This document shows positions 1-64,000 of a stretch of 64,000 bases of DNA, piece after piece (within the stretch, counting starts at the first letter, position 1; each line of letters begins with the position of its first letter). The notes below the pieces were generated by a model, which was not told the origin of the DNA, did no database searches, and saw nothing but the letters and a program-made list of their open reading frames with translations. Location: the NCBI GenBank assembly GCA_965113315.1, contig OZ220370.1. The stretch is one strand, 5' to 3'. Origin of the DNA: Podarcis vaucheri (lineage: Eukaryota). The translations under genes and the position numbers were made by a program.

Positions 1-156
1 CTATTCTGTTAACTGTTCTCTATTGTGTACCTCTATGTGTTTTGTTTTGTATTTTCTCGTTTTTGTAGTTTTTTTTGGTTTTTGTATTCTATGTTTAAAC
101 TTTGAAGCTTTTGATTGTTTATGAAACTTTAATAAATATTACTTTTTTAAAAAAAA
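1..156 (+). mobile_element. Probable 3' UTR/poly(A) end of an L1-like LINE (continues off the left edge)
   Basis: T/G-rich tract followed by AATAAA (131-136) and an A-run; same layout as the L1 tail at 55140-55218. Confidence 0.5.
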
Positions 157-951
157 GTTATTGCTTGAGGTAAAATAGGTTGAGCAGGTCCATTGAATTG
201 TGATGGAGACCTCTGTGATTTGGTTAGGAGTGCTGCCAAAAAAGGGGGGCGGGGAGAGGTGTATAGAAACAAAAGGCCCATAGATGTACCCAGATTCATT
301 TTCATGGGTGAATTTTAACTCAAAGCAATAGCACTCTCCCAAAGTATGTGTGTGTGGAGGGGGAGAGAGTGTAGAACAAATTGTTGATATGTGTGGGCTG
401 CTACAGTATATATATATTTTTTAAAAAAGATGATGATATAGACACATGCAATCAAATCTATGCAACCAGAAGTTCAAATGAGAAAGTTATGTGCATGATG
501 AAAGGCAGTTCAATGTAACATCGATTGCTTTGGCCTTCTGGAGAGAAGGTGCACTCTGATTTTCTTGCACAAGTGTTATGTGGATAGCTGACAAACATTT
601 GGGTAAATTGTTTATTTTTTATTTTTAGCATGGTTGATTCTGTTTCATTCTGACTTATTCTAGTACAGATTTTCTAGACCAATCTTATCCTGTATCATTT
701 CATATACCACCTCCCTTATGATGAGAAGTTACCACTTTTCTTCATACCATCAGATTTCCATAGAGGATTGCAATTTGCCCTATATAGAGGAGGTTTGCAT
801 TTGTTTTGTTCCACAAACATGAATGGTTGTGGGAAAACCACTCATTTTTTTTTACCTCTCTTGAATCTTCCAGTATTAAAGATCATTGAACTTCAAGCGT
901 GTACACACCTCTACAACGTCCCAACTTGCTTTCTTTTACTCTAAACTAAAA

Positions 952-1078
952 TGTTCTCGAAGCTACCAACATGAGTTTGACCAAACTGCGGGAGGCAGGG
1001 GAAGACAGGAGTGCCTGGCGTGCTCTGGTCCATGGGGTCACGAAGAGTCGGACATGACTAAACAACAACAACAACAAA
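952..1078 (+). mobile_element. BovB/RTE LINE 3' end (severely 5'-truncated) with (CAA)n tail
   Basis: GCCTGGCGTGCTCTGGTCCATGGGGTCACGAAGAGTCGGAC is the BovB 3' terminal motif; flanked by AAAATGTTCTC / AAAATGTCCTC (TSD with 5' microhomology). Confidence 0.85.
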
Positions 1079-1407
1079 AATGTCCTCAAAGTTGTATCCT
1101 TTCCTCATACGGGAGTTACTCCACTCCCTTGATCATTTTGGCTGCACCTTTCTGAACTTTTTCTGACTGTACAGTATCCTTTTTGAGGTAAGGCAACCAG
1201 AACTGTACACAGAACTCCAAGTGTGGTCATACCATAGATTTGTTAAATGGGACTATATTGGCAGTTTTCTTTTCAATTCCTTACCTAATGATCTCCAGCA
1301 TGGCATTTGCCTTTTTCACAGTTACCACACAATGGGGCAACACCTTCATTGAGCTCTCCAAGGTCCTGTGCCTGATTACACACTGCTGTTCAGGTTCCAT
1401 GCATGTA

Positions 1408-1645
1408 CAGTGGTACCTCGGGTTAAGTACTTAATTCATTCCGGAGGTCCGTACTTAACCTGAAACTGTTCTTAACCTGAAGCACCACTTTAGTTAATGG
1501 GGCCGCCACGCTGCCAGAGCACGATTTCTGTTCTCACCCTGAAGCAAAGTTCTTAACCTGAAGCACTATTTCTGGGTTAGCGGAGTCTGTAAGCTGAACC
1601 GTATGTACCGGTAACCTGAAGCGTATGTAACCTGAGGTACTACTG
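1408..1645. mobile_element. Tc1/mariner (Tigger/pogo-like) MITE, copy 1
   Basis: TIRs CAGTGGTACCTCGGGTTA / TAACCTGAGGTACTACTG, TA TSD on both sides, internal TAACCTGAA repeats. Confidence 0.9.
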
Positions 1646-2929
1646 TATATGCCCCAACATGCATCACTTTACGCTTATTTACATTGTGGGGGACTCCACT
1701 TTCTACTTCGCTCCACTGAGAGAACTGTCAATTTATTCCTGCTCTCTGCTTCCTGTTTCTTAACCAGTTACTGGTCCATAAAAGAACCTCTCCTCTTATT
1801 CCATGACTACTAAGCTTACTCAGGAGTCTTTGGTGAGGTACTTTATCAAACATATTTTGAAAGCACACAGTGTTCTTGTTCTAGTGTTAAACTACTGAAT
1901 GTTTGGGTGATGGACGGTGAAATTACATACTGACAACTTTTTTTACCATTGCATTAAAGGATCCATTCTATCTACTCATATTTTCATTAGTTCATTTCAG
2001 AATATTTTCTCATGAAAGAGTAAGGAGTAAATTGGTATGCTGCCATTATCTGTTACACAATGAACTTAGGTCACCTTCACAAGTACACTTGTTGCATTCA
2101 TTGCATGTGTGGTTCAGTTGAAAACCCTGGCTTACAATCTATGAGACAAGATGAACTGGCAATGGAAGTTGTAGGTATGTATATCAAGTCACTCTGCTAA
2201 CAACCTGCATTATTTTAAAGTGACCTCTTCTATATTGACACCTGCTTCCAGTTCCTTTTTATCTGAGCCTAATGTGCAAGCCTAAAGCTCTTACAAAATG
2301 CTATATGTTTTAACCTATTGATCCTTTTTTAAAAAAGGTAAAAAGAATAGGGTCAAGGGGGGATGTGCCATGAAAATAATGAAGAACAGTGAAGAGAATT
2401 AGTTTCCTTTGTGAGAAATTCTCAGTGCTTGCGGGAAATGACATCCTTTTGATGGGGAATAGGGCTTCTAGTGCTTCAGTCACAATGGCTCAATTAGTAT
2501 GGCTCTTCCCTCTAGTTGTAAGACTCTCTTAAGGATGTGGCCACCTGCAGACACCACAGTGCAGTCTTGGGGGGAACTGCAGCAGAATCATAGGAGAACT
2601 GAGATGTCCCTACTGCCTCTCACTGGCTGTTATCCAACTGGAAAGTTTTACTCCCCTGATGGCACTGTGGAAAAAGTACTTCCGTAACCACTGCACCCTG
2701 GCAGATATCGTATCTGCAGTTATTATTATTGTTACTCTTAAGATTATTAATTGCTTTCTAAAGCACCCTTTGTCAAATGAGCATCTCAGATAAAAGTCCA
2801 TGTTTCACAAAATGGATATTAAAACATTAAAGCCTCACTTAAAACAAATTTCAATAATAAGAAATTTCAGTTCCACAACAGCTGCTGAACGTCAGTTAAT
2901 ATTTAACTTCCAAAAGCCTTAACTCCTGA

Positions 2930-3185
2930 AAGTGTCTTCAATTAATTATGAAACGCTACCGAAGTGACGGGCAAATGTACTTCCATGGGAATGGAGTTCC
3001 ACATCTGGGGTGCCATGATGGAGAAGGCCCTGTCCTGTTTCACTGCTGAACAAATGATGCTCATCAATGGGACTATGAGCAGGTTTTCCACTGAAGATCT
3101 GAGGTCTGGGGTCAACAGATATTGGGTAAAGCATTCTTCTAAATACTCAAATCCCAAGCTATTCAAGGCTTTATACACCAGTACC
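2930..3185 (-). mobile_element. Old L2 LINE 3' ORF remnant
   Basis: Translation LVLVYKALNSLG..YL...DRAFSIMAPQMWNSIP matches the L2 ORF2 C-terminal pattern (KALNGLGP..RAFSV.AP.LWN.LP). Confidence 0.75.
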
Positions 3186-4081
3186 AAGAAAACCATTGAA
3201 ACAGGCCTGGTGACAAATGGGCAGTTGACAGCAGCTGCCATGTAGAAAACACCATAGGATCTGTTTACCAGTTCATAATAGCTGGATTAATGGGATGCCA
3301 ATCACTGTATTGGAATACCCAGATGATGCAATGGGAGGTCTGCCCACAATGGGTTCTAATTCAAAGCCCACATTCACATTGGATGTATTGTGTCTCTAAA
3401 CAGGAGTTTAGATTATGCTGAAGGTACTATGGACTGAAAACTAGGAAGCTTTGGTATCTGGAACTTCTACTAGTACAACAGTCTCAAAGGTGACTTTTGA
3501 CCCACCGCCTTCCAGACCTTGTTAGAACCCCCAGAAGCAGAAATGCAATGTCAACCAAGAGCAATAAACACTTTGCCTTTAGGAAGCCAATTTTAGAAAA
3601 CTGGAGCTTCAATTTTTGAAATTTTGAGCTTGAGCCTCTAGTGCAAAAAAAGGAAGAAAAAGTTTAGCATTTGTGGAAAGCCCTGTGACACAACATCAGT
3701 TCCATCTTAATCCATTGTAATTCCATTAAAATACACAGGTTTGTGATCAGGTTATAAGTAAGAAACGACAGGTACTGTTAAACAAGGTCTTCAGAAAGGG
3801 ACTAACACTCAGCAGTGGAAGCTCTACAATGGCTACACTTAGGAACTCATGATGCAAACATGAAGAGGTCATGAAGGGGTCGATAGCTGGAACTATGGAT
3901 CTCGGTAAATCTTAGAAGTGACTATGTATTAAAAATGTTCCTGATTTTCCAGGTTCGCCTTAATCATGATCGCCTTGTTGTAGTCCAGGTCACCACTTAT
4001 GCCAATGGAGGTTTGTGTGTGCTTGGGGGAGGGGAGTTATTCTTTGAAACCTTCCCATTACTGCAGTGTAAGAACTTAGAA

Positions 4082-4217
4082 CAGGCTTCCTCAACCTCGG
4101 CCCTCCAGATGTTTTTGGCCTACAACTCCCATGATCCCTAGCTAGCAGGACCAGTGGTCAGGGATAATGGGAATTGTAGTCTCAAAGCATCTGGAGGGCC
4201 GAGGTTGAGGAAGCCTG
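4082..4217. mobile_element. hAT-type foldback MITE (~136 bp)
   Basis: Perfect 19-bp TIR CAGGCTTCCTCAACCTCGG / CCGAGGTTGAGGAAGCCTG inside a longer palindrome; 8-bp TSD ACTTAGAA / ACCTAGGA (6/8). Confidence 0.85.
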
Positions 4218-4329
4218 ACCTAGGAGGTTCTCAAAGGAACTGCCAACACAAATAGGATGTAATGCAATACACCCATTGCTTCTGAAGAAACAAGTTTGCC
4301 TCTGGACTGGGGCATTTTGGGAGGGTGGT

Positions 4330-4482
4330 GGTAGTAGTAGTAATAATAATAATATTAATAATAATAATAATTTTATTTATATGCTACCCATCTGACTGGG
4401 TTGCCCCAGCCACTCTGGGCAGCTTCCAGCAAAATACAAAAACACCATAAAGCAACAAACATTAAAAACTTCCCTATACAGG
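4330..4482 (-). mobile_element. L2 3' tail with (TAA)n
   Basis: Reverse complement of the 3' UTR of the longer L2 copies at 33340 and 38019 (CCCATCTGxCTGGGTTxCCCCAGCCACTCTGGGC). Confidence 0.8.
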
Positions 4483-5299
4483 AAAAGCCCTGATCCCTGC
4501 CCCCACAAAAGGTGGCATAGCTATATTGCTGTAAGAAATTGCCAGTCCCTGCTCTGCAGATGTCTAGCGTGGTTTAAGCTGTGAGATTCAGAATTGGCTC
4601 CATTTATCTTTCTAAGATGTCCCCACTTCTGAAATGGAGAGAATTTGCAGCAAAGCAGTTTAGAAGCACAGCACCACCACAGAGCTGAGCTGTGTCCTTC
4701 AGTCTTCTGTGCTAGGCATCCTTTTTTCATGCTCAAATGCTCATTTGCCCTTTGAGATTATGTGTCCTTGCAAAAAGATGTGTGTGTGTTGGGCAGGTGT
4801 GTGTGTGTGTTGTGGCAGCGGGTGTGTGTGTCCTTTGTCTAGTTCTTTTTTTAAAAGAACAGACTGCGAAAAGGGAGTGATGGGTCTCTTAAGGAAACAT
4901 AAACACTGTGTACTCATTAGAAGGCTCATTATAAATAAAGTGCAGAGAAGGTGCCCTAAGAGCAAGCTCTTTCATGGGTGTTTATTAGGACAAAGAGCTT
5001 CTTTAATAGGGCAACTGAAAAGAAAAGCACTCTGCTGCAACCATTAATAAACATTGCCACTTTTACTGACTTATTGGGAACAGCTTTGCCCTTGCATCTT
5101 TGTTTTTAAAGGGGCAGGCACCTCTTTCCTGTGTGCCAGTGTTCGTTGTGTTATATATATACACACACCATCAAAATTCTGCCACACACTGTTTCCGAAA
5201 CTCTCACTCTGAAGTGTGGTGACACCTTGACAGAAATGCCTTCATCGAAGCAGTCTGGATATGCCTGTAGGTGATAGCAACTGTAAATGCAAATGCCAT

Positions 5300-5500
5300 T
5301 GTAGGTGGAAATAAAAATCAAGATCACCTTGACCGTTTGGAAAAATGGGCTGAAAGACAAGTGCAAACTGCTCATTAAGGGGAAGAAAAATCCAAATAGC
5401 AACATGCAAAATGGATGCAATGGGTCTAGGTTTCAGCACTAGTGACAAGGGACTAGGGAGTTTATACAGCCTTAGTTAGCAGCATATTATTCTTCTTGTT
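5300..5500 (+). mobile_element. Degenerate CR1 RT fragment
   Basis: QDHLDRLEKWAE...DKCKLL...GKKNP resembles the CR1 motif QxDLDRLExWA...DKCKVLHLGxKN. Confidence 0.6.
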
Positions 5501-5556
5501 TCTTAAAAATCTTACTATATCTGGGTTGCATTTGTGCAAGCACAAATAGAAGTTTT

Positions 5557-5572
5557 ATTATTGTTGTTGTTG

Positions 5573-5616
<44 letters not shown>

Positions 5617-5812
5617 TTTTTTTTATATGCAACCTATCTGACTGAGGTGCCCCAGTCACTCTGGGCTGCTTACAGCAAATATAAAAACACCGCAAATCAT
5701 CAAACATTAAAAACTTCCCTATACTGGGCTGCCTTCAAATTTCTTCTAAAAATCATATAGTTATTAATGTGTTTGACATCTGACGGGAGGGCATTCCACA
5801 GGGCGGGCACCC
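5557..5812 (-). mobile_element. L2 3' end with (TTA/TTG)n microsatellite tail
   Basis: Homologous to the L2 copy at 38019 (GGGCTGCCTTCA..TCTTCTAAAA, ACATCTGAxGGGAGGGCxTTCCACAGGG). Confidence 0.8.
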
Positions 5813-6311
5813 TGCTCTGTTTGTAACAGGTTAGGGTAAAATTAAAATGCTGCCTTTATCTATGGACCAAACAAAAGCACATCGTTGCCCTGGGGATGCA
5901 AGATTTTTCATTCACAAATTGCTTAGGGATGAGACTGATCTAGAACACACAACCCTGAAGTTGGACCCTTTGTCTCTCCTTTCCCCCACCGCAGTCCTAA
6001 TCAATTTGTTTTGGGGGTAAAGCTCCTATTCATTTAAATGATTTATTTTCCAGCAGAAACTGAAGGGGCCCAATCCAGTTTGGGACCACATTGGTGGCAA
6101 ATGGGTTTAAGCTTCCCTACCTTCCATGTCAGGGTCCTGGCCTTGTGTTTGTGTTCTCACAATTACTATTTGTGAAAGAAAATGTGTGTGATAAAGTAAG
6201 AATGTCATGATAAACATCTCGTGAGTTTGCGTCTAACTGGGGAGGATTTGTAGAAGAACTGTGAAAACTATTTCTTTTATTAAATTATTAAATTTGTATT
6301 TGTTAATAATC

Positions 6312-6754
6312 GGCCAGGGTTCAGATGTCACACTAACCCATAGTTTAGTGTGATGAGAATGAGCTACAGTGAGCCTTTGGCTTGTAGACTGCTCCCACTC
6401 TAGCACATCCAGAAGGAGTTTTTGCTTCTTCTTCTTTGCTTAACCACAGCTTGTTGTGTCATCCTAACTGACAGACTGTGGTTGATCTTCACCGTGGCTT
6501 GTTTGAAACAAGCCAGCTTCAAATCATAGGTTATAAAGCTGGATTGTTTAAACAGGCTATACTTAATGCTAACCACAATTTAGGGTTTGGCTGACATGCT
6601 AAACTGAGGTTAATGGAAATCGGAATCGAAAGCTTCTAATATCCTCCTCACAGAAGAGACGGAAGGTGGAGAAGCCCGTGAGCCTGCGCATCACTGCGGC
6701 TAAATTCTCATCATGCTAAACAATGGTTTACCCATGTGGCATCCAAACATGGTC
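6312..6754. mobile_element. Long imperfect palindrome; probable foldback non-autonomous DNA transposon (Harbinger-like)
   Basis: Ends GGCCAGGGTTCAGATGTCACA vs TGTGGCATCCAAACATGGTC; inner arms AAACAAGCCAGCTT / AAGCTGGATTGTTT symmetric about ~6527. Confidence 0.65.
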
Positions 6755-8353
6755 TTTGTCTATGGGTTATTATATCTGACAAAATGGGAAGCCTAATTCT
6801 TTCCACATAAGCACGTTTTGTTTCTGCTGCTTTTCAAATTACAAGGATTGATGTCTGGAAATTGCAAACACTTTATTTGCTTGGCTGGGTATTTCTCTGC
6901 TTGGGATGTGACAAAGCCAAAGAAAAATGGCAGAGCTGATTTTACTTTCTCCATGGAGGTCTCATAGGATAAAAAAAAAAAGAGGATAGTGTTCAGCTGA
7001 GATTTCTTTCTTACTTGGGATAAAAATTAACCAGCTGCACCTGACCGTGTTTGTGAGAGAGCCTGAGCTTAATAGATAATTCAAATCCCCTGCATTTTGA
7101 TCCTGTTTGTGCCCATGTAATAAGCACTTAGAAATGAGGGCAACATAAATAGATTTTTCTAGACAGCCAGATAAATAACTGAAGGCTAGTTGGGCATTTT
7201 GCACAAGTCTCCAATTTAATTCCTTTCACACATACACAACTCCTGTGCTGGGGTTGTTGCTTAAAGACCTGCAAAATAAGGGGCATATTTTTGAGACTGT
7301 AGGGAAATGATGTATTATGTGCATCAGGACATTAATAGTCTTTTATTTGAATATATCACCCTTGGAATGCATTAAATGAAGGTTGCTTTTTGCAGTGATG
7401 GTATATCATATGCTACCTTATGCAAATAAGGTTCATGGTTAAGGAAATGTTCCTTGAGACCAAATGTGAGTGCAGGAGACAAAGAATTCACACAAAAAAA
7501 GACATCATGGTTGGCAGGTGGAAAGAAATTAAGCACAGGGAAGTGGACAACAACAACAAAAAAAGAAATTCTGTGAACCGGGAGAAGGAATGAAAACTGC
7601 AATGAAAGCGAAACGTAGTTTTCTCTACTGCATTTTACTATGTATTACCACCACCCATACTTTGTATAAATTGTAGAAATCCTCCCCATCTTTCATTCAC
7701 AAAACATGTCTCTCTCCACTTCTATGGCCTCAATAAAATTGTGTCCAATTTCCCCCTCATCATGTCCCATTCCTTTTCCGTCTCCCTTAGAATATTATAG
7801 ATTCCCTATAGAAAACATCAATAGTTTCCTGATACATCAAAGTGTAAGCATTTTTTAAGCTAATGTACTTGAGGATTTGGACAGTTCATATTAGTATCAG
7901 TGAAAAGCCCTGAAATCTCTGACCCCCTGAAGATATTGCAAAACTCCGGCATTTGGCTCTATTTTGTCCAAGTGGATCTATAAATTATCATCTTCCACAG
8001 CCAGCATCAATTATATCATATAGGCATAATTCTCTCCTCTCATAATTCTTTCCACCCTATATCCCATGATGAAAAGTATGCTTTCTTACTTGCTTTGAAG
8101 TGGAACACAACAGTCTACAAAAGTAACAGAGACCATCTTTCATCTGTGACTTTTAATTTCCCTCTAAGGGGCACTACATCTTTAATAACAGCTTTAGCTG
8201 TAGCAAACCCCTGGATTGTTTAGTGCAACCTTTGCCAACCTGCTGCGTTCCAGATGTTTTGGACTACAACTCCCATCAGCCACAGCTAGCAAGGCTCAAC
8301 TGGAACTGTGCACATGTCCTATTGGAAAGGAGTTAGAGGGTTAAGTGAAGTAA

Positions 8354-8739
8354 GGTATAAAGGTAAAGGACCCCTTACAGTTAAGTCCAGTCGCAGATGA
8401 CTCTGGGGTTGCGGCGCTCATCTCGCTTTACAGGATGAGGGAGCCGGCATTTGTCCACAAACAGTTTTTCCGGGTCATGTGGCCAGCATAACTAAGCCGC
8501 TTCTGATGCAATGGAACACCGAAACCAGAGCAGTGCAGGAAAAAGCCGTTTACCTCCCTGCCACAGTGGTACCTATTTATTTACTTGCACTTTTTGGCAT
8601 GCTTTCGAACTGTTAGGTTGGCAGGAGTTGGGACTGAGCAAAGGGGGCTCACCCCATCATGGGGATTCGAACTGCTGACCTTCTGATTGGCCAGCCCAAG
8701 AGGCTCAGTGGTTTAGACCACAATGCCACCCATGTCTCC
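8354..8739 (-). mobile_element. Sauria SINE, full length
   Basis: tRNA-like head (TGGTCTAAACCA...GTTCGAATCCCC on minus strand), BovB-related 3' part, (ACCTTT) tail; 12-bp TSD TAAGTGAAGTAA at 8342-8353 and 8742-8753. Confidence 0.9.
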
Positions 8740-8904
8740 ACTAAGTGAAGTAAATACTCCCCCAATGGTGAGTCCCACCAGACATCTTCCTATAACAGCA
8801 ATCCTCACATTGTCCACAATATAATGGCAAGTCTAAATAGCCCCCAGAACCTTTGCTATATCCAATACAAGCATTTATATCTATACCACTATATATTAGC
8901 ACTA

Positions 8905-9117
8905 CAGTGGTACCTCGGGTTACAGACGCTTCAGGTTACAGACGCTTCAGGTTACAGGCTCCACTAATCCAGAAATAGTACCTCGGGTTTAAAACTTTAC
9001 TTCAGGATGAGAACAGAAATCGCGCGGCTAAAGTGCTACCTCAGGTTAAGAACAGTTTCAGATTAATATCAGACCTCCAGAACGAATTGCGTAAATTCTT
9101 AACCTGAGGTGCCACTG
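8905..9117. mobile_element. Mariner-type MITE, copy 2 (opposite orientation)
   Basis: TA|CAGTGGTACCTCGGGTTA ... TAACCTGAGGTGCCACTG|TA. Confidence 0.9.
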
Positions 9118-10459
9118 TATTAATTATCCCTGGGAAAGAAACAGATTGGTTTTCCTAGAAAATGGTAAGATTACCTGGGGACAAAGGAGAAAATATATAT
9201 TTATTCAAACTGGACTGGGCCACAGCAGTGGCAGTCTCTCTTCCTCTTCTCCTGCTCTCCAGAAGCCACTATGAGCTGCCCAAGGGAGGAAGCCAGCAAC
9301 AGAGGCCATGGACAGGCAACGGGAAGCTCTCTCCCTGCCGTCATCCCTTGGAACAAGCACCTGCTCATCCTCCTCCCTGAGCTCAGTGACGGCAGCACCG
9401 GCGGGGGAAATCTGGACATTGTGGGATCAAATCAGAAGCAGGGACAGCTGTCACAATTCCAGGACTGTACCCTGGACACTTGGAGGGGATGAACTAGGCA
9501 TGTTTGGATTTTCACATCAGGGACATGAAAGCAGCGATCTATTGCTTATGTACCACGGGCATTCTTGGAATAGGCTGACCTTCTCAACAATATAAACCAC
9601 TGCACATTTCTCAAAGAAGCTCTTGAGTGCAGCTCATTTTAAAGATTTCGGAACTGTTGATGTTTTGTCATGAGACATATCATTAATATTCTTTGTTTCG
9701 CTAATTAAAAAACAAACCAACTGAGTTTAATATGGAAGATTATACAGTCTGACCACCCCTTTTTGGTGTCTTCTACTGTAGAAAGCTCAGTCAAGGCCTG
9801 ACCTTGATCATGAATTGGGCGCTCTGCTCCTCTCTGTATGCAAATGACACTAATTAATCCAACACAAACATCAATATTTTTGCAAAGCATAACCCCAAGT
9901 GCCGTTTTATGACCATGTAATTTACAAGGCCTTAAACTACATTAAAATTACCACATACAGTGTTTACAGTTTAATTACACGGCTATTTGCCTTACCCAAT
10001 CAAGTGTTATTCATATAGTCCTTATCCACTGGCCCTAATCTTACCTAAAAAAGAAAACAAACCTTTTTGCGGGCACAATAAGAATAGCAAATATTTAGCA
10101 AGAGGAATTCTTCCAAATTGCTTCTTCTGTTTTAGTGAACATAAAAATTGTGTTTATTCTAGCTAAAGTAATTGTCATCTGTCCATTTGCACTATTTATG
10201 GATGTCTGCTTCTTCTGAATAATTTCCAGTGTGTAAAAATGGCACTAACAAAGGATTTTCTAATTTGAAAAGCGTTAAGCCTGCACATCTAGAAGAATAA
10301 GGAGTGAATAACTTGGTGCTAGAATGGATTGTTTTATTGCAGATTTGCAGGTGGGGAATCACATTTTAAACTGCTCCTGAAGTGAAAACATGCTCTGCCA
10401 GTATAAACTATCACAGCAGGGAACAGGCTAGGCCAGAACCATTCCGCTTGCCATTATAG

Positions 10460-11113
10460 TGTAGCACCCTGCTTGTGGTTAACGCTTAGCTGGAATGAAA
10501 TATTCAACGCAGCAATAGAGAAATTAAAATAATTATTTATTTGTCAGACAAATAAATGAGAGGCACAGTGGTATATGGTTACCAAGCTCTGGCCTGGGCT
10601 CCTGCCATTATGGCCAGCACTTATATTCCCTTAATCCAGCCCCCTTTGCTCCTCCTGTGGCTACCTCTGTCCAATCAGCCTGATTGAATTTCCTATTGGC
10701 TGATTGCTAGAACCAATCCTAGAAGATACACCCATATCCTCCTGTCCTTATATGGAACACAAAGAGCTATATATTGTTACATCTATAAATGACAAATAAG
10801 TAGTAATATATCTTACATGTGTCTCAACAAGGCATCTTAATTACCAGCTCACCTCTTGCCCTCCTTGCCCTATTGCCTTCTAAAACAAATGGTTAATCTT
10901 AAATTTTTATCTTAAACATATGTCAAGGATCTTGAGTTTCACATAAACAAATGTCTGACAACTAATATATCAGGACTGCTCGGATGGCGTCTTCTTGTCT
11001 GGCAGGGCTAGGCTGGTGGCTGACTTAATTTAACTCTTACAACTATATGAAATCTAGCATTTCTTAAATCCTTTGCATAATTACATTTAAGACAATATAT
11101 TTAATACATAACA
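10460..11113 (-). mobile_element. Possible solo LTR (ERV/Gypsy-like)
   Basis: TG start and CA end; minus strand shows CCAAT-box cluster (10670-10718), TATA-like AATATAAG (~10622) and AATAAA (~10537) in LTR order. TSD imperfect (ATAG / TAGG), so the boundaries are uncertain. Confidence 0.4.
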
Positions 11114-11884
11114 TAGGTAGCCTTTTAAAAGGAATAAGGCCTTTATAAAGTAGAAAAGGAACTTAGTAAAAAGGAACACAGTAAAAAACCGCTTTAAAAG
11201 AAGCCTCTCCAGTTTACATTCCCCCCCCCTTCTCCAGCCAGCTGCTTTTCCCATTAGCTCTTCCCAACATTTATTGCCCTTTTAACTCTCTTCAGTTTAA
11301 GAAAGAAACAGCTTTAAAAAAAGACTTGCCAGCCAGATGCTTCTCCATTTGGTCTTTAACCTTGGAAAGAAGATCTGGCTCATTTTACTGGGAGGCACAT
11401 TGGCATTATTTTACTATTTACTCATTCCTAATTATTTATTTCTGCCTTTTTTATCTTCTGTAACATATAGGGTCAGTGTCCTCACTCAGTCTGTAATTCC
11501 AGCTTTTACGACTTTGAGAATTGTTTTCTGCTATCAATCAAAGGGGCCCTTGTCTAGGAGAATAAACATTACCAAGGTTGTAAACTGCTGGCTTGAAACT
11601 TTTGAAAATCTAAGCTCTCTCTTTAATATACAAGTCCTGATCAAACATTAATAAAATGCAGGCTTATGCCTGATGCCTCATTAGTGTTTTACTTGCAGGG
11701 AGTTTTGGGTCCATCTGCACTATGCTTTTAAAGCAGTATTCAGTATTCAAGTACTAACCTTACTTTTATTCTCCAAGATGACACCAGTGCAATAGACCAG
11801 GAGCTGCTAACACAGTAGCTGCAGGCATCTGCAATGGCCTTCATTAGCGCCTCTAGGCCCAGAACTTCATATATATATTTAGAC

Positions 11885-12180
11885 AAGCCGTCCTGGCTTC
11901 TGATTTGATCCCCGAATGTCCTACTTTTCCTTAGGATGTCCCTATTTTCATTAGAGAAATGTTGGAGGATATGGAGTTATCTGACCCTTGAGCTGTCTGA
12001 AGGCAATCCTATATAGGGAAGGGGTTTTTTATGTTTAATGTTTTATTATGTTTTTATATATGTTGGAAACTGCCCAGAGTAACTGGGACAACCCAGTAAG
12101 ATGTGTGGGGCATAAATAGTAACATTATCATTATAGAATAGGACGTCCCTATTTTCATCGGAGAAATGTTGGAGGGTATG
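11885..12180 (-). mobile_element. CATACCCTCCAAC-terminal MITE with duplicated terminus enclosing an L2 3' tail
   Basis: GTCCCTATTTTCAT..GAGAAATGTTGGAGG(A/G)TATG occurs twice (~11938-11973 and 12146-12180) around an L2 3' UTR (~11997-12130). Confidence 0.7.
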
Positions 12181-12651
12181 GGACTGGTCCTGCCTCTCAG
12201 TGTTTTTAGCTGATGAGTGAAGTAAGAGCTGTGATTGATAGGTGAGTCATTTGGACACTAAACAACAGGAATCCCTAGGGTCCTGAAGAATTTCCACTTC
12301 CCCCTCCCCCCTAGTGCACTGTCCCTGCTTCAGTCTTATTTTCTACTGCTTAGAGCAGGCATAGGCAAACTCGGCCCTCCAGATGTTTTGGGACTACAAC
12401 TCCCACCATCTCTAGCTAACAGGACCTGTGGTCAGGTGTTAAATGTGCGAAAAAAGTCAGAAACCTAAGGCAGTATAAGTTCCTCAACTATGTTTATTTA
12501 TTTGTCAGTGACAACAGCTCACTCATAAGAAAACAAGAACCAAACTGACTGGACAACACAATAATAATCCTGAGCATGAACTGACGTTGACAGTTGACAG
12601 TTGAAGGTGCATGCATTTACTTGCCATTAGAACGTTCATCTACCAATGCTT

Positions 12652-15114
12652 TTTTTTTTTATAAAATTTTTATTAGTTTTACAAAAGTTTTTATAACAAA
12701 CAAACATAAAAGAAAAACAAACAAACAAACAAATATAATTTCAAAATATCCTTTCATAGACTTCTTTCCTTGGACTTCCCCATACCTCCCCTTTCTGCAT
12801 CCTCATGTCCAAATTTTATAGCAACTTATAAATGTTCTTTCCCATCCTAATTCATCATAGTCCTTTCTTAATCTAATCTTATATTACTGCAACCCTTTCT
12901 CTCTGTAAAATCTCGACATTCTAAGCTTCATCAAGTTTATAATAGTTCTTAAGATAAATCTTGAATTTCTTCCAGTCTTCTTCCGCAGTCTCCTTTCCCT
13001 GGTCACGAATTCTGCTCGTCATTTCCGCCAATGTCATATAGTCAATCACTTTCATCTGCCATTCTTCCAAGGTGGGTAAATCTTGTGTCTTCCAATACTT
13101 TGCGATCAGTATTCTTGCTGCTGTTGTTGCATACATGAAAAAAGTTCTATCCTTTTTTGGCACCAATTGGCCGACAATGCCCAAGAGAAAGGCCTCTGGT
13201 TTCTTAAGGAAGGTATATTTAAATACCTTTTTCATTTCATTATATATCATCTCCCAGAAAGCCTTAATCTTCGGGCATGTCCACCAAAGATGATAAAAAG
13301 TACCTTCAGTTTCCTTACATTTCCAACATTTGTTATCAGGCAAATGGTAAATTTTTGCTAGCTTAACTGGGGTCATGTACCACCTATAGACCATTTTCAT
13401 AACATTTTCCTTTAAAGCACTACATGCCGTAAATTTAATACCAGTGTTCCACAACCTTTCCCAGTCAGCAGACATAATATTATGACCAATATCCTGTGCC
13501 CACTTAATCATAACTGATTTAACTGTTTCATCTTGTGTATTCCATTTCAACAGCAAGTTATACATTCTTGACAAGTTCTTAGTATTGGGTTCTAACAGTT
13601 CTGTCTCAAGTTTTGATTTTTCCACCTGGAAGCCAATTTTCCTGTCTTGTTTGAAAACCTCCATTATTTGATAGTAGTGGAGCCAATCTTGTACTTTTGG
13701 TTTTAGTTTTTCATGGCTCTTTAATTTCAATTTCTCTCCATCCTGTTCTAAGATCTCACAATACTTTGGCCATCCGTCCTCCATATTAACTTTCTTGTGG
13801 GCCTTAGCCTCTAAGGGTGACAACCATCTAGGGGTTTTGTTTTCCAACAGATCTTTATATCTCATCCAAACATTGAACAGCGCTTTCCTTACAATATGAT
13901 TTTTAAAGGCACTATGCACTTTGATTTTGTCATACCATAGATATGCATGCCAGCCAAATGCATTATTGAAACCTTCTAAGTCCAAGATATCTGTATTCTC
14001 GAGGAGCATCCACTCTTTCAGCCAGCAGAATGCTGCTGCTTCATAGTACAATTTTAAGTCCGGCAGGGCAAATCCCCCTCTTTCTTTTGCATCTGTTAAT
14101 ATTTTATATTTTATTCTGGGCTTTTTGCCCTGCCAGACAAATTTCGCAATATCTTTCTGCCACCTCTTGAAACAGTCCATCTTGTCAATAATCTGCAAAG
14201 TTTGAAATAAAAACAACATTCTTGGCAATACATTCATCTTAATCACTGCAATTCGGCCTAACATTGACAATCTCAAATTTGACCATATTTCTAGATCTTT
14301 TTTAATTTCTGACCAGCATTTTTCATAATTATCCTTATACAGATTCAAATTTTTAGATGTTAAATTAACCCCTAGATATTTCACCTTCTTAACCACCGTC
14401 AGACCTGTCTCTTCTTGAAACTTATTCTTTTCCATATCTGTTAGGTTTTTCCCTAAGACTTTAGTTTTTTGTTTATTCAATTTAAATCCGGCTACCTGCC
14501 CAAATTGTTGGATTATTTCCAACACTCTTTTTGTACTAGTGTTTGGCTCCTGCAAAGTCAATACAAGGTCATCTGCGAACGCTCTTAACTTATAGTGTTT
14601 AGTTCCGACCTGTACACCTTTAACTTGCTGGTCATCTCTAATCATGTTCAGCAACACCTCCAGGACCGAAATAAAAAGCAATGGGGAAATTGGGCACCCC
14701 TGTCGTGTTCCTTTTTCTATCTTAAGTTCCTCAGTTATTACATTGTTTACAATTAGCTTAGCTTTTTGTTCAGAATATATTGCACCCATACCATTCTCAA
14801 ATCCTTGTCCTACCCCCATCCCATGAAGATTCTTTTTCATAAAACCCCACGAAATATTGTCAAAGGCTTTCTCCGCATCCACAAATATCAAAACTGCTTT
14901 AGTATTTATATTCACCTCTAACTTTTCCAAAATGTCTATTATGTTCCTAACATTGTCTGAGAGGTGTCTTTTTGGGAGAAAGCCTGCTTGGTCTCTGTGA
15001 ATCTTCTCCATCAATACTCTTTTAAATCTTTTTGCTAAAATGTCTGCAAAAATTTTGTAATCCACATTCAATAATGAAATTGGGCGGTAGTTCTTCAATT
15101 GAGTCTTTTCAGTC
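12652..15114 (-). mobile_element. 5'-truncated L1-clade LINE inserted in the Gypsy 3' LTR
   Basis: Poly(A) tail (T-run 12650-12660), AATAAA, 13-bp TSD TCTACCAATGCTT at 12639-12651 and 15115-15127. Confidence 0.95.
12921..15114 (-). CDS. L1 ORF2p fragment: reverse transcriptase plus C-terminal CCHC region; endonuclease missing, no native start
   Basis: About 730 open codons with NYRPISLLNVDYKI, DAEKAFD, GTRQGCPISP, FADD, YLGV and CWKC..HLWWTC. The ORF-track start at 15122 lies in the TSD and is an artefact. Confidence 0.93.
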
Positions 15115-15185
15115 TCTACCAATGCTTATACGATTGGTTAGAACGCGCCTTGTAACATAAAATGACTTAAACCCAATACATAACA

Positions 15186-15198
15186 CTCCTCCCCCCAA
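15186..15198 (-). other. Polypurine tract of the Gypsy element
   Basis: TTGGGGGGAGGAG immediately before the 3' LTR TG on the minus strand. Confidence 0.85.
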
Positions 15199-15499
15199 CT
15201 TCCTAACAAAAGGAACAAACATAGTCATCAAGGTGTGCCAGCCTTTTCCGCTCCTGCTGGGACCGTTGCGGTTCCTGTGCCCGAGTGGGTGACCCAGGAG
15301 GTTCCTCCAGTACCTGTGGTCTGAGTGGGGCGGTCAGGGAGGCTGGCTCCTAAGGGGTTACTTCCGATTGGGCCACTGAGGATTCCAGCCTGAAGTTGCA
15401 CTGCTGGGGTAACTCAGTCACTGGCAACCTGTCTGGTTCCCACCCTGGCATGGGCACAGAATCTCCCGAGGTACCCATTTCTCTGTCCTCTGGTTCCTC

Positions 15500-16276
15500 T
15501 TGAAGTTCTGTGTTTGGAGGTGCCCTGCTCTGATCTGGTTGAGGTGTCCCTTCCAAACCAGTCCCCCCTCCAATCCTACCTCATAGGAAACCGGACCTGT
15601 ACAGCGGGCAGTGATACCAGGGACCCAACCCTGTCTGGGCCCATAGTTTTGGACGTACACAGTGTCCCCCGGGGAGAACTCTCTTGGAACCCCCCCGCAC
15701 CACAGTGGATGGCCATTGCTCAAGAGCCCAGTCAGGGTGCATACGATCAAGAAGGGTAGTGAGCCTCCTCCCCATAAGCAACTCTGCCGGGCTCCGGCTG
15801 GTCACTGCGCTTTGGGTGATGTGTTAGGCCAATAAGAACTCCGCTAACCCGAGAGTCCAGTCTCCATGCACTATGCACCTAAGCGCATCTTTGGTAGTAT
15901 GGACCATGCGTTCAGCTTGGCCGTTAGTGGCCGGGTGAAAAGGAGCAGAACAAATGTGGCGGATTCCATTCTTGGTTACAAATTTTTTGAATTCTGCCAA
16001 AGTAAAAGCGGTCCCATTATCACTCACCAGTGTGTCTGGCAAGCCGTGTGTCTGCTCATCGAAAGAGCATGCCTCTGTGTCCCTGGGTGCCATCAGACCT
16101 TCCAGTAGAGTGATGGCGGAACTTCCCAGCACCATCAGTAGCACATCCACCTTGTCTGCCTCCCTAGTGAAGCCTTGTAGTTGAACGTAGCTCCTTATTT
16201 GGTGGAGCCACTGAGACCATTCTGCAGGATGGCTCATATCGAAGTCCGGTGGCGGCCGACTATAACTGGTGGCCAT
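15500..16276 (-). pseudogene. Gypsy gag N-terminus fused in frame to integrase core/C-terminus; premature stop at 15824-15826 and a later frameshift
   Basis: MATSYSRPPPDFD..AEWSQW..(gag-like) joined at ~16052 to THGLPDTLVSDNGTAF..SAPFHPATNGQAERMV (integrase D,E); same frame continues past TAA as SPAELLMGRRL, then FSPGDTVYV..WVPG..TGPVSYEV..HLNQIR in another frame. Confidence 0.88.
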
Positions 16277-16458
16277 CCTCGGACCTGGAGCAGTCGCTTG
16301 TGCGATTGTGGGTGGTTGCGAAGACACGGCAGGTGCAGTCTCGTTTCTGGGACTATTTGCTAAGTCCAGCGTGGTGGTGAGATCGCGTTTACTGCGAGGC
16401 GGGAGGCGGTGGTGCTGCAGTGCGGTCTTGGGCCTCTGGCAGCCGGTGGGAGCTCCTC

Positions 16459-16477
16459 AATCCCATCCTCATCGCCA
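16459..16477 (-). other. Primer binding site complementary to the tRNA-Ser(GCU) 3' end
   Basis: TGGCGATGAGGATGGGATT, 1 nt after the 5' LTR; as I recall the vertebrate tRNA-Ser(GCU) end (AATCCCATCCTCGTCG-CCA), it differs only by one CpG-type change. Confidence 0.85.
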
Positions 16478-17132
16478 ATGTTAAATGTTCAGAAAAAGTC
16501 AGAAGCCCAAGGCTGTAGTATAAGTTCCTCAACTACATTTATTTAACATTTGTCAGTGATAACAGCTCGCTCATAGGAAAACAAGAACCGAACTGACTGG
16601 ACAACACAATAATAATGCCGAGCATGAACTGACCGTTGACAGTTGAAAGAGCATGCGCTTACTTGCCATTAGAATGTTCGTCTACCAACGCTTCTGCGGT
16701 TGGTTAGAACACGCCTTGTAACATAAAATGTGTTAAACCCAATACCACCCCTAGCTAACAGGACCAGTGGTCAGGGATGATGGGAGTTGTAGTGCTAAAA
16801 CATCTGGAGGGCCAAGTTTCTCTATACCTGGCTTAGAGCCTCCATAGTTTGCCCTTCCTTTTTTTCTTAGTAACTATGATGCATCTGTCATGTGATGGCT
16901 TTGTCTGAGATCAGGTAGTCACTAGATGTTATTTTCTCCAAATACTACCACACAATAAGTGGGTGTGGATGTTAAAGAATCCCCCTTTTCCCCAAAATAG
17001 CAAATGTGAAAACTTTAATGTTGCTTCTTGCTCTGGGATTGTGTGGACAATGACAAGGAGGTTATAAGTAATTTAGATAAACAAATAGTATATATTAGCA
17101 ATAGTTGGGGCATAATAATTTTTGAGTGTCTG

Positions 17133-17268
17133 CATACCCTCCAACATTTCTCTGATGAAAATAGGGATGTCCTAAGGAAAAGTGGGACATTCCAGGATCA
17201 AATCTGAAACTGGGACAGCTTCTGTAAATCCAGGACTGTCCATGGAAAATAGGGACGCTTGGAGGGTC
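17133..17268 (+). mobile_element. CATACCCTCCAAC-terminal MITE (short form)
   Basis: TIR CATACCCTCCAA / TTGGAGGGTC, internal GGGAC repeats, approximate TSD AGTGTCTG / TTTGTCTG. Confidence 0.7.
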
Positions 17269-17524
17269 TTTGTCTGCCACTATGGAAGGGATTGCTGTGT
17301 CTCAACCACTGCTGACAGATATCTTCTGATTCTACTACATTTGCAGAATGATTTTGAGATTACCAGATTGTAATGTATACAGAACAAAAGAAGCAAGCAT
17401 TTGCAAAGTGCTGTTTCAGAGCAGTGATTTGCTTGCAAGTCCCCCCCCTTTCCCATTGCATTTTAAGTGCCTTTGCTTGCCCTAATGCTTGCCCTATCAA
17501 GGGTTTCAAGTAGGTCCTTTATCC

Positions 17525-17534
17525 TCTATCTATC

Positions 17535-17588
<54 letters not shown>

Positions 17589-17602
17589 ATCTATCTATCT
17601 AT
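17525..17602. repeat. (TCTA)n tetranucleotide microsatellite
   Basis: Direct tandem array. Confidence 0.97.
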
Positions 17603-17645
17603 GAGAGAGTGCAGCACAGAGCCAGCAAAGGTATACCACTGATAT

Positions 17646-18030
17646 GGGACATGGGTGACACTGTGGTCTAAACCATTGCGCCTCTTGGGCTTGCTGATCA
17701 GAAGGTCAGCAGTTTGAATCTGCTCGACGGGATGAGCTTCCATTCCTCTGTCCCAGCTTCTGCCAACCTAGCAGTTCGAAAGCACTCCAGTGCAAGTAGA
17801 TAAATAGATATCGCCGTGGCAGGAAGGTAAACGGCACTTTCATGCACTCTGGCGCTTGTCATGATGTCCCGTAGTGCCAGAAGCAGTTTAGTCATGCTGG
17901 CCACATGACCCGGAAAGCTTTCTGTGGACAAACGCCAGCTCCCTCGGCCTGAAAGCAAGATGAGCGCCACACCCCATAGTCGCCTTTGACTGGACTTAAC
18001 TGTTTAGGGGTCCTTTACCTTTTAGCTTTA
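17646..18030 (+). mobile_element. Sauria SINE, full length
   Basis: GGGACATGGGTGACACTGTGGTCTAAACC head, GTCATGCTGGCCACATGACCCGGAA core, GGTCCTTTACCTTT tail. Confidence 0.9.
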
Positions 18031-19137
18031 CTGATGGTGAGAGATGAGGAAAAGAACTCAAGTATCAAGTAGCTTTGGTTTCTGTGCAGGCTTGAGGTGG
18101 TGGTTTGTCTTAAATTTAATGTGCCTTCGAGGTTGGCAGTCATTTGTGTGCTTATCTCCCAATATCTTATGTATCTAAAATTGGATTTTTGAGTACAAAG
18201 CTGACATGTTATGTATAGTTGCATATAAAATATTCATTCTCAAACTCTTGCTGACACAATGCTTTCATTCTCCATGGGTCTTGTGGAATGTGGTCTCAGA
18301 TATTGTGGCAGATTAGAAATCAGCCTGCCTCAACCGTTGTGTCCTTTACTTCAAGGTCTCCCAGGGCATCTACCCATGTGATAAGGCATGTGAGACCAGT
18401 TTTCAGGACGGAATCCATGCATGACACAGCCTGCCTAAACCAGAGGGCAAGGACTGAAAGATTAGTAATATGCGGGAAGATGAAACATTAATTTGATGGA
18501 AAGGGCAATCAGAGAAACCAAACTGTGAATTGATCTGTTTATAGTTGACTAGAAGGGGGGGGGAGAGAAAAGAAAAAAGGTGGGCGCTGATGAAAGAGCA
18601 TGCTTTTCAGAGTGAACTGCTTTTGAAATGAATGTCAGCTCCTTGATTCGTATTGAGAGGTATCCAGAAATCCTTTACTCGGGAGGCTGATCAGATGTGG
18701 CAGCTTCTGCAACAAGCAACTTGCCCAGTGCTATGAAGAAGAAACCGCTGACAAGAGTGTGTCTGCGATGGTCATTTATGCTAAGAGTCAAAGTGGATGT
18801 CCTCATCAATGAGCAGATGACATGTTAAATAAGTGCTAGGGTCGAATGACTGGCAGGCAGGAAACAGGGCATGAACGCGATTCCAGATTGCTAGTTTCTA
18901 AATTCAATCCAGCTTCTTTCAAGCTTCTATGGCCAACGCTTATTAAGCACTATGCTGGAGCAGTAGGGGGTTTATTCTACGGGCGTAAAAGCAAGGAGAA
19001 GGCAAATAGACATGTCACCTCTCTGCCAAGGCGGAGAACGTAGAATGACACCAACACTTCCTTCTCCCTCAGGATCCTCCAAAAACCCAGAGAGGTCGTC
19101 TCCCCTCCTGTGTCCCACAACAACTGCCCAGGCAATG

Positions 19138-19272
19138 CATACCTTCCAACATTTCTCTGGGCAGCTTTCAACCCATATAAAACACAATAAAACATTAAAC
19201 ATTAAAAAACTTCCCTATACAGGGCTGCCTTCAGATGTCTGCTAAAGGTTGTATAGTTACTTATCTCCTTGG
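19138..19272. mobile_element. CATACC-MITE terminus joined to an L2 3' tail (minus)
   Basis: CATACCTTCCAACATTTCTCT runs directly into CTGGGCAGCTT..AAACATTAAAAAACTTCCCTATACAGGGCTGCCTTCAGATGTC. Confidence 0.6.
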
Positions 19273-20756
19273 ACAAATGTGTCTTACTTATTTACTATGT
19301 CAGCTGGCTCCTTTTTTTCCCTTCTTTTTAATTGTTTTAAAGCTTTTAATTATGGCTTGGGAGGAACTTTGGCCCTGTCCTATAGCATAACAATCTCTAA
19401 GTATATAAGATAAATATATTTCCTTAAAAGCAAATTTGATTATAAAAAATTCACAAATCAGTCAATGGATATTACAAGTTTAGGGCAGATATATTGGGAA
19501 GAAACATATAATGTCCATTCTAAATATATTCTGTGAATATATATTTGAGCGAGAATGATATAAAATGTACAGTACAGGCTATAAATTCTAGAACAGGTGT
19601 AGCTGGTGTAAATATATTTCTTTATCTCACTGATTGGATTTTGCACCTCCCTGCAAGATTTCTGTGTACCGGGAGAGAGAAAGAGGTTATGTGTACAGAT
19701 GGTTAACTGCTGAAATGCCCAGAAGGTTCAACTCATCTGCGCTTGCGAAGATGAGGAGAATTTTCCACTGACTAATTCGCAGGTGTTTTGAAAGCTCTGG
19801 ATTACATTCAGGTTTTGCTGTTCTGTTTTGTTTGATCAAATGCCTTAGGTTAGATGTTGAAAATGTGAATATTTTATTCTTATTATTATTATTATGTCCA
19901 AGTGGTTATAAGAGCATCAGTACTGCTCTCTAGAGAAAAACGGGGTTCAGAGAAACCTTTTGGCATTTGGACCTCACAGCCATTACAAACCAACGCCTTG
20001 GGCTTCCACTGTCCCTGGGCTGCCTCTCCTTTTCCATGACACATTGCATCGCCTCAGGTCAACGACTTAGAGCTCGCCTGCCCATCGTCATCACGGTCAT
20101 AATTTGGCAAGCAATAATAATTATTTTCTGCCTTATGCTAGGCCTTTCTCTTGCTCTGTCCTGCGCTCTTTTTAGCCTACAACCAGAATGGCAGCAAAAA
20201 CGAGCAGGTGTTTAGGAAGCTTGGCTGCTGAAAAGCGATGCGCAAGTGTCACTCTCCACTAGAGTAGGCTGTGTTGGCACTGCACTCTGGCTGCTATCCG
20301 TCGACAGTGAGCAGGAAGAGGTAACACAATGCTTCTTTTAATAACAAGTTTAATAGTGAGCTGGATGAGTAAAATTAAGGGCTACACTCAACAGCACGGC
20401 ACGATTATGGGCTTATGCAGATGAAGGGTGAATCTGTATCTCAGGTTATTATCCTATGCATGCTTACATGAGATAAATCCCTGTTTAACTCAGTGGTACT
20501 TATTCTGAGTAGCCATGCAAAGGTGCAATACTGTAGAACACCGTCTACCTACAGTGTGTGTGTATGTAGATACACCTGTGTTGTGGTTTACACATTTTTA
20601 AAATCTAGGTAGATGTATACTGAGGAAGCGGTGTGTGTGTGTGTGTGCACGCACACAGTCTTTCTAGAACTAAATAAGAACCAACCCAGTTGATAAATGT
20701 TAATCTTTTTGGTTTTCATGTAGAAGCACAACGATGGTTTTATATCTTCATATAAC

Positions 20757-21209
20757 TAGAGGTGGAGGAAGGGGGGAGGTGGGGGTGGAGCGCCCCGGGT
20801 GTATCCGCTGAAGGGGGTGACATTCGGCACACTGCCCACCCGCGACTCCCAGCCTACCCCAAAACGTTGGGGAAGGGAGGGAGCTGCGCTGCGTTGCCGG
20901 TGGCATTCCCCCCTTCCCCCTTCATTTTGACAGCTTGGGGGAGGCTTGGGAGTCGTGGGCAGGCGGCACGCCGAATGTTCACCATAGGTGGCTTGCTCCG
21001 CCCCCGGCTGCAGGGCGCACATATCGCTCCGTGTACCCGAGTGGCTATCCCCACGCCTGAGAGGGCACCCTCCACACCCCACATCCCTCGGGAGCACGCC
21101 CGCCTTGGGCAGTGCAGGCATATGCTCTGCCGCTGCATATGACATCTTCGTGTCTGGAATTTTATAAAAAGCTTTTCTTCAAAACATTTAAATTAGCGCT
21201 CCTCCACTG
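20757..21209. mobile_element. GC/CpG-rich putative non-autonomous DNA transposon
   Basis: Sharp GC boundaries; imperfect TIR (T)AGAGGTGGAGGA / TCCTCCACTG; repeated CGCCCC motifs; no TSD resolved. Confidence 0.5.
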
Positions 21210-21217
21210 GAAGAGTA

Positions 21218-21443
21218 CAGTGGTACCTCGGGTTAAGTACTTAATTTGTTCCGGAGGTCCGTTCTTAACCTGAAACTGTTCTTAACCTGAAGCACCACTT
21301 TAGCTAATGGGGCCTCCTGCTGCCGCTGCGCTGCCGGAGCCCGATTTCGGTTCTCATCCTGAAGCAAAGTTCTTAACCTGAAGCACTATTTCTGAGTTAG
21401 CTGAGTCTGTAACCCGAAGCGTATGTAACCCGAGGTACCACTG
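21218..21443. mobile_element. Mariner-type MITE, copy 3
   Basis: Perfect TIR CAGTGGTACCTCGGGTTA / TAACCCGAGGTACCACTG, TA TSD. Confidence 0.92.
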
Positions 21444-21607
21444 TACAGCGGATGAATTCTTAACTTTCAAAAAATGTTTCGCATAACAATTACTAAGAAA
21501 ATTTGCTGCTTTTTTGCCTTTCTTTTTAAACATAAGATCACCAGATGTATAGGATTGTCTATCCTATACATTTCTACTCAGAATTAATTTTAATTGGGTG
21601 GTCCAAA

Positions 21608-21757
21608 CATAGAAGCATAGAAGCATAGAATTGTAGAGCTAGAAGGGGCCCCTTGGTTATCTGGTCCAGCCCCTGCAATGCAGGAACCTCAACTAAAGTA
21701 TCCATGGCAGATGGCCATTCAACCTCTACTTTGAAACCTCCAAGGAAGGTGAGTCAT
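21608..21757 (-). mobile_element. CR1 3' end
   Basis: (CATAGAAG)n tail is the reverse complement of the CR1 8-bp terminal repeat; followed by CR1 3' UTR. Confidence 0.8.
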
Positions 21758-21969
21758 CTGAAGATGGTTTGCTATGGGAATGTGGTATACAAATAAACAG
21801 TGATGACACTAAGAACATACACATATGCTAATAATGACTAAAATAAGACCCATTGATTTCAATGGGTCTACTCAGAGTATGAGGCACTTGGATGCCACCC
21901 ATAACTTTCAGTGGGTATTTAGTCATTCATTGGGCACTTATTCAGCCCAATTACCTGCACTTCACAGTA

Positions 21970-22210
21970 CAGTGGTACCTCTAGTTATGAACTTAATTCG
22001 TTCTGGAGGTCCGTTCTTAACCTGAAACTGTTCTTAACTTGAGGCATGCTTTTGCTAATGGGGCCTCTTGCTGCTGTGCCGGCGGCAGCACACAATTTCC
22101 GTTCTCATCCTGGGGCAAAGTTCTAAACTCGAGGTAACTCTTCCAGGTTAGCGGAGCTTCTAACCTGAAGCGTTTGTAACCTGAGGCGTTTGTAACTTGA
22201 GGTACCACTG
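21970..22210. mobile_element. Mariner-type MITE, copy 4
   Basis: TA|CAGTGGTACCTC ... GAGGTACCACTG|TA. Confidence 0.9.
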
Positions 22211-24167
22211 TACAAGATCAGGAGAAGGAGAAGGAAGCTCTGGGGCTCTGCGGGGGTGGGGCAGTGGACTCCCAGATGGGACGTTGGGGTTATATAATGA
22301 TGAGGTTGGGGCCCTCTGGAAAAGAGGCATTGGTAACATAGAAAACTATCCTGGCCAATGTCAGTTTCACAGATTATAAGACAATTGGAGGCAGGACCAT
22401 GCATGGAAATGCTTTTAGGAATCTCTCTTTTAATTGTCACGTTTCATTGTTAGAAATGGAAGCCGGGCCCAAAGCCTAATGAACAGGGGTTCCTGTGTGG
22501 AAAGTGAACTGGGAAGGGGCTGCGACTGCTTTGGGGATTCCGCTTTCCCATTCTTGTGCAAATGGTGAGGACAGAGGTCCCCTTCAGTTTCTCATGAACG
22601 CACCATCAAACAACTCCGAGCTTCTCAAAACAGCAGCAGCAGAATCTTATTTCAGCAAAGAAGGGGGACAAATAATGAAAAACAGCTTCCGAAAGGTTGC
22701 TCGGCAGTGTGAGAACTTGGCCCTGCAGTTCACAGCATTCCAGTAAACAGAGTGCCAGAAAAATAATAATTGGGATATACTGAGCTGAGGTAATGCTGGC
22801 AAGAAGCTACGAAAGCCTAACAAAAGACCTCTCCCCCTCCCCACCCGCCCGCAAAGAAGCGCTCTTCATTGCTCCTTGTGTTTTCCTGTCAGAAGAGGCT
22901 GTGGGGCTTGTTTCCTGGCAACGTGCCCCAGCTCCTTCGCTCCGCTGAGACCCATCTACCCCTAGGGGGAGCCCATCGGCTGTCAGCCTCCAGCAAGAAC
23001 CTGTGTTTAACTAGCTCCTTCTGGGATGCAGGCGAGCTTTCTGAGAGCACAATTAGAGCATCTGTCATGAGCAGCAGAACCAGTGCGAGGTGGCGAAAGG
23101 TTTTGGTGGCTGCTGGAGTCTTTTAGAGCTAAATCATTGGGAAGTGCATAGAGGCCAGTTTGGATGACCTGTCCCTCTTCCTCGCCTATCTTTTTTATTA
23201 TTTTAAAGGGAAGGGGGAGTTGTGTAAAAACCCACGCGATAAATCTTTCCTGCTTGTCAGAGATTTCAAGTAAACAAAATAATAGTTCTCAGGAGAGGTT
23301 TATGCTAAAACATAGAAATTTCCTCCCCTTTTAAGCCTGCGGGTGTTTATTGCTTTTTCAATGTACGTTAGCCAACGCTGCACTTTTTCTTTTTAACAAA
23401 AATACATCTTAGAGATTCTATCGGCAACTTACAGCCTAAATTTCTGCAACCAGCTTCCCAAGCCTCCACTGATTCTCCATTTCTCCCTCCACTTTTCTTT
23501 GGATCATGTGTTCGCCAGCGGGTACTGTGACCAGTGTCGACTTTTTACCTTTGAGAGTTTTGTAAAAGAAGGAATATACAGGTGCAGATTACAATGCTGC
23601 CATCAACAGAGGTGAACTTGCTGAAATTCCCTCTTCTGCAGCCCTGGCCTGCATTGCATCTGGTCACTGTGCATATATCACTGTCCAGCCAGCCAGATTT
23701 GCATTAGAAGGAACCATTGCCGCAGAAGCACAGACACATAGAACAGGTGATAACTCCCCGAATTGCCCAGCCTACAATTTAACTGAGTTACATTTCTATG
23801 ATTGAACAACAGAGAAGAGGGGCATAGCATAGAAGAGGAAAGAAGTGCTTTCCTTGAACAAAACAAGAATCCTCCGTCTAGGATGAACTACATTTATTTC
23901 AGGATTTATAAACTGCTTCCCAACATGTTTTCAAAGTAGTATACAAGAGAACTACTTATATACAACATATATAATAAAAATGAAATATACATAACAATCT
24001 AAAAATTTTTTTTGAAGCATCAAATTACAAAATTCTATATAGCATACAATATAAAATGGCTGAGTCACTCTTCAGGGAAAGCTCTCTTAGATAATTTATA
24101 GTGCTGGGTGCTTGTTGAAGTTCAGTTGGAATCCGAATCCACAGATCAGCTATATGCATGTAAGAGG

Positions 24168-24388
24168 CAGGGCCGGTCCACCCATGAGGCAGGGTGAAAC
24201 AGTTGCCTCAGGCAGTGAAAACTCCCGAAGTGGCCCCTCCATGAGCACCCCACCCACCCTGCCACCTCCACCAGTGTCAGAGAAATGGGGCTAGCATTGG
24301 CGCAAATTTCTGGCAAGTTCTCAATGGCAGAGTAGTGGCAGCAGGGCAGCACTTCTCATTTCGCCTCAGGTGGGATGTGCCAGCCCTG
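24168..24388. mobile_element. Putative hAT-like MITE
   Basis: CAGGGCCGG ... CCAGCCCTG termini with subterminal GCCTCAGG repeats. Confidence 0.5.
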
Positions 24389-24677
24389 TGAACAGGGCCT
24401 TATGCTAGAGCTGGATGTGCTGGGTTGCTCTTGAAGAAGGATTCAGATCAATAAACTCAGAGGAATTCAATGTAACTCCCAACCCACCAGAGTGGATTTA
24501 GAGGAGGTGCAGGGGCACACAGGTAAAGGCGAGGGGGAGAGAGCCCTGTGGCGCTAGCGGGAATCATAGCTCTGGCTTCCACTATCAGAATGGGTTTGTT
24601 GAATCCAGCGCACTGTATCTTGGCATTCATTATGGACCTGTGGGGTTTTTTCTTCTATCCAAAACAACTCCTTTAAG

Positions 24678-24778
24678 TGTTTGTTGTGGGGGAGGAAGGG
24701 AAAGGAGATTATTAGCCGCTTTGAGACTCCTTAGGGTAGTGATAAAGCGGGATATCAAATCCAAACTCTCCTCCTCCT
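24678..24778 (+). mobile_element. 3' fragment of a squamate SINE (Squam3-like) with (CTC/CTT)n tail
   Basis: GTTGTGGGG..GGAAGGGAA..AGCCGCTTTGAGACTCCTT.GGGTAGTGA..AAGCGGG; near-TSD TCCTTTAAG / TCCTTTAGG. Confidence 0.65.
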
Positions 24779-27700
24779 TCCTTTAGGCATTCACCTCCAC
24801 GATTTGGTTGCAACGCATGCACAAGGTTGTACCTTTGTACTTGTGTTAATTTATCCAGCATGGTTAACTCTCTATAGTTCAGCACCCACAATTATTAAAT
24901 GGAAAGCTTACGTCAGCTGCAACTGTGCAGTAGGAGAGCCAAGGTCATCATTTAAGTAACCTATTGCATTTCCAATCAGATATATTAATCAGACCGAAAT
25001 ATGAAGCAAAGTGCTAAAAGTCACCAAGCATTTCAATGGCAGAGTTTCAGCAAGAGGCCTTATTTTTCCTCCTGGCTGTGTTTCCTAAAGATTCAGTTAT
25101 GTATGTTACATATAAGTTTACTTGTAATGCTGATATATAAAATGGGTAGTGATTTATGATCTTCATAATATATTACCCTCAGCTGCTGTGAATACCACAA
25201 AAATTTCCCAACACAGTAATTTGATTAGTAGCTGATTTGACAATGCAAAACACAAGCAGATACTATATAAACATTGGGCAACTGAACAATAAGGTGTGCA
25301 GAGTGGCCCCCAGTTTGGCTGGAATACTAGCCTGTGGATGATTTTCCCAATACTGAAATGCTTTAGTCTTCAATGAGGGGAACTGATGTAATATCTTGTG
25401 ATGTTTGCCAGAGAGCTGTCAGGCTGGACTGAATTTGTGATCCAAAGTATATATTGGCACATAAAAAGGCATGAGATCAAAATGCTACAGTGCATAGAAT
25501 AGTTTCAATGTTCTGAAGTAAACTCATTCATGATGCTTAAGGGGCAGTTTATCCAGTAACCAAACAACACATATAACATTTTCTCAGAAATTATTTACTT
25601 TTGTAACCACTTTGGAATCTTGTTTTTCCAAGAAAGGATGAGTACGTAGTTGTATGCTACAATGCGATTCTATTACCAATAATAAATATTAACTAGAATA
25701 TATGCTCTTCTACTTGCCAGACATATTTACTATCTGGGAAGGCAATGCTATGGGTTGACAATATTTTGTAGGAACTTTAATCTCTTTCACTATGTAAAAA
25801 ACAAAACAAAACACCAAACACCTCCAAACCGAATGGCTTACAATGAAAAAATGTGTCTACAGTAAAAGAAAAGGCCCATGGGATGCAGATGTTGGGAGTA
25901 GATGCCGCAGTGTGGAATGGCCTTGCTGCATAGAATGAAAAAATGGAGAAGTACTTAAGTACTTAAGCACTGGCGAGAGTGAGTGTACATCCTTCACACA
26001 AACAAAGGCAATCTTGTGTAAAGACAGAAGCTTTAATATAGGAGTAGCCAAAGTGCTGTCCTCTGCTTTGTTGGACTACATATCCCATGATGATCACTGC
26101 TCATGTCCGCCAAGACAGATTGTTGCCGCAGTCCACCAATGCCTGCAGGGCATCATGTTGGCTACCCCTCATTTAACATAGCAGGTTTTAAAAATCTAGA
26201 AATTTATTAAGGTAAGTAATTGAATGACTGCAAGGGCTCATTCTGCAGGATGCAGAGGTAGCCTTTTTTTAAAAGGGACATATAAAAATAGGTAAATTGA
26301 TGAAGATTTACAGGTGCAAGTCCTGGGGGAAAAAGTATATCAGATATAGCTGGCTTGACAACCCCATTTAGAGAGCAACCCAACAGGGAAACTATGGCAT
26401 TGTGAATAAAAGCCTTCAGAAACACTAAAAGCAGCACTCACAGGCAGAGATGAAAAAGCTCTAAATTGCTATGATATGTCACAGCCTGTCAATGTATTAA
26501 TAGATGCTTCTAAATCAGGCTTGGGAGTGGGGCATAAAAACTTCAACGGAGCCAAAATAAAATTCTGCTCAAAAAGAAAAGAAAGATTAAGTACAGAATA
26601 TTCACTAGTGTGTAGTAGGGTGCTGAGACAACGCAGATCACAGACATCTGGTGTTGCTGTTGCTTTGTAACAAAACAATTCACTAATGGCATTTGGGGAA
26701 AGAGAAATGAAGGGACTCTTGGAGAATACACTTCTGTCGTGGAAAATCTAAACTGGCAATGGGAAGTACAGCTCCGTGGCTCCTCGGACTTTGGCCTCCA
26801 TTAGCTGCATGTACATGCTGTGTGCCTTCTTCATAAATATGCAGCAAGGCCAACCAGTGTGAATCAGAGGGAAGGCACATGTGCCATTTAGACTATCAGG
26901 TAAAGTTTCCTGGGGCAAAAGGCAAGAAACAGGTATTCTCCCCTGCTTGCTGCCAGTCACAAATGTTACTGGAGTGGTTTTGGAAAGCAGCTGTTGGGAA
27001 GAGATCCTACAAATGATCTAAAATAAGGCCAAGCTGGAATTTGGTCATGATGATTGAAAAAGTTTAGTTTGTAGTAAGAGGAAATAAATAAAGCAGCTGT
27101 TTTCTAGCAGTAGATTCAACAGACTGAAAAGAGCTTTCCATGTAAGCGAAGTTCCTCCAACCATCACTATCAAGTTTACTTTCAAAGAAAGGAAACCTAT
27201 TGGCTGCAACTCTCAGAAAATATTTATCCTTCCAATTCCTATTGGTTTACCTTAGGGCTTATCAGCTCTTACCTTTCCTCTGCTGTTTCCAGGCATGATA
27301 TGTGCTTTAAAGCTCTGTGTCCTAGCACCCTTTTCTTTTGCCCCAGAGCTTTCCATGCAAAAACCCACTCTTTAAGCTCAGTTAGAGCAAACAGCAATCT
27401 GTGGAGAACCCCAAACTGATGTTTGCTCTGACTGAGCACTAAAGAGTGGGTTTTCATGAGAAAAGATCCACACTCAGACATAGAGCTTTTAAGTGTGGAC
27501 CTGTGTTTGGAAAGAGTGGGGCAAAAGCTAAGTATGGATAAGCCCTTAGTCTTAGGTATCACCCTTAATCCCTCTTTGTGACATTGTAATTACAGATCAT
27601 TAAGAAGCATTTTAAAAGCAGCAGTGAGAAACTCAGATTTGCCTATCCAGTAAATGGAAAGGAAATAGGGGTTCTCCCCCCCTTCCCTCTCTTTTTTTCT

Positions 27701-28654
27701 CAGGCGGTCTGAATGTGTCGCTAACTAGCAATTTGGCAGCAGACTTTAGCAAATAGCTGCACACTAAATGGGTTTATCCTTAAACATAATGCTCTTTTCC
27801 ATTTTAACTGAGCATAAAATTGTATCTTTAAAGGATCTTCAGGCAGGGAAGCTTGATGCCTCTTGAGTAGTTCAGTGTGACATATGGTCCGTCTTCCCAA
27901 GCAAGGGTTTTATCTGCCACATATAGTTTCTGCAAATTTGAGCTAATGTTGCTGGGAAAACAAGAAGGGATTTATGCCCAAAAACTAAAGAAGGGAATAA
28001 AAATAATCTTTCCTCTACATACCTCATGTACTTACCAAAACATATTGGCTGTGTTCCAAGGGACATGGAACTCTGTTCTAGCAAGGACTTTGCCATCATC
28101 AGGGAATGTTCCATCAGCACAAATCTTCCTAAGTAACAGGATAATTTCCCATATGTAGATGCTTCCATCACCTTTTTGCACTCTATAAGTCAGAGCTTTG
28201 TTCATGCTCCAGGTTTGTTTGTTTTTTTGTTTAAACTGGCTCAATCCATTCTTTTCTAGATGCTCACTTCTTTATAGGACACCTTAGGCACCTTAAGATC
28301 ATCCCAGGAATCTGACCATGTGAACAGGACTGGAATTATTGCTCTGGCCCTACCACATGTTAGCTTTGTGGGATGGCAGAACCATTGGGCCTTTACCTAA
28401 TGGCAGAAGCACTAAAATGTACTTGACCCTTACCTCTTCTCTCATCCCTTGATGAAGCCACCTCTGAATTTCTTGCATTGAAAATACGTTTCTTTTTGAA
28501 GTGATGCTAGTTGATTTGAAAACTCTAGAGATGTGGTCTGGAGTTAGGGATGAGCAGGAATGTGGCCAAGTTGGTGGGTTAAGCCAAAGATTCTACAAGA
28601 GGATAAGGTTGCATGGAGCCTGACAAGGAGCTCGTGAAACCGAGTGAACAGGAA

Positions 28655-28805
28655 ACAAAATGGGAAATGTGGTTCAATGTAAGTAAGTATAAATTGGGGC
28701 ACTGATGGGATCTGAGATGGTGGTGACTGATGAGGAAAGAGATCATGGTGTCACAGTTGGTAGATCAGTGAAAACATCAACCCAATGCTTGGCCACCATG
28801 GAGAA
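28655..28805 (+). mobile_element. Degenerate CR1 ORF2 fragment
   Basis: KWEMWFNVSK...LMGSEMVVTDEERDHGV..RSVKTSTQC resembles the CR1 post-RT segment. Confidence 0.65.
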
Positions 28806-30374
28806 CAGAATGCTTACATAGCCCCTCCCCTGACCCATCAAGGCTCTTCTCTTGTGTTTTCTGTCTGTGATGTTTCATCAGTGATGGCTCCTTCACATAT
28901 GTCCTACATTATTTGGACTTGCAGCTATCAAATAGTGAGCATATGACATATGGATGTCTGGATGAGATTTTGGGAACCAAACTCTAAATATGACACACAA
29001 ACACACGCCCTACTGTGTTCCTTTTATTTTGTAAATTTTAGCATTCAAAGACAACTGCACTAAAATACCAACTAATAATAATAATAATAATAATACCTTT
29101 ATTACAATTCATCATGCTTTCTCAACCCTTTTCTTCCTTAAGTAGTGACCCATTTGAGTTGAATTAGAGAGACAGAAGGGGAAATGCTTTCTGCAAATCT
29201 TTTCCTTCTCTTTACCTCTTCAGTCAGTTGTGCTTTGTTCGTAGATAATTTATTTAAGGAACAGATGAAGGCAAATTCAGTTCTAGCTGCTTTTAACAAG
29301 GAGCAAGCTTTGACAATTTGAATGAGAGTGATTTTTGCGGAGGGGAGGCAAAAGATTATTTTTTTTAAGTTTTCAACAAAGATAAAGTAAAATCTACCTC
29401 TGTCAAGCTACTGTTCTTCAGTCAGCCACATGGTAAGTAAGTCTGAAATGAAAGAAGAAACCGTATTTTTAAACACTGGAATAGGCATGTGAAAACATCT
29501 GCTTTTATTATGCATGTATGAATTTTCTCTAGTTATTTCCACAACTAATCCACTAAAAAGTAGCACCGAACATTCAGGGCACTTAGACTGCATCTTATAT
29601 CACCCCCCCTCCTGAATACAATGGGGTTCTGAGTAAACACACACTGGAATGCACTTTATAAAAAACATACCAAAAACAGCAGATTTCCATAATTGGTATT
29701 TTGCACATGTTCAGCAGTTTTCTAGCTAATGCACAAACACTCATGGGTTTTCTATTGTGACAGGCTATGTCCTGTTCCAACAGATGACTGGCTTGCCGTT
29801 GAGCAAAGTGCTGAGCTGATGTCAGTAGTGGCCAGAGTATCAGTGGTCAGAGTATTGGGGCAGCAGTACTTACCTGACTTTTCATCACTACTCTTGCTGT
29901 GCCTTTCCAGGAGAGGGAGTGCTAGGAGTTTGGTGCAGTACAGATGCACTGGCAAGAGCTCCAGATTGGCTGCTGCACACTGACTGCTACTGGCTGTTGT
30001 ATATATTTGGGTGGAACTAACTGAATTACACAAAAGCTCATACGACATCAGTTTTTTCCTTTTCTTGGCAGATCCCTGATTACAGCCAGAAAGTGTGTAG
30101 CTGTATTCGGAACACTTATGTACAAATTTGTGGTTTTCCTGGCCAAAAATTTAAATCATGGATATTCATTTACTTGACACAATCATAAACTCGGGGCATT
30201 CCTCGATAACAAAAACTCAGACATTATTCTTAGCACTGTCTGCGCAGATGCAGTACTAGTAGCAGGTTATTCTGTCTCAAAAAATGGGTGTGCTAGCAGG
30301 ACACATCTGCCCTCAACTGCTGGAGAGCTAAAGTACAAATATGACAAAAACTACATCGGGGTGGGGAACCTGCC

Positions 30375-30452
30375 GGGAAGGGCTCTAGCTCAGTGGTGGA
30401 GCTTCTGCGTTGCAAACAGAAGGTGCCAGGTTCAATCCCTGGCATCTTCAGG
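30375..30452 (+). mobile_element. tRNA(Ala-like)-derived SINE head
   Basis: A box TAGCTCAGTGG, TGC in the anticodon position, B box GGTTCAATCCC; broken stems. Related pieces at ~31100-31197 (+) and ~63490-63657 (-). Confidence 0.65.
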
Positions 30453-31809
30453 ATGCGCTGGAAGAGAACCATGCGGGATGTAAAACACAAGAGCAGTCAA
30501 GTACAACATTCCTAGAGTGAACATGTTTACACATGGGGAGGAATGTTTGTCCTGCCAGCAGGTAAACTTCCTGTTCCCTTCTGGGCTGGGACAGACTTCC
30601 TCTGCACGTGACTAGAGGTGGGGGTGGCCTCACCTGTGCAGGTAACAACAAAAGCACAGGGCAGGGCAGCCATCTCTCTCTTTGACTACACACATTGTAG
30701 AAGCAACATCTGCTTAGCCAAAGATGCTCCCTTGGCTTCCAGCTTCCAGCCAAGAGAGGACAGAGGGGCTGTCTCCTTATGAAATAGTTTCCAGGTGTAT
30801 GGAACTTTTCTAAGCTAAGTCTGCCTTCTGGGATCCAATTGTGAACAGAATATGAGTAAACTCTTCTTATACTTTTATAGAAGACTGTGTCGTGTCTTAT
30901 ATTTTATGAGGGAATAAGGGGAAAATACCAGAACAGTTATTATAGAAGCTTTAGCGAGCCTGAGCAAACGCATCCATTGCAAGTTTAAAAATGGGAATGT
31001 TGCTCTGCTAAATGGTAAACTTGTTTACACAAGTTGGAAAGGCTATAATTCAACAATATATCCTCTCCTGCATCCCTGAACATTCCCACAAACCATGCTT
31101 GAAACCTCGGAGGACCATTGCCAGTCAGAGGAGACAGTTCTGAGGTAGGTGAACCAATGATCTGACTTGGTATACATCTGCTTCCTATATTCTTATGAAC
31201 TCCAACTCCCATCAACCTCAGCCTGCAGGGTGAGTGATTAGGGGTGGTCAGAGTTGTACTTCAACAACATCTGTCGGGCTCCAGGTTCCTCACCCCTGAA
31301 CAAAATGAGCAAAACAAATAAAAGGCCAAAAAAAATGACATGAAATAAGTTTGTGAAACAATAGCACATTGCTGTTTCTATATGCACACCCTAGTTGTAA
31401 ATGGCTAGATGAGTGATAAGTTGAGAAAGCATTCAGTCCATAAACGGCTTCAATAAAGAAACTGTAAAAACAGTCCACGATGCGGCATTTATGAGCAGGA
31501 ATTGTGGCGCTCATCTTTAGTGATGCCATTGGCATTATCCCATTATTTGTGAGAAGATCTATAGAACTGTAGTCTTTCTAGTGCACAGCACTTGCAATAG
31601 CAGTGTGCTTGCAATTCGATGGAACAGAAGAATAGTGTTTTCCTTGGGATAAAATTTTGCTAATTGAATGATGGGGAAATTCTGCTATTAGCGAAACAAT
31701 GTATATTTCCTTCAAAGAAGACACTTGCTTCTAGGGCCAGAGGGTGGTGGCAATTTCACATCTATTGTGTGCGTACACACACACACACTCTCATTCTAGA
31801 AAAAGATAG

Positions 31810-31811
<2 letters not shown>

Positions 31812-31868
<57 letters not shown>
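31812..31868. repeat. (TC)n(TG)n compound microsatellite
   Basis: Direct tandem array. Confidence 0.95.
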
Positions 31869-33339
31869 TTGGCAGCATATTTTCCACAATTGCAATTGTT
31901 AAATTATTAATACAAATTTAACTTTGCAATATTTCAGCATACTGCATTGTTTTATATTGGTCATTAACTGCCAAATTAAATTAGCATAGTAAACTACTAT
32001 GAGGTGTGTTTATTGATGGAAACTACATAATAAAGGTGGCAGATGCATCTCTGTGGAGACAGAATTGCACAACTTAGGGGCTACCACAGAGAATGCCCAC
32101 TCCCAGGCTACCACCCACTGGCCCTTACATTGCAGTAATCCAGTCCGGAAGCCACCAGAGCCCAGAGTTAGGTCTGAACTAGACTTGGAATGCAAAACCT
32201 TTCAAGTAAAGGGACCGTCCTCTGTGAAGTAGGACACATGGCAGCACTACATCGGCTCAGGTTTAGGAATTTTTTAAGAACCCAAAGATATTTTAGATTG
32301 AAAACCTCTCAGGATGACATCTCAAACAACACTCACTTTAAATACCCTTGCACTAGCTTAACGGCCTGACCTAAATTCTGAACACTTGGAGGTGGCAGCG
32401 GTAGGATATAACACCCCCTTGCTTGACTATTAGATATGAGAATCAATAATGCCCTCCCGCCATATTTTATGGCCCCTTTCTTGCCGTTGTTTCCCAACTC
32501 AGTTAGGAGCTTGGTTTCTGTAACACAATGTAAGTGTATCTGCCACACACCATTCTGCTTTGAGCTGTTTTGTTCTAATACTCTTGACATTTAAGCATGG
32601 GCACTTTAAAGGGTTTTTTGTTTTGTTTTGTTTTGCTTTGCTTTACCCCGAATGTTATTGATTGCCTCTAGCTTTTGTGTTTTCCTAAGTCAATTTTGTT
32701 TCATGTTCTCCCTCCTCACTCCCACCCACCCCTTAGCTTAATGCATACCACTCTAGTGACTAACATGGAAACTGCACATATCTTCCTCTCTCACCAGTTC
32801 AGAAAAGCAACAGGAGTGACCAACAGCATTGTAAATGATTACAAGAGGTCACTGCTGCATAGACGTAAGGTCATGAGCCCCCATGCACTACAGGAATAAT
32901 GAATCACAACAGTGGAGCAACTCACAAACCTGGATATTTGAGGACCGGTGTTGCATGAAAGCATTAGCGCTGCAAGATGCAGCAGTGTTGAGATATACTA
33001 ATAAAAGCGGCGATGATGAATTTCTTTTGAGCGCTTGGATTCGGTAATGCAGTTGTACTTCCTAATCTCTGTGCTCGGCACAGAGGGTTTGAATAAGCCC
33101 AAAGCACACACAACCACAGAGGAGGCAGCTCTCTGCATGATTCGCTCTTCTTACCTTACATCTTTCTCAAATCAGCTTCCAGTGGTACTGTCAGAGTGCA
33201 CTTTGGGCAGATGCTCAGGGCACCAATCAGCAGAATATGTGGGAAGGCTCCCAAAATGCCACAGGCCTGGATGACTACATTTGAAATAAATGAAACACAG
33301 TATCTTCTAAAGGGTCCATTAAGACTGTTTTGACTCCTG

Positions 33340-33734
33340 TTATGCTTCCGAGCACAACTCAAAGTGTTGGTGCTGACCTTGAAAGTCCCAAATGGCCTCA
33401 GTCCTGTATACCTGAAGGAGCATCTCCACCCCCATCATCCAGCCCGGACACTGAGGTCCAGCGCCGAGGGCCTTCTGGTAGTTCCCTCACTGCGAGAAGT
33501 GAGGTTACAAGGAACCAGGCAGAGGGCCTTCTCGGTAATGACACCTGCCCTGTGAAACGCCCTCCCAGCAGATGCCAAGGCAATAAGCAACTATTTTACT
33601 TTTAAAAGACAACTGAAGGTACCCTTTTTAGGGAAGTTTTTAATGTCTGTTACTGTATTGTTTTTAATATTTGGTTGGAAGCCGCCCAGAGTGGCTTGGG
33701 AAACCCAGCCAGACGGGTGGGGTATAAATAATAA

Positions 33735-33819
<85 letters not shown>
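33340..33819 (+). mobile_element. L2 LINE 3' end with long (TTA)n tail
   Basis: VLVLTLKVPNGLSPVYLKEHL..RTLRSSAEGLL..RQRAFSVMTPAL*, then 3' UTR and (TTA)n at 33736-33819. Confidence 0.88.
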
Positions 33820-33820
<1 letters not shown>

Positions 33821-35009
33821 CCTTATGTATGGGAGTAAGTGTCATTTACATCAATGGGACTGTCTTCTGAAAACTCACATGCATGATTCTGTAAGACCAT
33901 TAAGTCTAGAATCTAAAATTACCCAGCTGCACCATTCTCAGCCTCTTTGGGAGATGGGTAGAATCTGTAGCATCTCTGCATATGGTGAGATTGGATGAAT
34001 TACTTAAGTTGGAGAAACGAAACAGAAGTAGCAGTCTTTATAGGAGGTTTGCTGATATGTCTCTGCGTGAGTTGCTGTTTTGGTCATGTCTCTTCTCAGA
34101 CATCTTCTGACGATAGTGTGTCATACTGTGAAATTTCTGCAACTAAAGCAATAGATGTGTTTGGATCATTAACCAGTAATTCAACAGAATTATTTGTCCT
34201 CAGAGGGGATGTTCACTGAATCTCTGCATACAGTAAGTCATAGCTCTGGTTTCATCTCTTTCCAAATCAGGAGGCTTGTATGAATGTCACCAATTCTAAT
34301 TCTGAAATAATATGTGACTTGACCATTTGAAGTATGGAAACATTGCAGGAGTAGCATTGTGTATTTCATCAAGTTCTGCTGACTTGTTCATGTGGGTAGA
34401 TATGAAGAATATGATACAATTAGAGGCGGTATATCTGGATTGACCTCAGCGCCAATAGTTGCTGCAGCTATGGCTCTTACTGATTGTTCCTCTTCCCACT
34501 GATGACTTTGCCCAAACAGGCTCCCCTGTCCTTTAAACTTCTCATTATGATAATAATCATTTCTTCTCCTCTTTGATTCCTCTATATGCTGCTCTTTTAT
34601 GTTTCATGTTGAAATGGCAATAGTCATGGTGGCATGTCATTTTTAAATTTTTTATATTATATATTTTTAAATTATATATATATTTCTTCTTTTTTCTTTT
34701 AATTATGTCCCCCTTTCCAAACGTGGTTGGTTCTGATAGTTGTAATGCCCTGGAAAGACCCTTTCAGATGTTCTTCAGAGGGTCAGCCTTACCTGGTCAA
34801 CACCAGCTCTCAGTATAGTCAGAAGAAAAGTTTGCTGTGCAAAACCACGGGAACGTCACCTCAGGGTCTTTGTTAGGTGCTCTTATCATGGGACAGATGT
34901 ATTTCTTCTATACAAGTATGTTTATTAATTAAGCTGTGTTTATCAGAAGGATATGCTAGATATAGGTCCTTTTTATTCCATGGCTTTTTTCAGTTGATCA
35001 ATTTTGCAG

Positions 35010-35011
<2 letters not shown>

Positions 35012-35059
<48 letters not shown>
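35012..35059. repeat. (GT)n microsatellite
   Basis: About 24 perfect units. Confidence 0.97.
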
Positions 35060-35064
<5 letters not shown>

Positions 35065-38018
35065 AGAGGGTTTCCCCTCAGGGAGCTGCATATCAGCTCC
35101 ACATTATACACCAGGTTTCTGCTCTAGGAGTGAGGTACAAGAGAATAATTCAGAATGTGGAACCAAAGGCAGTGTTTTACACAAGTTTCTGCTGTGTTAT
35201 CCTATGCCGAATTCAAGTGGAATGGATTCTGGAAGTGTTAAATGTAAGCAAATATCTTACTGAATAGCCTGGAGGAGGGAGGGAGGGAGGGAGGGGAGAG
35301 AGGAAAAAACCACACCATTTGTTTGTGTCCTATTTATTCTCTAATTTTGCTTCAGGAACTGGCCGGCATCTTGTGCTCTTGTGTTTTTGTTTTCAAACTT
35401 CCCACGGATGCCTGTCATTATCAGGTGCTGGTTACTCAGAGGAAGAAGACAGTCACTTGAGATCATTACAGCAAGCAGATCCCCAACTTCATTCTCACAC
35501 ACCAATGGAGTTCTGGGCAACAAAAGGTATCAGTTAAAAGTTCTTTTAGTGTAAAATTTGGAAGAGATTAAAAGAGGGCAAAAGTTCAAATGAGAGTGAA
35601 CCCACTGCCAAGCAAGCGAAGAATCTTGGCGAAAGGCAGAAGGGAGGGGGGAAGCCATTGGTTTAAAAAGACAAGTAACCATGGCAAGACAGGAACTCCA
35701 TGCTAGAATCTGGGTAACAAGTATGGAGCCACACAGAGCAGCAATTGTTTATTCAAGACATGAGGATACAGTTGTCTCCAATGAGTGTTCTCACAGATCA
35801 CCCCCCCAAAAAAAACCTTGAGTACATTTTTTAAAGACCATCCAGCACTTCTCCACAACCCATTTGGGGCTGGACAAAAGGGAGAGAAAGTACAAAGTTT
35901 ATTCTCAGTGTTCCTTGTGCCTTGAAGACAGCTTTCCAGAAAGGGAGGAGGAACTCTCACACCAGCTGTTAAGCAGGGCATCAGGCTCTTCTGCTGCATC
36001 CATCAAAGGATGCTGTCATTCTGGTTGTGGAGACACTTGAGGCACTGACTGGTCCATCCCCTGGGCTCAAAGGAACCGGAAGCAGAGGGCAAGATGGAGA
36101 GGGAGGGAGAGAGGGTTTCGATTTGCTTTGGAAACGGCTTTTCTGCCACAGTCATCCTTTAGAGAGAAAACAATGGATTGCAGCAGCTAACAGCTGTGGG
36201 AATTATGAGGTTAGGCGGGGAATAAAAATAATGGCAAATCCCAAGCAAAGTAATAATTTACTAAAGAGGGTTCTGCAAATATCAGCAACCCACACCCACA
36301 CACCTGCACGCATTGTACACCTGTTGTCCTACATGCGCAATGAAAGCTCTCTTTGTTCTTGTGTAAATGAAGGAGCATTTTCGCGTACAGCAACCCTGAC
36401 CAAAAGCTATTGACTACACTTGGCATAAGGAGAATTTCCATCAGGTGCCTTAAAATAAAGTGCAGAAGGGAATATTTACTGTCTAATGAAATGCAACTGA
36501 AGGAAAGAAAGGGGTAGATCTACTTACTTAGTTAAAATGAGTCGCTTGGGGTCCATTCCTAAGCCTGGATATTTTCTGATCTCTCAGACATACGGTTATA
36601 TCTAGAGTGAAAATTTTGAACCATGGACATTCTCCTCTTCTCTGTATTCAGAAGAATGCAGCTTCTGATACTGCCTTTGCACAGGCTAATGAAACCATTC
36701 CACTCCTTGCCCTTACCTACATTCTCAACATCGCACATAATTTGATGTCCCGCCCCTTATTCACTTCCCCCACTACATTAAAAGGCCTCCAATTCCTCAC
36801 AAAGGAGTTGTGCTAGCCCCGTGATCATTTTTCTTGGCTTTTTCTGAACCTTTTGGGGCTTGAAGATTTCGTGTACGACCTCCCCATATCCAAACACTGG
36901 TAATCGCCATTCATGCAAGTGCTGATGGAAGCTGTGCATTATTACACTCGTCCCTTGCCGTTTAGGATGGTGACCTTAGTTTCTTCTCCTTGCTCTGCCA
37001 AGAAATATCGCTGAATTTATTGGACATTTACTGCCCAATCTAAAGCACTGGAGCACGCAGCGTGCACACAGAGTTCTATGTGAGCAAGTACATCAATAGC
37101 GTTGACAGGGCTGTGATGCTGATATACACAACAGGAATGGGCTCTACTTGCACAGAATTCTGTACATAGGCTGGAGATCCCATTTATTCCCCAGGGTATT
37201 ATTTTAACTGCATCTCTTCTTCGCAGACTACTGAGCCAATAAGATTTTGCTACATTATATATATATATATTTAAAGCATGAAAACTCTCTTCGTAAAAAA
37301 TGATGCCCTGGCACTCTCCCTCTTCTTCTCGTCCCTTTGCTGAGTTAGCCAAGAAATGAGAATAAGAAAGAGATTTGCATGCAACAACCCGAAGTGAGTT
37401 GCCTTTCCCACTGATTTCCCTTCTTGCAAACAATCCCTGGTGAGCTGACAGCATAAAATGGGAATTTATGATTCCTCATCTGTTTTCTATTTCCATTTTT
37501 GCCCGGTTCTCATGGTAGCTTTTCCTCTTGAATTGCCCTCTGTGTTTTAGAGAGGCCTTTCTTATCCTCAGCCATAGCATCACTGTGCAGACCGTTGTAA
37601 AAGGAATCACAATAAGGAGAAAGGACACACATTTTGGTTATATGGGAAGCGATGCAGCAAGAGCCTTCCATGGAGCATTTTGTTTGTATTTGTGGAGAAG
37701 AGGAGAACAGCTGCAGGAGAAGATGACAAATTTTTATCTTAGGCATATGGACAAAGTAATAATTATGATTCATCTGGAAATTAGAATCTGCAAGAAAGAG
37801 CAAAATAGGAAGGGAAAAGATCGTGTGGGGATTTATTTTATTTTTTTGCAAGAGATGTCATGTAGATATTTATTCCTCTCTTCCTTCAATGTTTGCTGAG
37901 TTTCAGGTACATCCATTAAGGAATTGCATATGACTCTTTAAAACACAATTTTAACAAAACGTTATCTTTCTCTATTGGATAGATCTTTGGATGATTTGCA
38001 TTTAAGGAAAAAGAAAAA

Positions 38019-38386
38019 GAAGTGTTAGTGCTGACCTTTAAAGCCCTAAACGGCCTTGGTCCAGTATACCTGAAGGAGCGTCTCCACCTCCATCGTTCTA
38101 CCCGGACACTGAGGTCCAGCACCGAGAGCCTTCTGGCAGTTCCCTCACTGCGAGAAGCCAAGTTACAGGGAACCAGGCAGAGGGCCTTCTCGGTAGTGGC
38201 GCCCTCCCTGTGGAACGCCCTCCCACCAGATGTCAAAGAGAACAACAACTACCAGACTTTTAGAAGACATCTGAAGGCAGCCCTGTTTAGGGAAGCTTTT
38301 AATGTTTGATGTATTTTAATATTATTTTGGAAGCCGCCCGGAGTGGCTGGGGAAACCCAGCCAGATGGGCGGGGTATAAATAATAA

Positions 38387-38430
<44 letters not shown>
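38019..38430 (+). mobile_element. L2 LINE 3' end, relatively young, with (TTA)n tail
   Basis: Open frame 38022-38309 LVLTFKALNGLGPVYLKERL..RQRAFSVVAPSLWNALP..FRRHLKAALFREAF. Confidence 0.9.
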
Positions 38431-39217
38431 GATCTTTCAATTTTAAAATGTTGTTAATTTAGATGATGAATAAGTTCACAGTTTTCAGTAAAGAAATGTA
38501 CAAGCATACCTTATGCACAAAGTAATTATTGACAGAGTTGTGTCATATGGATAGGAAGGGAAAACCCACACACCCAACTTCTTCCAAAACCCTTTTAAAA
38601 ACCTTCTTTTTGGGGGTAAATGGAGGTTTTTACTGGCTTTGCTGACGGTGAGCAATTATCTTAGCATGAAGTTCTCATTAATTTTGCTAAATCCAAATAT
38701 TTTTGCAAGAGGGCTTGTCTCAGAGCTTTAATTCGCCCTTTCTAATAATAAGCAGTGATGTGTTTTTGCTGCATGTGAGCCACCTGAGGCGAGAGAAAGC
38801 TTTGACATTGCTGCCCCTGCTAGAAGGAAGTGGGGAACCGTGGGCTGATCTGGTGGTTTTTCTGAAGACTTCCTGCTTTGGCATACAGCTGAACCTATTC
38901 CTGTGGAAAGATCTGGCACATACATTACCCCAAATTTCATCTTACCAACTGAGCTACCCTAAACAAGTCATTCTTTCGTATATTTAAAAAAAAGCCTATC
39001 GCACAACACCTACAGCATAATGTTGCATTTTCTCATATATTTAATCCAGTGGTCTTGGGTGTTTAGCACTTGCTCAGTTACGTAAAACTGGATTTTTACG
39101 TCAAGACCTTTTCTGTTGGCTTAGATGCCTTTATTACCTCCCCAACCCACAATTTCTGTAAGACAGGGCTAAAGAAGCCATGTTCCTCCAAATGTTGCTG
39201 GCTTGCATCTTTCATTA

Positions 39218-39578
39218 AAGGTACCCCTGACCATTAGGTCCAGTCGCGGACGACTCTGGGGTTGCGGCACTCATTTCGCTCTATAGGCCGAGGGAGCCTG
39301 CTTTTGTCCACAGACAGCTTCCAGGTCATGTGGCCAGCATGACTAAGCCGCTTCTGGAGAACCAGAGCAGCGCATGGAAATGCTGTTTACCTTGCCACCG
39401 GAGTGGTACCTATTTATCTACTTGCACTTTGGACTTTGGCGTGCTTTTGAACTGCTAGGTGGGCAGGAGCTGGGACCGAACAATGGGAACTTACCCCGAC
39501 GCGGGGATTCGAACCACTGACCTTCTGATCGGCAAGTCTTAGGCTCTGTGGTTTAGACCACAGTGCCACCCGTGTCCC
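39218..39578 (-). mobile_element. Sauria SINE, full length, inserted in a degenerate hAT MITE
   Basis: 13-bp TSD GCATCTTTCATTA at 39205-39217 and 39579-39591; SINE head and tail as in the other copies. Confidence 0.92.
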
Positions 39579-41534
39579 GCATCTTTCATTACCCTTATTT
39601 ATTTATTTTGTTAGTTTTATCAATAATTACAGCCAACTGCAAATGTTCTGAGTTTAAACAGAGCACAATAGTTGTTGGTTTATTTATTTTTAAATGAAGT
39701 CAGTTATGTCAATTCGGGTTACATTATGAAACTCCCGCTATTATTGACCATTGGCTATGCTGGCTGGGACCAATGGAGTCCAGTAACACCTGCAGGGCCA
39801 CAGTGGTGAGGAACCTCAAGCTCGTTCTGTTCTGGGCACTCACATTCCACTCATTTCAATGAGGCCAACAACTCATGTGCTGCACATGTTGGGCTCCCCA
39901 GTACTGAAGGTAAATGGGACAACTTTTGCAGGCAAACAAGATCCACGAACACATCGGCCCTCTTCACCTTCATCCAACTGAAGGATTGATTCACACACAT
40001 TTTGTTTAATATTCTAACTTTCAATCTTGCAGAGAAAACATTTTTAAAAATAATTCTGGCTGGCTTCTTCATAACCTGATGCCAAAAGGATTAATGACTG
40101 GCAAATGTACCCTTGCCAAGAAAATATGCATTTACAGAATCTTTACAAAAATATCGTATTCATGTTGCAGTTATTTATTTCCGCTGGCAACCAGGAGAAC
40201 ATCTGCCAGACTCCAATTGAAGGCCAGAACATTTGCTTGTCCGTTGACATTAGTAGAGTTTGAATTGTTTTTGTTCTTCTTTTTTTAGTATTCGTTTGTA
40301 CATGATGCTTCCAGTATTGATCCTGGAGGAAAGGGGCAGATGCTAGGAAATGTCAAACTCTACCGAATCATTCTAAAAATTGAAATGTTGCGCTATTTCC
40401 CGAAATGTGATATGCAGGAAGTGAGCTGGCATAGGAGTGTGTGGTGGGCTTTTGATTTAAAGTCAAGGATCAGCTTAGTCATACCCATGTCGTAGTTCTA
40501 TCTCAGTATTTGTTCCCTTTTGCATAGGAACAATAGAGAGGCACATCATTATGTAATCTAATTGATATCCCTATGGAGCGGCTTATGAAGTAAGCACATT
40601 CTCAGCATGCCAGTTTGACTGCCTTGAATTAGTCTTATAGATGTCAGAGTAGTATTTTGCTTTCTGATGCCCACGAAATATGGATAAGGATCTCTGCAAC
40701 ACACACACATACACACAAACGAAATCTTAGTGTTTCCTTAACAATTCATTTGCAATTATTCATTTCTTACATGAACTATTTTCCCAATTGCATTTTTTAA
40801 AAAAATGCAATTATTAAATTATTCACTGCCATCGGGTTGGACTGCCATGAAAACAACATGTCCCCCAAGCAAAGTCGCTATTGGACCTTGACATTTGGAA
40901 ATGCTTTTCTCTAAATTGTTAACAAACATATTATGTGCCTGCATTCTTTAGCATTCTTCCATTAATGAGATTATAAAATGCTACTATTCCAGCCCTTTGT
41001 GTGATATTGCAGGTTTTCCTCCCTTCCTCCCCTCACCCTGGTCTATTCCAAAGTGGTGATACCAGTAGGGGGTCCTCATTAAAATTCACTGTAATACATG
41101 CATGTTTGCCCCCTTAGCCAATCCATAAATTACAGTACGTACGGATGGGGTGGGGGGCCGGGTGCGACAAAATTCTCTTAATGTTTTTTGCCAGCAATAA
41201 TCCTGGTTCAGGATTCCGAACTGTTCATACCAGTCCAGAAGTGGTTCTATATACATCGACTGTCTCTAGAGAGATACTCCTGATTCTATTGTTAAAAGTC
41301 ATGAATGATTATCAAGGAGGAAGATTTTATTTTTAGTTAAGATATCGCTTAGGTTCTACCTTGTGCCATGTCAGAATAATACTTCATATTCATTTACAGG
41401 AGCATCTGGCCAAACAATAGATTGAGCATTTGAGTCAAACAATATGTTTGCATCAGTAGATAATATAATGCATTATCACACAAGGCAGAGAGGAGCAATT
41501 TATTAGCCTAATGTAAAATACCCTTCAGCTACAG

Positions 41535-41595
41535 AAAAGAGAAGAGAAGAGAAAAGAAAAGAAAAGAAAAGAAAAGAAAAGAAAAGAAAAGAAAA
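41535..41595. repeat. (GAGAA/GAAAA)n pentanucleotide repeat
   Basis: Direct tandem array. Confidence 0.95.
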
Positions 41596-42926
41596 GGCAT
41601 CTTCATTTGTAGATCTGGAAGTGGCAAGACCATCATTCCTTGATAAAATGCGAAGGTTTGGGTTGTGACATGGTTCTTCACTTTACCACAGCTATTCTCT
41701 CTTTATAAAACCCCTTTTTAAAAATGTGTTGTCAGTCCTCCCTAAGAAAGAAAACGGAAATGAATGAGAAGTTCAAAATCAATCCAAGCGCATCTCTAGT
41801 GATTCAAAAGGTGAGGTCATTGTGAGTGGAAATTTGAAGGAAACTGCCCCGGAATGCAAGTAGGAGTGACCTTTCTTTTGCATTAAATTTGTGATTTGAA
41901 TGAAAGGACTGCTCAGAATGCCTTAGCAAAGACTTGGGGAAGTGCGGAGAGCAAGAGGCTGTACTGGAAAAGACATCTTTACATGTACCTCAGGCATTCC
42001 ACCCCCCCTTTTTTCCACAGGAAGAGCTTGGCCAATATAAGTAAAAAGGGAATAATCACACTCCTCTGACTGCATAAGAATATTTATGGTTTCTTTCCCA
42101 AACAGAAAATAAACCAGCATGGAGATAGTGGGGAGGTTGTCTTTTGGTGGCAGGCTATTGTAACATCACACACACTAGATCACTATAGTTTTTGCCTAAA
42201 GCAATTTTCATCTGAGGAACACAAGGTGTTTCTGGCTGGGGGGAAAGTGTGGTGGTGGAAATACACATGTGTGCACTCTGTACATGCTCAGAGAAGCTAA
42301 TCCCACCATATTACCAGGTAGGACCTTAAGCTGGGCAGCAGCCCTCCTTCTGTTCTCCTCCAACCTCTGCTCAATCCTGCCAGCTGCTCAAGACTCACCC
42401 ACCAATACCACTGGCTCCAATCTGCACTGCGGATCTTTAAGGCCCATGCCCCCACCTCACGTCTCTCTGCCTCCGGCTCCCAGTGGTCCCATGGGAAATG
42501 ACATCATTGGACTTCACAGCCAATCTCGGAGTTGGCTGCCAAGTTGCAAGAGGCAGAGAGGCAGGATCCATGCGGATCGGATCTGAAGCAGCTACCTTGG
42601 AGAGTCCAGTCCACCACGCAGACAGCAAGTGAGCCGCAGGCCCCGTGTGGCCTCCACAATCTCTGGCTGCCGCCACTCTCACTCGCTGGAAGGGCAATGC
42701 TGTGAGGCGGAACAAAGCCTTGAAATCAGGACACCCCAGCAAAATTGGGGCAGTTGCGGAGTATGTGCCATGTGACCTCTCCTTCAAAGCAAGCCAAACT
42801 GGATAGCCCCTTGAACATCTCACTTGTATGAGAAACTGGGGAACGCATAACAATACAGATGTAATGCATGTTTCATTATTTGCTCAAACACACCAGTGCC
42901 CAAAGAGTGGACATAGGTGGAGGCGC

Positions 42927-43390
42927 ATCATCATCATCATCATCATTCTTTTGTACCCTGTCCATCTGGCTGGGTTGCCCCAGTCACTCTGAGAGGCTTC
43001 GAACATATATACAGTGGAACCCTTGGTAATGTAACTTTCAGGCTGGAAGCGTGACAAACCTGGAAGTGTACACTTCCGGGTTTCACCATGCATGCATGCG
43101 CAGAAGAGCTCTGCACGCTTCATACATGTGCAGAAGAGCTCTATCATGTCACGCACATGTGCAGAAGTGGCGCCTCTAGATGCGGACTTTTCGTGGTACG
43201 TACAGACCTCGGGAACAAATTAAGTTCGTATCCAGAGGGTCCACTGTAAAAACATAACAAAACATTAAATATTCAAAAGCTTCCCTGTACAGGGTTGCCT
43301 TTAGATGTCTTTGATATCTCATCTCTTTGATATCTGATGGGTGGGCGTTCCACAGGGTGTGCGCCACTACTGATAATGCCTTCTGCAAGC
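42927..43390 (-). mobile_element. L2 3' end interrupted by a MITE
   Basis: QKALSVVAHTLWNAHP..LKATLYREAF on the minus strand; (ATC)n tail at 42927-42945. Confidence 0.8.
43012..43246. mobile_element. Mariner-type MITE, related subfamily
   Basis: TA|CAGTGGAACCCT ... AGGGTCCACTG|TA; internal GCATG(C/T)GCAGAAG repeats. Confidence 0.8.
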
Positions 43391-45939
43391 CATGCTCCCA
43401 GTGGCCTCATTGTTCCTGCTCAACTCAGGTGTCAACTGTATTTGTTTTGTGGGAAGGGTTTGCATGAGTTGTCTACTTTTGTTTGTAGAGGGTCCAACCT
43501 GTATTCCAGTTAAGCCAGGTGGAATACCCACGCAGATCTTCAACATGCTACACAGAGGATTTGTGAGGGATGCCCACAAGGACATGGGAGTCTGCATCCG
43601 TCGGTGCGCTCAAGCTAATGGTCAAATGGACCATTGCTAAGTTCAGATACAGGGAGGAAGCAGATAATTCCAGCTCTGTTCCCTGTGTTGCTGGCACTGG
43701 TGGACTCACAGTCCCTTTAAGTGCCTTCTGCAGGCTTGGTAGGGTGGCCTTGCACTCTGCCCACCAGACAATGGGCACCAGCTGTAATATATGAACCACA
43801 GCCAAGGCTTCAGACAACTCTCTAGTCAGCCAAATATTTGATAATCAAGCTGGGCAGCTACATAGGTTGCCTCACTATTAAGGCTGGCGCCTGGTTAAGG
43901 ACATTCTAGACAATTAATCACATGCATTTTAATCAATTAATTGGCTCAATCTGCATAGGAGTTGTTCTGAAGAAAGGTGGACTGCCTTTGTATTTAGGTT
44001 GTTAACAAGCCATTACTGTTTTAAAAAAGAACAGCGACATTTGGTTAGTCTTCTGTGCCCTGAGTTTCAAGCACACTAAATAGCTCAAATCTGTGGTGCC
44101 AAAAGTTCTTTTTTTCGAGGGGGGTGTGTGTGTGCGTGAAAATGGCACATCCTTCCACCCTCTACAGCTGCCAATGCTACTGTGCTTCTTATCTGGGGCA
44201 ATTCCTGTCCTCCCAAACTTTGCTGCTGCTGCTGGTGCCCTTTCTAGACAGGGCAATTCTTGTCTGCCCACCTTCCACTGCAGGAACAGGGAACCTCAGA
44301 CCAGATGCCTTTCTCTCTGGCTCGCAGAACTCTCTCCCTCTCTTCTAAGGCCACACCCTTCACGCCTGTTTCCCCCTGGCTGGGATGTGTCTTTAATACC
44401 TCTTCTATCCCTGGCTGGAGAATAGAGAGGGGTGTGTGACAAAATTAGCCTGCAGTACCAAAACAAAATTTACATCCATTGTTTTGCCCAGTTTTGCCTA
44501 TGATCCCACCCACCACTGCCATGTGGCCCCTGGAAGACTGCCCAGGAGAGAATGCGGCCCTCGAGCTCCCCATCCCTGCTCTCCTGGTGCCCCTTCCCAG
44601 CTCAGCAGCATCTCTAAGATTTCCGGGCTCTGGCGCATGGGACTGCACCTTAAGGCCTAGCTACCTGTGACATTAAAGATGCGATTAGCAATCTTGCCGC
44701 AGGTTTAAAAGAAATAAAATGCTGTGGGGGTGGGGGGGTGCAGTGGCATAGCATGGGGGGGGGCAAGCAGGGGCTGTTACCCCATGCGCAAAATTGTTAG
44801 GAGCAGCAAAATTTCAACACCTGGTGCTGCCTCAATACAGCTGTACGCTTCTGTTGCTAGGCTTTATTGAAAATGGTTTTTCCATGTGAATCAGGAAGTG
44901 GCCTCTCCAGAGAATGGAACTACTCTTCTTTTCTTATCTCTGTGGCTGCAATCACCTGGGTGATATAGAGCCTGCTAGGCAGTTGAATACACATGATTGT
45001 TCCATCCATTTCTCACCCACCTCCTCTGCGTGGCCCTGGGCACTGGCAACCCATGCTATGCCACTGGGTGGTGGTGTTATTGGCCTGTGGGGAGAGCAGG
45101 TTTAAACCTTCCCTTCTCATTGGTAATCTTGGTAAAAATCAGCCCCATATGGTGATTGGCATTAAGGAAAAAACTCCCATTAGTAGCCTAATTATGGTGC
45201 AAGAGGACTTTTGGTCCGTCTTCCCTGCATGGTGGCAATACTGGCCCCTGTCGAAGTCTCCAATTTAAGTTTTTAAAACCTCCCATGCGACTGCTAATCA
45301 CATCATTGACTTGACTTCTAGTTATGCCTTGACTTTTCAGGTAATGAATCCTCGGCTCAATCCAGAGCTGGGCTGACCCCTTGGCAGTTTCATAAAGATG
45401 TCTAATCCTGTGAACTGGATGAGAATGCTATTGTGCCTCTGAACTGGGGAAATGCTGATCCAGTGGAAAGTACGAACGAACAAACCTCTGTTACTGCTCT
45501 TGTAAAAGCCAGAAAAGAAGAAAGGAAGGTTGGGTATTGTTGTTGGTTTTTTTTAAAAAAAATGTTAGAAAACCTTTAAAATAAGTGTCAAGCTAAAACG
45601 GTGAGAGTTTGGGAATCCTTTGTAGCCCTGAACAATTTCATCGGAGTGATGTTGGGGAAAACAGGACTCTTTCCTCATTCATCCTCTGTGGCGCCAGCCC
45701 TGTGTTCAAGGCAGCAGGGCAGAGATTTCAATGTCAGATGGCCTCAAAAGCAAGTAGCTTTCTTTTCTTTTCTTTTTTTAAAGGTGTCTGGAAAGCTTCG
45801 GAACATCTGAAAGAATGAAAAAGAAAGACAAAAAGAAGAGAAGGTGCTTGAATTAAAGCTGCCTTCGGGCACTCGCAAGTTCTGGGTTGGTGGGTTTTAC
45901 AAGACTACTTACTATGCTATTCAATTAAAAAAAAGAGCA

Positions 45940-45953
45940 GTTACCATAGCAAC
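45940..45953. promoter_or_regulatory. Consensus RFX X-box
   Basis: GTTACCATAGCAAC fits GTNRCC-N-RGYAAC in non-repetitive DNA; function not shown. Confidence 0.5.
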
Positions 45954-46682
45954 ACCCACATCTAATGGCTCTTATGCTACCTCCGAGATACAAAGCACCT
46001 TCTTACAGCGATGCATTGACCAATACAACACCGTTGTGAAAAGTTTTATGCGCCTAGCAATGTTTTAAAGGCAAAAGATACATGCTCCAACAGCCAGACG
46101 TACTTATGTCCCCAGGTTGCAATATCCATTTATAACAAATTGTTTTCATTTCTTTGTTATCTATTTATTTGCTTGCCATTTTCTTTTAAATGGATTTCCT
46201 TAAAATGAGCACGTGCAACTGTTTCTTTAAAGTGGGAAAAGGTTCACATTGGGGAGATTGACGGAAAAACCCTGGGCAGGTTTCTTCATAAGTAATTCCC
46301 ACTGTGTCCAATGTAGGGGTTACAATGCACCCTAGTTACCATCTGGGGGAGAGGGCAGGGATCCCCCAAAATCCACAGCAGCTGTGCCCACACGCCGCAC
46401 GACATGCTCACCTTAATTGTACAGCCTGTGTGGCATGCCCGTGGCATGGCGCATGCCAGCATGTCGTGCAATGTGCACGACTGATACCAGCACGTTGCAC
46501 AACGCAAGCACATCACACGCTGTGTGCGCAGGATATCGGTACATTGTGTACGTGCTGACATCACTCACGTACGTTGCATGGCGCTGGCCCCCTCAATTGT
46601 GGGGGCAAGGCAGCATGCTGGCAATATAGTAGCCACAATGGGTGTGCTCAGACTGTGTCAGAATGTGTCTGAATAGAAGTTG

Positions 46683-46812
46683 CAGGAGGGGAGACTGCTC
46701 TTGTGCTCTGGTCCTGCTTGAGCATTTCCCATAGGCAACTGGTTAGCCACTGTGAGAACAGGATCTTGGGCTAAGATGGACCATTGGCCTGATCAACAGA
46801 CTCTTCTAATGT
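46683..46812 (+). mobile_element. CR1-type 3' tail (CR1 or CR1-mobilised SINE)
   Basis: GGCAACTGGTTAGCCACTGTGAGAACAGGAT..GATGGACCATTGGCCTGATC is a typical squamate CR1/SINE terminus. Confidence 0.6.
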
Positions 46813-47343
46813 GGCTTCCTCCCTAACGCAGCAGATGAGGTCAAGCAGTGATGCTCTCCCCACCCCCTGCCCGATGCTCACCACATGATTGGCTATTAAT
46901 CCTGTGGCTGCTACCAGCACCACCAGTCACCTAATAAGGTGAGTCTCTGCTACCCAGTGGTGGAACATATGCCCACATTGCCCAGGACAGGCGAGTTCCT
47001 GAGCGGGTCATGGTGTGGTGCGGCGTGGAGGGTGCCCTCCCAGGCATGGGATAGATACTTGCTTGCATGCAAGTAGGAGTTGGGATCAGGGCTGCTCCGA
47101 TAGGCAGCATGAAGCCTCCCTTCACAGCTTAATTGCTGGGGTCAGGGAAGGTGGAGGCAGACCGGAAGCTGCATCTTTGAGCCCCTGCACCACCATCATA
47201 TGGGGACTTCCAGCGAGGCAAAATTGGACGCCATGGCAGTGGGCAGCTCCTGAAGCCAGCCAGAGCCAACTGCGCTACCAGGCTGGCTCCGGGCTGCTCA
47301 GACTGCTACTGCCATGTTTCCCAGGGACCTTAGATGAAATCCA

Positions 47344-47430
47344 AGGACATTCCGGGTATGGAATTTGTCTGGGGACAGGTTCACAAATACGGGGACTGTC
47401 CCCGGGAAACGGGGACATCTGGTAACCCTA
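47344..47430. mobile_element. End of a TAGGGTTACCAG-terminal DNA-transposon derivative
   Basis: GGGAC repeats ending ATCTGGTAACCCTA; the GC-rich body probably extends left. Confidence 0.55.
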
Positions 47431-48484
47431 GGATAAGAGGGTCCTTCAGAATGACTCATTGCACAGGCTCCTGCTAGCACAACTATTTAGTTAAATCTGG
47501 CCCATAGGAAAGGAGCCCCTTAATCCTTTCCCTGAACTGGGCCATTTCTGTACAGTTCTATCAAAAACGTTGATAATGCTTGAAACATTTGAACCTGAAA
47601 AGCCCAAACAGAAATACAAAGGGGTTGAATGGCATACTTAAAATTCAAACGCTCGCTAAAATTATCATTTGCATTAATGTATTCTGAAATATGAATTATT
47701 AAGTGATTTGCATTGGCACAACAAAAGCCAGTTTAGAGAACCAGGTTTACCCTGAAGCATTTGCCACCCTTTCTTCCCCCTCTATTGTAAACACTGCTAA
47801 ATATGTAAAGAGATTTCCCCCCCAATTGCAAAAATATGTACACAATACCTGCACAGAGAATGCTTTTTAAAAATACTTCTCAAATGATCACATTCAAGTA
47901 TTTGCTTCTGTTCAAATCTTTTCATGGTCTACACTTTCAACACTTTTGTATTTTGTATCCTTTCAACAACAACAAAACCCAGCCACCTCCATTTTGCCCT
48001 TTATCTCAGCAATTCCATTTTATCACCCAGTTTTTAAAAATATGCATTGTTTTAGAGGTCAAGGAAATGACCTGCTAGATGGAAGAAAGAACATTATCCC
48101 TCTCATTCTTTCTGTCTCTTTCTCTCCTTACTTTTCTTTTTCTGAGAAAGGGAGAGCAGAAAAGAGAGAGATAGTTGGCAGTGGTCTACTCTTCAAAAGT
48201 TTACCTTCACCACTAGGTTACCTGGGCAGAAGGTAGACCAGGATCTCAGGGTGATTTTCAGCAGGCGCGCAAAAGTTTTTGATTCCCATTGCTTTAACAA
48301 TATCAGAAACAAAACACACACACCCTAAAATTAGGCTGCTGAACTGAAGAAAACTAACTAGGAATGGTTTTCTGTGGGATAGGTCTGAGTTCAGCTCAGT
48401 TCCGATACTGAAAACTTAACTGTAGGTTCAGCATATACTCAGATGCACCCCTTTCTGTCATCTTAACGTTTGCATCTGGCTCTC

Positions 48485-49320
48485 TTTGGTCTTTGTTGGC
48501 ATCTGCCAGTCTCAAGAGACAATGGAGTGCACCTCCATGGGTGAAGTCAAACCGCTGAGTTAGCAGTAGCTATGTGAACTCCCTGGGATCCTGGGTTTCC
48601 CAGACTACACGACACACCCCTCTCTTGGCCTCACTGTTGTGGTCCACAGGAAAGCAGAACAATACATTTGGCACCAGCTTGGCTGCAGAAGTTGCCGGAA
48701 GGAGGCCTACAAAAGGCCATCAAACCATCTTAGGGACTCTGCTCTGGATTTGTGTAAGGTTTACTCCTTAGGCTTTTCTTTTCCTGAAGATATACTACAA
48801 GGCAGTGGAGGTTTAGGATCAGATTTTTCCTTCTCCCTCATAGGCTACCATCTGCCCCTCACTTCCTTCTACAGCAGTGATGGTCAAACATGGCCTTCCA
48901 GCTGTTTTGGGACTACAATTCCCATCATCCTTGACCACTGGTCCTGTTAGCTAGGAATGATAAGAGTTGTAGTCCCAAAACAGCTGGAGGGCTAAGTTTG
49001 GCCATCACTGCTCTACAGCATGTGCAAAAACCTCCTAATGGACCATTGTACCCATTACTGATGTCATCCACTCAATCTGCTGGAGCTTGTCTTCACATGC
49101 AGGGGAAATCCCTAACTCACCAAGAGTTTTAGACCATCGGGTACCCTCACCTGGCTTAGCCAGCCAGTCAAAGCCATTCCCTGGATGTGGCCGCTGTCAC
49201 ATGCTACCAGCTTCTAGGGACCACAAGTGAGATCTGAGTGCAGTGTGGGGCCCAAAGGTGGACAAACTACCCCAGAAGAATCACGACGCTTCCCCCACCA
49301 GAGGAACTACCCCTTCCACC
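48485..49320 (-). mobile_element. Probable non-autonomous RTE-clade element, interrupted by a MITE
   Basis: GTTGGCATCTG..TCTCAAGAGACAATGGAGTGC..CTCC resembles an RTE 3' terminus in reverse; no ORF; sequence is continuous across the MITE TSD. Confidence 0.5.
48875..49010. mobile_element. hAT-type foldback MITE
   Basis: TIR CAGTGATGGTCAAAC / GTTTGGCCATCACTG; TSD TTCTACAG / CTCTACAG. Confidence 0.88.
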
Positions 49321-50520
49321 CTGACTCTTTTTGGTAGATCTTGGGTGAAAAAGCCTGAAGTCTGTCCATCTCAGGGGCAAAAGAGTGAAAGAATACAGAA
49401 TGCCTGTTTAGTAGTAGTAATACAGAAAAGCTTAGGTATGCAACAGAGCTATCCGAATCAAAATGGGATAAGGTGCATATGGTTTGTGCAACTTGTTTAC
49501 ACAGTTAAGATTCAGAAGAAAAATGCATGTGTTGTACAACTTCTCTGTACTTCCAGGTTCAAGCATGCTGGAGGATGATTGGTGAGTTACTTTCCATTTT
49601 GGCAGCATATCTAGAAGCTGTATGCATGACTCGTGTCTTCTTTGAGGGCATTTTCTGATGATGGGGAATGCTACCTGTCATTGCTTCCTATATTTCCCCC
49701 CACCTTGGGCCATCAAACTCCATGGCGTTTCTCCAAGGAACAGGGAACTATCTGCCCGACACAGGGAATGTAGAATACCATAAGGATACACATGATATAC
49801 AGATAAATAACCACTGTCTGCAGAAAATGTGAAGCAGCTTTTGGAAGCAAGGAAAGAAAAAGGATGTCCATAGCTGTGTGATATTGAGTAGGAACAGGTA
49901 TTCACCAGCATTAAGACTCTTGTTCTCCATAGGTAGCACCCTGTCTCTAGTCTTCCTTCCCTGTAGAGGTGCAGTTACTGCCTAGGTTCAAGTTCCTCTT
50001 GGGACCATCTGCTAACTCATTGGACTGTTGCATCTTTCATTGATTTAGTTTAGGTAGTTATAGTAACCCTTACGTAGGGAGATTTCTGTTCACTTTATGA
50101 GTGTAGAAACGGGTGTTTTAAATCTTTTTTTTGCTCTCGTGAGTTTATTATTATTACTTTACTTATTCAAAAGCATTTCTAAACTGTTTAATATTTCAAA
50201 AATCTCAAAGCAGTGTGCACTATGTGCAATATAAAAAACAGTATCCATTAAGACAAGAATATAACCTAAAACCAATAAAACGACTCTATAAAAACATATA
50301 AGAGCAAATAAATTGGGGATTCGGGGGAACCATACACATAAAACAGACTCCAATCTTATGGGTCAGGGAGTGCCTGGGCAAAAATGCAAGACTTTACAAC
50401 ACTGATAGTTGCTACTTGATGTATGGCAGAGGGGAAGGCATTCCATTACTACATTTGGGTTTTTTGCCTTTTTTACAGTTAGTTGTTTTTTTACATTATT
50501 ACAGCCCACTATTTATTGCA

Positions 50521-50769
50521 GGGATGTGGGTGGCACTGTGGTCTAAACCGAGCCTCTAGAGCTTGCTGACCATAAGGTCAATAGTTCGAATCCACCTGAT
50601 GGGGTGAGTTCCTGTCACCTTGTCCCAGCTCCTGCCAACCTAGCAGTTTGAAAGCATACCAGTGCAAGTAGAAAAATAGGTACTGCTGTAGCGGGAAGGT
50701 AAATGGCATTTCTGTGTGCTCTGGCTTCCATCACAGTGTTCCATTTAGCCAGAAGCGGTTTAGTCATGC
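50521..50769 (+). mobile_element. Sauria SINE, 3'-truncated
   Basis: Head GGGATGTGGGTGGCACTGTGGTCTAAACC through GGTTTAGTCATGC; tail absent. Confidence 0.85.
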
Positions 50770-51120
50770 ATGTGCACTCATAGATGGGACAGACCAGTCT
50801 TCATTGCAGGCATGTGTAAAATGGATACAGGCCAAATTTAGACTGTTCTAAATCTGCAGTGGCCCATGTAATTGGGCTTAAATCTTGCTTGTCTCCCAAA
50901 GCATAGGAAACCCTTGGATCTTCTGCCAATTGTTTCTCATCATTTACTCATACTCACTCAATCAAGGAAGATAAGAGAATGTGTCACATCAATGTCCTAC
51001 CAAATACTCTTCACAAGAAGCTGAGAGTCGTTGATGATGCCACACCCCAAAATTCTGGATGACCTCTCCCAAAGATTTTGGGTAGGTGCTAAACAGGATG
51101 GGTAACAGCCTTGAACACTA

Positions 51121-51351
51121 CAGTGGTACCTTGGGTTAAGAACTTAATTTGTTCCGGAGGTCCATTCTTAACCTGAAACTGTTCTTAACCTGAGGTGCCA
51201 CCTTAGGTAATGGGGCCTCCCACTGCCGCTGCGCGATTTCTGTTCTCACTCTGAAGCAAAGTTCTTAACCCGAGGTACTATTTCTGGGTTAGCAGAGTCT
51301 GTAACCTGAAGTGTATGTAACCTGAAGCGTCTGTAATCCGAGGTACCACTG
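51121..51351. mobile_element. Mariner-type MITE, copy 5
   Basis: TA|CAGTGGTACCTTGGGTTA ... CCGAGGTACCACTG|TA. Confidence 0.9.
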
Positions 51352-54300
51352 TATATTGTTCAAAGACCAAAGAGAAGAACAGTTGTCTCCTTGTGCTGGG
51401 GTAGCCAATGTGAGGTCTTTAAGATGTCATTGTGAGCATAGCCAATGGCTAGGAATGATGGGATTTGTGGTCCAACCACATCTGTAGTGCACCAAGTGGC
51501 TTAGCCCTGCCCTAGAACATCCTTATGTTTTGTTGTATTGTGAATTGTCTTGATATTGTTCATTTTATGGCAAATGTGTGAGAATGCATATTAGTATAAT
51601 TTCTGTGCAATGTCTCAGGACCCTCACGCATAAAGACCCAGGTGCGAAACTGTAAGATTGAGAGCGTCCTATCATTGCTAGTGCATCGGTACATCGTTGT
51701 GAAGCAGATCCGGTGCTGAAAAGCACAAATTATTAGTTCAGGGTCCACATAACCCCACAATGTCTTTGAAGAAAAATCGCCCTCTCTACACAAAACAGGT
51801 AGGGAACAAAACAAAACACTGAAAGATTGTTTGCAGGACAATGTGAGGGGAAACAGCCTTTGATTTCAGTATTACAATTATCCATTCAAAAAATCATGTG
51901 TGCCTAGAGTAATTAGGGCCTGTTCTCACAGCTCTTGCCAGCAGGGATGCCACATGCTGTGATGGTTGTGTGAAAGCCAACTCTGGATTAGCTGTTTGTG
52001 CACTCCATAGAAGTGCTCAAATGCTCTTCTTGCAGCTGTGTCCAAGCCGATCTGCCAAAGAGGATCATGAAAAGGGGCCCTTCGGACTCAGTGTCTTAAA
52101 AATTTGCTATTTTCATTTTGCTACGTGAACTGATCCTCAGACTCTTAATTGACGTTTTCTGCTGAATTCAACAGCACAGAAAAGGCTAGAAAAATCAACT
52201 CAGAACTAATGGATCTCAGCCTGACTACAGAACACCAGGAGACTGAAACAGCACAGATTGCACAAAAGGATTTCATTTCCTGTGTTGTGTCTTTTGGGGT
52301 CATAAGCTACTTTTTACAGGGAGTCCTCACAACCAGGTGCCAAACTGAACCATTAACTGCTAAATAGCTTGGGTGTGTATGTGTTAAAAAAAGCAAACCC
52401 AAGCACTGGGAAATTTGAATTGACTAGTCTGTTCAAAACTCTTTTGGCTTCCACTCATGATCTCTCAGACTTTTCACCTGAGCAACATCCTCCAAATTTC
52501 CAAATGTCACTTGAGGTGAAGTTCGGTGACATTCTAGAGCAAAGGACTAGAGCAAAGGACTTTGATGCCTGCAGACACTTTTGCAAACCGGACAAATGGT
52601 TGTTGGCACCACACTCACACTACAACCCATTATATTGGCTGGGTCATTCCATATCAAATGATCCAACTTTTTTACCTCGTGTTATCCAATTTTCTTAATG
52701 TTTTGTACACTTGTACAAAACTAAGTTAAATCTGAAATATTATTTTTTTTATCTCATCCTGTTTGTGAGTTATGAGGGTTTGAAATTTCAAAAAATTGTA
52801 AGTTTTGGCCTTGACGGACTACACAAAAACCTTAAAAGCTCAGCCCAGAACTAAGATACATCAAAACTAAAAACACCACTCTCTTCAGAACTTCATGGGC
52901 TTTAATATGATATGTCACACGATGGATTTACGTTAGGTTTTAAATTTAAGCTACAAAATTGATTTTTTAAAAAGTGATTTAAAAATATGATGAAATATTT
53001 CCAAAAGAATTGTATTGATTATTTAATATTTCTAAGAGCCACCTGCAAAATTTCATCTTGGGATCTCAATGGGATCATATTTTTACAAAACATTTTGTGG
53101 GTTCTATTTAGGATAAGTGGGTCTTCTTGGAGTAAAATTAAACAGAATAAACAAGACTTCAAACTGTAATATCAGTTACTTCAGGCATTTCTTTAGAAAG
53201 TTATTCAATTAAAAGGTGTCTGAAAAGCTGGTCAGGCTTTTATTTTAAACATGTGTTCCAAAGCCGAGTGATAGAATTAGGCAAGATTAAATGGATAGGA
53301 AACAACCCTTTAGTTCTTTGAGTCTTGGTGCCAAAGACCACTTTCGACAGAGATGACTTACAGTGGATTTCAGAAAATAAAAATTCTAAGGATGACAACG
53401 ATTGCTCAATGAGACAAGCTGCCAAGAGAGACGGGCAAGTGTCTGGAGTTATTCAGTGGGCAACCCTTCACAGCACAGAGGGGCAGTCAACTTCAGATAT
53501 GACTGTTCATGATCTGGTGACGAAAGCACCCCAAGTGTTAATTCGCATGTGTGAATGAGTTGCTGATTAAACACCACACAGAGAACTTTTATATCCTCTC
53601 AATGTGCATCAGCGGAATGCGTATCAACATTTATCAGTAAGTCACCATGCATTGCACAATGAACTGAGGAAAAATCAGGGGAAGTATATTAGCTGCTCAG
53701 AGAACAAGTCACCTAGGGACCCTGCAATTGGGTGAGTGTGTATCAGGTGCCCATGTGTTGAATCTTGGATCTGAGCCCACTTTTGGCAAAGAGGCAACCA
53801 GCTGCTACCCACTTTTGTTGCACAAGGGCAATTGATGCCACTCAGCTGGGACATTAACATGGCGAGCAGAAGGAGGGAACGTGATCCCTCTCTTCCTCTT
53901 GTGCGCTGTTTTATGCAGACTCTCTGGATCCTGGAAGGAGGCACAAATGTGAAACAGGCAAATGGGAAGCAATGTTGGTAATGGGAAAGAGTGTTCTTGG
54001 CAAGCAGGTCGAAGTCAGATTGCTCTGCCAAGCATAGACAACGCCATAGCTAAAGCCAGTTCATAGGATCAGGCTTCCAAATTAGCAGAACATGCCAACA
54101 TAGAGATTTGGATTACTCTTAAAACCCTGCTAGTCATCTCATGCAATTATCTCAACGTGGATTGTTTTCACTATATCACACAAAAATGTTCCCATTTTTA
54201 TATTATTATTTTTCACCATTTCTATACCACTTAATATTTAAAAAATCATTAAGCTGGCCCACATTTCAGAATAAAAATTTGCTTGCACCCCACCAATTTT

Positions 54301-54384
54301 TTTATTGATTGGAAAACAAAAAGAAACAACTCCTAGGAGTGCTTGATTTATAACATAGAACACAACTATGTTATAATATCTTGG

Positions 54385-55218
54385 TGGTCATAACATCATG
54401 TTTGCTGACTGGGAACAGTTGTGGACCTTCGGTATGAAATTTACGGCATGTAATGCCTTAAAGGAAAATATTATGAAAATGATTTATAGGTGGTACATGA
54501 CTCCAGTCAAGCTTGCAAAAATCTATCATTTGCCTGACAATAATTGTTGGAAATGTAAAGAAACTGAAGGTACTTTCTTTCACCTTTGGTGGACGTGCCC
54601 GAAGATTAAGGCTTTCTGGGAAATGATATATAATGAAATGAAAAAGGTACTTAAATGTACCTTCCCTAAGAAACCAGAGGCCTTTCTCTTGGGCATTGTC
54701 GGCCAATTGGTGCCAAAGAAAGATAGAACATTCTTTATGTATGCTACAACAGCAGCAAGAATACTCATCGCAAAGTATTGGAAGACACAAGATCTACCCA
54801 CTCTGGAAGAATGGCAGATGAAGGTGATAGACTATATGGGACTGGCTGAAATGACTGGCAGAATCCGAGACCAGGGGAAAGAGACGGCGGAAGAAGATTG
54901 GAAGAAATTTAAAATCTATCTTAAGAGACATTGTAAAATTAATGAGTGTTAAAATGTTGTGGTTATAGAAAATAAGCGGACTACAGCTGTAAAGATTAAG
55001 TTAAAAGAAAAGAAAGGATTACAACTAGATAAAATTAAGGGTGAGGATTTGCTGAATTAAATATTTGAAATTGGAATGCAGAAAGGGGAGGTATGAGGAG
55101 TGGGGGAAGTAAGTTTTAAGAAAATAAGGATTTGAAATTATACTTGTTTGTTTTTGTGTGTATTTGTTTATGTTTATATAATTTGTGAAAACTCAATAAA
55201 TATTATTTTTTAAAAAAA
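54385..55218 (+). mobile_element. 5'-truncated L1, same family as the 12652 copy (ORF2 C-terminus 54398-54952)
   Basis: Near-identical protein (YRWYMTPVKLAKIYH..CWKC..HLWWTC), AATAAA plus A tail, 13-bp TSD TATAATATCTTGG at 54372-54384 and 55219-55231. Confidence 0.95.
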
Positions 55219-55261
55219 TATAATATCTTGGGGCACCCAGAAAGCACCAAACAATGCAGCT

Positions 55262-55654
55262 ACATAAGAACATGATTCATTCCCAAAATATAATTATAAA
55301 CGAGCCTCTTACAGACTGAATGAGAGGTGTGAGCTTGCTTTTGCTGGGTAATCTCGTTTATGCTAGGTCTAATTTGAGACAAACAAACTCTCATTTCCTC
55401 ATCAACGCAAAGACGCCTTTCTCTTTTCTGATCTTCCATATTTGTCAGAGTTGAAAATCCATGTTCATAACTATATGTCGTGGAAAACTGTAGAAGAATA
55501 GCCAATACTCTTGAAGAGAGTCAGTGTTTCTGGTTGTATAGCCATACTATGAAATGTTTAAATGTTTCTTGGGTTGTCCTTGAATCTTCTTGCCACCCGT
55601 GCCATCCTCTCTTGCCACACCAGTGTGGCACACCACACCCTTTGAGAACCGTTG
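55262..55654 (-). mobile_element. Internally deleted hAT (Charlie/Buster) element with transposase C-terminal remnant
   Basis: LLQFSTTYSYEHGFSTLTNM..KRER..VDEEMRVCLSQIRPSI..KQAHTSH is a Buster/ZBED5-like dimerisation domain; terminus CAACGGTTCTCAAA at 55654 resembles the Charlie TIR CAG.GGTTCTCAAA. Confidence 0.8.
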
Positions 55655-56452
55655 CCTCAAGCAGTCAGCTGCACTCCCCACAACCAGGACATTTGCTTTA
55701 GTGAGTTTCTTAGGGGTCCCAAGGATCGGGGTGGGGGGGGGAGGACATTCCTCCACCATTGCTTCTTTCTCCATTCTCTGCCCACTTTTTCTCCAGCTAT
55801 TTTTTATTGCACCACATCCCCTGATCTGCCATACTGCCGCATGCAAATATCACAGCATGTGAAATAACCTATGTGCCAAGCGTCAAACAGAATTTGCCAG
55901 AACTCCTTCAGCTAGCAATTCTGGAGAATTGCTTTTATGAGTAACCATGAAAATTGCTGTAGACAAAAATCATCTGAATCTGTTATTTGTTCTTCACTCT
56001 CCATCCGGCATGTGAAATTTCACACTGATTTCCTGCTGGTTGCGGTCAACACAGGTAGCACAGTTACATTATATACACACACAAACACATGCGCATGGAG
56101 TTAAAGATGTTCTCTTACCCCACAGTAGCGGGGGAAATATTAAGTGGCTTGTACACTTGTATCCAGCCAACACATATGTGAGTCTTCAGCTAAGAGTCAC
56201 CATGGTGCCAATTAACACTTATATAAGGGGGAACTAGCAATAAGACAACAAACTAGAATTTAGAGTCAAAGATTAATGTGGTTTATTACAAAAATAGTAG
56301 GATTACTTACACAAGCAGTCCTCAGATTGGGCCAGCAATTTGGTTAAATCTAAGGGAAGGTAGAAAAGAGAGGGTGCTAATGTCCGATTGCAGATATATA
56401 AGTGAGCTTGTTCTGCCATGCAGAAACCATAACCAAGCCCTACACATCTGGG

Positions 56453-57111
56453 TGTCAGGGCTGGAGTCAGATGCAGGTCAGCAAGCAAGAAGCAGCGTTT
56501 GTCAGAGAAGTTAACTCTTTATTCAAAGAAATGGCTTACAACTCAAGAAATGGCTTACAACTCAGCGAGGCTTCTCAGTAAGTCTTGCCGCTATAGAGCA
56601 GTTGCCAGGACTGATGGCCCTTGCCATCGACCTTCTCTGCCCAAGCAGTCTCAAACTTCGTATGGGCATTTCTAATCTCTGTTCTGCTCTACACATCACT
56701 GTGTGTCCTTGGGAGACCAGCGGGGAGGCGAGCTTGTCACAATAGGAGAGGCAGATTCCCTGCAGCCTCTTTTGCAGCCTCTTGCCCCTCCTCCTCTGCT
56801 TCAGCCTCTGAGTCGGAACTGCTCCCTGTCACAGGCTCTCCCTGTTCACTAAATCCTGTTGCCCCTTTAGCACATAGCTGTCAACGTTTTCCTTTTTTTA
56901 AGGGAAATTCCCTTATTCCGAATAGGATTCCTCGCAAGAAAAGGGAAAAGTTGACAGCTGTGCTTTAGCATTCATCCCTTCCTCCCACTCTTCTCCCTCT
57001 GACTTCTCCTCAGTACCCCACCACCAATCCCCTGGCTCTGAGCCTTCCTCTGCTGGGGGTTCCCTAGCTGTTGCCTCTCACCGCTCCTCATCATCCAGCC
57101 AGTCCCTGACA
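56453..57111 (-). mobile_element. Solo LTR (probably Gypsy) containing a degenerate acidic reading frame
   Basis: 8-bp terminal inverted repeat TGTCAGGG...CCCTGACA, AATAAA on the minus strand (~56520), 19-bp tandem duplication AAGAAATGGCTTACAACTC; TSD not resolved. Confidence 0.75.
56873..56962. mobile_element. 90-bp hAT-type MITE nested in the solo LTR
   Basis: TIR CATAGCTGTCAAC / GTTGACAGCTGTG; perfect 8-bp TSD CTTTAGCA at 56865-56872 and 56963-56970. Confidence 0.92.
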
Positions 57112-58533
57112 TCAGATTAACCCTTTCTTCCCTACCCAATTTTCTTAAATGAGATTATAGTTGTTTAACCAGCCCGGCAGTCATGTTTTCTAGTCTGTAA
57201 GAAGCAAGGTCTAAAAGAACTAGAATCTCATTTCAAAAAATGAGTCCGGGAGGAGGGGGTTGAACCCCCTCCCTGCTCACTGTGGTCCTGGTCTGGGCTA
57301 GGGCCCACATTGCCTGCTTTCTCTATATTCCCAGAAAGAAGATACTTGGTAATACTTGGTGTGGGTTGTTGTTTTGGTAAAGTGTCCTGAATGTAATGTG
57401 TAGTTTGCCCCTAAGCAACAGCATTGGTGTCAGAGAACTAGCCTGAAAAGACCAGGGCAAGGCTGAAAGCAGACAAAGCTGTTGTTTGTGGGTGCATACA
57501 GCAAATCAATCAATCAATCACTATGGGTAACTGGACTGAACAAAATTAACCTGCCAGGGTTAATTGATGGGGTGAATATAATTATGGATGAAAGGTAAAC
57601 ACCTTTGACTTGTCAGTTTTGGCAGTCTTACACCTGTAATTGCAAGGTTTTTTTCTATTTTTATAAAACCCTCTTTCCAATTTTGCTCAAGGTGTCAGTC
57701 ATAACTCTCTGCCCTTTTTGATCACCACTCAGCTTGCAGCCCACTTTGCATTTGTCAACTCCAGCTGTTTTCTTTTAGATACATGAAATTTGTGTGTGTT
57801 TTAAGAATCTCTATCCACTGCCAAGGATAGTTCTCTAGATGAGCAAGAATTGTTGTTGTTTCTTCCAAACAGATGAGACCAATGATATTAAGAGCAAGGA
57901 AGCATTGAAGATCTTTCACGGCATTAATGTTTGGATTTTTTTAGTTCTTTGCTAAGGGATTGTCAAGCACAACAGAACTCTTCCACTATTTTGAGATGTC
58001 ATTGTGAGCATTTAAGTGCTTGCTCAGATGACCCTGGTGAGTTCATCATTCAGGTTCATCAGCAAAGCTGAAGCTGAAAAACAAATTGCACTTCCTCTTC
58101 CACCCAAAAAATGCTTCCTAAGAAGCACATTTCCTCCTTTCTTATTCACAGACAGAAATCATGTTCAGTGAAGTTATACTAGACTTGTCCTCTGCCTTGT
58201 TTCCTTTAACATTCTAAGGATGCTACCAGACTGGGGTTTTCCTGGTTATCAGGAATGCCAAGACATGCAAATAAACAATTTCTAAATATTTGCCCATTTT
58301 GGTGCTTTTCAGCACTCTCTGTATGAACATTCACTTATGCTCCTTCCCAGTGATGCCATCCTGTGGTCAGATCTGATTGGTTGTGCCAAGACCTCTAAAT
58401 TTATTTACTAAAGTCAAGTGATGCTTTCCTATTGTCTTGCTGTCCTATTGTGATGTTGTTCTGTTAGCTGTGTGACCCCTAGTTGGGTAGGAGATCTTGC
58501 TGTCACTAGCTGGGGGAAGGAGGAACTAACCCT

Positions 58534-58737
58534 AACCCTATTTGTGTGCTACTCACATGTAGGGCAGAGTGAGGAGCAGGCCCATGCCTTTTAGGCCCCC
58601 CCCCTTTGAGTCTTTTTATTGTGCTCATTCCTTTATAAGTGCTACACACTTATAAATAGGGCTTGAGCTAAAAGTGTAGCCCTGCTCCTAGCTATACACA
58701 CTTATGCCATACGCACGAGTAATGCATAAATTGGGCT
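58534..58737. mobile_element. Palindromic foldback MITE
   Basis: AACCCTATTTGTGTGCTACTCACATGTAGGGCA pairs imperfectly with TGCCATACGCACGAGTAATGCATAAATTGGGCT; inner GGAGCAGG / CCTGCTCC. Confidence 0.65.
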
Positions 58738-58956
58738 ACTGTATTGGGCTACTAAATATTTGCCCAATCTATGTGCTTTTAATACAGAAAAGAAATTTCT
58801 ACGTCACCAGTAGGGCTGGTTTCAGAACTTGATGATATTTGCATGCGGGTCAGCCCCGCTGGCGTGTCTTCTATCACTCTGGGTGATACAGCCTGCAAAC
58901 ATGTATACTTTGCATGGGGAAAGATCCAGCTGAACTTGGGACTGAGGCTGCATACT

Positions 58957-59181
58957 GAGGCAGTGTGGTGTAGCGGTTAGAGTGTCGGACTAGGACTTGG
59001 GAGAGCAGGGTTCAAATCCCCACTTGGCCACCGTGAAGCTTACCATGTGAATCCTGGGCCAGTCACTGCCTCTCAGCCTAACCTAACTCTCAGGGCTGTT
59101 GTGGAGATTCAGTGAGGAGAACTATGCATGTACAACTTGGAGTTGCATGGGCAACTTAGAGAAAAGGGTGGGATATGAATG

Positions 59182-59212
<31 letters not shown>

Positions 59213-59218
59213 CCAATC
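58957..59218 (+). mobile_element. tRNA-derived squamate SINE (Squam2/3- or MIR-like) with (AATC)n tail
   Basis: A box TGGTGTAGCGG, B box GGTTCAAATCC, CTCTCAGCCT core, simple-repeat tail. Confidence 0.75.
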
Positions 59219-60469
59219 ATGTGTTGGGATACTGCCAGGGAGATAAAATCCATCATGGCCCCAAGCCGTTTGCTGGACGATCCATCGATCTCCCATAGGC
59301 ATGCAGTATCATCAATTAGCGACATGAGTTTCTAGAAAATAGCCCAACATCTAGAGCTCATGCACACTCTGTCAGCAGATAATGCACAGCCAAAAGTTGC
59401 ACTCTGGAGAGTATTATTTACAAGCTTTATTCAGCATTGATCAGAACAAAGAAAACATGACTGCCTGCGACAGTGTCTCCAGCAGAGAGAGAAAACGAAA
59501 GACACAACAGAAACATCCTGTGAAAACAGGAAATACGCAGGCTGTGACACAAACATCCTGCTCCCTTTTAAGGTGGAACAGAAATATCCTAACATCATGT
59601 ACCTCCCTCCCTCAAAGAATTCTGGGTGCTGTGGTTTGTTGAGGGTTGCTGGGAATGGTAACTCCATAAGGAACCCGGAATTCATTGAAAGGGCTCTGGT
59701 TGTGCTTTAAAGATATCGTGTGTACGCAGGTTGAGACTGCAAGCCTTAAGCTGAATTGAGAATGAGCTTGCCCATGAAATGGAGTTGATCCAACCCAATC
59801 CACCTCCTGCGCTTTGTTTTCTCGTGTCTTGCTACTGCAACAATAAGAAATGAAATGCTGGGGAAAGGAGGACTTGATTTCTAGGCATCACACTGACCTT
59901 GCAATAAATAAATAAACAGCCCAACCTTCTGACAAAGTGATTCGCTTTATCACAAGGACACTTGGGCTGTCACCCATTATCCCAGTCAAATGGAAGAGCT
60001 CTGCTCAGTTATCTATGCTCCTCCTGAAGGTGATACATAATGTATATTCCATATGAAAATGCTTTTTTTAAAAAACCCCTCTTCAAGTCCTTTGTATTTA
60101 TAAATTCTAGGCCCGTTAAGTCTCTGGATGGCTCCTTCTCCAGCTCCTAGGGAATTCTTTTGGGTGTCAAGCTATAATCACATACTAATAGATGCAAGCT
60201 ACTAAATACAACAATTGCTATACATCTTACTGGACCTTACATGGACACAGCACTTAAGTCCTCCTCAGCATTACAAATATGGCGAGTTAAACCCATGAGC
60301 AAGTCAGCATCTCCTGCACCATGTTGGTCACCTTTCTGCACATGAAAGTACAGCTTTCCCACTGCCCCTCCAATTGTCACATGTTTCCTTCATTATATCT
60401 GTAACAAGTGAATAGGGCTTCAGTGGAATGCAGAGTGGCATTTATTCATTTAGTGAAGAGTTTGTATAC

Positions 60470-60946
60470 TGTCAAGAGATCAGTCTGAGGAGTACTGCTT
60501 TGATGAGAATGGTGGGAGCCTCCACCTCCGCCTGCTCCTGACCAGGATGCTGAAGCTGCCCAGGAGCAGTGGAGCAGTATAGATTTGGAACAGTGGTTTG
60601 CAGAGGGGTATAGTTCTGAAGACAAAAGTTGGGAAGAACTGGGGGGTGAACAGCAAAGTGAAGAAGAGAGAGAGAGAGAGAGAGAGCTAACAGACTCTCT
60701 CTCACTAGAAAGTGTTCAGCCTATCAGTCCAAGGGCACGTAGAGCAGATAAGGCGGCAACACAAAAAGCAGGGTGGTTGCGAGATCAGGTTGCAAGACGG
60801 AAGTGACGAGGGGGGGAAGTGGGTGGAATCCTTAATTGGGAACACCTTTATTCTGAGAATGGATGCTTTGTTCTTTTGCTGTGATCATTACAGACGCTTT
60901 AAATGGTAAGGGACACTTTTCGCTTTGTCCTGCTTATCTACGACCA
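60470..60946 (+). mobile_element. Putative degenerate solo LTR with a 99-codon acidic reading frame (60507-60806)
   Basis: Starts TGTCA; peptide architecture parallels the 56453 LTR; right boundary and TSD unresolved. Confidence 0.45.
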
Positions 60947-60994
60947 AAGGGGAGGGAGGGAGGAAGCTTAAAACAAAACAAAACAAAACAAAAC

Positions 60995-61236
60995 CATAGC
61001 ATCATAGAGTACCCAGCCAGATGGGCAGGGTAGAAATTAAAAAGTTGTTATTATTATTATCAGTTGGAAAGGACCTCTAGGAATCATCTAGTCTGACCCC
61101 ATCCAATGCAGTAATCATAGATAAAGACACCCTGACAGGTGGCCATCTATCCTCTGCTTTAAAATCTCTCCAACAAAGGAGAGTCCACCACCATCTGAGG
61201 TAGTCCATTCCACTGTCAAACAGTTTTTTACTGTCA
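60995..61236 (-). mobile_element. CR1 3' end with a short L2 tail (+, ~61011-61061) inserted
   Basis: CATAGCATCATAGAGT | ACCCAGCCAGATGGGCAGGGTA..(TTA)n | AGTTGGAAAGGACC..CATCTAGTC. Confidence 0.7.
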
Positions 61237-63189
61237 TCCAAAGGCACAGAGAAGCAGAAAGATCATGACCATTTCTATAAAGGCCAAAAGAGAGAGGTCA
61301 AATGGTTCTTCTGAGGGACAGCGTTGTGTAATGTGGGTGCTACTACTGAGTAGGCCTTGTACCACATTCCAGCCAACTGAACCTCAGAAGACAAAGGGAC
61401 ACCAATCAAGAAGTCGGGTAATGAATGTGAAAAGGATGCCAGATCATGTAGAAAAAGACAGTTGTTCAAATAGTCTGGTCACATACCATTCCAGGCTACA
61501 GTGTTCATAATCAGCACTTTGAATTGTGCATGAAAATAAATTGGTAATTCAGTGCAAGTCAAATAAGACCAGAGCAACATGCTCCACAGCAACCTGGCCA
61601 CTGAAATTTGCCCCCCTAAAGTTTCTAATCGCTTCTGAAGAGCAGCCCATCTGCCCTTGTATTTACTCCTTGCTATGAAGGAAAAATATTCCAAGGCGAA
61701 CCAGGTCCAGTTTCCCCAAAGTGAGAGACAGAACAGACACATAACCATCCCACAATCCAAAGCCTTTCAGAATCACAAAGCATCCAGACATTTACTTCTA
61801 ATTCCCAGCTCTATTGTTACGTCCTTTTTGGCCCTTTATGTGGACTGGTTGCTCCAGACATCTTTCCTGTGCTGTTATAGGGAATGAAAGAATGGGCATT
61901 CATTAATGTCCCTGAAAGTTCCAGGAGAGAGAGAGAGAGTGTGTGTGTGTGTGTCCTGCAAACTGCAGATGATTTCAGCTTTTGGGATCGCATTTGTCAT
62001 TTAGATTTATAGGTGAATGCAAGGCTTAAATAGCAGATGTTTCCCCCTTATTTATCTCCCTGGCAAAGATGTGAGATTCCTTGTTCACGGGGCCAGGCTC
62101 AAGCACTAGCACTCCAGCTCTGCCTTTTACTTATGAGCTTGTAAAGCAGGAGCCTAGATACCAGTAAAAGAAAAGTAACCTTTTACCCTTCTAGGCATGT
62201 CAAGAACTATTCACATTGGTAGGTGTTGTTTATAGGCAAATGAATGTTACCTTAACACAGCAAGATTTGAGTTTTCCTAAAAGTCAAACTACAACTGAAT
62301 CCAGGCTCATGTACACATATTTCAGTCTAATCAAATTTTCACTCTCTTTTTAACAGTGTTCTTCATGAAAGGGGAACTGAAGTGTGGAAGGAGCAATATT
62401 TTATTATTTGTTAGACTTATTAGTCACTTGTTACAGTAAGTTCTCCAAGCGACTTACAGCCTATTCAGAAACATTATAAGTAAGTAAAAAGGCATTATAA
62501 TATTAATACATTCACACAAAACCGCATACAATTCATAAATATCACACAGACACGGAGAAACACACAAATACACGAAGCAACCCTCTCCCTACATAGCAGC
62601 AGAAAACTTAAGCAGCACACAACGTTACCATCTCAGTCCAACAAAAGCCTGGGGAAAAGGTAAGATTTTACCTTGCACCAAAAATATGTCAGAGAAGGTG
62701 CCAGGTTGCAGTGAGCTCAGGCATTATCTAGTCAAGCAAAGGTTGCGAACTCTCTTCAAACCTGAAAAACCCTCTTCAGACCTTCACACCAAAGGTCTGA
62801 AGAGCAGTCCCCATGTTTGGGGAAATGTATGCCCTTGCCCCCATTTACTCTTTGAACATTGTGTGCTCATACAAATGCTGGGGAATTCTTTCAAATAAGG
62901 AATACCCTTCCTTTTTCCTGAACTGGAACCCATAGTGACTGGCATGGTAGGGCTATTCCAGTCACCTGACCTCCCTCTGGCTGAGTCACTGATGTACATA
63001 TGTTGGGATGGAGAGAGGCTGGGGTAGTAGAAACAAGCTGGTGGGAGCACCAGATGGTCTCTGACAGCACATTGGCAGCATGCTGACCTTGCTGCCAATG
63101 GACTCCTGTCCCTCTCAATCCCAGTACGCAGGGGTAACTTAGCCAGAAGGAGGTCAGAGAAGTGAGGCAGCTCCACCACACCATCTGCT

Positions 63190-63490
63190 ACTGCCTGGAA
63201 CACAGGAAGCTGACTGAAACATCGGAGCTGGCCTTTACTGCAGTGGCTCCCCATTTGTGGAATGGCCTCCCCAGGGAGGCTTGTCTGGCACCGTCATTAT
63301 ATATTTCTAACATTCTTCTTCAACTAGGCCTTTGACAGATTAATATTCTACAACTGTTCAAATGTCTTTGCGGGAGGGGGGTTATTGTTTTGTTGTTTCT
63401 GTTTTACCTGTTTGCTTGTGTATTTATCTTGTGAACCGCCCTGAGATATTTGGATGAAGGGCAATATATAAATCTAACAAACAAACAAAT
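63190..63490 (+). mobile_element. Old L2 3' end
   Basis: GCCTTT..GCAGTGGCTCCCCATTTGTGGAATGGCCTCCC (AF..VAPHLWNGLP), TGTGAACCGCCCTGAG terminus, (AAAC)n tail. Confidence 0.7.
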
Positions 63491-64000
63491 CAAGTTGCCT
63501 TATACTGAGGTAGACCATTCATCCCTTTAGCTGCCTATTGGTTACTCTGAAGGGCAGCAGCTCTCGGGGGTCTCAGTGAGGAGCCTTACCTGGAGACAGC
63601 AGGCATTGTACCTGGGCCCTTCCAGGAAGACGCTCTGCCGCTGAGCTGTGGTCCTCTTTGTGCCTGCGAACTTTACTTAAGTAGGTTATCCACCACTTCC
63701 TAGGTCTCCTCTGTCCACCATCAATGCTACAAAGCGGAGCTGGGAAGAATGTCCTGTGGTCTTTGAGCCCCACAACAACCACACAGACCTGCCCTTGGAT
63801 GCTGTAGCCACACCTTGACCCCACCATGATATCTGTACCACTTACACTCTTTACAGGAAGGCATGCTATTTGCTGTGGGGTTGGAACCTGGAACTGCTGT
63901 ACAGTATAGCCCTATTTGGAAAGTCTTTTCTGTGGGTATGGTTAACAAATGGATGGGGAGGGACCCCCATCTCCTGGTCCCTGACATGGCATGTCCCTCC

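What the first reader, a model, noticed from the sequence alone, without database searches (positions are those of the whole stretch)
56453..57111. Solo LTR carrying a degenerate acidic, Trp-rich reading frame: candidate LTR(U3)-encoded accessory protein
Seen: with the 90-bp MITE and one TSD removed, the minus strand reads from the second base of the LTR as VRDWLDDEER*EATAREPPAEEGSEPGDWWWGTEEKSEGEEWEEGMNAKGATGFSEQGEPVTGSSSDSEAEAEEEGQEAAKEAAG, about 85 codons with one stop (TGA, plausibly from TGG). Frameshifted pieces ESASPIVTSSPPRWSP and RAEQRLEMPIRSLRLLGQRR follow. The frame is restored exactly across the MITE. Known: some retroviruses encode proteins overlapping U3 (MMTV Sag, lentiviral Nef), but I know of no characterised equivalent for vertebrate Gypsy LTRs. 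Inference: there is no ATG at the LTR start, so the ORF probably begins in the internal region and runs through the PPT into U3. Its acidic-aromatic composition resembles a transactivation domain, with an SP-rich basic tail resembling an NLS.
Basis: partly seen in the sequence, partly recalled or inferred. Interest (0 to 1): 0.7.

Follow-up and report, generated by a model that had tools for sequence, protein, structure and literature searches.

The report
Retrotransposon integrase tail inside lizard LTR
This is a dead end-repeat of an old lizard jumping gene; its acidic reading frame is likely not a separate gene but the tail of the integrase, which in younger relatives runs on into the end-repeat, is kept by selection, and ends in a short motif that may grip nucleosomes.

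Summary
The element (56453-57111, minus strand) is a decayed, probably solo LTR of an old Gypsy family in a lizard genome. A young 90-bp MITE interrupts it. In this copy alone the frame is no longer than chance (shuffle P=0.43). Across 43 copies it is real: it is the only one of six frames with no shared stop, and it ends at a shared stop after about 135 codons. It is likely the C-terminal tail of Pol, not an accessory gene. A sister-subfamily LTR sits directly behind integrase, chromodomain and PPT. Young intact chromoviruses of the same genome read gag-pol 110-118 codons into the 3' LTR from the same base. Their tail is under purifying selection (pN/pS 0.22-0.43) and ends in RRSARL, the core of the HMGN nucleosome-binding motif. 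An unalignable Anolis tail ends in RRSARI, and this family reads RRSLRL or decayed forms. Pol running into the 3' LTR is known in plant chromoviruses; I found no report for vertebrates in nine searches. Nucleosome binding is untested, and many young copies lose the tail by a G-run slip. The scan's earlier notes show no look-alike.

The parts
56453..57111 (-). LTR of an old chromovirus (Gypsy) family, probably solo; sense is the minus strand
   Evidence: TG..CA ends with a short inverted repeat; dispersed copies; 5-bp target duplications in 22 of 31 copies
56963..57110 (-). First piece of the frame, from LTR base 2: acidic and Trp-rich, premature stop at 57080-57078, 12-base in-frame gap near 57060
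   Evidence: matches a sister-subfamily copy at 67-68% identity, E 1e-11 to 1e-13 in a five-sequence comparison
56873..56962 (.). Young 90-bp MITE with terminal inverted repeats and 8-bp target duplication (hAT-like by duplication length; family label recalled)
   Evidence: 40 of 674 candidates scored, all 98-100% identical; 7-8 of 8 duplication match in 11 of 12 loci
56767..56864 (-). Second piece of the frame: acidic linker, broken by a frameshift near 56767
56716..56764 (-). Ser/Pro-rich piece; further frameshifts near 56714 and 56704
56640..56702 (-). Basic end of the frame with the R-S-L-R-L motif (56663-56646 reads IRSLRL); a 24-base gap near 56639 has removed the family's stop
56591..56596 (-). 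TATA-like box (inferred U3 promoter)
   Evidence: sequence; a similar box in 14 of 22 full-length copies
56526..56563 (.). Exact 19-bp tandem duplication, seen only in this copy among those compared
56518..56523 (-). AATAAA poly(A) signal, 65 bases before the LTR end
   Evidence: sequence; exact in 10 of 22 copies; Sushi-clade LTRs have it close to the 3' end (PMC3601003 passage)

Best explanation
The stretch is a dead LTR of an old lizard chromovirus (Ty3/Gypsy) lineage, and its acidic frame is likely the fossil of the C-terminal tail of the element's Pol/integrase. In the active element the gag-pol frame would have run through the chromodomain and the PPT into U3 of the 3' LTR from LTR base 2, adding about 135 residues: an acidic, likely disordered linker, a Ser/Pro stretch and a basic end with an RRSxRL-type motif. 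Reverse transcription copies U3 into both LTRs, so every solo LTR carries the frame without a start codon and cannot make the protein. Shown: the frame at family level, the chromodomain-PPT-LTR junction in the sister subfamily, and read-through plus purifying selection in a younger family. Inferred: read-through in this exact subfamily. Most likely job of the tail (about 0.35, untested): a second chromatin contact for the integration complex, the arginine motif docking on the H2A-H2B acidic patch as HMGN does while the chromodomain reads a histone tail.
For: Family frame: 0 of 128 codon positions carry a stop in over half of 43 copies (largest share 15%), against 1-6 such positions in each of the five other frames; end stop in 32 of 38. 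Junction: L117, whose LTR is 73-76% identical to family copies over its first 130-170 bases and belongs to a subfamily alignable over the whole frame, has integrase, chromodomain and PPT directly upstream. Pfam Chromo E 1.7e-10 for a related junction. L117 groups with eight such junction copies at 100/99; 7 of 15 decayed junctions are in frame. Young relatives: single ORFs of 1553 and 1558 aa with gag, PR, RT, RH, IN, SH3 and Chromo end 331 bases inside the 3' LTR; LTR pairs 98.5-99.7% identical. Their LTR frame is open for at least 109 codons in 39 of 39 loci. Between three subfamilies pN/pS is 0.40, 0.22, 0.43 in frame against 1.1-2.6 in shifted frames, with only in-frame indels; Fisher p 0.035, 7e-5, 0.009; third-position changes 11 of 19, 19 of 26, 20 of 36. 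Motif: RRSxR[LI] 5 times in 6,063 post-chromodomain residues, all within 20 residues of the C-end, and 0 times in 113,156 upstream residues of 96 proteins. HMGN and Dsup bind the acidic patch through RRSARLSA and RRSSR (PMC12487698 passages).
Against: No junction or full-length copy of the window's exact subfamily was found. L117 itself is one base out of frame, and 8 of 15 decayed junctions are off or unclear. dN/dS among the decayed copies is uninformative: 0.63-0.66 in frame but 0.59-1.0 in control frames; between-clade excess P=0.19. Indels of 3n are 38 of 99 in the frame against 13 of 44 after the stop. Two antisense frames have almost as few stop cells (1.3-1.4% against 1.1%). The tails of the three lizard lineages do not align with each other (E 0.08 or more), so the young family is an analogue or distant homologue, not proof. 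In 19 of 20 young copies picked for a short match, a slip in the G runs just before the LTR cuts the tail off. The related VRDWAEE/VRDWTEE group shows no clear RRSxRL in 11 decayed copies. Only 5 of 35 ungapped family copies read RRSLRL exactly, and it departs from the HMGN core. The motif count is biased, because the search was seeded with a tail, and the 5 hits are 4 families.
Confidence: 0.85

Rival explanations
1. The tail is real Pol sequence but works only as an acidic spacer plus nuclear localisation or DNA-binding basic patch, or is kept open merely because a stop would be mildly harmful; the HMGN likeness is incidental. This rivals the function, not the origin.
For: Tail sequences turn over completely between lineages; many young copies lose the tail by a G-run slip; fish relatives have only a short extension; one related group lacks the clear motif.
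Against: Amino-acid-level constraint in the young tail; the same motif at the far end of unalignable tails in Anolis, a frog and a fungus.
Confidence: 0.5
2. A separate U3-encoded accessory protein (Sag-, Nef- or Bel-like), started by its own ATG in the internal region or reached by splicing, acting as a transactivator.
For: Acidic and Trp-rich composition; Trp-rich motifs are kept between subfamilies; an earlier unchecked note describes extra genes near the 3' LTR of fungal Gypsy elements. In the young family an ATG lies at LTR bases 5-7 and could in principle allow re-initiation in slipped copies.
Against: The chromodomain ends about 15 codons before the LTR in every junction seen; 21 of 22 family copies have no ATG in the first ten codons; intact relatives show one continuous ORF.
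Confidence: 0.07
3. The frame is a by-product of GA-rich U3 promoter sequence and never coded.
For: Single-copy shuffle P=0.43; dN/dS in decayed copies inconclusive; no protein homologue found.
Against: Only frame without shared stops and with a shared end stop; in-frame pN/pS lowest in 8 of 11 non-independent sister-versus-main pairs; two natural sister copies are open for 128 and more than 130 codons; same start base and layout as the selected tail of intact relatives.
Confidence: 0.07

Closest known systems
Plant CRM group A centromeric chromoviruses, CR motif / putative targeting domain (PMC3059260; PMC3605345, passages read)
   Same: Chromovirus gag-pol ORF extends into the 3' LTR, and the LTR-encoded integrase end is thought to target chromatin.
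   Different: In CRM the CR motif stands in place of the chromodomain. Here an intact chromodomain lies upstream of the PPT and the LTR adds a second, long acidic tail. No sequence comparison with the CR motif was made.
Reina-clade Bingo1-4 and 7 of sugar beet (PMC3605345, passages read)
   Same: Chromodomain upstream of the PPT with the ORF extending into the LTR.
   Different: The passages read give no length, selection or motif for that extension; plant lineage.
Sushi / Tf1-group vertebrate chromoviruses (UniRef 'Gypsy retrotransposon integrase-like' proteins of Podarcis muralis and Anolis carolinensis)
   Same: Same domain order, DUF4939 gag and 5-bp duplications; self-priming-type primer site in the young family. 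P0004, P0007 and P0008 already contain such tails, unannotated.
   Different: The window lineage's tail has no database homologue; fish members mostly end within about 20-30 codons of the PPT.
HMGN / Dsup / Dot5 nucleosome-binding motif; foamy virus Gag CBS and LANA arginine anchors (PMC12487698, PMC13347269, PMC9040877, passages read)
   Same: Short RRSxRL-type arginine motif in a low-complexity protein end; viral precedent for tethering to the acidic patch.
   Different: The match is exact for six residues only in the young family and RRSLRL-like in the window family; binding untested; the review passages name no retrotransposon integrase.
MMTV Sag, lentiviral Nef (recalled, no call)
   Same: Coding sequence overlapping U3.
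   Different: Those are separate genes with their own mRNAs; here the frame is likely the end of Pol.

Membership tests
LTR retrotransposon solo LTR | TG..CA ends, dispersed copies with short target duplication | tested here: met
   22 of 31 copies with 4-5 of 5 matching bases; the window copy itself 1 of 5
LTR retrotransposon solo LTR | Promoter box and poly(A) signal in U3-R-U5 order | tested here: met
   TATA-like box in 14 of 22 and exact AATAAA in 10 of 22 copies; no RNA ends mapped
Chromovirus (Ty3/Gypsy) | Integrase with C-terminal chromodomain upstream of the 3' LTR | tested here: met
   Met for the sister subfamily (L117) and related junctions; no junction of the exact subfamily found
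Chromovirus (Ty3/Gypsy) | RT phylogeny and PR-RT-RH-IN order | tested here: inconclusive
   Order shown for the young family and RH-IN-chromodomain for one related locus (L178); no RT of the window's lineage found; the tree used the integrase end only
Tf1/Sushi self-priming group | Primer site complementary to the transcript start | tested here: inconclusive
   10-base complement in 4 of 4 young elements; none among 46 LTR ends scanned, so no 5' junction of the window family was available
CRM group A | CR motif replacing the chromodomain; tRNA-Met primer site; centromeric location | tested here: not met
   Canonical chromodomain upstream of the PPT; copies dispersed along contigs
U3-encoded accessory gene (Sag/Nef type) | Own start codon or spliced mRNA, separate from pol | tested here: not met
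   No ATG in the first ten codons in 21 of 22 copies; continuous with pol in relatives; splicing not testable for this lineage
HMGN-like nucleosome binders | RRSARL-type core | tested here: inconclusive
   RRSxRL or RRSxHL in 37 of 39 young loci; RRSLRL in 5 of 35 ungapped window-family copies, others mostly with C or H at the second place
HMGN-like nucleosome binders | Acidic-patch-dependent nucleosome binding | not testable with these tools
   needs a binding assay

The most novel reading that the evidence does not exclude
Squamate chromovirus integrases are two-handed nucleosome readers: a chromodomain followed by a long acidic linker and an HMGN-type acidic-patch anchor encoded inside U3, kept or re-invented in lineages whose tails no longer align. 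A slippery G run beside the PPT may switch copies between tailed and tail-less integrase.
Probability: 0.3. Interest if true: 0.7.

Novelty: new variant of a known kind. Interest (0 to 1): 0.45.

Why it matters
It explains why a whole class of lizard solo LTRs carries a start-less acidic frame, which can be mistaken for an accessory gene. It shows promoter DNA (U3) that is also under protein-level selection in a vertebrate Gypsy element, a layout described for plant centromeric elements. If the terminal motif binds the acidic patch, retrotransposon integrases join HMGN, Dsup, Dot5 and foamy Gag as users of that site, and how vertebrate chromoviruses choose integration sites becomes testable with a short peptide. 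The window copy itself is dead and likely has no function.

Tried and rejected
Protein searches with natural open tail copies found nothing: 27 candidates, none at E<=0.001; longer proteins, 1955 candidates, none at E<=0.1; 1.84 billion representatives, 0 hits; Pfam, 0 families; ESM Atlas best score 0.78, unrelated. Two same-strand LTRs 30 kb apart on C10 proved to be separate, with no pol between them. Junction patterns for the exact subfamily gave only L117. A DNA-transposon reading was rejected on the poly(A) signal, the short inverted ends and the pol junctions. dN/dS and indel bias among decayed copies were inconclusive; the script stopped at the last of 12 pairs. Sequencing runs: no RNA holder listed. 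The four runs laid do not cover the unique flanks of the window and so seem to be from a related species; they say nothing on expression of this LTR and showed no G-run indel row. A related young family has low, mostly one-strand RNA reads over its LTR in one run, mostly partial matches. Complex prediction of the young tail's last 40 residues with the genome's H2A and H2B gave no verdict (score 0.02). Earlier scan notes: no look-alike by sequence or place.

Full report
Observation. The stretch 56453-57111 has TGTCAGGG and CCCTGACA ends. A 90-bp MITE at 56873-56962 carries an 8-bp target duplication. The MITE is young: the 40 of 674 candidates scored are 98-100% identical, and 11 of 12 loci show a 7-8 of 8 duplication. 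Compared with five natural copies, the window copy is further broken near 56767, 56714, 56704 and 56639. Its own 5-bp flanks match at 1 of 5. No partner LTR or matching pol lies in the window or 20 kb beyond its end. On its own the frame is not surprising: 43% of 5000 dinucleotide shuffles give one stop or fewer.

The family. The genome (1.6 Gb, lizard-like by the named protein hits) holds at least 150 copies: 150 of 6646 candidates were scored and all matched. Of 31 copies with both ends located, 22 have 4-5 of 5 matching flank bases. Pairwise K2P distance among 43 copies has median 0.26, so the family is old. A TATA-like box and an AATAAA near the 3' end fix the sense as the minus strand. 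I aligned 43 distinct natural copies: 100 loci had hits, 53 covered the frame in one piece, 43 remained after removing duplicates; the window copy is not among them. The frame from LTR base 2 has no position where most copies stop (largest share 15% over 128 codons). Each of the other five frames has 1-6 such positions, and 32 of 38 copies share a stop at the end. Two antisense frames have nearly as few stop cells overall. dN/dS and indel lengths among these decayed copies do not separate the frame from controls. Between the main and a sister subfamily the in-frame ratio was lowest in 8 of 11 non-independent pairs.

What lies upstream. A search for a G-rich tract before the LTR start found copies of related LTR groups preceded by a chromodomain (Pfam Chromo E 1.7e-10). 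One of them, L117, belongs to a sister subfamily that aligns with the window family over the whole frame, down to the same last residues. It has integrase, chromodomain and PPT directly upstream, one base out of phase. Of 15 decayed junctions, 7 are in frame, 7 are one base off with nearly the same spacing and one is unclear; three come from one tandem array. In a tree of the integrase end, L117 and eight of these form one clade (100/99). Their grouping with the young and Anolis families is weak (80/75). No junction of the exact subfamily was found.

Young relatives show the intact layout. L170 and L172 are full-length elements with LTR pairs 98.6% and 99.7% identical and one ORF of 1553 or 1558 codons (gag, protease, RT, RNase H, integrase, SH3, chromodomain). 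The ORF ends 331 bases inside the 3' LTR and enters it at base 2. The LTR part is acidic, then Ser/Pro-rich, then basic with RRSARL. It is open for at least 109 codons in 39 of 39 loci parsed. Between three subfamilies it shows pN/pS of 0.22-0.43 against 1.1-2.6 in shifted frames, in-frame indels only, and an excess of third-position changes. Against a strict need for the tail: 19 of 20 copies picked for a short match lose it by slips in the G runs before the LTR, while 18 of 20 picked for a long match keep it. The slips go both ways and recur in each subfamily. That points to homopolymer slippage or assembly error rather than a tail-less lineage, but this is not settled.

Other species. Of 120 listed homologues, 96 could be parsed. 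Podarcis and Anolis proteins have 95-115-residue acidic tails ending in RRSARL and RRSARI, a frog protein ends in RRSPRL, and most fish and fungal proteins end soon after the chromodomain. The motif occurs 5 times after the chromodomain, always within 20 residues of the end, and never upstream. The search was seeded with a tail, and the hits are four families. The three lizard tails do not align with each other. In the window family 5 of 35 ungapped copies read RRSLRL, and most others have C or H in second place, as CpG decay of an arginine codon would give. The related VRDWAEE group shows no clear motif.

Mechanism. Shown: the family frame, junctions in the sister subfamily and related groups, and read-through with selection in the young family. 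Inferred: the same read-through for this subfamily. From established retroelement biology, U3 of the 3' LTR is copied to both ends, and recombination leaves solo LTRs with a start-less frame. For function I commit to chromatin tethering as the single most likely specific role (about 0.35). HMGN, Dsup and Dot5 bind the H2A-H2B acidic patch through this motif type, and foamy Gag uses an arginine anchor that affects integration sites (passages of PMC12487698, PMC13347269, PMC9040877). A plain spacer or import signal remains about as likely.

What is known. The ORF extends into the 3' LTR in plant CRM group A and some Reina elements (passages of PMC3059260 and PMC3605345). Nine literature searches (listings seen, seven papers read as passages, no supplements) showed no report of a long LTR-encoded Pol tail or an HMGN-like motif in vertebrate chromoviruses. 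The classic chromovirus surveys and Repbase entries (recalled) did not appear in these listings and may mention it.

Verdict. A real but fossil coding frame, likely the Pol tail of a chromovirus rather than an accessory gene. It is a new variant of a known layout with a cheap, testable lead. Interest 0.45.

Noticed in passing
L179-L198 (young chromovirus copies), about 25 bases upstream of the 3' LTR: A G8 run is one base longer or shorter in many young copies of more than one subfamily (17 of 35 compared, about half picked for this), cutting off the tail, while C6 runs in integrase never vary (0 of 35). In one-base-short copies the new stop overlaps an ATG at the LTR start. Assembly error or real slippage not settled.
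   Followed up: partly
L097, L105, L106, L114, L123, L124 (near ends of six contigs): A 99.5%-identical subtelomeric segment shared by six contigs carries the first bases of an LTR of this group.
   Followed up: no
G000:C41:30.0-37.5 Mb (L223, L226-L243): A sister-subfamily LTR sits in about 20 similar segments with variable C-run length; one copy is open for 128 codons. C41 also holds many young chromoviruses.
   Followed up: partly
G000:C26:16.0-16.7 Mb (L127-L138, L141): A tandem array with period 45-60 kb, each unit holding a truncated chromodomain-PPT-LTR junction.
   Followed up: partly
window 15418-16456 (-): Broken Gypsy-type integrase fragment (Pfam rve E 2.5e-6), 38% identical to the young chromovirus core; not linked to the LTR studied.
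   Followed up: partly
window 12921-15125 (-) and 54377-54952 (+): Two pieces of one LINE family in opposite orientation; the first has a 734-codon open RT frame.
   Followed up: no
window 30379-30449 (+): ARAGORN calls a tRNA-Ala(TGC); it may be a tRNA-derived SINE head.
   Followed up: no
L176:1414-5318: Three long open frames that look like a DIRS/Ngaro element (gag-like, RT-RH, tyrosine recombinase; labels from recalled motifs) beside a decayed chromovirus junction.
   Followed up: no
window 57119-57261: A 48-bp imperfect inverted repeat (75%) starts 8 bases upstream of the LTR and includes a purine-rich run that could be mistaken for a PPT.
   Followed up: no
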